Positions 1-64,000 are shown, numbered from the stretch's first letter. The stretch is DNA of 64,000 nt from Rhizodiscina lignyota (GCA_010015805.1 ML978127.1:1798001-1862000), one strand, 5' to 3'. Notes: generated by a model from the letters alone, not told the origin. Numbers and translations are program-made.

Positions 1-1
1 T

Positions 2-155
2 GCGCATCAGATGAGGAGCCATGACGAGTCGGACGCAACGTATACCCGAGAGGGTGCCAATTCGAAGGAAAAGCTCGTCGACCTGAGCATCCTCATGGTG
101 AGTATATTCATTTTATAAGCTGATTTGCCTTGCGGGGTCGTAGGAGCTGTCGTAA
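2..155 (+). CDS. Probable 3' end of an unknown gene truncated by the window start (exon <2-97, intron 98-143, last exon 144-155)
   Basis: Open frame AHQMRSHDESDATYTREGANSKEKLVDLSILM, then GTGAGT donor at 98, GCTGAT branch-like site, TAG acceptor at 143, then GAG CTG TCG TAA. Confidence 0.4.
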
Positions 156-1923
156 TAGCTATCGGCCGCTCGGTGCGCAATGCTCTGGAAAAATTGAGCT
201 CGTAGCGACGATGAGCATGCACGGTCAGTAAATCTAATGCTACCATGGACGGATGTCCGGAGCTATGATGCAACGGAGAGCTCTCGAGTACATGGGTAGG
301 AGCTCAGTATAGCCTGTACCTGCAGATCGTTGATGCGGGGAGGTTGCAATGTTCGGGGAAGTTGAAGAGCAAAAACCTGGAGAAGCGGCGGGATTTTCCT
401 CATTGAGCGCAAGCAAAGTAACTACCTCTTGTAGACAATTTTCCGCGACAACGAGGCTCTTCGCAATATAATAGAGAGAAGACTGATGAGGAAGAATTGT
501 TCCGATAATGGAGAAGGCGTAGAGCGGAAAATATGGGGCTATGATTGAGACGGTGCGAGAAAGTCATGAAGCTACGGAGTAGAAGCGGAGTCTAGTTGAA
601 AAACAACAGGCGTGAGAACCGATTTCCAACAAGCCCGAATAGCCCTATTTTCTGTTGATCAAATTGCACTCCATACCGCTAACCTGGTGAATGGTCCAAA
701 CCTCGAGATCAACCGACGGGTCGATGGAAGTTCGTTATTTACATACGGTTTGGTTGCTTGTCGCCCTTACATATTTTCTATCGCGAACAGACAAGTGCAG
801 ATTATATAGAATATGCAAGTTCTTCGAAGCGGGCGACATCATGCTGAACACAGAGAACTCAATTGACAAATCGCAAAAAGACGATGATTCGAGAATCTAG
901 CTGTGGTGCGTGGGACATAGAGACGGCAGTAATAAGGCCGTAGGTTGTCTGAGCTAATGTCGACAGGTGCAATTACACACGGAACACAAGACAATGGTAG
1001 ACTTGATTAGGTTGGTGACTCGAACGAGGAGTCTCCAGCCCGAAGCATACTGATAAGTGTGAACAGTTCGAGGAAATGGCCGCAAGAGCCTCAAAGCGTT
1101 GGCATCGCAACCGCCAGCCAGGGTCTGGGGGTCCAGCCACATGGCCGCACAGACCATGCTTTCATGTCCCTATCTTCTTCAGAACCGGAACCCACCCCCA
1201 GGTTTCACTTTCATAGCCGTCACAGCTCGAGCGCCGCGCTATGGACCAATATTTTGCATCCACGCCTGTCATGATCGGTGCTGCAGCAGGGTAGAGTCCC
1301 TGCAGCGGGCGGGTCGGCGAGAGGTGGGTTGTGATGCGGCTGTTGCTAGCCACTACAAATAATAATTGGGGTGGCAGCGTCGACACCCAACCACCACCAT
1401 GATTCGCTTTAAGAGACGCCGCGCACTTGCGCTGCATCTGTTTTCTTTACTTCCACACTATTCCTGACTTTGTGCTCACTCAACAATTTCTATCGCTGCA
1501 ATTGAGCCTTTCGCTAGCTTAACATCGGACGAGAGTCGCTGAGACCACCGCTATCAACTACAACCTTGTCAAGCGTACAACCAATTGTAAGTTTTATTCG
1601 CACGCCAACTTGATTGCAGCCCACTGACCGGATGCAAGGTTACTTGAAGAGTTCCATTACTATCGACTGATCCACCGCTAGACGAAACGCTCTTCGACCC
1701 ATCTAGCAACCCACTACAGCACCGCATCAATTGATCGCTCGTGGAACGCTCTGCTTCTTGCATAGAGAATCTCAGAGACACTTTAGAGCCACGACTCGTT
1801 CCCCTCGCAGCATATACAACCAGTGCTGTCCTTCTGGCACCGTAGCCGTCGCTCTCTTCCACGAAGCTACCCCCCGAGACCTCGCACCAAAGGCCTCGAC
1901 ATCCCAGTCCTCCCACCGCCACC

Positions 1924-2203
1924 ATGAAGCGCAATCTCGTCATCTTCGTCATCGTCCTCGTCCTCTTCATCGTCATCGCGCTCGTCGGCTACCTCATATT
2001 CATGTTCCAGAGTCGGTTAGGCATACGGCCCGGCAGCACAACAACCGGCAGCGAAAGCACATCAGTTGCATAGACGAGGGCTAATGTGGTATTCACATAG
2101 TCTGCTCGGATCAACGACATCTAGTCCCGTGTCCTCGCAGAGACGCTCTGCCGGGCCACCTGTTGGCTCTCCAGTCCGGCGCGTGGTCAGAGAGGCCGCT
2201 TGA
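1924..2203 (+). CDS. 64-aa single-pass membrane microprotein (exons 1924-2015, 2101-2203)
   Basis: ACC-ATG context; MKRNLVIFVIVLVLFIVIALVGYLIFMFQSR with strong C-ending codon bias; intron GTTAGG...GCTAAT...CATAG; absent from the ORF track. Confidence 0.7.
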
Positions 2204-3066
2204 TGTCTCTCTTGAACGGCACGGGAAAGAGCTGTGAGAATGAGGGTATATAAGGATTACATGGCGCATTGCATACCGGATAACTGATGTTCCGGTGTAT
2301 AGGGCCTGCGAAAAAGGCCCATGGACATCGCTATTGCGTGCAAGCGCTATTCTTCATTTTATTTCAGCGCGGTCAAGAATGGTGAGATGGGATTGGTGTT
2401 GATATGAAGGGACGCACAATGTTTGAGCTCTGTCATTGATGAGCGGCATTTCCAGGCGCTTGGGATTGGGTTTACTATGAGCTGGGATGACTGTTTCTTT
2501 TGGATGAACGAGAACGCTGTACGGATACCCATAATGAACTTATATGTGCGAATCGCAGTTTAAATAGCATCTGCAAAAATGCAGAGGAATGGAACTTGGT
2601 CTCCATTTTGCTTGCTGAGGATATTCCGTTGAAATGTTATGTATCGTGTGATGCATTGTCGGATTAGAGCATGCCTTCTGAGGCAGAAGGTAATACGGCA
2701 CCATTTGTTGCTAAAGCCCAGATTTGCAGGTGAGTACCTAATGTACATTAGAAGTCAGTGAAAGTAACAGACCGAGAGCTGCTCCGGTGAGGACCTGTCC
2801 GCATTGGCAGCGTCCAATGCACCAAGGACCCTACCCATCTGATGGATAAGTCCTGACCTGAGAGGCCAAAGAAGTCCACAACGCCTTTTGCTGCTGAATG
2901 TGCTCGAAAACCCGTAAGAAGCCAACTGATCGAGATCAAAATCATCAAAGGTAAGCAGCATGCCTGTCTGCTTAGACTGCGGCACGGACGAACATACCAG
3001 TCCATATGGCTGGCGCAACATAACTGAGAATTTAAGATGACGCTCAAAGGGATGAGATGAGAAAGT

Positions 3067-4179
3067 TTAGGCTTCGGCTGCATCGTCCTGTAAGACAGCC
3101 TCTTGGTCGGCATCGTCTGCACCAAGCCCCTTCCCATTGGAGATCTTCGGGAATGGAGGTGGGTCTGCGGATTTGAAGTGTCTGTTGGTGGATATTAGCA
3201 TTATAGTATTCATAGGCGGTGATATGGCCACGACTTACAGATGTTGTTCATAAAAGTGAAGCATCTACAAAATGTTAGCGCCTGCTTAGGGACTGTGGAA
3301 GTGAAACCAACCTTTTGAGGGCATTTGACATTCAGCGTGGGCAGTTCATGGCGCGATTGCTTGCCATTGTTCCATAGAACGTAGGCGAATCTCTTAATCC
3401 TGTTGTTGTCCTTCGGGTCTGGATGCTCCTCTATGGACTCAACGCTCATCACCTCGGTTTCCCAGGAGCCCTTCGGCGGCTGCCATTCCTCTTTGGCCTT
3501 ACTTTTACCCTTGCCCTTGGCTTTAGACACAGGCCGGATGTCTTCTTCCTCTTCCTCCAACGAGTCCTCCATCCTCGCTTTCTTACGGCCATGGCCTTTG
3601 CCACCTTGCGGTGTAGATCCCTCAGCCCCACTCTTTCTTCTCTTTCTCTTTTCGGGTTTCGTCGGTCGTCCGCCGATCGACTCATAGTACTCTTCCACGA
3701 TCTCGTTGGCAGGTCCTCTGCGAATGCTGTCAGTTTGCGCCGAGCTGACCGAGTAGGTGGAGACCTACAGCAGATTCTCTTCAGGTTCCCATGTATTGTC
3801 GGATTCAGGGTAGTTCTCCCATTTCACGAGGAAGATTAAGCTGCGCTGGAACGGTTAGGGAAATACTCGAACCAGAAGCGGAGGCGCCTACATCGTCAAA
3901 GTCATGTGCCCGGATAGCCTCTACAACGTATCTAGATGATAGCAGTAAGAGATCTGAACTTCAATTTGGAGCACAAAAGTCATCCACATACATGTCTTCC
4001 GCTTCTTCCCCCTCCTCTTCATCTTCATCGTCCTCTGCGCCATTTTGTGCTGTCTTTTTGGCCGCCTTTGGGGGAATCTGGTCTTCGAAGTCGGATTCAT
4101 CTTCTTCTGACAGTGCCGCTTTTTGAGAACATCAGCTGGTGCAATATAGAAGGCAGGGTATCTTTAACTCACGCGGCAT
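3067..4179 (-). CDS. Heterochromatin protein 1 (HP1/Swi6 family), chromodomain plus chromoshadow domain, 7 exons
   Basis: Spliced product MPPALSEEDES...YVVEAIRAH...FLVKWENYPESDNTWEPEENL (chromodomain)...PPKGSWE...AYVLWNNG...KCPQKMLHFYEQHLHF (chromoshadow); stop TAA ends at 3067. Confidence 0.92.
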
Positions 4180-4578
4180 TTTGAAGAAGCGAGCGATCAG
4201 AGGATTGTAATGGCCCGCGTGCCGAGTGGAGAGAGGTTGGAGAAGGCCAGCAGAAGTGTCGCGTGTGACTCAATCGCAGATAGAGCTTGCGCAAGTAACT
4301 GCGATTGAGATATGAGATGAATGCGCGTGGAGTGAAGATTGCGTGGAGAGAGAGCGGGATTGGCGCGACTTGGAGAAGTGAAGATCGCGGATCGCGTTTG
4401 GTGGAGTGAAGCTTGGGCCACCTCGTCACGTAAAAAGTTGAAGAGCCGCAACCACACGCGTCAAATATAAAACTGCAAATCTGCTGCACACCACAACCCC
4501 TCCACACCACTTTCACTTGTAGCCAGCTCACTTAGAAATACCTTCTGGGAAGCACCTGAAAGGTGCCAGACCTTCAAT
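4180..4578. promoter_or_regulatory. Bidirectional promoter between HP1 and CCT5 with an MCB-like element
   Basis: ~400 bp between divergent ATGs; ACGCGT at 4456-4461 and further CGCGT cores; TATAAAA near 4467. Confidence 0.5.
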
Positions 4579-7500
4579 ATGGCGATGCGTAAGTTCCCCG
4601 CGCTCAATATCAAGACTTGAATGTTGCCTCCATGTGAACTCGAGCTCGTGCTAACGTTTACACGATGTAGAACTCGATATGTCAAATGGTATGTCCTTCT
4701 TTATTCACACTCGATACCCGCCCTTGGCTCGACCGGCTATATCTGACATGGATACTATGTACAGCTCGGATGATGCAGGATGAACAGGGACGACCGTTCA
4801 TAATAGTGCGAGAGTGAGTGCAGCGCATGTGGCAAGCTCCTTAGAAGCAACAGCTGATAGAAGGTATAGCCAAGGCAAAAAGAAGCGCCAGCACGGTAAT
4901 GATGCTGTCAAATCGCACATCCTTGCGGCGAGAACTGTCTCGAACATCGTCAAGACTTCACTGGTTCGTAGTAGCGGCTCGATGAATTAGAATCATATCG
5001 CTGAACCAGGATAGGGACCACGTGGCCTCGACAAGATTCTCATCTCACCAGACGGAGACATCACGGTCACAAACGATGGCGCAACTATTCTCTCGCAGAT
5101 GGAAATCTCGAATCACGTTGCAAAACTAATCGTAGAGCTGTCCAAGTCGCAAGATGACGAGATAGGAGATGGCACAACAGGTGTCGTGGTGCTGGCAGGA
5201 GCTTTGCTAGAGCAGGCGGCAGACCTCATAGACAAGGGCATTCACCCCATTCGGATAGCGGACGGCTACGACCAGGCTTGTGAAGTTGCGGTTGCAGAAC
5301 TCGACAAGATTAGCGACTCGATCTCGTTCTCCCGAGAAGAGACGTCGAATCTCCTCCGTGTTGCGAAGACGAGCCTGGGAAGCAAAATTGTTTCAAAGGC
5401 ACACGAGCAGTTTGCGCAAATAGCAGTGGACGCTGTACTCTCGGTTGCTGATCTGGACCGAAAGGACGTCGACTTCGAGCTGATCAAGGTAGATGGAAAG
5501 GTTGGCGGAGCACTGGAAGACTCGATATTGGTTAAGGGTGTCATCGTTGACAAGGACTTCTCGCACCCGCAAATGCCATCAGAAGTCCGCGACGCCAAAC
5601 TCGCCATCCTCACATGCGCCTTCGAGCCCCCAAAGCCAAAGACGAAGCACAAGCTTGACATCACATCCGTCGAAGAGTTCAAGCGTCTGCAAAAGTACGA
5701 GTCGACTAAATTCACCGAGATGATCGAGCAGATCAAAGCAACAGGGGCCAATGTTGTCATCTGCCAGTGGGGTTTCGATGACGAGGCAAATCACCTTCTT
5801 CTCACGAACAAGTTGCCAGCTGTTCGATGGGTTGGTGGACCCGAAATCGAGCTTATCGCCATCGCCACCCAAGGAAGGATAGTCCCACGATTCGAGGATC
5901 TGAGTGCCGAGAAGCTGGGCAGGGCAGGTATCGTGCGAGAGATGACCTTTGGAACGACAAGAGATAAGATGTTGGTAATTGAGGAGTGCGCTAATACAAG
6001 AGCCGTCACGGTGTTTGTAAGAGGAAGTAACAAGATGGTAAGTATGGACCTATCAACTCGACGTCTACATACGAGCCCCCAATCTGGCGTGGAGAAGAAC
6101 ACTATGGCTAGAAGCTAATCACTCTGAAATGTTTTTTAGATCATTGATGAAGCAAAGCGATCCTTGCACGACGCGCTCTGTGTCGTCCGAAACCTAGTGC
6201 GAGATAATCGCATTGTTTACGGCGGTGGAGCAGCAGAGATCGCGTGCTCATTAGCTGTTGAGGATGCCGCAGTCAAGGTCAGTATTTCGTTACTGCCAGA
6301 CCGTAGAGGACATTAGGCTAATCTCCCGCGCAGAGCCCTGGGTTGGAGCAGTACGCGATGCGCGCGTTCGCGGAAGCCCTTGACGCCATACCCATGGCGC
6401 TGGCCGAAAACTCCGGCCTCAACTCCATCGAAACGCTCGCGGCGATTAAGTCACGCCAGGTCAAAGAGAAGTGCTCAAGGCTGGGCGTGGACTGTATGCA
6501 AACCGGTAGCATGGGTACGTATTCGTTCATTTCCTATTCCGTGCACACCTCGTTTTCTTTTCATTACGGGCCCTGTCCAAAAGCAACCAAAGGTCATCTC
6601 GCTGCCAGATTGCGCAGACGGGATTTCGGCGCGGGACGCGGTTTTGTGGTTGGCGCCACAGGCTTCGCGGAACAGACGGAAGGCCATAAGGGTGCAGATG
6701 GGCTGTCGCTGCATGGCGCCTTTGAGTGGTTGTTGGGAGGGAAAACCTCCGACCGCTCAGAGACGTTTCTTCCTTTTTCTCGCCCTTACGCCCGGTACAG
6801 AAATAAATACGGTGGCTCTGTCACATGGGCGAGGCCTTGCGATCGTCACGGGCGCAGGACATGGGTTGCGGACCGTCGACCACCCCCACGCGGTCGTTCC
6901 CGACGCGCCGGCTCCATCACATCTCGCAGACAGCCGCCCCCAGCTGATTGCTGCGTTGCTTTTGCACATGGCACCTCTCGTCCAACCTCTCCCGCTCGTT
7001 CGCAATCAATTTCACCGGCCTCGCGTTGCCATTGGTGGCACGAGGTGAAAATAAGCCGAGTGCGGGCGGGCGACAAACGCTCGAATTGGCTTGCGACTTC
7101 GCGTGGCAAGGGACTCGTTGGCTGACATTTCGATATTTCCAGACATGCGGGAGCACTTCGTGATTGATCCCCTCATTTCGAAGCGACAGCAGCTATTGCT
7201 CGCGACGCAACTGTGCCGAATGGTCCTCAAGGTGAGTGGTGCCTAATCATCTCTTTCACGCTTTGTCCGTCTCGTCTCGCTCTGCCCTCGTCTCGCCTAT
7301 GCGCTCGTCACCCCATCATTATTGATTGTTTCCTATTTTCGGTGTCTCGTCACAATTTCCGAGGGGCCCTTCCGTACAACCACACGAGCGTGCCCGCCGC
7401 GCGTCACACACGCGCCTTGCGTTCATATTTTCCCTTATCACACTCAACCCCAACGAACAAAGCACATTTGCAAACGTCGCACAAGGGCAGCGCGGGCGGC

Positions 7501-7820
7501 CACAGTAGCCACGCCGCGCCGGAACATCCGAACATACCCCAGACCACATCTCCTTTGTACTTCCCCACCGGAGATCGATCTGCGCTTTTCAGCAGCTCGT
7601 TCGCTCGTTGCGCTTTTCAGGCGCATGTTGGTGAAGCGAGAGGCTGTATACCCCTCTGCGCCCATCACGCTCGTTTCCCGGTCATCGGGTCCTCAACGCT
7701 TTCAGGCTTTTTCACGCATAAAATGATCATCGTTTCTTTAAAGGGATTCTTGCTGACATGACGGCGGCTGCGCAGGTCAATAATGTGATCATCGCCGGTA
7801 GCGACGACAACGAGTTCTAA
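4579..7820 (+). CDS. CCT5: T-complex protein 1 subunit epsilon (CCT/TRiC), 9 exons: 4579-4588, 4671-4688, 4765-4813, 4870-4963, 5015-6037, 6140-6277, 6334-6514, 7143-7231, 7776-7820
   Basis: [49 protein letters not shown] motifs; C-terminus [44 protein letters not shown] recovered across 628- and 544-nt introns. Confidence 0.97.
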
Positions 7821-8201
7821 AAAGGCGAGGCGGGCCGTTTGGAGTGTGCGTGGCAGCCCGACGCAAGCATCGTCACAAGGCATGCGCAACTCGGAGTTCG
7901 GACACTAGATTTTCGTTGCACGGCATCCGAAGACGGGGATGGAAAAGGGCTATTGTGATGTATCATATCGAAAATTCTTTTCTGTATCGGCACAGGCGCA
8001 GCCACCCGTGCCATTGGAGCAATTGCATACAATAGATCGCGGGGAAGCATCGCGTGTAACCACACCCCCAGAGCTGTCTCGTCGCGGCTATCCTTTCTCC
8101 ATGCAAGCCCTTCTCGTCATCGCCGGCACAGAAATGCAGGCGCGCGGCGCTGTGCAACCGGGGAACGCGCCGGCGGTGAGTGTGGTCGCACAAAGGTATA
8201 C

Positions 8202-11200
8202 TTAGCTTCTGGGCTTGGTGCCTGGCCGTCGTTTGTACTTCCGCGGATCTGTGTGACTCCTCAGTGAATGTTTTTGTAAGCGTTGTGGCTTGCTTCGTGA
8301 TGTCGCAGAGACGACTCCGCGATATGGGTATACAGTGCTGCCTGTTTGCCAGCAGGCTTTGTCCCCTCACCACCACCTTCTATTCTCCATCGAAAGGCTA
8401 GTCATCGTAATCCAAAGCTACTTTCCACCATTATCCTCCCAATGTCGACCATTCAGCCTTACCATCATTGACCATTCTCTATCTAACAGTGCGATCCTCA
8501 GATACAGTTCAAGTGCCTGAGGGCCATAGCGCGTAGATGGCGAACGGCCAATGATGAGAAGGAGGGATGGTCGATATTGGAAGGGTGCTGGCGAAGAAAG
8601 CTTTGGAAGACGAAACCAGCAGTTCGACGGAGAATAGCAGGTGGTGGCAAGATCGAGTAGCCGACATTAGAATGACCAAGTCGTCGCAGCTGCAGCAGCC
8701 GTGAACGGGGGAGGAAGATCGCGACTGACCTTTACGCGACATGCGCAATTTGTCTCTCGTTCCTGTGAATCGTCGCATTACGTTAGCTTGTGTGCAGCAA
8801 GTGTGTCAGACAACTGCCGAAAGACGATTGCAATTCATTGAACGACGTGTAGAGCACAAGGACGTGAGGAATGAGCCGCATCCATTTCAGGAGTCCATTT
8901 CGTGAAGAATAGTCCGAACCCGGCCTAGCGGGCGACGATTATTCCCCGGAATCTTGATCTTCAACGGCGCGCGCGCGCCAAGATTCTTCTGGAATCCGGG
9001 GACCCCGCTTGGCGGCGCAAGAATTTGGCTGGGTGGCATCCAACATACGAACTTTAAATTTCGCCGTCGTATTCCAGAAATTCCGTTCTGGGTCCCATTT
9101 TTTCAATACGGGCACTCCGTGATTCGCCCATTGGAAAAGGAAATACCAGGTAGTCACCGCCAATGGGGGCATTCCCGCCACCAGGAATCGCAACCAACAG
9201 AAACAGAAAGACAATCCCGAGTAGGGCTCACTCTCGACAGCTCGCGTGGCCAACTGGGATGCACACTGCCTGGCCCTGACAGTGTTGGGAGTTCCGACTG
9301 ACTCGGCAGGATCGGGGATGATTCCGAGCTTGTTCGAAGCTCGGCGGGGCAGCGAAGCGTTGGGTTGTGGAAGTGAGCTGCCGATGAAACGTGCTCTCCC
9401 TTGACCCTGCGCTTCTCGAACATGGACAGAAGCATGCGAAACATCCTCACATCGCAACGCTCCTGCAGCATCGAAGCTTCGACAGGCCAGATGATCCGGC
9501 GCACGTCCCGCTTTGCGCAAAGTGCCTAGCAAGGGAGAGCAAACGACTCCGAGGGGTCCTGCAGTGAGGCTTCCAGATGCGTCGGGAATAGCTGAGTCGA
9601 GCAAGGGGAGAGAGCAGCTGAAGTGGAAGCAGAGAAGCGAAAGCGATAAGACACAAGAGAGTCATGAAAAGCTTACCTTTACCGCCCTCCCAGAAGCCAC
9701 TCCCTCTCTTGCCAACGAGAGTTGCGCGACAGATGCCGCAGTCCTCGGGGCGGTAGTTCTGCTCGCGGGAACCTGTGCGCGTTATTTTCCCGTCAGCAAC
9801 ATTCTGTTATAACAATGGAATTCTGATATAGCCTTGGCAGTTTGCCTTTGCGATATGCGGGCCGCAGCCGCATTGAAGGATTTCGAAATGGGGGACGTAC
9901 AGAAGCCACTGTTTGCGCAATTAGTTAGCGGGCCGTTGCATTACGACAGACGAGTGTCAAGGTTGAAGGAAGCAAAAGTCAATTGCGGTGGGCGCAGATG
10001 GTGGCTGCTGCTGCTGCTGCCCAAACAATGAGGCTGTTCGCACGCTCGACGCGAAACGTTGATCACTGTTGCAGCGCAGGAACAAGCACACGTGCGTTGG
10101 CTTGAAAGGGAAATGGTGGGGGTTGTGAGTGCAAGCGTGGTGGGGTCGGCAAGGTGGGGAGTTGGGAAAGCTAAACGCTCGCATCCAGCTCTGCAGCTAG
10201 ACATGACGTCTCGCGATCCTCCCTCCTCGTGCGATTGTGGCTGGTAACCTGTAATTGCACGTGCATAGGTAATAAATGGGTAATTGATGGGCGGCAAGAT
10301 GCGGCAGTGGAAAGCGATGCGGAGTATGCTCTGTCAACTGACCATATCATCCTATTGGCGTGCTCATTGTGGTGATCCGTCGCAGCATCATGGCATCTGC
10401 ACATGGATTAGCAAGAAAAGTCAACGTCGGTCGGATCGCATGATGATTGTTTTCAAGGTTCGAATGTCGAGATGCCTTACCTGTCGCATGGATACACCTT
10501 GGCACAGCAAGAGAACCTTTAACAACCTAGTCAGCGCTATTGAGTGAAGCGGGCCCGCCGTTGAGAGTTTCCCGCGTGTGGATTACCTGAACCAGCGATA
10601 CGACTTGCTGTAGTGGGAGCAACGTCCGCGTCGGGGGAGCTCTTGCCCTGCGACGATACCGAGCTGTTCTTTAGCCTACAGATATTGTCTCAGTTACTGT
10701 GCTACTCTCCCTGCTCGATTTCTGAACGCGGTGTTGTGGAAAGTAAAGTGCCGAAAGGGGCAGATTGATGGTCTGGGTGGCGCGAAATAACGAACGGGAC
10801 CAGCTGATCGTGGCGTTCGTGCCTCTCCCATAATGGAGCTTTACCTTCTTACGGGCTGGCGCGCGGCTAGCTCGAACTATTCAACGGCATCGTCAGCCTT
10901 GTGTCATCATGTCTCTGGGAGCGCTTCCACTCGGTCCCAGAGTTCAATTGCAGCGGGACATCGCAGGACCCTCATCAATTCCCGAGCGCCGTTGGGAGGC
11001 AACCGGTCAAGCGTAGAGCCGGAGACGGTGAATCACGTACCTGCACTTGCGCTAACTTGAAGGAATTTCACTTCCGGGATGGTGAAGGCTGCAAAGAAAC
11101 GGGATGATCAGTCACCTGCGCTTCCGGGATGCAACGGGAGCGCTAAACAAACGATATTGTCGGCGTATCGGGTGACGCACTCATCTTGCGGTGGCACTCT

Positions 11201-13602
11201 CGGCATGTGGCAAGAGACGATTCACCTCGGACCGACACCACACCTGGTAGGGGGTACGGCGAGGAACACTCGGAGCACGTAGGCACGAAGTTGCTGTCAT
11301 GCACATTAACAGACGATTCTGAAGAACGGCCCGTGATCTTGATGTACCTCGGGAGAAGGTCGACTATTGAACAACCGTCAAGGTCGAGGTAACCCGCTCG
11401 AACAGAGTTGACATGCATTGTGTCCATGCGATAACCTTCAATGTGTCAGTGGCACGGGATGCGCCTTGGTGGTTGAGGAAATTCACCTATTCCAAGCGGA
11501 TATGCACATTTTTTGCAGGAGACGGAGCGAATGCCAGAAACGTCTGCGTTTGTATTGTTCTTAAGATTCGTTACGTCCATTGTGTCTTTGCATCGATCGC
11601 ACTTGACGGTAATTGAAAGAGAGACAAGTTCGAGAAGCTCGATGCCGTGAAGCTCAAGGAAAGGAAAGGACATGAGGATGCCTCGCTCAGCAGTGGACGT
11701 GGCAGGTTGACTAGTAGACTCTTCTTGAATGTCTTCGTCCTCTGTTTCGTCACCAGAGTCGTAGGAGTATGAATCGTCTGAGTCGTCTGCATCTTCAGCA
11801 TCTACCACTGTCCATTCAGGTGGCCTTGGGATGGTGATGATATGACTCCGATCATCCTTTGTACTGCTCGCAGCGACTGGTTCTATCGTAATTGTCGCAG
11901 GAGCCACTGGGCTCTGGACCTCGGTCTGAGCCGTGGATGTGTCTTTTGCCATAGTATACATATTTTGGACAAGGTAATTGACGTGATTCATCAGCGTGTA
12001 CTGAGAGTTTTGCGAAACGCGAGAGGAGAATGATCGCTCGACATTACGAGCTTCCTCTCCCTCAACACCTACCACAGTAATGCCTGGAGGCTCTAGGTTG
12101 TAGAGTCTTGGGACATAGAGTTTTACTGTCTTGACGGATTGTAGAGAAACTGGAAGCTCCTCTCGCTTTCGTGCCTCGATGGGGACGGTGTAGACGTAGC
12201 CATCCGCAGACTTCTCAAAGCGTGGCAACCGGCCAAGTCTAGCTTCTAGCTGTCTTGTCTCAGCTTCCCTAATTTGTTCGGCGCTCGCTTTCTGTGCATC
12301 GCTGAAGCTCGGTGGAAGTGTTTCTGTAGCCCGTTGCGATACCTCACCGTGTGATCTGTTTTGGTCAGCAGGCAGTTCCGGTTCGGGCGATCTTGCGATT
12401 TGCTTGTTCAGATTAGCAACAAGTTTGATTGTCTCTGCTTTCGGCGCCGCCAGGAAGAACTCCAGCTGCTTATCCAGAAGGTTCAGCATTTGCAACAACG
12501 TGCTACGTGGATGCTCCGCGGTTATCTGATCAAAGCCTCGCTCGATGTTGATTTGATATCCGCGGTCCATGTCCTTGTTCTTGACCCGGATACTCGGGGT
12601 TCCTGCAGCAGGATATTCTTGGGGTACTGTAAGCACGCATTCAAGCGCGGACATTTCGAATGGAAAATCTGGGTCCGATGGCGTAAGACTGAATTTCAAT
12701 ATTGTCTTGCTCTCCAGGTCTTGCTCCTCGGCAGCAAATCTCCGGCGGACTTGACCAAGCTGGAATGCCCTAGGATTCTCAGCTTGTGCGAGTGGTACGG
12801 GCCGTTGGACCACTCGAGACGGATCGACAGGCTGAGCAGCATATTGGCGAGCCTGATTCTTTTGTTTAATTTGGGATTCCTCAGCTCCGGCAGGGCTGTC
12901 GTTGACGTGTGACGTCGGCGCGTCGACCTGTGGCTGAAGCGGCTGTGCAGAAGCACGTTCGGATTTCGCGACTCCAACGGCGCGCGTGTCATCATGAATG
13001 AACGGGCAATCAGCGCCTGCTCGACATCCTACAACATTACAAAACGGTAAATTAGAAGAGCAGTCGTGGCAGGAGAATAGGAGGATTGTTTGCCGCCCCG
13101 AATATCAAATGGGGGGTGCTGAATCACCCGCACGGGCCAGAGATGCAGCACAAGCAAGCAAATCAAAAGAAGAAGCGAAGAGGAACAATAAGCGTACAAC
13201 CCCGAACCCCGGCAGCTCGAGGAATCATCAGTAGAGAGTGCTTAGGGAGATCATGATCGTGCAGCAAACGTAAGACTTACCGTTGCGGCTGCCGTAGAAC
13301 CGACAGACCTGCTTTCGCTTTCGCGGCGAGGGGCGAGGGCGAGGATGAGGCGACGCTGCTGCTCGTGGCGCTGACGATGCGCTGGCTGCTGGCAGTGGTG
13401 CTGGTGATGTTACGGGCGCGCGTTGATGAGAGACAGGAGCGTGAGCAGATGACCCGAGTTCTGCAGCGGTTAAAGATGGGGACAGCGCATATGCTGGAGA
13501 GGGGCCAATACCGAGTCCAGGCGCCTGCTGTTGTTGCTCCTGGCTCTGCTTCCGGTCTGCTGAGGCGCCGCCGTCGTTGCCTGATGCGGCGCTTGCCTCC
13601 AT
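8202..13602 (-). CDS. CCCH zinc finger, RWD/UBC-like region and C-terminal CHY zinc finger protein, 13 exons: 13602-13281, 13028-11487, 11435-11348, 11293-11181, 11088-11041, 10876-10845, 10675-10587, 10516-10481, 10396-10343, 9908-9901, 9772-9677, 8762-8730, 8248-8202
   Basis: Junctions are GT..AG and phase-consistent; product contains CRFYGSRNG|CRAGADCPFIH, PSDPDFPF, GRCSHYSKSYRWFRFSCCAKVYPCDRCHD...MICGFCSREQ...CGIC...GFWEGGKGTRDKLRMSRKDPRKYKRR. Confidence 0.9.
8370..8647. repeat. Long imperfect inverted repeat (~130-nt arms, ~15-nt loop) inside the last intron of the CHY gene
   Basis: Left arm ccaccaccttctattctccatcgaa...cctcag (8370-8501) aligns to the reverse complement of 8517-8647 at roughly 75% by hand. 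Confidence 0.9.
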
Positions 13603-15396
13603 GTTGCTGTTGATAGAGGAAGATATTGGTCGACGGGCTGAGACGCGAGGGGCCAGTGGAGAGGCGTGGGCGAAGGCGGCCTCTCGGGTTGGAGCGTAGA
13701 TCTGGGGTAATGCTCTGGGCTTGGAAGTGGGCGGTAAGGAGAGTGCAGCGGGAGCGTTGCCGCCCGGTCAGCAGGTACGACAGGAAATGGTGATGCAGCA
13801 GCTTCACGTTTCCGACGGCCAGCTGTGCTGTGTCTTCTACTCGAGCGAGCTGGCCATGATGCTCGTGACCTTGACTCATCCCACGCCGCCATGATGACTC
13901 TGCCTCAGTCACTGTCACCTTGGCGATCTGCGAGCTTGCCGCCGAAACTGCTCACATCGCAAGAGTGTATGGAATGCGCCGACTGATCGTCTCATACATA
14001 CGGGCAAGGCAGAGCAGCTGCTACGCGAGATGCGCTGGGCAGATGATGGCAGATGATGTGATGGCCTTCTAGAAGCTCGAAGCTGCCCGATGCGGAAGGT
14101 CGAAGGTCGATACCGATGCGGCGCTATCAATATCGATATCGACACGTCCATCACCGTCTATCGCGACGCATACTCACGCCTGCCATCGGCCGCGCTGGGC
14201 GCTGACGACTGCTTCACTGGCGCTGTATCGTGGGCGTGGAGAGCCGTAACAAACACTTCCAAATCCTGTAAATTGCACAATCAGCACCAGCCACACTTGC
14301 TCGTTGCAGCCGCTGCAGTATTTTCGGCGTCCGGGATGGTGGAAGGGTCGGCCAAAAGCAGCACAGCTGTAGGAAACGTACGACCGCCGGAGCTCGCACA
14401 AGAGCTGGTGGCGTGGGCCGTGAACGTCAACTTGTTCATGCGGTGCATGCATGGCCAGCATGGAGAGTCCTGCTACCACTTGCATAAGCGCGGCCGTGTG
14501 GAGCGTCGACTTGTCCACGTTCATGATGAATCAGAAAGGCGGTCGGAACGCAGTTGGCTCTCCATGTGCCGTCCACGAGCAAGTTTCGTGCTTGTTGAAT
14601 ATATGTTGGGAGAGGCTCGATCTGGCCTACCCACACTATTTGATGAGATGTGGAGACAGCCTTGCGCGCGCCGGCAGGGCAGTGCAAGTGACTGTCAGAT
14701 GTCAAACGGTCGAAGTTCGGCACGACTGCAAATAATTGTGGGCTGAAAGGCGGCTCTCCCTGTTGATCTCGAACGGGAGATGTACAAGTTGCACGCAGTC
14801 ACAAAGGAACAATGAGGCACAGTGTAGTCAATGCAATTTGCTTTTCCATTAAAATCAAAGGTATCGAGCTGCTGGTGACGATTTTTGACGTTCACCTTAC
14901 CGCTAGTTGTAGACAATGCCGAGAGATCCGCCATTGCAAGAGAGCAAATCGGCGGTCGTGGCTCCACCCAAAAAGCCCCATAATGGTACAGCGGTGTGGG
15001 TGTTATGGTACAGAGCGCAACTTGCTGACTGCTTCGTGCAAATTTTGCAACGAAGTGGATATCCGGCTCGATGCTGAACGCAACCCGAGAGACGTAATCC
15101 GTCAAATGCAAATTTCCCTCCGTGCTTCGCCAGTGGCGACATGAGGGGTAATCGTGAGAAAGTCATTAACTCATGCCGTAAAAAAACAAAATGGTATCTT
15201 TGTAAAGGAAGTACCCGTGAATCAGAGGCATTGGACCGCCAAAATGCCTTGGGATGCTGTAGCCGAGGCGAAGCTCGGAACAGTGCTTTCGCTTTCGCAA
15301 TACGCCGTTGCGCTGTGCTGTGAATCAAATGACAATGCCGCCCGAAGAAGGAAGAAGTGGTCATTAGCTGTATGATGGTCGGCCGTGAGGTCCGTA

Positions 15397-17204
15397 CTAC
15401 CACCCTTTGGTGTGGTACTCTAGAAGTCCGTTATCGAAATGATTAAGTGAGGTTGCTTTGTGGTCGTCGTGGTCGCGGATGGGTGGCAGACGTCCTGAGT
15501 AGTTGGAGAGGTTTTCGTTTGGATAGTGCTTGAGGTTCTTGACGTCGTTGGAGGTATGGCGGCGCTTCAGGTGAGCAGAAGCGGTCGAGTTCTTCTGCTG
15601 TCGCTCCCAGAGCAGGTGCTTGCGGAGAGACTCGGTCATCTCAGAGGAGAGCATGTTGCGACGAGTCGTCTTGGGAGACATGGGCATGATTGGAATGCCG
15701 GTGTTCGAGGTTGTCACGATGATCGGTTTTGAGCGCAGTGCGTTGGCTTGACCTGGCATCTCAAGCTCCGCACCCTCCCTCGGGGAAGCAGCAAGCGAGG
15801 GACCGTTGGGAGTCGAAGTTCGCGAACGTCGGATTGCAGGAGTAGAGCGAGAAGCCAGATTCTGCAGGGCAGCTGCTCGGTCTGGCTCGTGAATCGCTTG
15901 AGTGAGGAGGGAACGTCGTGAAGTGAGGTGGGCCTGCGAATCGAGACGTCTGAACATTTCGTTCTCGTTCATGCTCGATGTTCCACTGTTCTCGTCCTCA
16001 TCTTCCCAGTCCACATCGTCGTCGTCCTCGATTGCGCTCTCCGACTCCTCCTCTTCCGAGTCACTCTCAAACACTTCTTCGCTCTCGTACGCCCTGGTGC
16101 TCACCTCCTCTTTGAACGAGGTTGTCTTCGAGGAGCCGTTGGAAGAGGTCTTCTTCAACGAGTTGGTCAGGTTGCTGCTCTTTCCAAATCGCGTCTCCAG
16201 TGAACTCTCATCGCCCTCGCCTGACGATCCACCGAGCGTGAATGTCGCAGTCTTGCGTTTGGATGCATCGGGCCTCGAGAAGACTTGCTTCATGGATGGA
16301 GATGTCTTGAGAATCGGGGTGGGTGTTGGAGCAAGATTCGAGGAAGAGCGGATAGAAGATGAGATGCGACCGAGTGAAAAGCCACGGACAATGCTGTGCG
16401 AGCTCAGCTCGGTCGACGTGCTCGCGTCGGAATCCATTGGCGGACTCATGCCTGAGGAGAAATCGCTTGCCGTGGTTGTGGTGGTCGCGACCGTAGAAGT
16501 TGAAGATTCGGGCACCATGGCGGGCGGAGGAGACGAAGGGCGAGGTGTGGTGTCCTCGCCACGCTGGCGGTTGGGCGAGGAGGTTGGGGAGGCTGTCAGG
16601 TGGTGAATATGCTGCGGCGTGAGTGTTCGGGGTAGCGGCGGGAGCTTCTCCAGCGACTTGTTTTCCTTTATTGATACGACAATCTTTTCGAGGTCAATGG
16701 GAGTAATGTGCTTCTCCTTGCCCTTATTGTGGCTCTCTTCCGCGTCTTGCCGTCGCAGCTCAGGCCGCGCGGGAGTTGGGTCTGAGTGTTGGCAGACGCT
16801 GCGGGTCGCGCCTTCTCTGTGTGAAGCGGCGGATGAGGCGTCCGACTCCAGGCTCGACGACAGCTCTGGAATGGCCGTCGGCGAGTCTGGAGAGTTAAAT
16901 GTTCGCGGGCGACGAGAGAAGTTCCAGCGCGGTGGCGTGCACGGCTGGCCAGATGATGCGCAGCAGAAAGTCTCCCGGTTCCAGAGGCGCCAGCTCAGAT
17001 TCTCTAATCGTCTGCCGTCCTCCATCGTCTCTGCGCATTTCGAGAACACTGTCACCACGTCAGTCAGCTGAGTTGGCACACCGATGCCAGCGCGTCACAC
17101 GTACCGGACCAAAGGCCAAACAGATTTTCTACGTTCTGAGTGTCGATGGTGTGCATGGAGTCGAACTCCACCTTCATAATGGGCTTGCCAGAGCGGATCG
17201 GCAT
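15397..17204 (-). CDS. DUF1752 + DUF3295 protein, Mks1-like regulator (exons 17204-17105, 17048-15397)
   Basis: MPIRSGKPIMKVEFDSMHTIDTQNVENLFGLWS|VFSKCA...GRRLENLSWRLWNRE; C-terminal SPKTTRRNMLSSEMTESLRKHLLWERQQK and terminal YHTKGW. Confidence 0.85.
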
Positions 17205-17574
17205 TTTGAGCACGTCGCGCTCGAACAAAGCGAGCGCAGCACCTTGTCAGGCACTCCTTGGAGGGGCGGTGTGGATTTAACGGTTCTGGAAATATGGGAA
17301 AACGGCCGTTTTCGTCGTTGGGCGACGGTGCAACTCGCACGGCTGGTGCTGGTGATGATTGCGTCAAAGATCGGCAAATACCTCGCACGCGCCTTCACAC
17401 TGGACGAAGCGGACGGCGTATCTCGGTACCTGGGCACGGAACGGCGACGACGGCATGCCCACGCGATTAGAGCTTCGGGTGTCCGGTCGTGGTGGTGGCA
17501 GACGGGCTGCGAGTTGGAGGGTAGCAGGCGTGCCTTTGTCTGGCAGCGGATAATGGGCACAGGCGGTATGTATA

Positions 17575-17596
17575 TGGATGGATGGATGGATGGATG
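17575..17596. repeat. (TGGA)n microsatellite
   Basis: tggatggatggatggatggatg. Confidence 0.8.
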
Positions 17597-20500
17597 TACG
17601 GGGAGCAACACCACGCTGCAACTGGCAAGAGTCGGGCTGCGGGCAGGATATGTACCAAATGCTACCACATGTCCGGATCCAAAATCGCGGCGGCGCCCCC
17701 ATTCTACGCTCAAGCCAGGACTCCCTCGCAGGCGCAGGGCATGGGTGACGCAGGTTTATTTTTCCCCGGCTTCATTGGGCGCAGCCCTGCCAGTGTGTCC
17801 TTCTTCCGCACCTCGTCCTTCCACCGCACCCCGCGTGTCACACGGCCGACACATCACCTGGCGCGAGGGAAAAAGCACCTCTCGACTCCCTCCAGTGACC
17901 CAATCTCAGACGCCCGCCTGGCCTAGAAGGTACCTCCGTTCTCCTTGTCTCCCTCTCCCAGTCACATCCTGTCGCTTCGCCGCATCTGCTTGGCTGGCAC
18001 CGCATCTAATTGATCCTGATCCCGCCGCTTCCCCGGCAATGGGCGCCGTTTGGCCTAGCCATCAGACACGCGCCCCTGAGCACCCAGCAAACGCGCCAAA
18101 GGCACGACTCAGACGGAGCGTCGGGATGCTGATGAGGCGCAGACAGCAGCCCGATGTGACCGCGGCCAGAAAAACGAGTGGGCTGGGGGGTTTGCGCGCG
18201 ACGGTCTGGGCGTGGGCGTGGGGATCACGGGGCTCCAAGCCAGTAGCCAGGAGATTCAAGCTTCGTCACACCAAGCAAAGAAGGTTCCTCCTTCCACTGC
18301 TCCCCGGCGGAAGCGTTGCGCGACTGACTCGCCCGCTGTCGGGAGTTTTAGGATGTTCCTTGGGCAACACCAATTCGTCAGGTACCTCTCCAGTCCTGGA
18401 AATACGAATGCTCCTCTCACAACGCGAAAAGCCAATACATCAGCAGTGCTACAGAGTATTTTCAGCTGTCCATCTGGGCATGCAGAGGTCCGAAGGCCTT
18501 TCTCATTCTTTGGTCATCTGCCTCCCCCGAATGCGGCAAACTGGCCCGTCAGCGTGCAATGGCTGGTTGGAGGTAACTTACCGTTTGTTACCGTTGGTCA
18601 GCGCCGTTCTGAAAACAGCCGCGTGGCATGAGGATCTGGCAGGCGGCACGCCGCTACGAGACAGCCGATCGACTGTGGCGCATGGAACGGAGCAAAGGCC
18701 GCCTAGCTGATCAGGGAATGTCACGGAATTAAGACCCATTCCGCGGGTCACGAGTCAGGAAAGGTACGTACCAGACCCTCGTAGACCCTCGTTTATTGAT
18801 CCTCAGCCTCGCCATGAGTGAAGCCGTGCATTAAGAGTTATGATTTTCATGCACAGAGCACGTCTCATACGATCAATGTGTCTGGCCATTCTCCAGCTGC
18901 AATTGTATCCCGCGAAACTATTGCATTGTATCTGTGCTCCCCCGGCTTTGACCCTCATTTTGGCAGGTTTATTGCTCGTACCGTTTCGTCTACTTCATCG
19001 GATGAACTCCGCTGACAAGCATCCGCTGCTGGCAAAACGGTGGCAGAGAAGCTTATTGCACCAATCAAGCAAAATGTTCATCCCTTTGCGCCTTATTTTT
19101 CCATCTTTTACATACTGACCACGCGGACCTCGACGCTCGCTCGTCTGGCTATAGAGGCATGACTCAGATCTGGAAGGCCGTCCATCAGGATCTCCAGATA
19201 TGCGGAGAAGCTTGCGGGGTTGATGAGACAAATCCTCCAACTCAATGCGGTGCTCGGGAGAACATTGAACTCAGAATACGCGCGAAATCGCGCTCGTGAT
19301 TTCCACAACGACTCATGGACGATCAGTGCCCATTCGGCCTGATCGAGTGGAGGAGAGCTTCCGCCGTCGGTCAACCGTCGACCAATGCTACGCATCGCCA
19401 GCCTTTGAAACTCGTCAGGTGCAAGCAGCCACCTGCATTCGGCTTATGCAATGCGCACTGGCTGGAATATTTCACAAATATATGATAATATCACGCAGCC
19501 TGCCAATCTCTGGCAGAATGAAGTGCGCTTAGCACTCAGCAAGGACATCGTCCTCGTGGCAGCGCTCCGTGCACCATGCCTATTTGCTTGCCGAGGTGGA
19601 GTACCCGGAACCCCCCTTGGATGGCAGATGACCTGCAACCTCAACTTCACGCCGTTTACACAGACGCCTCGGAGTCAGCTCCCAGCGTAATTCTCCTATC
19701 GAGACCTTTGCCGCATCCCGCGCGAGATCTTCTTTGCCGCTGCTCGCTGGCTTCTTCCAGGTCCCTTAAGTAGGCGAATTGCCAACGCAGATGCATTGTT
19801 CAAATGCTCAGCCTTGCTGCAACCTTGTGACCGCCTCGTAAACGGCAGCATGTATCTGTCTAGAAACAACTACTCCGCAGGTACCCACAAATGTGTGCGA
19901 GACCCTCGAAAGTTTAAGTACCCACAAGGTCTCGATTAACCGGCGACAGCGCCCCTGAAAGGAACTGGATTCGACCCCAGTCTGCATGCTGACATCGAAT
20001 GCTCACGCGGACGGATGCCTTCGACGCAGGCGAATTTGCATGCGGCGATCTCGGTCCAATCCAGCGCTGCGGGCCGTTGATCGGTTCCAGAACCGAGGCG
20101 ACTTGTATTTATCCGGCATACCGCTCGTCGACCTGCTTGATCGACTGCAAGAGATGGGGAAATGGAAATCGCCTGCATAGAACTCAGGATGATCTCCTTT
20201 GTGGCCTTATAGGCCTTGTGGCCCTCAGGATAGATGTTGCGGGTCTGCGACCAGATCAGGAGGCCCACAAATACTATGCACTGATATCGACCACTTCTGC
20301 TCGCAACAGCAACTCTTAACATGTGTCTCCGAAACCGCACCGCTTAACCGCGCTCTTAAGAGCATCCCGTGTTTCTCACACGGGGTGGCATCGCTCTCGT
20401 GAGCACTCTCGTGAGTCGTGGTGCTGACTGTTAACCCTATACCCGGTGAAATTCTCCGGTTACCACGGTACTGACTACAAAGGTGTGCGAACCGCGGACC

Positions 20501-23500
20501 TGGGACCTCCAGTTTTCGTCCCAAGCTACCTAGTGTACGTGTCTCGTGGGGCGTTTCTGGGGTCGAATGTCGTGAGGCTGCGCAAATAGCCATTGTGCGC
20601 GCTCGGCAGTTACACGTTGATTACCTTCTCACTCAGCGGTACCCCTCAGGCAGCCTTCAGATCTGTCGTCCTGCTGGATCGCCTTGTCAGCGCGTCTCTC
20701 CCCGCTTCTCCACAGTCCTGTGACAGGTACCACAGGAACAGGCTGCACAGCAAGTTTAGGTACGAGTTGCGAAAGCTGAGGAGCCGCTGATGGGGCTGAA
20801 GGGGGCCGCTTCCTGCACAAGTCACACAGGACTCGGACTTTCTTCGTCTATCAATAGCCGTGTAACAATAAGCACACCGAGGATTCAATACATGCTGTAT
20901 CGTACTGATATCGCAGTGGAACACTGCCATGAGTCGTCTCTGCAGTGCGGCATCCGGCTACCTTCATCAGACTCGGCGGTGGCTTTCATGGCGAAAACGC
21001 AGGGCAAACCCACCCAGCCTGAGGCGCTAAGGCAACAAAGCCTGGCTGCAGCGATCCGCGACCCGACGCTTTGGGCCGGGACACCAGCAATCTGGATTTG
21101 GCCTAGTACCCGCGCCTCTCCTGCATGGAGCGTCGGTCCCATTCTGTACTTCTCTACATGAAGAACCAACATCCAACCTCGCTCCTCCAACGACATATCG
21201 CCATGCCTCAAGCAGTTGCTTTTGCTTTGTCCGCAGGCGCTTGGACAGGACGGTGACATCGACATGTAGCGTCACCGATTATGCACTCTCGTCTAGTCTC
21301 GAGCGGCAGCGCTCGGAGCAGTCTCAAATGCGGAACTCGAATCCGCAGCCGAACGACTCGCCCACGACGTCGTCGGCCCTTTATCCTGACTCTTTGCCGA
21401 GCGCTACCGCCTTCTAGCGCTTCCAGGTTGCGGCCCAACCCCAACTGCCGCACCTCCACATGGAAGCAGCCCGCCGTGCGCCATTCCTTTTCATCTCGCG
21501 CTGCTAGCCTGCGTTATCCCTTTCGAACAATCGCGAGATTGGACTTGCAACAGCTTCGACGCCACCAAACTGCACCAAACCCTACCCACCCCGTGAACGA
21601 ACAGGCGGAGCAGCCCCCGCCCGACTCGCGTATGGTTGACTCGCGGTGGCTGGCGGGGGGAACGCGGGTTCGAGGGCCGGCCCTTGGAATTGGGTTTTAG
21701 ACCTCCCACCACCCGTTCCGCTTTGATGCAATTTGTTTCCACGAGGGGGGTGTAGGTGAGCTGGGATGGTATCTCCGTGCTTCTACCGGGATTGTCTCCG
21801 AGACACCGCACTCTTTTGACGATGCTCACGACTGTCGTGGACGATTGATTGGACTGCTGACCTCCCGCTTCTTGAGACTTCGAAAGTGGAGGGGTGGTTG
21901 TCTTTGCTTTTGCTTCGGCCGCGCGGGAAACTCCAACTACAGACAAAGTGGGTACGTACATATTCCAGCATCCAGTGTTCCGGTTCCCCGGGCCAACCTA
22001 AAATGAGGTATTTGGATTCCTTTGCTTGTTCAGGGGCCTGCATGCCCCGAAATTTCGCATGTGCATGGCTCTCTTGTCGTTTTGGGCAGACTGTTGTCGT
22101 TGCATCATTCCCGGCGATCCGTGTTGTGGAGAAGGACCATTTCCAAGTTCGAGTTTGCTGGGTCTGAATCATCACCGATTCAGGGGGAAGCATGCGTCCA
22201 ACACCACGGTCCGCTCCCCCAACTAACGCTCCTTTTCGCACGGTTAACCCAATATCCTGATTCGGGCGCGGTTCCTGCAGTAACTTCGGTTGTTTGGTAA
22301 GTGGGACCTGCGTCGCCTGCAAGATCCTGACCTTCGCTTGAGATCCTCGGGTTTTGGTAGGCGACGTCGCCATCATAAACGCACGAGCTGTCCGTGCTGT
22401 ATTCCATCATCAAACTGCTACCTCGAAGAGGCGAACGTCATGTCTTCTACCCTTGACGTCAGCGTAAGTATTCGGACCGCGAGGTGCAGGCTTCATCCGT
22501 CCACAACCGCTCCATACGACCTTAGGACTTCTGAGGTTTGATCATCTTTCATATTCCTTCACAAAAGCAGAAACATGTCTCGACTGCTGTCGAGAAGCTC
22601 TTTTCGTACACATCTCATGATCATTCCACTTTCGCGGTCGTACAATATGCTCTTTGCCTCAGAACATGAAGTCATCCTCCACTCATTTTAATATCGAACG
22701 TATCGTAAGCAGAAACATCCATTAAGCGCAACGAGAAGTATGTTAAACATCTCTCTACGATAATTGTTTACCAGTCTGCTACACTATTTGGATTCTGTTC
22801 GTTGCTCGTCATGCTCGATGGTGTGGCCAGAACGAGAAGCCTACGTTCAAGGCAGATCAGGATCATCAGGTAGATGTCTTAAGTTTATACAGTCTCTGTC
22901 AAGAGGATGTTACGTTTATTGTCGAAGGGACTGCACTCGGTCCGATTAATTCTGATCTCAGACGTCTTATATCCCGTGGAGATATTCTATTACGGAAGAG
23001 GGAAGAGTGAGAAAAATGGAGCTCAGCGAGTGAGATACAGTAAACCGGCCAAGTTTGTCCCGACTTCCACTTCTCATTGAACTCAAAGTGAGCAACCCAT
23101 TTACTCTGCGAAGAAGCTAGTCTCCGGCTAGCGAACGGTCTTCTACAGCGCCACTATTGCACAGTTGCCTTCACTACTTCTCAGAAGCTTCCGCATGTTG
23201 GTGAGTTTACATTTGAGGTTATCAAGAAGTAGCTTACAAGCGTACCTAGAAGATTTATTTATTATTATCGAGGAAAAGATGCATCAATGCGGACCACATT
23301 GCTGACGAAAAACTAGCTCCGTATAACACATCACGGAACAGTATCGAGGCATGACGAGCTCCTTTGCGATTAATCTGGAATTATCGATACTGGATATCAA
23401 AACTCTCAATCAAAGCGCGTCATCGCAGGCTTGAAAATCCCTATCTTTTAACAGTAGATTTCTGAGACTTAGAATATGCGGCAGAACGAGAATTAATATG

Positions 23501-24175
23501 ACCTCATCAAATCGTCACTGCAAATGGCAAGAGTACTAAGATATGAAGTGGTCTAGAAGATTACAGTGCGCACTTACTGTTGTCGAGATCTCCAAATTGA
23601 ACATGAGCTTCTCTCATTGATCTGTTTCCGGGATATTTCATTGTGTCAATGGTATGTACGATCCTTCTCGTCCGAGAAGTTGAAGTGGAATTAGTACATG
23701 TTCTTTGACGCTGTAGGTTCATGCTCCGCTGGTCAACTGTACTCAATTCGATCTGCAAATACCTAAGCAATTAGTTAGCCTCAAACAATAGCCAAATATT
23801 TCCTATGCAGGCACTGTATGAATTATCGATGGTGAGCATTCCGCCCTGCCGTCGGAAGAACGTCGGGTGGTGCACTTCCGGCGATATGCGTGCGTTAACA
23901 AACCAATCGCGCACCGCACAACTCAGCACCGCTTTACAATCCCACTCGACTTTCAATTGCACCATGTCGACCGCACAGCGGCATACAGGCGTGCGATCAA
24001 TCATACAAACCATCTCACACCCTCCCGCCGCGCATGCATAGCCACCTCCGACCTCCTCTCCGCCGTCCAGCGGGGGCCTGCAAACGAACAGCGTAGGAGA
24101 GGTACCTTACTGATCCACCTGCTTGTCAGAGCCCAAGCCACCGCTGCCGCACGCCTGAACAAGTAAGAATAAGCC

Positions 24176-26065
24176 ATGCCATCCACGCAAGAATCAGGCT
24201 CGCACCCGCGACGGCCGGGCTTTGGAAGACTGCCTTCGTCCTTGTCATACGTCTCCCAGTCGCCCTCCGACGCTGCTTCAAACGGCCACTCCGCCTCCTA
24301 CAAAGCCAGTGGGCAGAAGGCGCAGAAACATGTCGTTGGGAGACTTGGGAGGAACGTGTCGTTTGGCAAGAATCTGCACAAGCTGACCGCACAAACCGCG
24401 CAGGATGGTGATGGTGCCGACAGTCGCCATCACACGCGCTCGAATTCTGGTGGTGTATCGGCTCCATCCAGTCCACGACCAGCCCTTATGAAACGGAATA
24501 CCTCGACTGCTGTGGTCAAGCGGAACACGTCGCATACCGTGTTACGAAAGAACCTCTCGAGTGGACATTTACCACGCAACGGCTCGTCAAAGAACGTCTC
24601 GAAAGGGGCGAAATTGGAGGCGCCAGCGATGAAAAGGGCACACTCACATCCTCATGGCGATAAAAGCCAGCATCAGAGTCCACCTCCACCGAAGCCATCG
24701 AACCCTACAGTGCGTTTTGATGTTGGGGAAGATGAAGGTCAAGATGATGATTGGACGGAAGATAGCGCATCGCAGTCTCCAGAGACTACGAGGTCAAACA
24801 CAAGGAACAATTCTCTAGCTGTCGACCCAAAAGTAACACTAGATGGCACAAAAGAGTCACAACAACCACACAAACGCCAGGCTTCGGATCCACAAGTGCG
24901 CTTTGCGCAGCCAGCAACTTCACCTCCGACCTCCGCGCAACATCATTCGCTTTCTGATAGCCCGATAGCGACGCGAGATTACGCTGCCGACGCTCATCAA
25001 GTCAATGGCTCGAGCTCATGTCACCCTTCATCACGCCCTCCAGATGCCGACATGATTACTGCACGACTATTGCAACGCGCTCCTCATAATGCCGCACCCC
25101 CACAAACCTCATCTGTCTCTGCTACTGTCCACGCCGATGCGCACAATCCTCAATCATTAAGTCACAGCCAAGGCTCGACTCTCAATGAGACGCCTGGGAA
25201 GGACTTGGTATCGCGGTTTATCAACGGTTCTGGCAGTTCTGGCAATACTCCTCGGGACAGCAATTTTCTACCCACCCGTATGAAAAACCATGTAGAGGGA
25301 AGTGATGATGAATCGGAAAATGACAGCATTCCGAAGCGAAACAAGTCCGCCCCCAACATGGCACACCCTCTTTCTGCAGCATCAAGTGCGTCGCACAACC
25401 GCACAGCGTCACAACCGCAAGCGCAGAATTCTGCATTTGTCAATCCCGAAATGCACCCTTCACGGACGCAGCAAAAGCTGTGGCTGCAACGAGCTTCATC
25501 AGCCATCGAGCCTCAGAGAATGGTGCCTGCAATCCTCCCTCGAACTGCTGGTCCTCCATTACCCTCATCTCAGATTAATTACAGCTCGGCAGTTGATAGT
25601 GCGGGCCGTTTGGACCCTAGATTACAACGACAGTTTGATCAGGTACACCTGGAATACAAGGCTATACGGAGATATCGAAATCCTCTCGCAGAAGCGGTCA
25701 GGAAATTGGACCGCTTGGATAGCGTCAGAAGAGACTGGCTTGTTTCTGGGACTCCGCCGCTCGCGCCATCATCAGCAAGTATGAACGGCCATCGAGAAGA
25801 GGCGATGACATCAGCAAGGGCAAGTGGAACTACTACCCCCGGAACAGGCGCTGCTGACCGTGACCGGGCGGAAGTTGGAAGCCGGCGATCACGCGTAAGC
25901 TTTGACGTTCCTAGTCAGAACGAGGATGGAGAGGAGCAAGAGGAGGAAGATGAAGAGGGCAGTATCGAGAGCGCGGGCAATACGACTATTGGAAGTCACA
26001 GGGACGACGCGCACGAGATCTGCAGGAGGCTGTGGGACATGCCCGCTGCAGGTGAGAGTGGGTGA
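24176..26065 (+). CDS. Tco89-like TORC1 subunit (low-complexity, Ser-rich)
   Basis: 629-aa intronless ORF with SRTQQKLWLQRAS and EYKAIRRYRNPL motifs typical of the Tco89 domain. Confidence 0.7.
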   Translation: MPSTQESGSHPRRPGFGRLPSSLSYVSQSPSDAASNGHSASYKASGQKAQKHVVGRLGRNVSFGKNLHKLTAQTAQDGDGADSRHHTRSNSGGVSAPSSPRPALMKRNTSTAVVKRNTSHTVLRKNLSSGHLPRNGSSKNVSKGAKLEAPAMKRAHSHPHGDKSQHQSPPPPKPSNPTVRFDVGEDEGQDDDWTEDSASQSPETTRSNTRNNSLAVDPKVTLDGTKESQQPHKRQASDPQVRFAQPATSPPTSAQHHSLSDSPIATRDYAADAHQVNGSSSCHPSSRPPDADMITARLLQRAPHNAAPPQTSSVSATVHADAHNPQSLSHSQGSTLNETPGKDLVSRFINGSGSSGNTPRDSNFLPTRMKNHVEGSDDESENDSIPKRNKSAPNMAHPLSAASSASHNRTASQPQAQNSAFVNPEMHPSRTQQKLWLQRASSAIEPQRMVPAILPRTAGPPLPSSQINYSSAVDSAGRLDPRLQRQFDQVHLEYKAIRRYRNPLAEAVRKLDRLDSVRRDWLVSGTPPLAPSSASMNGHREEAMTSARASGTTTPGTGAADRDRAEVGSRRSRVSFDVPSQNEDGEEQEEEDEEGSIESAGNTTIGSHRDDAHEICRRLWDMPAAGESG

Positions 26066-26896
26066 GTCGTGGGGGAACATGGAGTCGGCGCCGAATGTCG
26101 TGATATCACCTTTCGTTGCTCGGGTTATTCTGTACACATTTCTCGTGATTAATTACTGGACTGCATTTCCGCGGTGCCTCAGCGGGTCTACGGATCATTG
26201 ATACGTTTTGGAAGGGTCAACATTGGAGCATTGCACCAGAGGTAACAGTCTTGGTTTTGCATCGCTAGTGGGATATATGCCTCAGAAGCATTCTATACGG
26301 AAATTGGAATTCGGTTTTTTCGAAGCGTTTCATCGATATTTCTACGATATCTAGACTATTTACCTACCATCTCTATGCGTGGTCGTCAACGGTCAACACG
26401 AGATGAATCCACACGGTCCGGCCCGCTCCCTCGCGCTCCTCCGCCTCTTGGCATGCATACTGCGGACGATGGCCGAAAGTAATCTCTCATGTCGATGATG
26501 TTCACACTGTAACAACATATACGACGTTTCCCTGTAGCCCTTACAGCCAGTGTTCCTAAGGACCACCATCCTCAATGAGTCTTGGACGGACAAGATAAGG
26601 ATGCCTCTGCACCCCGCTCCCTTAGAGCGGTGCCTTGCAGAGTGCATGAGTACTCCGCAGCTTCGTGCAACTTGATGTACGACATGGACTGACAATTGTA
26701 ATGAGACTTCGGACAAAGACATGATCGCTTGCATACCGCCATGCGTACAGCAGATGCTGTGCTTGCGCCTTCTCGATCGAAATCTGCAATATGCCCCGCC
26801 GCCACAAGGGAAAGGAGGGACAGATTTTCTCTCATCCAACTTTTCTTTCACTTGTCTCTTTCTCATCTTTTGACATTGTGAGGTAGCTCTCTCGTC

Positions 26897-28615
26897 ATGA
26901 TGCAGTTCAGTTCCTTGACCTTGCTAGCCTTACTGGCATTCTTTAGTGTGTGGTGCTTCGTACCAGCTTCTTGCCATGTCAACAAAACAACTTCCAGGAC
27001 ATCATATCCCGCATCCTCAGAATGGACAGGATGGGGAGGGAATATATTCAACAACCGCTGGAATTCTCACAACGACGAAGTGTCGGCGTCAGACATCGGC
27101 TCGCTCTCCATCAAATGTCAACTGACATATCATTTCGGCGTGAGTGCTACGCCTGTCATTGATGGCAACACTGCCTACTACCCGACTTGGAATGGATCTT
27201 TGGTTGCCCTTGATTACACCACATGTTCTGTCCGTTGGCAGATCAATGTCACACAAGTCATTGTCGATTTTGCGCCTCCTACCGAGGTGAACAGCATCGT
27301 GCCACCTGTGTCGCGTACTAGTCCGCAAATTGATGGCGACACCATATATTTTGGTACTCTGTTGAACTGCCTTATCGTGGCTGTTGATGTGCGGAATGGA
27401 CACGCTCTTGCCGTGAAGCAGATCAACTCTCATCCAGTGGCGATCGTCACCATGAGCCCGACATTCTACGATGGCAAGCTCCTGGTTGGATCCTCGAGCT
27501 CTGAAGAATCAATTGCAGACATGGTGCCTGACTACAAGTGCTGTTCGTTCGTCGGTAACATGGTTGCTCTTAACTTCGATTCGAGCTCTAAGCGCTTCAA
27601 GACTGTATGGAACATCAGTATGATCCCGGAGGACCAAGTGAAAGCTGGATGGTCCGGATCGGCCATCTGGGGCAGCCAACCGGCCATTGATTCAAAGCGT
27701 TGCCAAGTCTATGTTGCGACAGGAAATACGTACAGCGTACCGAAGGTGATCCAGGATTGTCAGTCAGCGACGCAGAACCTCACTGCCGTACGAGAAGGGC
27801 TTGTACCCGAGCCTTGCCTCCCTGCAGACGTCTGGCAAGAGGCCGTCCTTGCAATTGACATTGACACTGGATTCGTGAATTGGGTCCGTCAACTCTCGCC
27901 TCTGGACTCATGGACAGTCGCTTGCGGAATCACTGGCTTGCTTCCGCAGAACCACGACGTCTGTCCCGAGGAACCCGGACCGGATGCTGACTTTGGAATG
28001 GCACCAGTATTCGTTCCGGGCTCGAAGAATACCCCCCAAGAGCAAGACACCCTGATTGTAGGTCAGAAGAATGGAAATCTTTATGCAATGTCTGCGGAAG
28101 CTGGCACGCTCTTCTGGACGACAGTTACCAGTCCAGATGGCAATGAGGGAGGACTAAGCTGGGGAGTGGCAGTCGATGACAGTCAAGTATACTTCACGGC
28201 TTTGAATTCGTTCCGGACACCATTCGCCTTGCGACCCTCGAACCAGTCAACCAGAGGTAGCGCGCTCGGTGCGGTCTCTCTCAAAGATGGCACAATCATC
28301 TGGGAAGTCGCTCCTCCCGGAGGAAATTCATCGATTACAGCATATGCAAACAATCCACCGACAGTGGTGGGTGACCTGGTGCTAACAGGGCGAACTGGCT
28401 TTGAAAACAGCACAGAAGGTTATGAGAACTCCACAGGCGCGCTACTCGCATTTGACAAAGCCTCCGGCAAATTGGTGCATCTGGTCGAGCTGGAAACTAA
28501 CTTTCATAGCGGTGTGGCCGTGCAGGGCGAATATATCATGTGGGGAACTGGTTATCGGCAATATACAACGTATTCAGGCAATGGTTCATTCTACGTGGGT
28601 AAGGTCGGGAAATAG
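26897..28615 (+). CDS. Secreted quinoprotein (PQQ) alcohol dehydrogenase-like beta-propeller, polyvinyl-alcohol dehydrogenase-like
   Basis: 572-aa intronless ORF; signal peptide; Trp-docking blades (ALDYTTCSVRW, AIDIDTGFVNW, AVSLKDGTIIW), CCSFVG, YVATGN, GPDADFG, GQKNG. Confidence 0.85.
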   Translation: MMQFSSLTLLALLAFFSVWCFVPASCHVNKTTSRTSYPASSEWTGWGGNIFNNRWNSHNDEVSASDIGSLSIKCQLTYHFGVSATPVIDGNTAYYPTWNGSLVALDYTTCSVRWQINVTQVIVDFAPPTEVNSIVPPVSRTSPQIDGDTIYFGTLLNCLIVAVDVRNGHALAVKQINSHPVAIVTMSPTFYDGKLLVGSSSSEESIADMVPDYKCCSFVGNMVALNFDSSSKRFKTVWNISMIPEDQVKAGWSGSAIWGSQPAIDSKRCQVYVATGNTYSVPKVIQDCQSATQNLTAVREGLVPEPCLPADVWQEAVLAIDIDTGFVNWVRQLSPLDSWTVACGITGLLPQNHDVCPEEPGPDADFGMAPVFVPGSKNTPQEQDTLIVGQKNGNLYAMSAEAGTLFWTTVTSPDGNEGGLSWGVAVDDSQVYFTALNSFRTPFALRPSNQSTRGSALGAVSLKDGTIIWEVAPPGGNSSITAYANNPPTVVGDLVLTGRTGFENSTEGYENSTGALLAFDKASGKLVHLVELETNFHSGVAVQGEYIMWGTGYRQYTTYSGNGSFYVGKVGK

Positions 28616-28702
28616 ACTTTATCTTTATCTTTCGATCGAGGATTGCGAATTTGCTCTGTTTTTATGTCTCGGATATCTTCATGAGTAGGGCCGCCCAGTA
28701 TT

Positions 28703-30009
28703 CTATTCCAGCTCGTTAACTCTAATTAAAATCTTCATATGCTTTGCCTTGTTCTTAACTAACTCTTTTAAACCGCCTTCTTCCGCATTCTCTAGCGGCA
28801 CCCGCCCCGTAATCCACTTCTTCAGCTCGTTCATTGAGATCCGGCCGTCTGCCATCGCGTCGATGACTTCAGGGTAGTCCTCGTCGGCGTAGCAAATAGT
28901 GCCGACGATCTTAAGGCTGCGCATCATGATTTGGTTTGCATCGAAGGTGACCTAACAATGTTTAGGACGAGGAGCTGGAACAGGAGAAGATGCAACTTAC
29001 TGGCTCGTGGAATATCCCGTACATAACGTATGTGCCGGCCCTTCGGAGCGCCGCTATTCCATCGTCGAAGGTGGACTGTGTCGCTACGGCATCGAAGACG
29101 ATCTCGGCACCGTATCTGGATCGCACAGGAATCTTAGCTTCCATGTCACGCCTCAAGGACCTACCACAGAAGACTCACTCGTCAAACAGTTGTCTGGCAG
29201 TGGCCGCAACATCGCAAACCGAACTGTCGTAGAGGTGCTTTACTCCCAGCTCCAGCGCCTTAGCATTTCTCGCCTTATTCCTACCCACCACCATCACATT
29301 CCCCAAATCCACCCCTCTCGCCTTCAAGCACGCTAAAGTCGCAATCCCAATCGGCCCCGTCCCAAGCACCAGCACCCTATCTGTCCTCTCCACTCCCGCG
29401 CTCTTAAACCCCGCCTTCACACCCTGCCACGCCACCGACACTGGCTCCACTAGTGCAGCGACGTCCAACGGTATGTGGTCCGGCAGCGGGAAGCACTTGT
29501 CCGCTTCGACGTTGAGCAGCTCCTGCATCCCACCGTCGAGCATGATGCCGCGGATGGAGAAGTTCTCGCAGCCGCCACTGTAGTGCGCGAGACAGCGGTG
29601 GCAGGTGCCATCTGAGACGATCGGGTGGACGGCGACTCGCGTGCCGGGCTTGAGATTAGGATGCTGAGAGGTGACGGATGGGTGAGTTTCGCGGATGATG
29701 CCGGACATCTCGTGGCCGACGGTGGTTGCGGATACGCTGAATATCTGGGGATTTGGGTGAGATGAGTATGCTCCTTTGCATAGTGTTCTAAGACCTCTAA
29801 GATGGAGTTGTGGATGAAACTTCACATACCGGACCGTGAGCCCATTCTCCGATGTCTGAGCCGCATATACCACACCACGCAGGTGCTACGCGAACTTGGC
29901 CTTCTTTGAGAGGAGGGAGATCAGAGACGTTGATGTGGGCGAGCTTGAGGTTTTTGTTGCCATTCCATTGGACGGCGCGGATCGTCGAGTTCTCAGTGTG
30001 ACCATCCAT
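28703..30009 (-). CDS. Zn-dependent medium-chain alcohol dehydrogenase, butanediol/sorbitol DH-like (exons 30009-29830, 29744-29179, 29115-29001, 28951-28703)
   Basis: CGICGSD, GHEMSG, DGTCHRC...C zinc lobe, ALVEP, GTGPIG Rossmann motif; canonical introns. Confidence 0.9.
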
Positions 30010-31369
30010 ATTGGATTGGAATGAGGAGGACAACGGAACAAGAGGATATATGAAGCATGGTAGAGAGGAAGAGATTTATGTGTGAAAAATCTCGCAAAGT
30101 ATACGCATTTGGGAGAAATGTCATTCCTGTATGATACTGCTGACAACCTGATTTAGGAATCGTCCCGACCAGCTGAGAGCAGCTATGGACTTATGAGGCG
30201 GACACATAAAGCTAAGCATTGATTACGAAGTTTAACATGGAAGAAGTTTTAGGGAATCATCATATCGGAAGTATGTTTAATCATTTAAATAATATCTGTC
30301 GTCTGACTCGGTTAAGCATATCCTCTCGCGTGAGGGGTCGTTAGGTGCCAATGAGCTGAGAGTCGTGAGAGCTTAATTCATACCTTTATAATTTTGAAAG
30401 CTTAAAGGGGCAATTGGAAGAGACGAAAGATGTAAGAACTGAAGATTAGACGTATCACTGCGTGAACCAAAGCTCTCCTTGGTCAGCTTAAGGTGCGGCC
30501 GCCGCCAGTCCCCCAGGACCCACCGAGGATTACTGCCTCCTGCTTTAAGCTTACCCCGGGTAAAGTAATCGGCATGTCTGTTCGAAGGTAGGGCTGTTAA
30601 ACGACGGAATCAAAACGAGTCGCATATTGGTTGGATCTTTACAGAGCGGAAGTTTCCAAGCAGCCGCAGTCCGAGCAGACCAATTAGAATCCTCTACGAA
30701 GAAGGAAAACACCATTTGTGTAAGAAAATGTGAGGGAAGTTGCTCTTAGATCCTTCGTGATTAGTTATGATCATGTCTCCCATCTCTGACTCTCACGGGA
30801 TGGTCGCAAGCTTCCAGAAGGACTGATCGCAATCGACATTTAAAGCTCCACGAAGTCATGAGCACTGCGTGAGCCTTCTTCAGGGCGGTGTCATCATGGC
30901 TCAACCGTTGTTTTGTCAGGCCACGACTCGATAGCTATCCTGCAAGGCTGCCCCATGCCGGTCATTTTGTGAAAGAGTCCGCGTTGCATTGACGGGGGAG
31001 AGGCATGGTGTGCCATTGGCAATGCTTTTGTTGCTGGCGTCTCTTGGAATCCTCTGTGGTACGCAGATGTCGTTAACGACAAGTACGAAGAGATATGCTT
31101 AGTCTGATTTGCAGCCGCAATACATTATATATCTCAACGCAGTCATCTTGTGTAGAGTATTGTCCAATATCATTTCCACCGTGAGGTTGCGATCGAACTG
31201 GTGGGGTTGATGGGCAGGCACGAGCGCCACGCGACGGGGATTGTGACAAGGATTGTGACAGGGGTAGATGCGCCCCACTCCCGAAATAAATGCCATCGAG
31301 AGCTTCACTTCTGCACCAACCTACAACCACCACGCAACTTCGCACTTGGCCACCTGAAATCCCTCCACC

Positions 31370-32355
31370 ATGGCTGCAGAACAGCGCAAGCTGCTCGGTA
31401 CGCGTCCCCTTCTCTCTGATCTACGCGCACAGCGACTAACAGTTATTTTACAGAGCAGCTCATGGGCGAGCAACTCATGTCTGGCCCAGGCACGCGCACT
31501 CCTCAACTCTCAATCACCGACCCCAAAGTCTGCCGCAGCTACCTTGTCGGCACCTGTCCACGCGATCTCTTCACAAACACGAAGCAAGATAACGGCCCAT
31601 GCCCGAAAGTGCACAACGAGGCGCTGAAGAACGAGTACGAAGCCGCCGACGAGCAGCAGAAGCGACGCTGGGGCTTCGAGTACGACTACTTCCGCGACAT
31701 GACCGCCTACGTCGACGACTGTAATCGTAGGATCGATACTGCTGAGAGGCGCTTGGAAAGCACTGCTGATGAGATCAAGAAGAAGAGCGTTTTGGTGAGT
31801 GAACCGATCTCCCCTCATAGCAAGTAGTTTGATGCATTGTAGGTCAAACAGATTTCCAACGCGAAGGAAAACATCACCGCCGGCCTCCAAGAAGTCGAAG
31901 TTCTCGCCAAATTAGGACACGTCAACCTCGCCGTCTCCGAACACTTCAAGGTCATGCTCTACCAGCAAGAGAAGGACAAGTTGGAGCGGCAGTTGAAGGA
32001 CCTGTCCGACACCTCCGGCCCCTCGGGCCACCAGAAGCTGCAGGTCTGCGATGTCTGTGGCGCGTACCTCAGCAGGCTCGACAACGACCGCCGCCTGGCC
32101 GACCACTTCTACGGCAAGATGCACTTGGGCTACGCGCAGATGCGCAAGACATACGAGCAGCTGCAAAAGGAGTTGCAGGGTCGTCCGCCACCCGCTAGGC
32201 AGGATGAATACAACCCTGCAGGACGTGAGATGGCGGGTGGCTATGGCGATCGCGGCCACTATGGAAGAGGAAATTACGGCGGCGCAGGTGGCTATGGACG
32301 CGGACGCGGTGGCGGATACCGTGGTCGTGGCGGATATGGCGGTGGCCGCTGGTAG
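31370..32355 (+). CDS. LUC7: U1 snRNP protein Luc7 (exons 31370-31397, 31454-31794, 31843-32355)
   Basis: MAAEQRKLLEQLM, VCRSYLVGTCP..LFTNTK...CPKVH, QKLQVCDVCGAYLSRLDNDRRLADHFYGKMHLGY; RGG tail. Confidence 0.95.
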
Positions 32356-32489
32356 ACTCATGAAGGACATAAGGTCTCTTCTACCTCTTCTACTTTCACA
32401 CTACAAAGGCTTAGCATAGATACCCAATGAATCAAATGACCTTCTACTCTCCATTGCATTGAACACTTGTCTACCATGTAAAACTTTCT

Positions 32490-33530
32490 ACGGAGGGATG
32501 TTTTTCTCTAACACATGTGTTCGTGCGTTGTGCACTGTCAGTGGAAGAAGGATCTCTTTCATAGTTTCGGTGCTTTCATATATCTCGCTTTACAAGCAGA
32601 AGAAGGGCCTCTTGCTACGTCTCTCTAGCTTCATGTCTTAACATTACGGACCGAAGATATGGCATCCTGCTTAATCGTAGTAGCTTCATAAGCCTTACGC
32701 TGTCGCCACAAGAAATGTCTCTGCTTTAATCTCTGTAGCTCTACACGTAGCATGCTTTGTACGAAAGGGTTTCCGTTAGATCTGCACAATCCCAAATATC
32801 TAACAGTGCGAGGCCGCTGGAATATAGCGCGGCTCTATAGAGCTTTCTCTACGTTTGTATCAAACCACGGAGGTAGCCTCGTGCTCCAGCTTTCATATTT
32901 CCGTACGCTATGCGCTGTCGTCGGAATACACATGCACAGAAACAATGGGCGCTTCGTTGCGCACTATGGTACTGATTCATTGAAGAAGGGTACACAAGGA
33001 GACCATTCATGTCCGACAGGCATGCGTGCCGGATCAGAAGACGGAGATCTAAAGATATAATTGAAATTTAAAGTCTTGCGAGTTCGGGGAGAAGGGTGAC
33101 GCCGAAATCTCTGGTTCATGCAGTGCACCACGTACGAGTTCCACGGAAGAGAGGGTGGGAAGAAACTACTCACGCTCCAGAAGCCAGTGTACAAGAACAG
33201 AGTATGTGTTTCTGCGAATAAAATAGACATTTTTAACGCCATGCGTGGCTGTGGAGAGGAACGTCGTCCGAATTCTGTACACACGCTGTGTACCACGGTT
33301 TAAACTCTTGGAAGAGAGACCTCATCTCCCACTTTCATGTCTTCGAGTGTGATGCACGACACTAGAAGAAGGATATCTACTTATCCGATTGACGATTCAA
33401 GACCAAGAGTACCATGAAGAAAGTCTTAAGAGCTTTGATCGAAGTTGTCATCAAATACGGGCTTCATGGGAGAGAGGCTTCCTCTCCGACTGTCGTGTGT
33501 TCGCGTGTTAAGCAGCACTGACAGAAGATG
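32490..33530. repeat. Highly degenerate ~54-55 bp tandem array (about 19 units), GAAGA orientation
   Basis: GAAGA at 32544, 32599, 32653, 32982, 33037, 33146, 33311, 33365, 33416, 33524 (spacings are near-multiples of 54-55); (A)GCTT(T)C about 25-29 nt upstream in several units. Confidence 0.7.
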
Positions 33531-33672
33531 GAACAACTTGGGCAAAATCTAATCATCAATGGTATTTTACCTAGCAAGCATCATTCTGGTATGCCATTTA
33601 ACTCCATAACTCCATCTCCACCACTGATATTGCTCGCCCACCACTTAAGCCCTCGGTGACCGAAATGACGCT

Positions 33673-35497
33673 CTATTGCCAAACATTCGAAAACAAATCA
33701 TCATTGTTCAACCCGCCGCTAGACGGCTTTTGTGGTGGTTGTTGCTGCTGCTGTGCTGGAGCCGGCGCACTGCTCCAACCGCCAAAGTCATCATCCTGAG
33801 TGACTTGCGGCGGGCTTGTGGGCTTCTGCGCGGCACTGCTACCCCACCCGAAATCGTTCGAGATGCCGTTAGAGGGCATGGACGGCTTCGGTGCGGGCGC
33901 AGCTGCCGCTGTATTCGACGAGCCCCAAACATCGCCCGATGCCCAAGGATCAGCTGTTGAAAAACTCGCCATAGGGGCGGCTTGCTGTCGGGGTGCAGGG
34001 GGCTGCATGGGTTTCGCTGGCTGAGAGAGATTGAACGCGGAGTTCATGGTGGGAGAGGTTGGCTTAGGGACGGGTGCAGGTGCGGATGGCTGAGAAGGCA
34101 TAGAGAGGTCGAATAAATCTCCACCACCACTCATGGGATTGGATGGCTTTGGAGGAGCCGGCGCAGCAGTCGGCGATGTCGCAGAGAAGAAGTCGCCAAA
34201 TCCGCTCGACTGGCTGAATGTTCGTTGGGCTGCGGTAGGTTGGGGGGGAGGGGACGTTGCTGCAGGCTTTTGTGCTGGAGTATCGAAGAAACTGCCGCCG
34301 CCGCCAAAGGAGGAAGCTGATGCAGTTGATGGTTGTCGACGAGCCGTGGCGGCACTTGTGAGATTTGCGAACGGAGAGGGTTTCTGTGGTTGGACGGGCG
34401 GAGATGAGGGAGATGCAAAGCTGAGGCTGCTGAAAGCATCGTTAAGGCCACCAGCGGCATTCTGGTTCATTTGAGTTGGCGACTGTAAAGGCGGCGACTG
34501 CATAGGTGGTGATTGGAAGCCGCCGAAGGAGCCGCCAAAAGAGCCGCTTGAGGAATGATGATGATGCTGCGGCTGTGCTGGCGCTGCAGCTCTTGGAGCT
34601 GATGCATAAAGAGATAGGATCGACTGCTTCAGGTCTGGCCTGGAGGGAACAGCCGACGAAGAGTTTCCGGTGCTGGATGGGCGCTCTGGTGGTGCAGATT
34701 GTGTGCCGCCGAGGAAGTCCAAGCCCAAGAGTGAATCACCAGGCCTCGTCTGCTTTGGTGGAGCTGCTGAAGCTTTGGCTGGGGGCTGTCTCGAAATCGG
34801 CTCAGTCGTGCTGGGTCTCTGCGGCGCATCATTGCCTCCAATCAAATCAACATTCGCTGCCGGCCGTGCTGGAGCTCTGATTATTGGGCCTTGTGCAGAC
34901 TCTCTCACAGATGAGGCGCGCTCAATCTTTGCTTTTTCTTGGACGACATTCAAAGGCTGCGAAATATCCAGATCAGCAATCGTACCCAAGAGTCTCACAG
35001 AGGAATAAATACCACGTCGTCATCTCCTTCCGATCCTAACGTAGCTGGATCCGGCATACCCCCATCCATAACCCATCTCTTGGATTCGTATTTTGTTCGT
35101 ATGAAATTCTCGATTTTAGCTTCGGAGGGGACGTGTCCAGGCGCCAGCTTTGCTTCCCAATACCTACTTATGTTAGAACAATATCCCACATCCAGGAACA
35201 ATCTCGCATATACCTATTTGCTCTTGCATTGCCCCACTTGAGCATACTTTGTAGTTGTTCGTCTGTCCACGAGTCCAAATCCACACTCTTGACCCTGCTA
35301 ATGTGCGTCCCCATGCCACGATGAATGCCTGAACACCTTATGCAGATGAAAATGCCCAGGTTCCAGCTTGCCCATCTCGGATGTTTGTTCCTCTTACAGT
35401 CTGCGCAGCTCTTATTGCTTTCTAGCTTCACAAGACTCTTGAGTGTGGCTCGGTTCTGCTCCGCGCGATCGAGCGCAGGATTACGGCGGTTTGACAT
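33673..35497 (-). CDS. ArfGAP-domain protein, SMAP/Age2-like (exons 35497-35214, 35163-35013, 34956-33673)
   Basis: [45 protein letters not shown]; low-complexity tail with LLGLD, DLFDL, DPW and DDDFG endocytic-type motifs. Confidence 0.93.
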
Positions 35498-35704
35498 CTT
35501 CGGCGGTCACTACAGCTCGTGGGATGTCGAAAGAAATATGCAGAGGAGCTTGTTCAAGCTCGGGAGAGTCGGGGGTGGTTTATAGGTTTGCCAATAGATG
35601 CGAGTTCGTGAAGTTGTTTCTCGAGGATCATAGAGTGCGATTGAGGGATGAAGTGACGACGCGGCAAATGCCGTTGCCAAGCATCTCAGGCTTGAAGACA
35701 ACCC

Positions 35705-36920
35705 TCAGTGTCCTTCTTCCCGAGGAGACATGCTACGTTCCAAAGCCCGTATTCACTCCCAAGGCTATTCTTCACATTTTGCAGGACTACGTTTGAAAGC
35801 TTGATTATATATGCTCACTCTCTTCCTCGAAAAGAGAGATAGCACCTCTCAAGCTGTACAAACCTTGCTCATTTTCATTGTTCTTTGAGCGGTATGCCAG
35901 GTCCGAATGCCCAACACATGTCGGAGAGACCGTTCTTCACGAAAGCGCCGACTGCTTTGAATGCCCATATAGTGTACGCCTTCGTTCTTCTAAGGGAGAA
36001 ATACCGTACTCGGAAGCCTGTAATCTATTTCAGAATTTGCTCTTCCGCCAGAAGCACGCCGTATTCAAAAGCCTGCAATCTATTTTAGAATAGGTTCTTC
36101 CGATAGAAGCACGGCATGTCCGAAAACTCGACGTCTATTTTAGCATTCGCTCTTTGGCTTGATGGGCGGCATGACTGAAAGCTTGCAGTTTGTATTAGTA
36201 TTCGCTCTTTCGATAGAATATGACGGTATGTTTAGAAGCTAGTAATCTCTATTTGGACTGACTCTTCCGAGAAAAGCACGGCATGCTTACAAGTATATCC
36301 TATTTCAAAAACCCCTCTTCCGGCAAAAAGGTAGCACTTCCGAAGGCCTTTAATCTATATCTGAAACTGTTCTTCTGCACAAACGGGACCGCTTCTGCAG
36401 GCTTTTATATGTATCCTATTGCTAATTCTTCTTGTAAAAGACGCCGTGCCCGAACGCTCGTAATCTATCTCATAAACCCTTCTTCCGTGCAAAAGCCATA
36501 GTCGCTGGAGGCTTCTGTATCTGCCTCGGTGATTGTTCTTCTTACAACGGACGACATTCCAGAAAGCCCATATCTATTTAAGAATCCATTCTCCCGCATA
36601 ATGAACGCTGTCGATCGAGGCATGAGTGTCTTACTTTGTATCTCTCTTTCTCACGAAGGGCGGCATGCCTAAATGCTCGTATCTAATCAATGATTTATTC
36701 TTCTGTGAAATAGGTATCATCATTGGAGGCTTGAATAGCTGTGTTGTCATTCGTAGTCAAAGAGAATGCACAGCTCCAACAAGGTAGATAGTCTATCTTA
36801 GAATTCGCTCTTCCACTAGAAAGGCGGCATGTTCGAAAGCTAGCAATGTATTTTAGATACCCTCATTCCGAAAAGAGAACACCATCGTCAGAGGCTTGTA
36901 TACCTATGCTATTATCCGTG
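35705..36920. repeat. Degenerate ~55 bp tandem array (about 22 units), approximate consensus GCTCTTCCGNTAGAAGCACGGCATGTYCGAAAGCTTGYAATCTATTTTAGAATTC
   Basis: TCTTC/TCTTT at 35715, 35769, 35821, 35882, 35934, 35986, 36041, 36096, 36151, 36206, 36263, 36316, 36371, 36427, 36481, 36537, 36645, 36699, 36809; central units align over their full length. Confidence 0.9.
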
Positions 36921-37207
36921 GTCAAGAAGAGTGTACAGTTCCAACGTGTACGCATTGTATCGGCTGGGACAGGCTGGTCGTCCTGCAAGTCCGCTTTTCG
37001 GAGGCGCATATACGTAATTCATTCAGATTCTGTCACGGTTAAATGCGGCAAACATAAGGCATGCATGGGTCATCACTGTCATTTCATAAGCTGTACATGG
37101 CAAATTGAATTGAAATTTCCCCCTCATGGGGGATCATTGGTATTTAAGAAAAAGAAAACGCCAGCTAGCTACATTTGGAAATAATTGAAAGCGCTAACTT
37201 AGTTAAG

Positions 37208-38995
37208 TTAGACTTGAGGAGAGATCGGGCTAGCCTTGGAACGGCGATAGCCGACGACGGATGCGACTGCCACTATAACGACCACCGTGAAGGCGCTGAG
37301 AATCGCGTAGATATGCGGAAGGAGCGTCTCTGTGAGGAAGGCGCGCGGCAGCAAGGGCCAAAAAACGCGTATAATCCATGGCAAAGCTGTGTCACATTAG
37401 TTTCTATAAGAAGAATGTTGAGTAAGTTCTTACCGAATAGCTGGAAGAACGTATCTCGGGTCTTCTCCTCTAAGAACCACTTCGAGATGTAATGCATGAA
37501 CATGAGGGTTGACAGGAAAAACAGTTCCGAGCCGAATTCCCGCATGCTATTGAAAAGGTTCATAAAGTCAGAGATATTATTCTTGATCGACTCGACGTTC
37601 TCCCGGGCATGAGCACTCGTGTTGGCGAGAATAGTCATTTGCTGGGTCTCGTTCTTGATTTGTGCGATATGGAAGCTCGACATCTGGACAATGTGGTCGG
37701 TCATCTGGGATGCTGTTGCAAGACCGCCTCGAAGTTGATCCAGTTCCTCCATTGGCATTTTCTGCATCAATTTGGCGATCCGCTTCGCATGCTCGGTGAC
37801 GATCTGCATGTGATGCTTCTGATCCGCGGCGAGATCTTGCGACTCCGAAAGACGGGTGATGAAGGATAGGAATTGTGCATTGAGATTGTCCATATAAGTT
37901 CTGCCTTGAGTTACATCCTGATGAGACAATTAGCATGTTCCAAAGAGGGAATTGCCATGCACTTACACCCTGGAAGGCCTCAAGCGATGACACAGTCTTG
38001 CCCAGATCTCCATGAAGGCCAGCAACGTGGGCCTTGACTCTCTTGAACATCTCATTCACCTCGATGTCATAGTCACGAGTCTTGCGAAGAACCTCGTCTT
38101 GGAGTTTGATAAGCCACTTTTCGGCAGCAACTGCTGCTTCTTCTTGGCGCTTGATAGCATTATCACTGGCGGCGACGAGGTCTCCGGTGCTTTTCACCAT
38201 TGACTTGAAAGTGTGGATGAGCGTCTCTATTGAAACCGTCAGCTGCGTGCGCGGGGCATCGATGAGAAATCAGATACAGGTTCTGGGCAAAGCTTCACAT
38301 ACCTCTGTCAATTGCCTCGCGACTGGCATGGCAAACTACCATGGCATTCTGTCTGGCGTTGCTGTAGCTTGTCCAAGTCTGTGCCTTATCACTAAGGGCC
38401 GTGATGCAGCGTTGAACGTGTGTCAGACTGTAATGCGGGTAGCAAGTGCCATCGTTCGTCTGGCGGGGCTGAACCGAACCCTTGGTGGACTTGAACCAGT
38501 CGCTGTCCTTGCATGCTTCGATGGATGGAGTGAATCGGGCGCATTGCTTGGGGACTGATGCCTGTGCGGAATTCAACTCGCAAGCAGCAAGCTTGACTGC
38601 GTACTCGTTCCTTGTAGCGTCGAGCATCTTTTCGACATCCTTGGTCATTGTGGAATCGTAACCCTGGCCGAGAGAGTGGCACGAATCAATGAGATCGACA
38701 GTTGCGGCCTGGTGGCAGGACGGAGCTGAGCGGAGAGAGATAATGAGGGATTCAGCCTGGGCGAAGACCTCGGTGGGAGACTTCTGGTGAGTGCTAAGAA
38801 GATTGATGATTTCAGGAGTTGCTGCTTTGATGGTCATTGGTCCAGCTAGAAAGAATCATCGTTAGGTTACGAAAGACATCATGTTCGCAGAAGGCACAGC
38901 CAAATTCCACCTTACTAACCTTCCGGGAAGGACGAAACTCCATGGCAGAGCAGAGCTCCGATAAGAAAGAGCGCAGTCATAAGGATATGCGCCAT
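37208..38995 (-). CDS. KAR5: Nuclear membrane fusion protein, Kar5/Tht1-like, 5 exons
   Basis: Signal peptide; Cys-rich domain SCHQAATVDLIDSC...YAVKLAACEL...VPKQC...CITAL...QTWTSYSNARQNAMVVCHASR; coiled coil; C-terminal hydrophobic segments. Confidence 0.8.
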
Positions 38996-39558
38996 GATGG
39001 AAGAGATTCGTAGTTGCAGATGCTGGAGTATAAGGAGAAAGGAGGAAAGGGAACCGGAAGAGATATTGAAAAGGTCACGTGAACAGCCGATGGAACGCTC
39101 GTAGATGAAGGCCCTGATGTATGAGCGTAGATGATTGAGAGGATCAAGGTCAGTCAGTGGTGAGCTAGCGGCTTGTGGATTCCTCAGTCAGTCGTGGCCA
39201 TAAAGTTGGAGAGCGAAGAAGTTGTTTCCGCGTTGGAGCGCGATGAGGGGCGAAAGAGGTGCCTTTATATATTTGGGGTGAGAGACTCGAAGTTAGCTGC
39301 CTAAGGTGAGCTATGACGCATGCGAAAGTCAAATTGGCTCTGAGGTGAGTCAATTGGATGTGTTGCGCGAGTTTTTGCGCAAGTGAAGTGGAGGAAGTTA
39401 AGAGAGAAGAGCGTGCGGACGCGTGAAGTAGCGCGACCGGATGCCAAGGCTGCAGGGATCACTTTTTGAGGCTCAGAACTGCAGACGACGACCCTGGTTC
39501 GAGCAACTCAAAATCAACGACAATTCTGTGCATTTGAAGAAGCGCACTATTTCACATC

Positions 39559-40353
39559 ATGTTAAAGACCTCGTCTCGACGGGCAGTTGCTTCTATCGCT
39601 TCACTGTCTGATACCTACTCAATTCCGCTCTTCCTCTTGCCGTCCTTCCACCCTTCGAGACAGCGAACATTCTCGTCCTCCTCACAATGCAAGTCGAAGA
39701 TAGGGTCTGCGCCTTTGTCAATACCTGCAGAAGTTACATTCACTATCATGCCACCTCCGCCGAGTGCAAAGCAAGTGCAAGGCCGTGGGATGTCCACAGT
39801 GCACATCAAAGGCCCGCTAGGTAACTCACTTCACGTTCATTCCAAACTTGAGAACTAATAAGATTGAATAGGAGAGCTTCACTATGACATTCCGCCCTAC
39901 ATCACGATCGACCAATCAACAAACAAGCCAACTCTAGGCATCCAAGACGCGAAAGTGAGACATCAGCGTGAGATGTGGGGCACTGTTCGGGCATACCTTC
40001 AAAACCACATCTTAGGAGTATCTGAAGGCCACACCGCAATCCTGCGTCTAGTCGGAGTCGGTTACCGTGCAACGATTGAATCGACTGCGACAACGAAGGA
40101 AGCAGAATATCCTGGCCAGCAGTTTGTGAATCTGAAAGTTGGATATTCACACCCAATTGAGCTCGGGGTACCAATGGGAGTGAAAGCAAGTACGCCTCAA
40201 CCGACTCGAATACTCCTCGAAGGGCCAGAAAAGGAGGTAGTGATGCAATTTGCCGCCATCATAAGGAAGTGGCGGGTGCCTGAACCATACAAGGGCAAGG
40301 GCATATTCGTGAACGGTGAAACAATCAGGCTGAAGTCCAAGAAGATCAAATAA
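39559..40353 (+). CDS. MRPL6: Mitochondrial ribosomal protein L6 (intron 39821-39871)
   Basis: Presequence, SKIG, KGPLG, MWGTVRA, GVGYRA, VGYSHP, PEPYKGKGI. Confidence 0.95.
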
Positions 40354-40437
40354 GCGCCGAGGTTTAAACTTTTCACATGTTCTTGTCTATATCTATCTTG
40401 ATACCCAGCGAAACCGGGCAGATGACTCAATGTAAAC

Positions 40438-41694
40438 CTACTTTGAGGACAGAACTTGTTTCACCGCCTCTAAAATCTTTCCATGCACTGCCTTAGGGGC
40501 TGCAACCACACCTTTGTTGGCCTTTAATGTCCGACCAAGAGTGAAGTCCAGCCTCTTCCCAGTGACATCTGTAACCTCTCCTCCAGCTTCACGTACGATC
40601 AGATCACCAGCCGCGTGATCCCAAATCTTCTCTTCATAATCCGCACGCACCGGTAGTCTGAGATATAGATCTCCAGCTCCTCTCGCGATGCTTCCATATT
40701 TGGCTTGACTGTCCATTCGTACGCTTGGTTTCGTGATGCCTAAGAGTTTTGCGATTGCTGCCTGATCGCTATGTGAAGAGTGGCCTGACTCAACACTTTC
40801 ACAGAATGTCGCTTGAGTGATGTCTTCAATCGGTTTCATGTGAATTGGAGCCTCTTTTGAGAGAGCGCCTCTGCTCAAAGCTCCTGATGTTGCACCTTCG
40901 CCCAGCACCGCAGAGAAAATCACCCCCTTACCCTCCGCATCAGTTTGATTTTCTCCGGCGTGGGCATCTAGCGGCGCCGAATCATCTACTGGGAGGTTGG
41001 GGCATCCCAACACGCCGACCTTGACGTCACCATCGACCATCAGTGCTAGACACACCGCATATTGCCCTCCTCTCAGAAAGCCTTTCGTCCCATCAATCGG
41101 ATCAATTGCCCAGATGCGGCCTTTTGCACCTCCAGGACTCTTTCCCATATCAATCGCATCCAACATCTCTTGCTCGCTTTGTATTGGGCCTCCAAGCTCT
41201 TGCTCCGCTGACTCATCTTCCAACATCGTTGCTTGCACATAGCTCCATATCCGCTCGCTCAATGGTTTGTTTGCTATAAGCTCTGCTGCCTCTTCTTCAG
41301 CCACAATCTCATCATCGGGGAAGTGGTGCCTTAGAGCCGATATAATGAGAGCTTGTGCCCCGAAATCTCCCACCGTCACCGGGGAGTGGTCCTCTTTCGA
41401 GACTGTGCCTTTAGCGGTTGTGTGGAAGACGGATTTGGTGAGAAGAGTTGCACGCTGAACTGCCAATTGAGCTATTCTTAGCTCTTTTGCGTATGGCATG
41501 GCCGAATCTGCGAGCTTCGCAGTGGAGCTTGAGGAACGGAAGAGGCGTGGGACTTGAAGGTGGGATGAGATGAGAGAGAGGCGGGAGGAGAAGGTCGCAA
41601 GAAGACCGCTGAGAGCCAGGACGACAATTGAGAAGATGAAGTACTTGCTAGAGAGCAATGGGCTAGTAGGCTTCTTGCCAGAGTTATTTTTCAT
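40438..41694 (-). CDS. MET22: 3'(2'),5'-bisphosphate nucleotidase (PAP phosphatase); second in-frame ATG at 41499
   Basis: SPVTVGDFGAQA, AEE, DPIDGTKGFLRGGQYAVCLAL, DSQAKY, EKIWDHAAG. Confidence 0.95.
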   Translation of the reverse strand: MKNNSGKKPTSPLLSSKYFIFSIVVLALSGLLATFSSRLSLISSHLQVPRLFRSSSSTAKLADSAMPYAKELRIAQLAVQRATLLTKSVFHTTAKGTVSKEDHSPVTVGDFGAQALIISALRHHFPDDEIVAEEEAAELIANKPLSERIWSYVQATMLEDESAEQELGGPIQSEQEMLDAIDMGKSPGGAKGRIWAIDPIDGTKGFLRGGQYAVCLALMVDGDVKVGVLGCPNLPVDDSAPLDAHAGENQTDAEGKGVIFSAVLGEGATSGALSRGALSKEAPIHMKPIEDITQATFCESVESGHSSHSDQAAIAKLLGITKPSVRMDSQAKYGSIARGAGDLYLRLPVRADYEEKIWDHAAGDLIVREAGGEVTDVTGKRLDFTLGRTLKANKGVVAAPKAVHGKILEAVKQVLSSK

Positions 41695-41888
41695 GGCAAC
41701 AGTCGAATTCGACAGATGCCGAGTCTGACCTTTGCATCTTTGTGACGTGCTTGTGGCGGACCGAGCCGCGCGCGAGTCATGCAACACAGCTCACAAAGCA
41801 GTGTTGAATCTTCTCTCACTGCGGAGAAAAACAGTTTCGACCTTTTCAACTTCCTCGTACTCTGTACATAGCTGACCTAAACCGCAAA

Positions 41889-43421
41889 ATGGCTCCAGCA
41901 CTTCAGACCTCGAAAAGGAAATTCTACAAACTTCTAGATGGGTTGAATACATCACAGTCCAGCCTTTCAACGCGGCAAACAAACAAAGCTGGCGCTTCGA
42001 CAACGACCTTGAACGCCAGGCCCGACGAACCAGCCGCGAAACGCTCACGTCTGTCTCTTGACAGTACTCAGAGTCAGACCCAAGATACTCGCCCGAGTAG
42101 CGTTCGCATCGTTGGCCCTTCAACATCGGCGTTCGCGAAAGCCTCTACGAGGCCGTCAACATCAGCCACCAACTCGAAGACTCCCCCACGGCCCACTCCA
42201 AATTACCAGCCGTTCTCACAACCGGCCTTTCTAGACCGCTTGAAGACATTCTCAGACGTGAAACTCTGGACATACAAGCCGAGCGAGATATCTGAACTCC
42301 ATTGGGCGAAGAGAGGATGGGTATGTGACAGTAAAGAAGTTGACGTGGTGGCTTGCAAAGGCGGCTGCGAGGCGAGAGTGGTCGTCAGGCTGCGGAGAGG
42401 TAGGGAGAGGGCCGAAGCATTTGAACGTTTGAATAACGGAGGGAATTCAGATGACGCCTCGAAAGAGATCGCGACCGACAAAGACGTGGCAGACGGGGAG
42501 GGGCTGGAGATAGACTGGATGGATGAGGCTGATAACCCCCTTGTTGCAAGATACAAAGATCTCATCATAGAAGGACACCATGAGGGTTGCCTCTGGAAGA
42601 AAGCAGGCTGCAAAGACGACATCTATCGCATTCGCATGGCCGACGCGTCGACGTGGCAAACCGAACTTACTGAGCGATATAGTTCTTTGGTCGCGATCGG
42701 GCCTGCTCTTCCCGAGATGCTCAAGTTCCCTGATGCTGATGCTGAAACTGGAGATGAGCAGCGCACGATAAAATTCACAATTGATAATCTCCGGTCCAGT
42801 CTATTCAGCATCATGTCTATGGCACAAGTGCCTGCAGTCACAAGACACGACACAGCCTCGAGTGATTCAGGAACGATCCTCTCAGAGAAAGACTTGGATC
42901 TTACGGCCGTATCACTCTCTCTGTTCGGTTGGCAAGGGACTTCGCCTCATAAAATTCACCTTGCCACGTGCTCTCGTTGCTTTCAGCGCATAGGCTTATG
43001 GCTCTACACATCGAACCCATCGAATAAAGCTCTGCCTGCCAGCCAGAGCGGGATCGCAGATGACAATATCATGCGGTTCGACCTCGTTGGCTTGCATCGT
43101 GATCACTGTCCCTGGATCAATGGTGAGACTCAGGCCGGGCTTGGCCAATTTGCTGGGCTGCCGGCGTGGGAGATTCTCGTTCAATTGATCAAGGGATCAA
43201 GTCTCAGACGTACGAATGTGGAGGCTGGGCAGAGCGAAGAGGTCGAAGTCATGGACGAAGGAGATACTGGGAGCATGGAGCGCTCACGCGAGGAAGTTGA
43301 AGCAGAAGATCGGGCCAGAGACTCCAAATTTGCGAGATTGAAAAGAGCGTTCACCATCAAGAAGGGCAACAAAGCTGAGAACCGGAAGAGCTGGAAGAGC
43401 GGGAAGAGTGTGAAGGGATGA
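41889..43421 (+). CDS. zf-C3HC + Rsm1-like domain protein (Rsm1/Pml39/NIPA family)
   Basis: FLDRLKTF...WAKRGWVC...VACKGGC...HHEGCLW; second module CSRCFQRIGLW...HRDHCPWIN. Confidence 0.85.
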   Translation: MAPALQTSKRKFYKLLDGLNTSQSSLSTRQTNKAGASTTTLNARPDEPAAKRSRLSLDSTQSQTQDTRPSSVRIVGPSTSAFAKASTRPSTSATNSKTPPRPTPNYQPFSQPAFLDRLKTFSDVKLWTYKPSEISELHWAKRGWVCDSKEVDVVACKGGCEARVVVRLRRGRERAEAFERLNNGGNSDDASKEIATDKDVADGEGLEIDWMDEADNPLVARYKDLIIEGHHEGCLWKKAGCKDDIYRIRMADASTWQTELTERYSSLVAIGPALPEMLKFPDADAETGDEQRTIKFTIDNLRSSLFSIMSMAQVPAVTRHDTASSDSGTILSEKDLDLTAVSLSLFGWQGTSPHKIHLATCSRCFQRIGLWLYTSNPSNKALPASQSGIADDNIMRFDLVGLHRDHCPWINGETQAGLGQFAGLPAWEILVQLIKGSSLRRTNVEAGQSEEVEVMDEGDTGSMERSREEVEAEDRARDSKFARLKRAFTIKKGNKAENRKSWKSGKSVKG

Positions 43422-43752
43422 TATTTGGCTGGTCACTTAATCGGATTTATCTTTGCTTCTTTGCTTAAATACATCAATTTAATATCCAATGGCACTATTC
43501 ATACTCCAAAACGCGCTCATCTGTCGCGCTATCACATGATGTTCGGGTTAACTTCGGAGTATCGTCGGCATCCGGTCTCCCTGGGCAACGAGACGGTTCG
43601 ATGAACAGCGCTTTTGACATTTGAAAACGCGCCACCTTACAACGGCGTGGATAGTCTACCAAGCTCCTCTTACCCGACCCCTCTTGTCATTATAAACTAA
43701 GCAGAGGTACGTGTCGTCCCTGACAACTCCTGCAGTGTCATCAGCATCTAAT

Positions 43753-46700
43753 ATGTCTACAGGCAACAGCAGCCGCAGGCGTGCGAAAGCACAAACACCG
43801 AAGGATACGCGCAGCGTTGTTAACCTCTTTGCAAACTTGCGCGTCGAACCCGAAGAACGCCTTCAAGAAGGTACCGGGGAGCGTCTTTTTGGAGCAAGTG
43901 TCTTCGCCTCACCATCCAGTTTCGACTTCAAGCGAGCAGGCCACTCATTCCTATCATTGGGTGGCGATAGCACGCAACTAAAGGAGCAGAGCCCGCCTGT
44001 GGAGAACTTCTTTGATCATTCCAACGTATTTGGAGCGAAGAAGCCGTCTGTCGAGAGTTTCTTCGACCGCTCTTCTGTGTTCGGCTTGAAAGCTCCTCCA
44101 CGTGAAGGTGCTGAGAGCTTATCAAATTCCTCGACGCACAAATTGTTCAACACACCACCAGACTTCAATTTTGGTGGCGTGTCGACTAGCAGAGAAACTG
44201 CAAGCAGTTCGATTCAAGGGGATCTGCAAGAAGTTCAGAGCAGCCAACGTATCCCCGGGAAAGACCGCACAATCCAAGCTCGCTTTGCCAATTCATCTGA
44301 GAAGCCGCCGTGGCTGACAACTTCTCCACAACAGTCCAAGTCTAGGACACCGAGCATTCCGTTTTCAAGCCAAGGACCCGCAAGTACTACACCAGTGACG
44401 AGCGGACCTTGGCAGCCAAACGTCAACCTACAATTGGTGGCTTCTGCGCTGTCCGGCTTACCAAAGGAGGAGCGTGTAAATCTCAGAGACAACATAGTAG
44501 GTACTAGCCTGAGAGACTCGGGTCCTTCACTTTTTAGCTCTTCTGAGATGGTGAAAGAACGAGAGCCTCTGCGACCTACACAACCGTCGCAGCCATCACT
44601 CGATCAGGAAGGCACAGCGACCATGGAGAAATCAACTCTGCCAACGGGTGGTTCGACTTCTGCTCCGGAAGGTACCGACACAAAGACTGCAAGCTCGACA
44701 TCGGGACTTTCAAAGCGAGAGAAGATGATAGTGGATCTGACTGGCGGCAGTCCAGAATTTGGGAAGACCAGTCCTTTGCGCAATCCGCTACAGAAGCAAA
44801 AGCAGAAGAACTATGACCACCTCTTCAATATTCCCAAGCCAGGCCAGTCGAGGCCGGAACATCATAGGCCTCCCCCTCCTCGCCCAACTGCCTCTTCTGG
44901 CCTTCTTAATCACACTGTACATACTTTCAGAGTGCCATCCGGCGGCTATCGGAATCCTCTTGATCCTAATGCCTTCGCTGCTCCCCCATCGTCAAGTCAC
45001 GCTGCTCCTCAAACAGCGTCACAAACACGACCGATGTACTCATCCATGCAGCCACCCTCTGGATTCGCTTCGCTCGATCCATACCGCGCTCCTCCTCGAC
45101 CGACAGTCGATTTGACTAAGAATGATGATGACGATGATCAATTCGATCCTAATGCCGCGCTTCGTAATCTGGCATTTGGCGAGAGCGACCCCTACATGTA
45201 TGTTGACGTTGAGAACGCCAACAAAAATATGAAAGCGCTTCTGGAGGGTGCATTCGAGGATGAAGAAGACAAGCCTAAGTTGAGACTGCGCAAGCGTAAG
45301 CAGCCTGAGGTTAAGGAAGATAGTGGAGCTAAGGGACTTGCAAGCAAGCTTGCAGCACTCGATGTTAAAGACCAAGAAAAAAAGGGTGACAAGGAGGATG
45401 AAGAAGAAGCAGATGACGGCACTATTGATGGCATGAAAGTAAAGTTGTTGCCGCATCAAGTCGACGGTCTGGCATGGATGACAGACAAAGAGATTGGAAA
45501 GAGGAAGAAAAATGGCGTGTTGCCCAAAGGTGGCATCCTTGCAGATGATGTATGTTTTCCTCGCATTCTGCATTTCACACTTTGACTGACTCCTCACAGA
45601 TGGGTCTCGGCAAAACCATCCAGGCTGTTGCGCTAATGCTGACGAACCCTCGTCCCGAAGACGAAGAACTGGAAGCGGACCCAAAGCTGAAGATCTCCAG
45701 AAAGACAGGCAAAGGAACGCTCGTCGTTGCGCCTCTTGCGCTTATTAGGCAATGGGAAAGCGAAATCAAGACCAAGGTATCCTCATCACAGAACCTCCGT
45801 GTCCTTGTCCACCACGGGCAGTCTCGCACCAAACGCGCCGATGATCTCAAGAAATATGACGTGGTCATTACCACCTATCAAATCCTCGCCTCGGAACATG
45901 CTGGCAGTTCTGATAGCGACGGCGGCCCTACGCTTGGTTGTTTTGGTGTGCACTGGTATCGAATCATTCTTGATGAAGCTCATACAGTCAAGAACCGAAA
46001 TGCGAAGAGTACACAAGCCTGCTACGCATTGCACAGCCATTACCGTTGGTGTCTCACCGGAACTCCCATGCAGAACAACTTGGACGAGCTGCAAAGCTTG
46101 ATAAGATTCCTTCGGATCAAACCATACTGCGAGATGGGCCCTTGGAAAGAGCAGATCACAGTACCAATGAAGAATGGACGTGGCGGCCTTGCGATGAAGC
46201 GCCTACAATTTTTCCTCAAAGCTTGCATGAAGAGACGTACGAAAGATATTCTCAAGCAGGAAGGCGCTCTTAACCCTGGTGGGAAGCCAAAGGAAGGCGC
46301 CGATCAAGCAACAAGTACAGGATTCAAGATCGTGAACAGGAAGGTGGAAAACGTCGTTGCCGAGTTCAACGACCGAGAGCGCAGATTCTACGACAGCCTC
46401 TCCGCTCGTGCGCAGCACAGCCTCGAGGATATGATCAACAAGGAGAAAATGGATAACATCGGTGCTTTGGTCTTGCTGCTTCGTCTTCGACAAGCGTGTA
46501 ACCATCCAAAGCTCATCACAGCAAGCAAGAAAAAGGATAAGGATGCGCTTGAAGGTCAGACATCTGGCGCGAACAGTGGCTCACAGACTCCACGGGGAGC
46601 ACGCAATGTTGATGAAGAGGTGGATGACATTGCAGATATGCTTGGAGGGTTGAGCGTGGCAAACAAAAAGTGTGACAGTTGTGGTACACCTTTGGAGCCA

Positions 46701-47870
46701 TACGAAGTCCAGCGAGGTGGCGTGCGATGTGATGCGTGTGAGCAAGATAAGGAAGACTTTGAAGAGGAGCTGGATTCAGTTCGGTTCCTTGGGAAGAAAT
46801 TGAAAAAGGGCAAGGGGAAGTCAAAATCTAAGAAGAGCAAGGCAGCATCTTCTGTGCCCGCTCCGAAGCCTCAGCGAAAGCGGCCTGTCATCACGGACAG
46901 CGACGACGAAGATGAGGGCGAATGGATTGTTCCCGAGAATAAGCGCGATGTGTCTGACCTTGGCAAAGCTGGAGGCAGCGACGACGAGGACGCTGAAGGT
47001 GGTGGTGACACTCTAGGTTCTGTTGACTCTCGGACCGACGAAGACGAAGACGACGACGAAGACGAATCATCTGAGGAGGAGTCCGACGAGGATGAGTCCA
47101 CAGATGATTCGGAGCAAGACGAGAAGGCGCGCTATAGGAAGAATGACGCGCAAAATCCACTCGCCTCGACCAAGATCCGCCATCTGCTTCGCATTCTTTC
47201 GAACGAGACCCCAGATCACAAAGTGATTGTCTTCTCGCAATTCACATCCATGCTCGACCTGATTGAGCCCTTCCTCCACTCTTCCGGCTTCACATTTACT
47301 CGTTACGACGGTAGCATGCGCAATGATGCCCGCGAGGCCTCCCTCGATCGCCTTAGAAACGACAAGAAGACTCGTATTCTCCTCTGTAGTCTCAAATGCG
47401 GCAGTCTGGGTCTCAACCTCACAGCGGCAAGCCGCGTCGTAATCCTCGAGCCCTTCTGGAATCCGTTTGTGGAAGAGCAGGCGATCGACCGTGTGCATAG
47501 GCTCAACCAGACTGTCGATGTGCACGTCTATAAGATTACAATCAAGGACAGTGTTGAAGAGAGGATTCTCGAGTTGCAGGAGAGTAAGAGGAAGCTTGCG
47601 AACGCGGCCATCGAGCAGGGTGGCGCGAAGGGCCTGAACAAGTTGAGCATGCAGGATATTATGAACTTGTTCAAGAGGGATGCCGAGCTACATCACAAGG
47701 AAGATGCGGACTCCGCGGCTCTGGCAAGCCATGGGAGGGTCTTGACGAATCCTGTCAGAGTTGACAAGTACGGCGGATCTTCGGGGCATGTGGAATCGAG
47801 TGAGAGGGTCAGGGTGCCCCAGAGGAAGGTTAGTTCGAGAGTGGAAGATGCAGTGTATGGCCGGAGATGA
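43753..47870 (+). CDS. SNF2-family ATPase (Rad5/Rad16/Uls1-like group), intron 45550-45599; true start uncertain
   Basis: LLPHQ, GGILADD|MGLGKT, LDEAH, LTGTPMQN, LLRLRQACNHP, FSQF, GLNLT, QAIDRVHRLNQ. Confidence 0.92.
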
Positions 47871-48347
47871 TTTTCTCACTTTGGAGCGGCTCAATTGTTT
47901 CTTTTGTCAGTTATTTGGTTGGGAGGATCATCTGGAGTCGGATAGAACTGGAGTTATTGGCAGCCCGATTATCGTGAGCCATCGCCTCAGGAGCGATGAG
48001 AAGAAATATCTCTGGGTTCTTAGTTTGTGTTTCCTGTAATCACTGTAATTCATTTCAAGTAAACAGTTAATTCTAAAGGTACTGCGGCATATACCTAAGT
48101 CCTGGTCGTGATCAACTTGGCGGACTCCAGACGAAGACGAAGATAGAGAACTTCTCCGAAATTCCCCGGATCCAACCCCACAGCCGATCCGCCCCGTGTC
48201 GTCCGATGCGTTGCCCATGAAACTGCTAGTGGGAGTCCAATCGCGCATTTTTCTGACCGTCTGGACCCTGTTGCATACGGTGCCATTGAATATATTTAAA
48301 AGTCGTCAGTCCCTACCCACCTCGCCTACGTGCATAGCGACGCAGCA

Positions 48348-50068
48348 ATGCTAAGGTCATTCGGTAACAAGCTCGGAGCGACCGAGGCATTGACACATGC
48401 TTGCGCTAGAGCTGGTGCATCACGTTGCTTAACATCAACGCCGCTGAGTCCCGCATTCGGCTCCAAATCAAATCTTTCACGGCGATTGAGGATACCAGGC
48501 GCTTTCCGGTTCAGTCAGATCACCGTCAGAACGTTCGTATCCACAGCATCCAGAATGGCGTCGACGAGAAGCGAGACGGACGCCTTTGGCGAGATTCAAG
48601 TCCCTTCAGACAAATACTGGGGAGCGCAGACGGAGAGGTCTTTGGAGAATTTTAAGATTAATCAACCGCAGGACCGTATGCCGCCGCCCGTTGTACGAGC
48701 ATTTGGCATTTTGAAAGGTGCAGCGGCGACAGTGAACATGAAATATGGCCTTGGTAAGTAAGCGACGATGGCGCTTTTCGAGAGCTCTAGCTAACAGGTA
48801 ACTGCCCAGATCCTAAGATAGGCCAGGCCATTCAGCAGGCTGCTTCCGAGGTCGCCTCGCTCAAGCTCATCGACCACTTTCCCCTCGTCGTCTGGCAGAC
48901 TGGCTCTGGCACCCAATCCAACATGAACGCAAACGAAGTCATCTCGAACCGCGCCATTGAGATACTGGGAGGCACAATGGGCAGCAAGAAACCAGTCCAT
49001 CCTAACGACCACGTCAATATGTCCGCTTCCTCGAATGACACCTTCCCCACCGTCATGCACATTGCTGGTGTACTGGAGTTGGAGGAGGACCTCATCCCAG
49101 CTATCAAGAGTTTACGCGATGCATTGCACAAGAAGTCACAAGAGTTTGAAAAAATCATCAAGATTGGGCGCACACATTTGCAAGATGCTACACCTCTTAC
49201 TCTGGGGCAAGAGTTCTCCGGCTATGTTCAGCAACTCGACTTGGGTATTGATCGAGTTCGGTCTGCTCTGCCACGCCTACGGATGCTCGCACAGGGTGGA
49301 ACAGCCGTCGGTACGGGGATCAACACTTTCAAGGGCTTTGCAGAGGCTATTGCTGAGGAAGTCACCAAGATGACTGGCCATGAATTCCAGACTGCACCGA
49401 ACAAGTTCGAAGCACTTGCTGCGCATGACGCCATTGTCGAGGCTCACGGACAACTCAACGTCCTCGCTACATCCCTCTATAAGATTGCTCAAGATATTCG
49501 TTTCCTCGGCTCAGGCCCCCGCTGCGGTCTGGGCGAGCTGAAGTTGCCTGAGAATGAGCCGGGTAGCAGTATCATGCCTGGCAAAGTCAACCCAACCCAG
49601 TGCGAGAGCATGACGATGTTGTGTTGCCAGGTGTTTGGCAACAATGCGGCTGTCACATTTGCTGGATCTCAGGGTAACTTCGAGCTGAACGTGTTTAAGC
49701 CTGTAATGATCAAGAATCTGCTGCACAGCTCTAGGCTCTTGGCAGATGGCATGAGAAGCTTTGAGAAGAACTTAGTCGTTGGAATTGAGGCTGACGAACA
49801 GAGGATCGGAGATTTGTTGCACAAGAGGTAAGTTTGGACTTTATTGCGGTTGGACAGCACAACGCTAACACAACGCAGTCTCATGCTTGTCACCTGCCTC
49901 AATCCAGTCATTGGTTACGACATGGCTTCCAAGGTCGCAAAGAATGCACACAAGAAGGGATTGACGCTCAAGGAGAGCGCTATGGAGCTTAAGGCTCTGA
50001 GCGAGGAAGACTTCGACAAATATGTGAAGCCGGAGTTGATGATCGCGCCAAAGGAGGCGAAGCTGTAA
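48348..50068 (+). CDS. FUM1: Class II fumarate hydratase (introns 48754-48809, 49828-49878)
   Basis: [44 protein letters not shown]-terminal mitochondrial presequence. Confidence 0.97.
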
Positions 50069-50193
50069 ATCATACACGCTGTATCAGTGTAGTGTAAATA
50101 TAGGCCATATATCATGTTTGCTATTCAAATAGACTTTTATACCCAAATCCGCTCCAGTTAGAGAATGGCTTTCAATTTGTATCTTAACGCTGT

Positions 50194-50263
50194 TCACGTG
50201 ACTTATGCGGAACACGCTAGTCCGGATTCTGATTGACTAATCGCGTCTCGCCATTTGACGCGT
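50194..50263. promoter_or_regulatory. TCACGTGAC (bHLH E-box) and ACGCGT (MCB) motifs upstream of SMC5
   Basis: TCACGTGAC 50194-50202, TCGCGT at 50241, ACGCGT 50258-50263, about 60 nt before the ATG. Confidence 0.45.
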
Positions 50264-50321
50264 CGATCCCAGCTTCGCTTCACGCTCAATCAATCATCAC
50301 GACTTGCGCGACAGCGCCAGC

Positions 50322-54072
<3,751 letters not shown>

Positions 54073-54804
54073 GAGTCTCATTCGTGTGGATTGCTTGAGC
54101 ATGATTATGATTTCGACGAGCTGCATATGTCGTATGGTCTTGATGGTGAAATGTGCTTGTACTCGGCTCTACCTTTGCTGTGGTCAAGATGGGTATGAGC
54201 GGTTTTGACTGCTCTGTAAGCGGACCAATCGAAGTCCAAATGGCTTTTTGCCTACGACTGGGCGGGCCATAGCTTTCACTGCTGTATTACCACAATGTCC
54301 AAAAATACAATTTTTGCGTGACATTGGCGTTGTTGTGCTTGGGTTCGTGTGCAAAGGTAACCAATCGCTACCCGCGGCTCAAATCCGCGACGAAAAGCAT
54401 CCTCGGAATTGCTCTGCAGCGTAAGCTGGGCACAGAAACATGGTGCCATATTAATGTCGTCAACTGTTCTTCAGCTATATAAGTGAGTCTGACACTCAGG
54501 CCATACTTTCTGAAAGCTTTGGGTGAATATTGACAGCAGCGTCACGCTTGATCAATCCTCTCAACACAGCTCGAACTCGCGAAGTACAACCTTGGGAGCT
54601 GTCGTATCTACAGTTACCTACGATTATATATTGGCAAGAGGGACCCGAATTCGGTGCGACAAGTCAAGGCATCTTACTTAGGTATAAATACTCAACTGTA
54701 AATCTGCATTTCTTCTACAACAGTCCTCATATCTGCTTTCACATCCACGTTACCACTTGATGTTACCTGTCACGTCGACTTAGGCCTCAACCACTACATC
54801 ATCA

Positions 54805-55885
54805 ATGTCTTCGCTCTTGAGCCTCAATTTCCTCATAACCTGCCTTCTTCTTCTCCAGCTTGCCCTCGCGGACACATGGCAAATCCCGACTTTGACCAAC
54901 CACTTCATGGGTTCGAACTCGGGCATCACCGACGGCTCTTGGCCACCTAACAAGGCCTTCAATAGCACCATGAACTTCACTATCCAGTACCTCCCGAAAA
55001 GCTTCAACGACAAGGCATTCTCGCAGACCGAGTGCTCTGGTAGCTGGGTGGGAGAGGCGTATCCCACGACATGGTTGAGCTGCAAAGACAGTCGTGTGAA
55101 GTGGCGCTTCCAGAAGAGCAATAAGTGGAATGAGTGTAACTTTGTCCTTGAGGTGGCAGTGACACAGGTCGCTCAAGGGTAGGTGGAAACCGATTATGAT
55201 GTTATCAATTCACTCTGCACTTCACTGCTCTGACCACACACATAGCTCTTTGACCTCTCTCACTCTCCTGTCTGCCAATGTGACCGCGAACGCCGGTTCC
55301 TCGGCACCAACTAACTACCTTACCTGCATTTCCTGCGGCCCTCCATACTCTGGTGTCTGCGGAAAAACAGATGGGATGCTCTCCAATCCGGCTCCCATCC
55401 CATTGAGGGTGGTCGGCGTCGAAAAGGAAGCCTTTTTGCCCTTAAATGCCACTTCAATTAGCACCTACGGGCCCTCAGGACGGCCGGGCCAGCCGTGCCA
55501 ACCTTTCATAAACTTCACAGTCGTTGACCTTAACGACAAGAAGCAGACGGTCTGCACGAAGATTTGGCTCTGCAGTGACAGCGATTCTCACCTCTTCGAC
55601 CACGTTCCTTGTGGCGACTCGGCATTCTGGTTTAGCATTACAGTTCCTGATGGCGGAAATCCTCTCGAAAACTTCGAGTTGCGGGTTTATCGTAAGATCA
55701 AATATCAGCACAACTCTTCTGCTGTAACATTGGATGGCCAGCCAATCAATGTGACAATTTCCGGACAGTCGGCTATGAAAGTTGGAGATCAACTCGGTGG
55801 AGAGTGCGGAGGTAGCGGTGTCTGCTATTGGGGTCTCAGCAAAGGACCGGTGGCACTTCCCATTGATGGGATTCAAGTCACATAA
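54805..55885 (+). CDS. Secreted Cys-rich protein of about 337 aa with two Alt a 1 (AA1)-like modules (intron 55179-55245)
   Basis: Signal peptide; repeated pattern NFT...TxC...W......C.D...W...NF.L.V; in-frame GTAGGT..CTGAC..TAG intron; TATAAA near 54683. Confidence 0.75.
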
Positions 55886-56360
55886 AAGCTGAATTGGATA
55901 AGGAGTTTACATAGTGGATTAAAGTCATATGAAAAGGACATGATCGGAATCTGCCTAATCAGAGCTCGGTTTCATCTCGAGTGAGAAGAGAAAGGCAACA
56001 TCGGCCGGATTTCGGCAGGAAATGTCGAGGTTCTCGTCATAGTCTGTCTTTGTTGAAATTTCCTGTCCACCCCACTCCCTACTCCCATTCGATCGAATCT
56101 TCATTAAACTCCTCAGGCCCTCTCTGAACCGACACCCCGTGGGCCAGGAGATCTTCATACAGTCCCAATTTCCGCAACTTGTCTCGAACGACTCAACCGC
56201 GTCGCAGAGTCCAGCTACTTCATCTTCTATTGAAGACGTTCCACTCTCCTTCCGTAATTTCCACTAATCTATCCGATTCGGTCATCCACTGCTCAACAGA
56301 TCCACTCCTTGCTTCACCTGTGAACAAGGCCCAATAGCCCACCGAGCTATGAAAAGGCAA

Positions 56361-56864
56361 TCAAGATAGAAACAAAGGCAAGCTTATCATGAGCGCATCG
56401 AACATAAACCTCCAGGATTCTAAAATCGTCTTCTTTGCGGACCTACTCCTCGCTTTCGCTTCCTCCTTTTCTTTCATTGCCTCCTCATAGCTTGGCAGGT
56501 CATTCTTGAGCGAGTCGGCTGGTGTCAAGGGTCTGCTGCGAGGACGCGGTGTGGGAGGCCGCGACGGTGGGAGCATAGGCGAGAGGACCGAGCGAAACTG
56601 CGAGCGCTCTATTGGTAAGAGAGGACAGTGTGTGCGCGCTTCGTAGCGGTGCTTTGCGGCGATTGCTTCTGCTTGTCGGCCTTGCTCCTCTAATGAGTCG
56701 ATCTCAATTCTCGTAATGAACTGATCAAGTTCCACGGGGAGATTTGCAGACTCGTATGCCGGGAGATGGGAACTGATGTTTGAAGGAATATTCCCATTGA
56801 CAGGAACAGTCCTCATATCGGTGTAGGATTGTGCTATCGCTCTTGCGCTGCTCTTAGACTGCAT
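56361..56864 (-). CDS. Hypothetical 167-aa protein with LPxY motifs
   Basis: Open frame from ATG at 56864; LPAYE, LPSYEE, Pro-rich segment, hydrophobic C-terminus; no family recognised. Confidence 0.45.
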   Translation of the reverse strand: MQSKSSARAIAQSYTDMRTVPVNGNIPSNISSHLPAYESANLPVELDQFITRIEIDSLEEQGRQAEAIAAKHRYEARTHCPLLPIERSQFRSVLSPMLPPSRPPTPRPRSRPLTPADSLKNDLPSYEEAMKEKEEAKARSRSAKKTILESWRFMFDALMISLPLFLS

Positions 56865-57518
56865 GAAGTGGTACAGTGCGAATGGGAGAATAGATGTAAA
56901 TTTCCAACGTTCACAGAGTTCACGGGAAGGCAGAATTAATGAACATAAAGTAAATGAGGGACAAAGACTTGTTGGGGGCAACAGACGGTTCAGGAGCGTA
57001 TCGGGCACGAGAGATTAAATTCTGTGGATGGTGATAGGGCGGCAGCGTTAAATATGGACGGCCAGTTCAGCAGGGAAAATGAAGGCGTAGTATAGACTGA
57101 CCACAGTAACCTCTGCAATACAATCTGATCTCCTCGATGACATGAAAAGATTATAAGATGAATGAAGCATTTGAGAATGCTCTATCACAACTTCAACCCG
57201 ACACCAGTGCGTCGCAGAGGAAGTGATGGAAACAGTCTCCTGTGTCGTTTATCTTATCAATGAAAGCGAAAACTTAGTTTCTGAAATATCATTGTTTCAG
57301 CTGCGACAATTCATAGCAGATCGTGGGATACATGGACATTGAAAGTTTTGTGATACCGTAGCTCTTGGTGGGATTTTTTTTCCCACCCGCACCGCCTCTA
57401 CGCAAGAGTGCATCTCCAAATACAGATCAAAAATAATCACTATTAAAGGCCCGGGAGCTAAAGAAGATAGAGGCAAAAGATAAAACTGAGGCAAGAATGC
57501 AAAAAGATAAAAAGAAAC

Positions 57519-57607
57519 CGCCCGATGGGAGGCTCGAACTCCCAACCTTAAGATCTCTCGCTGATGCGATAAAAGTCTTACGCGCTGACCAATTGTGCCA
57601 ATCGGGC
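57519..57607 (-). tRNA. tRNA-Lys(UUU) with a 15-nt intron
   Basis: GCCCGAT/ATCGGGC acceptor stem, D-loop TGG, TAAGA-CTTTTA-[intron]-A-TCTTA anticodon arm, GGGAGTTCGAGCCTCCC T arm, downstream T-runs (Pol III terminator). Confidence 0.95.
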
Positions 57608-58221
57608 CAAGTTTCGGAACTTTTGAAAAGTTTGTTAATAATATATAGACTAAAATCTAGATGCCCGATTTCTCCACCCCAATCCCCTTTCCGAACCTGT
57701 TTGCTTTCAGAAAAATTCGAAATTTCCTTTCACACGAAGTGGTTTTCACCGAAATTTTTGCATTGAACCGGCTCGGAGCAGCAAATTTGAGAAGCCTTGG
57801 GGTGCTATCCCCCCATCGACTCCTACGCCAGCAAGCCCACGAAGTTCTTGCATTATTGGCTTAGAGAAATCACGTCTACGGATCATGGAGCCTCATGCTT
57901 TTCGCATCACACTTCTATCCATCGCCTCTCGCGCTTTGCGCACTCAAATATGCACGATAGTTTGAACTTCAGCAATGTACACCGTGGATTTTTAAGCTAT
58001 AAATGTGTGCCAAATCACCCAGCGAATTCATGGTTGCCGAGCTTCATTTCAATTCACGACGGAGTCCACTCTTTCACTCGAATTAAAAACACGGAAATAT
58101 GCGCGAATTCAAAGAATCCATTATCCTACCGCCATCGAAGCGGCAAACAAGCATCATTTCTCTCTACAGGATCCGTTTCGTCCGCGACCAGCGCGCCAGC
58201 GCGCAGCATCAACCCAACCCC

Positions 58222-58509
58222 TCAACGCCCCTCTCCCCTCCCCCCAATCCGCCTACTGAGCCTTCTTGGTGGCCTTCTCTGCATAAAGTGAGAGTGTATG
58301 TGTTTGCGCGCGGTAATATGAGAATACAGACCCTTGCGCTTCTTCTTGCCCCCTCGGCACGTGTACCAAATATTGTTGTACCAGTGCCCGCCGACACGAG
58401 GGTTCTCCTGCGCTTCGAGGAGCGCAGTGCATGCGCGCTCGATGATGTAGAATTGGTGGCCAAAAGCCACCGGGACAAACTCTGGTGCGGTAGGGTCGAG
58501 GGACGCCAT
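58222..58509 (-). CDS. 95-aa basic microprotein with an N-terminal PAM2-like motif
   Basis: ACA-ATG-G start, MASLDPTAPEFVP, K/R-rich C-terminal half; TATATAA near 58660 and a CT-rich leader upstream. Confidence 0.55.
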   Translation of the reverse strand: MASLDPTAPEFVPVAFGHQFYIIERACTALLEAQENPRVGGHWYNNIWYTCRGGKKKRKGLYSHITARKHIHSHFMQRRPPRRLSRRIGGRGEGR

Positions 58510-59168
58510 TGTGTGAGAGAGAGGAGAGGCGGAGGGAGGTCTCTTTGGTGTTTGGGGTGTTGGTAGCGGGAGAAAGCTTGAGATTGGAGGATGTCTTGAG
58601 GTGTTGTTTGCTATTGGTCGACAAGGAGAGAAGGAGGAGAGAAGAGAGCGGCGGGGCTTATATACATAGAGAAATTTGAATGTTTGTGAATGGTGAAACA
58701 ACAACAATGGTGAAGAGTCCAGGCAGCAAGTGAACTTGCCGCGCGTAGCCGCATCGCGCCCGTGAAGTTCGGAAGGCATGCGTGCTCGTTTAATTTCATC
58801 CAAATGACACATGATGTCTGGGAGATTGCGCTTCCTGTGGTCACTCTCGAGGCTACGAATTTGGATGTCCTCGCAACGGTGAGTGAGAACGACTGTGTCA
58901 GTACAGAGTAGCTGATATACAATTTCCTAGTGAGATGCTAGAACAGAGCAAAATCGAGCGCCACACTACATTTTACACATGCAGTGCTCACGACCAGATC
59001 GTGAGTGGACAAAACAAAAACGAAGCAAGTACTTGCCTATTCCCGTCCCTTGCGGCTTCTCTCTATCTCTTGCAAACCCAGCGAAGCCCATACATTGGTA
59101 TCGTAACAAATTGCGCGCCATCGTCTTTAGAATCGCAGCCAGCGTCGCCATCGTGAGATAATCATCTC

Positions 59169-62036
59169 CTACTCCTCTAGTACTACATCCCCAGCGCCAT
59201 CATGACTGATTTCATCTCCGGGCCCTAAAACCACTGGACCTGGAATCGGATCGGGAATAGCAATAAGTTGATCCACCTCATCCTCGTCCTCCTCATCCTC
59301 GTCCTCCTCATCCTCGACGCCATCGAAGAACTCTTTCACACTCTCTGCAGCGATGTCAGCGCGTTTTGCAAACTCGGCTTGCATTTCGCCTAGCTGCTTT
59401 CGTGCTTTCTCGGCCGCGATCCTCGCTTGCCTCTCCTCTTCTTTCCGGCATTTCGCTTTATTTAGTGGTAGTTCAGCGCAGTGCGGACAATAGTAGTTGC
59501 TGGTACAGAAGGCGCAGGGGCAGGTCGGTGAGTCGCGTATGCAAAACTAGACAAAAATAAGTATCTATACAAGGACTGCTTCATGGGAGAACGGTGATAT
59601 ACGAACCTCACAAACCCACACCCCGCACGTCGTGCATACTTTCATGCCAGCGCCGCATCGAGGTCTTGAATCACCAACTGGTCTAAATGCCTGGCAGAAG
59701 TATGAACCACAGCCCTCCCATTGAACAGGATGTCGAGCGCTGCCTGGGAGAGGAATACGGTCGGCAGGGAAATTTATTGAAGCCGGCCAGGATGTTATCG
59801 TCGTGCGCGGCCGTAGACCGGAAAAGCTGTGTGAGCGTTGCTTCGCTGTAATCGCCGCGAAAGGACTCGTCGATTTAGGTTCGAGCGTTGAGATTGAAGA
59901 AGAGAGGTCGACGGACTCTAGTGCTGTTGAAGCAGAGTCCTGGGACAATTGGCGATCCATATCTCCCTCGTCCGCACTCTCAGAGTGATATAAGCTCAGC
60001 AACTTTGAGTGCAATGCCGTAGATCCCTTGAATGCAGGTATCTTAAGTTCCTTTGGCGGAGTTCTACTCCGCACCCACTCCCTCTCCATGCTCAGATCGC
60101 GATACCCGCACTTCCTGACCTTGAGCCCCCTGAAATCATGCTCTTTGCATAATGCCCTCCTGCAGCCTCTGCAGTTCACCTTCCATCTGCACATCTTGTA
60201 ACAGTCTTGACACAGGCTCCTCGGGCACGTCAGTGTCTGCAACTCCACGTTATCCTGCTTCAGGTACGGCAATATGTCGACATCTTCGCCGAGCACGGTT
60301 TCGTACAACGTCTGGTTCTTGAGCTCACGAAGGTTATCCGAACTCGGCACAGGCGGTATGAAGTCCGGGTCTGCGTATTTCCTGTCTCGCGGCAATGGTG
60401 CTGCACGAACCTTCTCCGCGCCTCTTCCACCAAGACCTGGGCCGAGGAAGGCAATACCGCCACCACCGGAGAAGATGGGCTCGAGGCAGCACCAGTGCAT
60501 ATTGAGCTTGAGCTGCGTGGGACCATTCGCGGCGTGACCGGCAGGGATATCGACTGAAGAATCATCTGAATCGCTCTCTTCGGATGATTCATTCATGAGA
60601 TTTGGTGACCGATATGCACCGGGAGCCCACCAGAATCTGTTCCTTCTCCTCTGATCACGATGCCGGAATTGTGCCGCTACTGACGCAGGTACCTCGGCCG
60701 TCATCCCATCGTCTGACAGGCCTATGAGCAATTGCTGGAAATTCCTGAGCTTGGGTCGTTTCCTCGGTATCGGCCGGTTGAAAGCGCAACTTGCGCATAA
60801 TGTCTTTCTGCAGCCCATGCAATGCATCCTCACACTGCACGTCTCGCAGCGCTCCACGATCGTGTCACCACACTGATCGCATTTGACACTCTCCACAAAA
60901 GTTTTGTGACTTGAGCGTAGATGTGCCGGCACATCCTTGCCCTCTCCTTGGAAGCTTGACGAGACGCCATATAATGGCTCTCCGTCGTGGCCAGCCTCTG
61001 AGCTCTCCCACAGTCGTCCATCATTTGAATCTTGTCGCGCAGAGTGGTCAACTGGTCCAATCCGGTTCTGCGACCGCCAGAGTCTATCGAAAGGTACCCA
61101 TACCTCCGCTGTTCCTGGCGCTGCACGGTTTCCGTGGTAGTCCTTCCTCCTAAAACATCTTGCACCAGGTGTAGGACACCACGCCGTGTCAGTCCATATG
61201 CCCATCATATGACATATTTCGATCAACTCGTGTGTTGGCTCCGAATCAGAGTCACGCCGTATCAGCGAAGAAGGAAGGTAAGGCCGCCGTCTGTGATGCC
61301 GACATCGGTAGGTGTAGAGGCTCGTGAGTGCCAAGTCCTTCTTTTTGATCCATGGCGAGTACTGGGGGCTATTGTGTTGCAAGAACGGGACGATATGGTA
61401 TTTGATAGAGACATTCTTGCAGCCGCGGACAGAGAGGTGTTTGAGGATGTGTTTGCGCGGGTTCCAGACGTTGGAGCATAACGCTATGCCATCAACGGCG
61501 GTATTGCAGAGATCAAGGTGCGTAAGGCGAGTCGCAAACGGTAGCACAACATGCGCTAGCAAGCCGTTGAGGAATTGCTGTCTGCTTTGCCTCTCTCTTC
61601 CATCTGGCGTCTCCACCCCTGGGGATGTGAGCAACAGTGCAGGTTGTGGCAAGCGGAATGACAGCGTCTTCCATGCGAGCGGGTATTGTTCGAGGAAGCA
61701 TCGAAGATGGCGCGAGGTGTGTAGGAGGTCGAAGAGCGAGCGCGTTGGGAGTTGAGAGAGGAGCGAGTCTAGAATTGGAGGATAAGTGGTGAAGATGGTC
61801 TCGAACAAGGATATAGGACGTATTTCCTCCACATCGTCTTGCGCAGCTTGATCTTCAATGTGCACGCGTGTTTCCTCCTCGCTCGTCGGAGGGTATGTCG
61901 TCGCCTCGTCGAGAAGGCATTCGTGATGTATGGAGCCAGTCATACTGCTTCCGTCGATGTGGTGGAGCTGCATACGGAGAGTCAAGTCACGGCCGACCAG
62001 AGCGTCTTCGCGGTGGAGCGAGCATGGGAAAGTCAT
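59169..62036 (-). CDS. Conserved-looking fungal protein with F-box-like/LRR-like N-terminus and multiple CxxC clusters (intron 59547-59606)
   Basis: 823-aa ORF spliced in frame to FCIRDSPTCPCAFC...CPHC...MQAEFAKR...acidic tail; PPILDSLLSQLPTRSLFDLLHTSR is F-box-like; LTHLDL and LKHLSVRGCKNV are LRR-like. Confidence 0.75.
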
Positions 62037-62362
62037 GCAGAAGAGTGAGTTAAGAGTGCTTTGGAATCACATCTGGATGTTGGGCTGGTGTTGTTCATGA
62101 TGAAGGCAAGAGATGCTGAAGCTCCACTTTAGATGTCGTGTCTGCCTTGGCCTTGATTGGCCGTAGCTTGGTGTCTAGTGGGCGCGCCGCCGCAAGCGAA
62201 TCGATCAGCGCCAGCCTGCTCGCGTGACGAGAGAACAAATCATCACCGCCTTGCTTTTTCAATGCAGGGCCGCATGTAGGGTCCACGTCTTGCTTATTGC
62301 AACGTGGAGAGCGTTAAACAATCATTTAGACAGACGTCGGTGGGTATATTTCATCCTATCCA

Positions 62363-64000
62363 TCAACGCCGAGCGTCGCTGTCCCCGACGGCATACCCCC
62401 TTGCCACGCCTCTCCTACCTTCCTCTATCCTCGCTGACTCCTCGGCGTGCCCGTCTTCTTGATACGCAATCTCAAAGTCGCTTCCGAGACCCTGCCATGT
62501 CCGTTTCTCGCGCAGGAACTCTGCTCCAGGAGATGCGACACCTCCGATTTGAATGACATCGCCATTCGCTCTCTTGATGAGCGACTGAGACGATGCGCTT
62601 GGCACGCTCCCCGACAGCTTCTTCGGCGCCACTCGCATCGGTCGTGAGTGTGACACATATCGCCCTGTCCTCAGATCGAACTCCGGCGGCGCAGATTCTT
62701 CTTCTGAATCATATTCTGCGTCGTCACCTTCCCCATCCTCACCGTTTTCGCCACGTCTGTCTCTCAACTCATCCTTTGTTGCTAGCACAGCTTGGAAGTC
62801 GCTCGTCCATTCGCCTGTCCACACTCTTTCACTGTCACCTTTCAGTGCCAGGCTCAACTCGAAGGGCGTAATGATTGGCTTGTAGAACTCCTTGCTCTCA
62901 AGTAAGCTGCTCTCCCAGCAACCGATGACAACCCATCCTCCAATCTCACTAAAATTCGCAATTTTCGCTGCGTTGACTTTGCCGACGACGAATGTATACG
63001 ACTTCTTGCCGGCATTAGCAATCATTTCTTTGACGTGCTCCACGACATGCAAGTAATTCTTGACGCTCAGTGTGTTGATGAGGATACCAAAGATGGAGAC
63101 TGTAGAGAGGGATGTGAGTAGAGCATATCTACGTCGAAGCGTCGCGGTAGAAGAAGCCAGTAAAGCCTTTGAGATATTGGTAGAGTCCCCTGAGGATGTT
63201 GGATAGATATGTATTACACCAGCTCGCGACGACAATGTGAGTAGCAGTGCTGTCGGAGGATGAGAAACATGAAATATCTGGTACTCCCGTAGTCGCGTTA
63301 TATCTTCTTGCACCTCTGTTGGTACAGTGCGGTTCGGAAGAGGAGAAGAAGGGTCATGTATAATCTCAGTCTCGAAGATGTTGCTATAGCCTTCTTTTTG
63401 AAGCAGCTGTGTGAGCTCTGCAATATGACTCGAATATGGTATATCTGTCATTAAGATGATTTTCTGCTCCAGGTCAGGATATGTGTCTTTGAATGTCCGT
63501 ACGATGTTCTCGAGTCCCAGCGGCCTAGTTGTAAAGACATAAATCACCGATAGTCGTGCAGTTGGTGAGAGACATGACCGGCCGTAATGTACAACTACAT
63601 CCGCATCGACATGCTCTGCAGCCACTTCGTCCACGCAGCACGATCCATACGAGGTGTCCGCTAGTATGAAGATCTTCTGTCCTTTTGCTTGAGTGTCCTC
63701 TTTGCTATCAGCCTCGTTGCTGACTGACACCTTCTCAAGCCGTGCAGATGTATCACCAACTTCATCCTTCGAGTCCGCCTCTTTCGTGGCCACCTCGGTC
63801 CGCCGCCTCTTTAAGCCTCTGACCAAACCCTCATACACCCTTGGTGCATCTACCAGCATCTCATCTGGAAACTGTAAGGCTATCCGCTTCCATCTTCCTT
63901 GTTGAATTTCTCTAACCGTCCGTTCAATCTCATATGTAACATGTACCTGCTCATCTGAGAGCTTCGGGAGGGACGATATGTCGATGGGGGCGGTTGGATC
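62363..64000 (-). CDS. DPH2: Diphthamide biosynthesis protein 2 (5' end beyond the window)
   Basis: YEIERT...RIALQFPDEML, ILADTSYGSCCVDEVAAEH, HYGRSCLSP, GKVNAAKIANF, TPFEL, RTWQGL, GRRGVARGY. Confidence 0.93.
   Translation of the reverse strand, partial: DPTAPIDISSLPKLSDEQVHVTYEIERTVREIQQGRWKRIALQFPDEMLVDAPRVYEGLVRGLKRRRTEVATKEADSKDEVGDTSARLEKVSVSNEADSKEDTQAKGQKIFILADTSYGSCCVDEVAAEHVDADVVVHYGRSCLSPTARLSVIYVFTTRPLGLENIVRTFKDTYPDLEQKIILMTDIPYSSHIAELTQLLQKEGYSNIFETEIIHDPSSPLPNRTVPTEVQEDITRLREYQIFHVSHPPTALLLTLSSRAGVIHIYPTSSGDSTNISKALLASSTATLRRRYALLTSLSTVSIFGILINTLSVKNYLHVVEHVKEMIANAGKKSYTFVVGKVNAAKIANFSEIGGWVVIGCWESSLLESKEFYKPIITPFELSLALKGDSERVWTGEWTSDFQAVLATKDELRDRRGENGEDGEGDDAEYDSEEESAPPEFDLRTGRYVSHSRPMRVAPKKLSGSVPSASSQSLIKRANGDVIQIGGVASPGAEFLREKRTWQGLGSDFEIAYQEDGHAEESARIEEGRRGVARGYAVGDSDARR

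Follow-up and report, generated by a model that had tools for sequence, protein, structure and literature searches.

The window analyzed here is a stretch of 64,000 nucleotides of Rhizodiscina lignyota DNA (GCA_010015805.1, ML978127.1:1798001-1862000), and positions are counted from its first letter. An ArfGAP gene in this window is bracketed by two arrays of approximately 55-bp units, and the features around it are, in order:

31420-32352, plus strand: LUC7 gene, in two open frames (Pfam PF03194, E 7.1e-39 and 1.5e-34).
32497-33531, minus strand: left array, about 19 more decayed 55-bp units, inverted, with GAAGA cores on the plus strand.
33673-35497, minus strand: ArfGAP gene (exon 1, 35168-35497; large exon, 33673-34998), between the two arrays.
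35498-35711, minus strand: unique spacer of 214 bp that separates the right array from the start codon of ArfGAP.
35712-36970, plus strand: right array, a head-to-tail series of 23 units, each about 55 bp long, whose TCTTC core reads on the plus strand.
36368-36970, plus strand: higher-order part of the right array, where the units form A-B dimers (110 bp) and an A-B-C trimer (165 bp; direct-repeat families D8 and D9).
37273-38837, minus strand: hypothetical protein gene (NCBI NA57DRAFT_77147, Rhizodiscina lignyota, 99% identity).

The frame of ArfGAP exon 1 (35168-35497) matches Pfam PF01412 with an E value of 2.7e-34, which confirms the name given to this gene in the original prediction, made from the sequence alone. 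Its ATG is at 35497 on the minus strand; relatives match the protein from residue 1, and up to 80 metagenome loci have a match to residues 1-96. With the ATG in this position, the right array starts 215 bp upstream of it. The intervening spacer presumably comprises the proximal promoter and the 5' UTR; a profile of the array unit has no plus-strand match in it at E ≤10, and one weak minus-strand match (E 9.3) at 35687-35727. The gene on the far side of the right array had been labeled KAR5, but it is a "hypothetical protein" according to NCBI, and its product matches Pfam Tht1 (the Kar5 family) only at E 0.65 (9.1 bits, with a cut-off of 21), so that this label is unconfirmed. In the 3' flank of this gene, just outside the right array, there are palindromes at 37120-37135 and 37190-37215 (a C5...G5 stem; an AT-rich dyad), which may be features of the terminator region. 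An ATG-started ORF of 112 aa (36846-37184, plus strand) overlaps the edge of the right array; it is probably spurious, since a search of the protein collection yielded no homologue with a length of 61-196 aa.

The original prediction described the right array as about 22 units of about 55 bp. When units are anchored on TCTTC-like cores, 23 are found, and autocorrelation, which had been proposed as a check, has a clear peak at lag 55 over positions 35705-36920 (match 0.401, z 13.1 from 200 shuffles) with harmonics at lags 110 (z 9.8), 165 (z 9.7) and 218 (z 6.5). A direct-repeat search of the array yields eight multi-copy families, with spacings of 55, 110, 165 and 219-220. Given the peak at lag 55 and its harmonics, the right array is a minisatellite, in the sense of head-to-tail units of 10-100 bp repeated beyond chance. 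The core spacings (n=22) range from 52 to 61 nt; 15 of the 22 are 54-56 nt, and ten are exactly 55 nt. Mean pairwise identity between the units is 46%, and 71% for the best pair. Tandem Repeats Finder, the other check that had been proposed, misses the array at a minimum score of 30 because the units are too diverged, and its sole report between 34000 and 39000 is a 12-bp coding repeat.

Some parts of the unit are nevertheless well kept. Columns T4, T7, A32, G34 and T44 are near-invariant, being retained in at least 90% of the right-array units; they correspond to two of the T in TTCTTC, to A and G within a GAAAGC block, and to one T in a TCTAT block. The unit profile matches 22 of the 23 units at E ≤0.12, with scores of 22-30 bits in the central units and 9-15 bits in u01-u05 at the left edge, nearest the ATG. 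In the right half of the array, the best lag is 109-110 across 36151-37050, and lag-2 identity (0.52) is higher than lag-1 identity (0.44) in units 12-23, from which it follows that the later duplications there were of dimers, plus one trimer.

Neither array encodes protein. In the right array, each of the six frames has 14-24 stops, and the three-base periodicity has a z of 0.15, compared to 18 and 8 in the flanking exons, in agreement with the predicted non-coding nature of this DNA. In the left array, there are 9-21 stops per frame and the three-base periodicity has a z of -1.4. A Logan contig built from reads of the single DNA run listed with this stretch, which is probably the assembly's source, is identical to the window sequence over 35000-37600, so the right array is not an assembly artefact. 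RIP is not supported: the indices are 0.89 (TpA/ApT) and 1.20 ((CpA+TpG)/(ApC+GpT)), with 0.51-0.82 and 1.06-1.62 in other ORF-free stretches, and about 64% of the changes fitted among right-array units are transitions, compared to the transition-only spectrum expected of RIP. The right array is thus real, non-coding, heavily decayed and very old, and it is without sign of recent turnover.

The predicted conservation of the TCTTC core also stands. The column sum of this block in the right array is 93, compared to 82.8 ± 3.5 in uniform-rate simulations on the fitted tree, only one in 100 of which is as high; when the units are cut at fixed steps rather than anchored on the core, the sum is 93-98. 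HKY+G is better than HKY by 7.1 log-likelihood units (alpha 3.3), the variance of column conservation is 13.4 (8.5 ± 1.65 in 100 simulations), and 20 or more of the 23 units agree in five columns (1.26 ± 1.16 expected). With fixed-step cuts, the block that is kept best in the left array is TCTTC as well, at 60-78 of 95. The excess conservation of short blocks in the right array is mild, and it is real. Unit lengths in this array also show deviations followed by opposite ones (lag-1 p 0.02 overall, 0.04 in the center), with a net drift of -6 nt over 22 units, but this is not evidence of a constraint on phase, since dimer duplications and the placement of the core are confounding. The original prediction had taken the spacing as a sign of phased binding sites and had invoked nucleosomes and helical turns. 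Neither idea fared well: tandem duplication followed by substitution suffices to give such spacing, and there is no significant 10-11-bp WW periodicity in the right array (the best p value is 0.08, at 10.5 bp) that would speak for nucleosomes or for DNA curvature.

The left array, located between the 3' end of LUC7 and the 3' end of ArfGAP, was first hinted at by a weak lag-165 signal downstream of ArfGAP. Cores of the GAAGA type, which is TCTTC reverse-complemented, recur in it every 49-59 nt, and its periodogram has a peak at 54.5 bp with a power of 6.13, compared to a null maximum of 1.81 ± 0.48 that reached this height in none of 200 shuffles; each half of the array is significant alone. 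Its true limits may be approximately 32412-33590. When 635 sliding windows are placed across the 64 kb, the 55-bp power exceeds 3.3 only at 32401-33600 (seven sliding windows) and at 35701-37100 (nine). The next-highest periodic power, 3.22 at about 56.5 bp in 9101-9700, could be due to chance or to a very decayed relic. Within the ArfGAP gene itself, the large exon has an autocorrelation at lag 177 (33751-34350, z 5.8), and a 12-bp unit is tandemly repeated 2.5 times at 34518-34547; these signals in the tail of ArfGAP are probably low-complexity coding repeats.

How are the two arrays related? Dimer, trimer and tetramer profiles made from the right array only match 32514-32607 on the minus strand (E 0.0015, 3.8e-4 and 4.1e-4 in the 64-kb window), while their next best match in the window has an E value of 0.57 or worse. 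Scanning the genome with a profile of the units had been proposed as a check, and within the window such profiles match the inverted left array. When the left array is reverse-complemented and cross-correlated with the right, z is 4.97, and all ten top offsets fall at phase 2-9 modulo 55, whereas 12 control cross-correlations have z ≤3.4 and scattered phases. In a joint alignment, the left and right consensus units are alike at 32 of 55 columns, and in both of them a GCTTTC block is located 27 nt ahead of the core. Among units of the right array, identity is 0.43; it is 0.368 among those of the left, and 0.367 between left and right. Inverted-repeat pairs I2, I11 and I13 from a repeat search also support the left array. 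The significant profile match is limited to the two outermost left units, and the remainder of the left array is identified by its periodicity, shared phase and shared core.

The arms are nearly equal in length, with about 19 and 23 units, or about 1.04 and 1.26 kb. A mirror-image collinearity of individual units is best at a shift of three units (permutation p 0.31) and is outscored by a control order that is not mirrored, in a comparison that has low power at 37% identity. The outer flanks are no more alike than shuffled sequence in inverted or direct local alignment (p 0.43 and 0.58), although the fuzzy limits of the arrays could hide a short duplication, and there is no similarity between the spacer at 35498-35711 and the left inner flank. 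Taken together, the two arrays are a homologous, inverted and very old pair of 55-bp minisatellites that brackets ArfGAP. The original single-array view was thus correct for the right array, but overlooked the inverted twin as well as the flipped ArfGAP gene between them.

The orientation of ArfGAP is apparent from a comparison with relatives. A metagenome scan with ArfGAP exon 1 yielded 329 relatives, 80 of which were analyzed (367 kb in total). In four of these (L036, L041, L042 and L045), LUC7 is located upstream of ArfGAP and shares its strand; about 670-680 bp separate the last aligned LUC7 residue from the start of the ArfGAP match. In the R. lignyota window, LUC7 and ArfGAP have remained neighbors, but they are convergent, and ArfGAP is therefore inverted relative to LUC7. 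The inverted segment is 2.1 kb, and its two ends are occupied by the two inverted arrays. The arrangement of LUC7 and ArfGAP in the window is absent from the 80 of 329 loci analyzed, 26 of which have at least 3.5 kb of DNA downstream of the ATG. Because LUC7 is upstream in only four of the 47 loci that have 1 kb or more of upstream DNA, is absent from the 1287 nt upstream at L002 (at 88% identity, the closest analyzed locus with upstream DNA), and the relatives are distant, the direction of the flip is one that we infer. The nearest upstream ORF of at least 150 aa is 1776 bp away in the window, compared to a median of 567 bp (range 76-2318) in 33 loci, and the extra DNA upstream of the R. lignyota ArfGAP, about 1.2 kb, corresponds to the length of the right array.

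The arrays themselves appear to be peculiar to R. lignyota among the loci compared. Across the 80 of 329 loci (367 kb) there is no array, no noncoding periodicity and no similarity to the upstream region of the window, and unit, dimer and trimer profiles have no match better than E 1.9. The spacers of the four tandem LUC7-ArfGAP loci, which are distant relatives with 79-81% identity in the ArfGAP domain, have no array. Homologues of the 37273-38837 product are likewise absent from these 80 of 329 loci, even at E 10. Upstream of the ArfGAP orthologue in L079 (2401-3100), two adjacent sliding windows have a power of 3.4-3.7 at 51-51.5 bp, a signal not comparable to the runs of seven and nine in R. 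lignyota.

How did two inverted arrays come to lie at the ends of a single gene? The arrays are probably the scars of an old single-gene micro-inversion of ArfGAP rather than a working signal, although we hold this view with some reservation. A single event fits three independent observations: the two arrays are homologous and of opposite orientation, ArfGAP between them is flipped, and it has kept its adjacency to LUC7. Ancestrally, a 55-bp array would have stood in the spacer between LUC7 and ArfGAP, and the micro-inversion would have included ArfGAP plus all or part of this array. Two versions of the event can be envisaged. In the first, the array would have been duplicated: staggered breaks on either side of it, followed by fill-in and end joining, would have left an inverted copy at each breakpoint. 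In the second, a break inside the array would have split it into two parts. Afterwards, point substitutions and a few small indels would have eroded both arms, and the right arm would have undergone a few later dimer and trimer duplications. On this account, the arrays need no present function. Staggered-break duplication should leave arms of similar length, and the two arms here have about 19 and 23 units; the test of mirror collinearity (p 0.31) lacks power, so that duplication and splitting are not separable by it. None of the 80 of 329 loci has a single array in the spacer between LUC7 and ArfGAP. The TCTTC core also counts against a pure scar, since a scar does not predict that this block should be kept above the level of neutral simulations.

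The main rival to a micro-inversion scar is an inversion of the foldback type, in which the arrays would belong to a dispersed, possibly mobile family of 55-bp arrays, and ectopic recombination between two inverted copies would have flipped ArfGAP. The architecture is suggestive, with inverted arms of tandem units, 1.0-1.3 kb long, around a 2.1-kb loop, and the same short core is kept in both arms, as binding sites at transposon ends would be. On the other hand, there is no terminal inverted similarity beyond the arrays and no direct repeat at their outer ends, no other copy is found by the profiles in the 64-kb window, no other contig in a 34-Mb read assembly is at least 80% alike, and the loop is a conserved housekeeping gene still beside its ancestral neighbor, LUC7. 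Such an origin is conceivable, but unlikely. A more far-reaching proposal would be that the arrays constitute a recombinogenic foldback-like family, with TCTTC perhaps bound by a protein, whose inverted pairs flip single genes and thereby drive the small inversions of Dothideomycete mesosynteny; we regard this as speculative and unlikely. Alternatively, two ordinary decaying minisatellites might lie close to one another by chance, and the difference in ArfGAP orientation would be unrelated. Inversions do often rearrange gene order in Dothideomycetes (PMC3516569). However, the periodicity is confined to these two stretches within 64 kb, the arrays share their unit length, core, second block and phase and are mutually inverted, and they are located exactly at both ends of the one flipped gene. 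A chance association is already disfavored by these facts, and it is quite improbable.

Do the arrays have a function? Since TCTTC is kept above neutral expectation, some residual protein binding is possible, and, judging from the sequence, the arrays could be putative phased platforms for protein binding (TCTTC, A.GC and TCT.T every 55 bp) that act as an enhancer, silencer or boundary flanking ArfGAP. The rate heterogeneity among sites found with HKY+G would suit such a role, as would the variance in column conservation and the five kept columns, both above simulation, the TCTTC block sum of 93-98 together with the retention of the same block in the left array, and the tendency of unit lengths to compensate (lag-1 p 0.02). 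However, the heterogeneity is mild, and both arms may have inherited the core pattern from an ancestral array that was already diverged, so that they are not independent replicates. Nothing similar is found upstream or downstream of ArfGAP in the analyzed relatives, the WW phasing at 10.5 bp is missing, and the five right-array units innermost to the gene have scores of only 9-15 bits, compared to 22-30 bits in the center. In a study of 143 promoter tandem repeats in Aspergillus, 4.3% of the relationships tested with expression of the downstream gene were significant (PMC3516485). A platform of this kind has no support beyond the conserved core and is improbable.

That the arrays are transcribed and processed into small RNAs, or form a structured non-coding RNA, is barely credible. 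The suggestion originated with a mini-hairpin, and a CTTC-N5-GAAG stem can indeed be drawn in some central units, but there is no sequence evidence in its favor: the CTTC and GAAG positions of right-array units pair in 63.0% of cells, compared to 64.3 ± 2.3% in shuffled units (381 of 500 shuffles are as high), RNAalifold finds no pairs and hence no consensus structure, and right-array segments of 110 and 220 nt have minimum free energies no better than those of shuffles (mean z of +0.1 to +0.6 on both strands). A search of Rfam with the right array at E values up to 10 returned noise only (best E 3.3). As a whole, then, the original prediction was right about a non-coding array with a conserved core, while the functions that it inferred are mostly unsupported.

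Satellite and minisatellite arrays typically have higher-order repeats, conserved and variable parts of the unit, and more diverged edges. The R. lignyota arrays share with these the head-to-tail units, the dimer and trimer structure, the division of the unit into conserved and variable parts, and the weaker edge units, but they are a pair at a single locus in gene-dense DNA, and not a centromeric or heterochromatic block. Foldback and Galileo-type transposons have long terminal inverted repeats made up of tandem subrepeats and are associated with inversions, and in Drosophila, Galileo and foldback elements make inversions. The resemblance here lies in the long inverted arms of tandem units (about 1.04 and 1.26 kb) around a central loop and in the association with an inversion; the differences are that there is no target-site duplication, there are no unique conserved termini and no transposase, and the loop is a conserved host gene in its ancestral neighborhood.

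A precedent for the micro-inversion scar is the staggered-break model of inversions with inverted duplications (Ranz et al. 2007, PLoS Biol, PMC1885836); in Drosophila, such duplications flank 17 of 29 inversions. As in the cases presented there, the R. lignyota segment is inverted with respect to the outgroup and has homologous sequence in opposite orientation at both ends, with arms of similar length. Unlike in those cases, the duplicated sequence is a tandem array, and the segment, about 2 kb long, contains one gene only and belongs to a fungus; in addition, the mirror collinearity of the copies is not significant here (p 0.31, with low power), and the ancestral single copy is not observed. 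A study of 18 Dothideomycete genomes (Ohm et al. 2012, PLoS Pathog, PMC3516569) reported simple repeats near inversion breakpoints and left the mechanism open. The R. lignyota inversion is similar to these mesosynteny inversions in that it occurred in the same fungal class, is small and intrachromosomal, and has repeats at both boundaries. However, the repeats of that study are of low complexity, such as dinucleotide runs, and lie within 500 bp of the breakpoints, whereas here they are arrays of 1.0-1.3 kb, consist of a complex 55-bp unit, and are mutually homologous and inverted.

Tandem repeats are also known from fungal promoters (review PMC3899988; PMC3516485), and like these, the right array fills the upstream region of a gene. 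The promoter repeats of these two sources are of short unit, near-identical and variable in copy number, while the R. lignyota array has long units with 46% identity. The accessible portions of the literature on 55-bp tandem repeats and minisatellites contained nothing on fungi, and those of the literature on minisatellites in Dothideomycetes and other filamentous fungi, and on R. lignyota, did not describe such arrays.

One practical lesson is that a phased array found beside a gene calls for a look at the gene's opposite flank, where a partner array may lie. More broadly, the gene order of Dothideomycetes has been scrambled by many small inversions, and the R. lignyota locus, with one gene flipped beside a conserved neighbor and kilobase-long inverted arrays of one complex minisatellite at both ends, may be a readable molecular example of such an event. 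If confirmed by close relatives, it would serve to separate staggered-break duplication from a break inside a fragile array and from recombination between inverted arrays.
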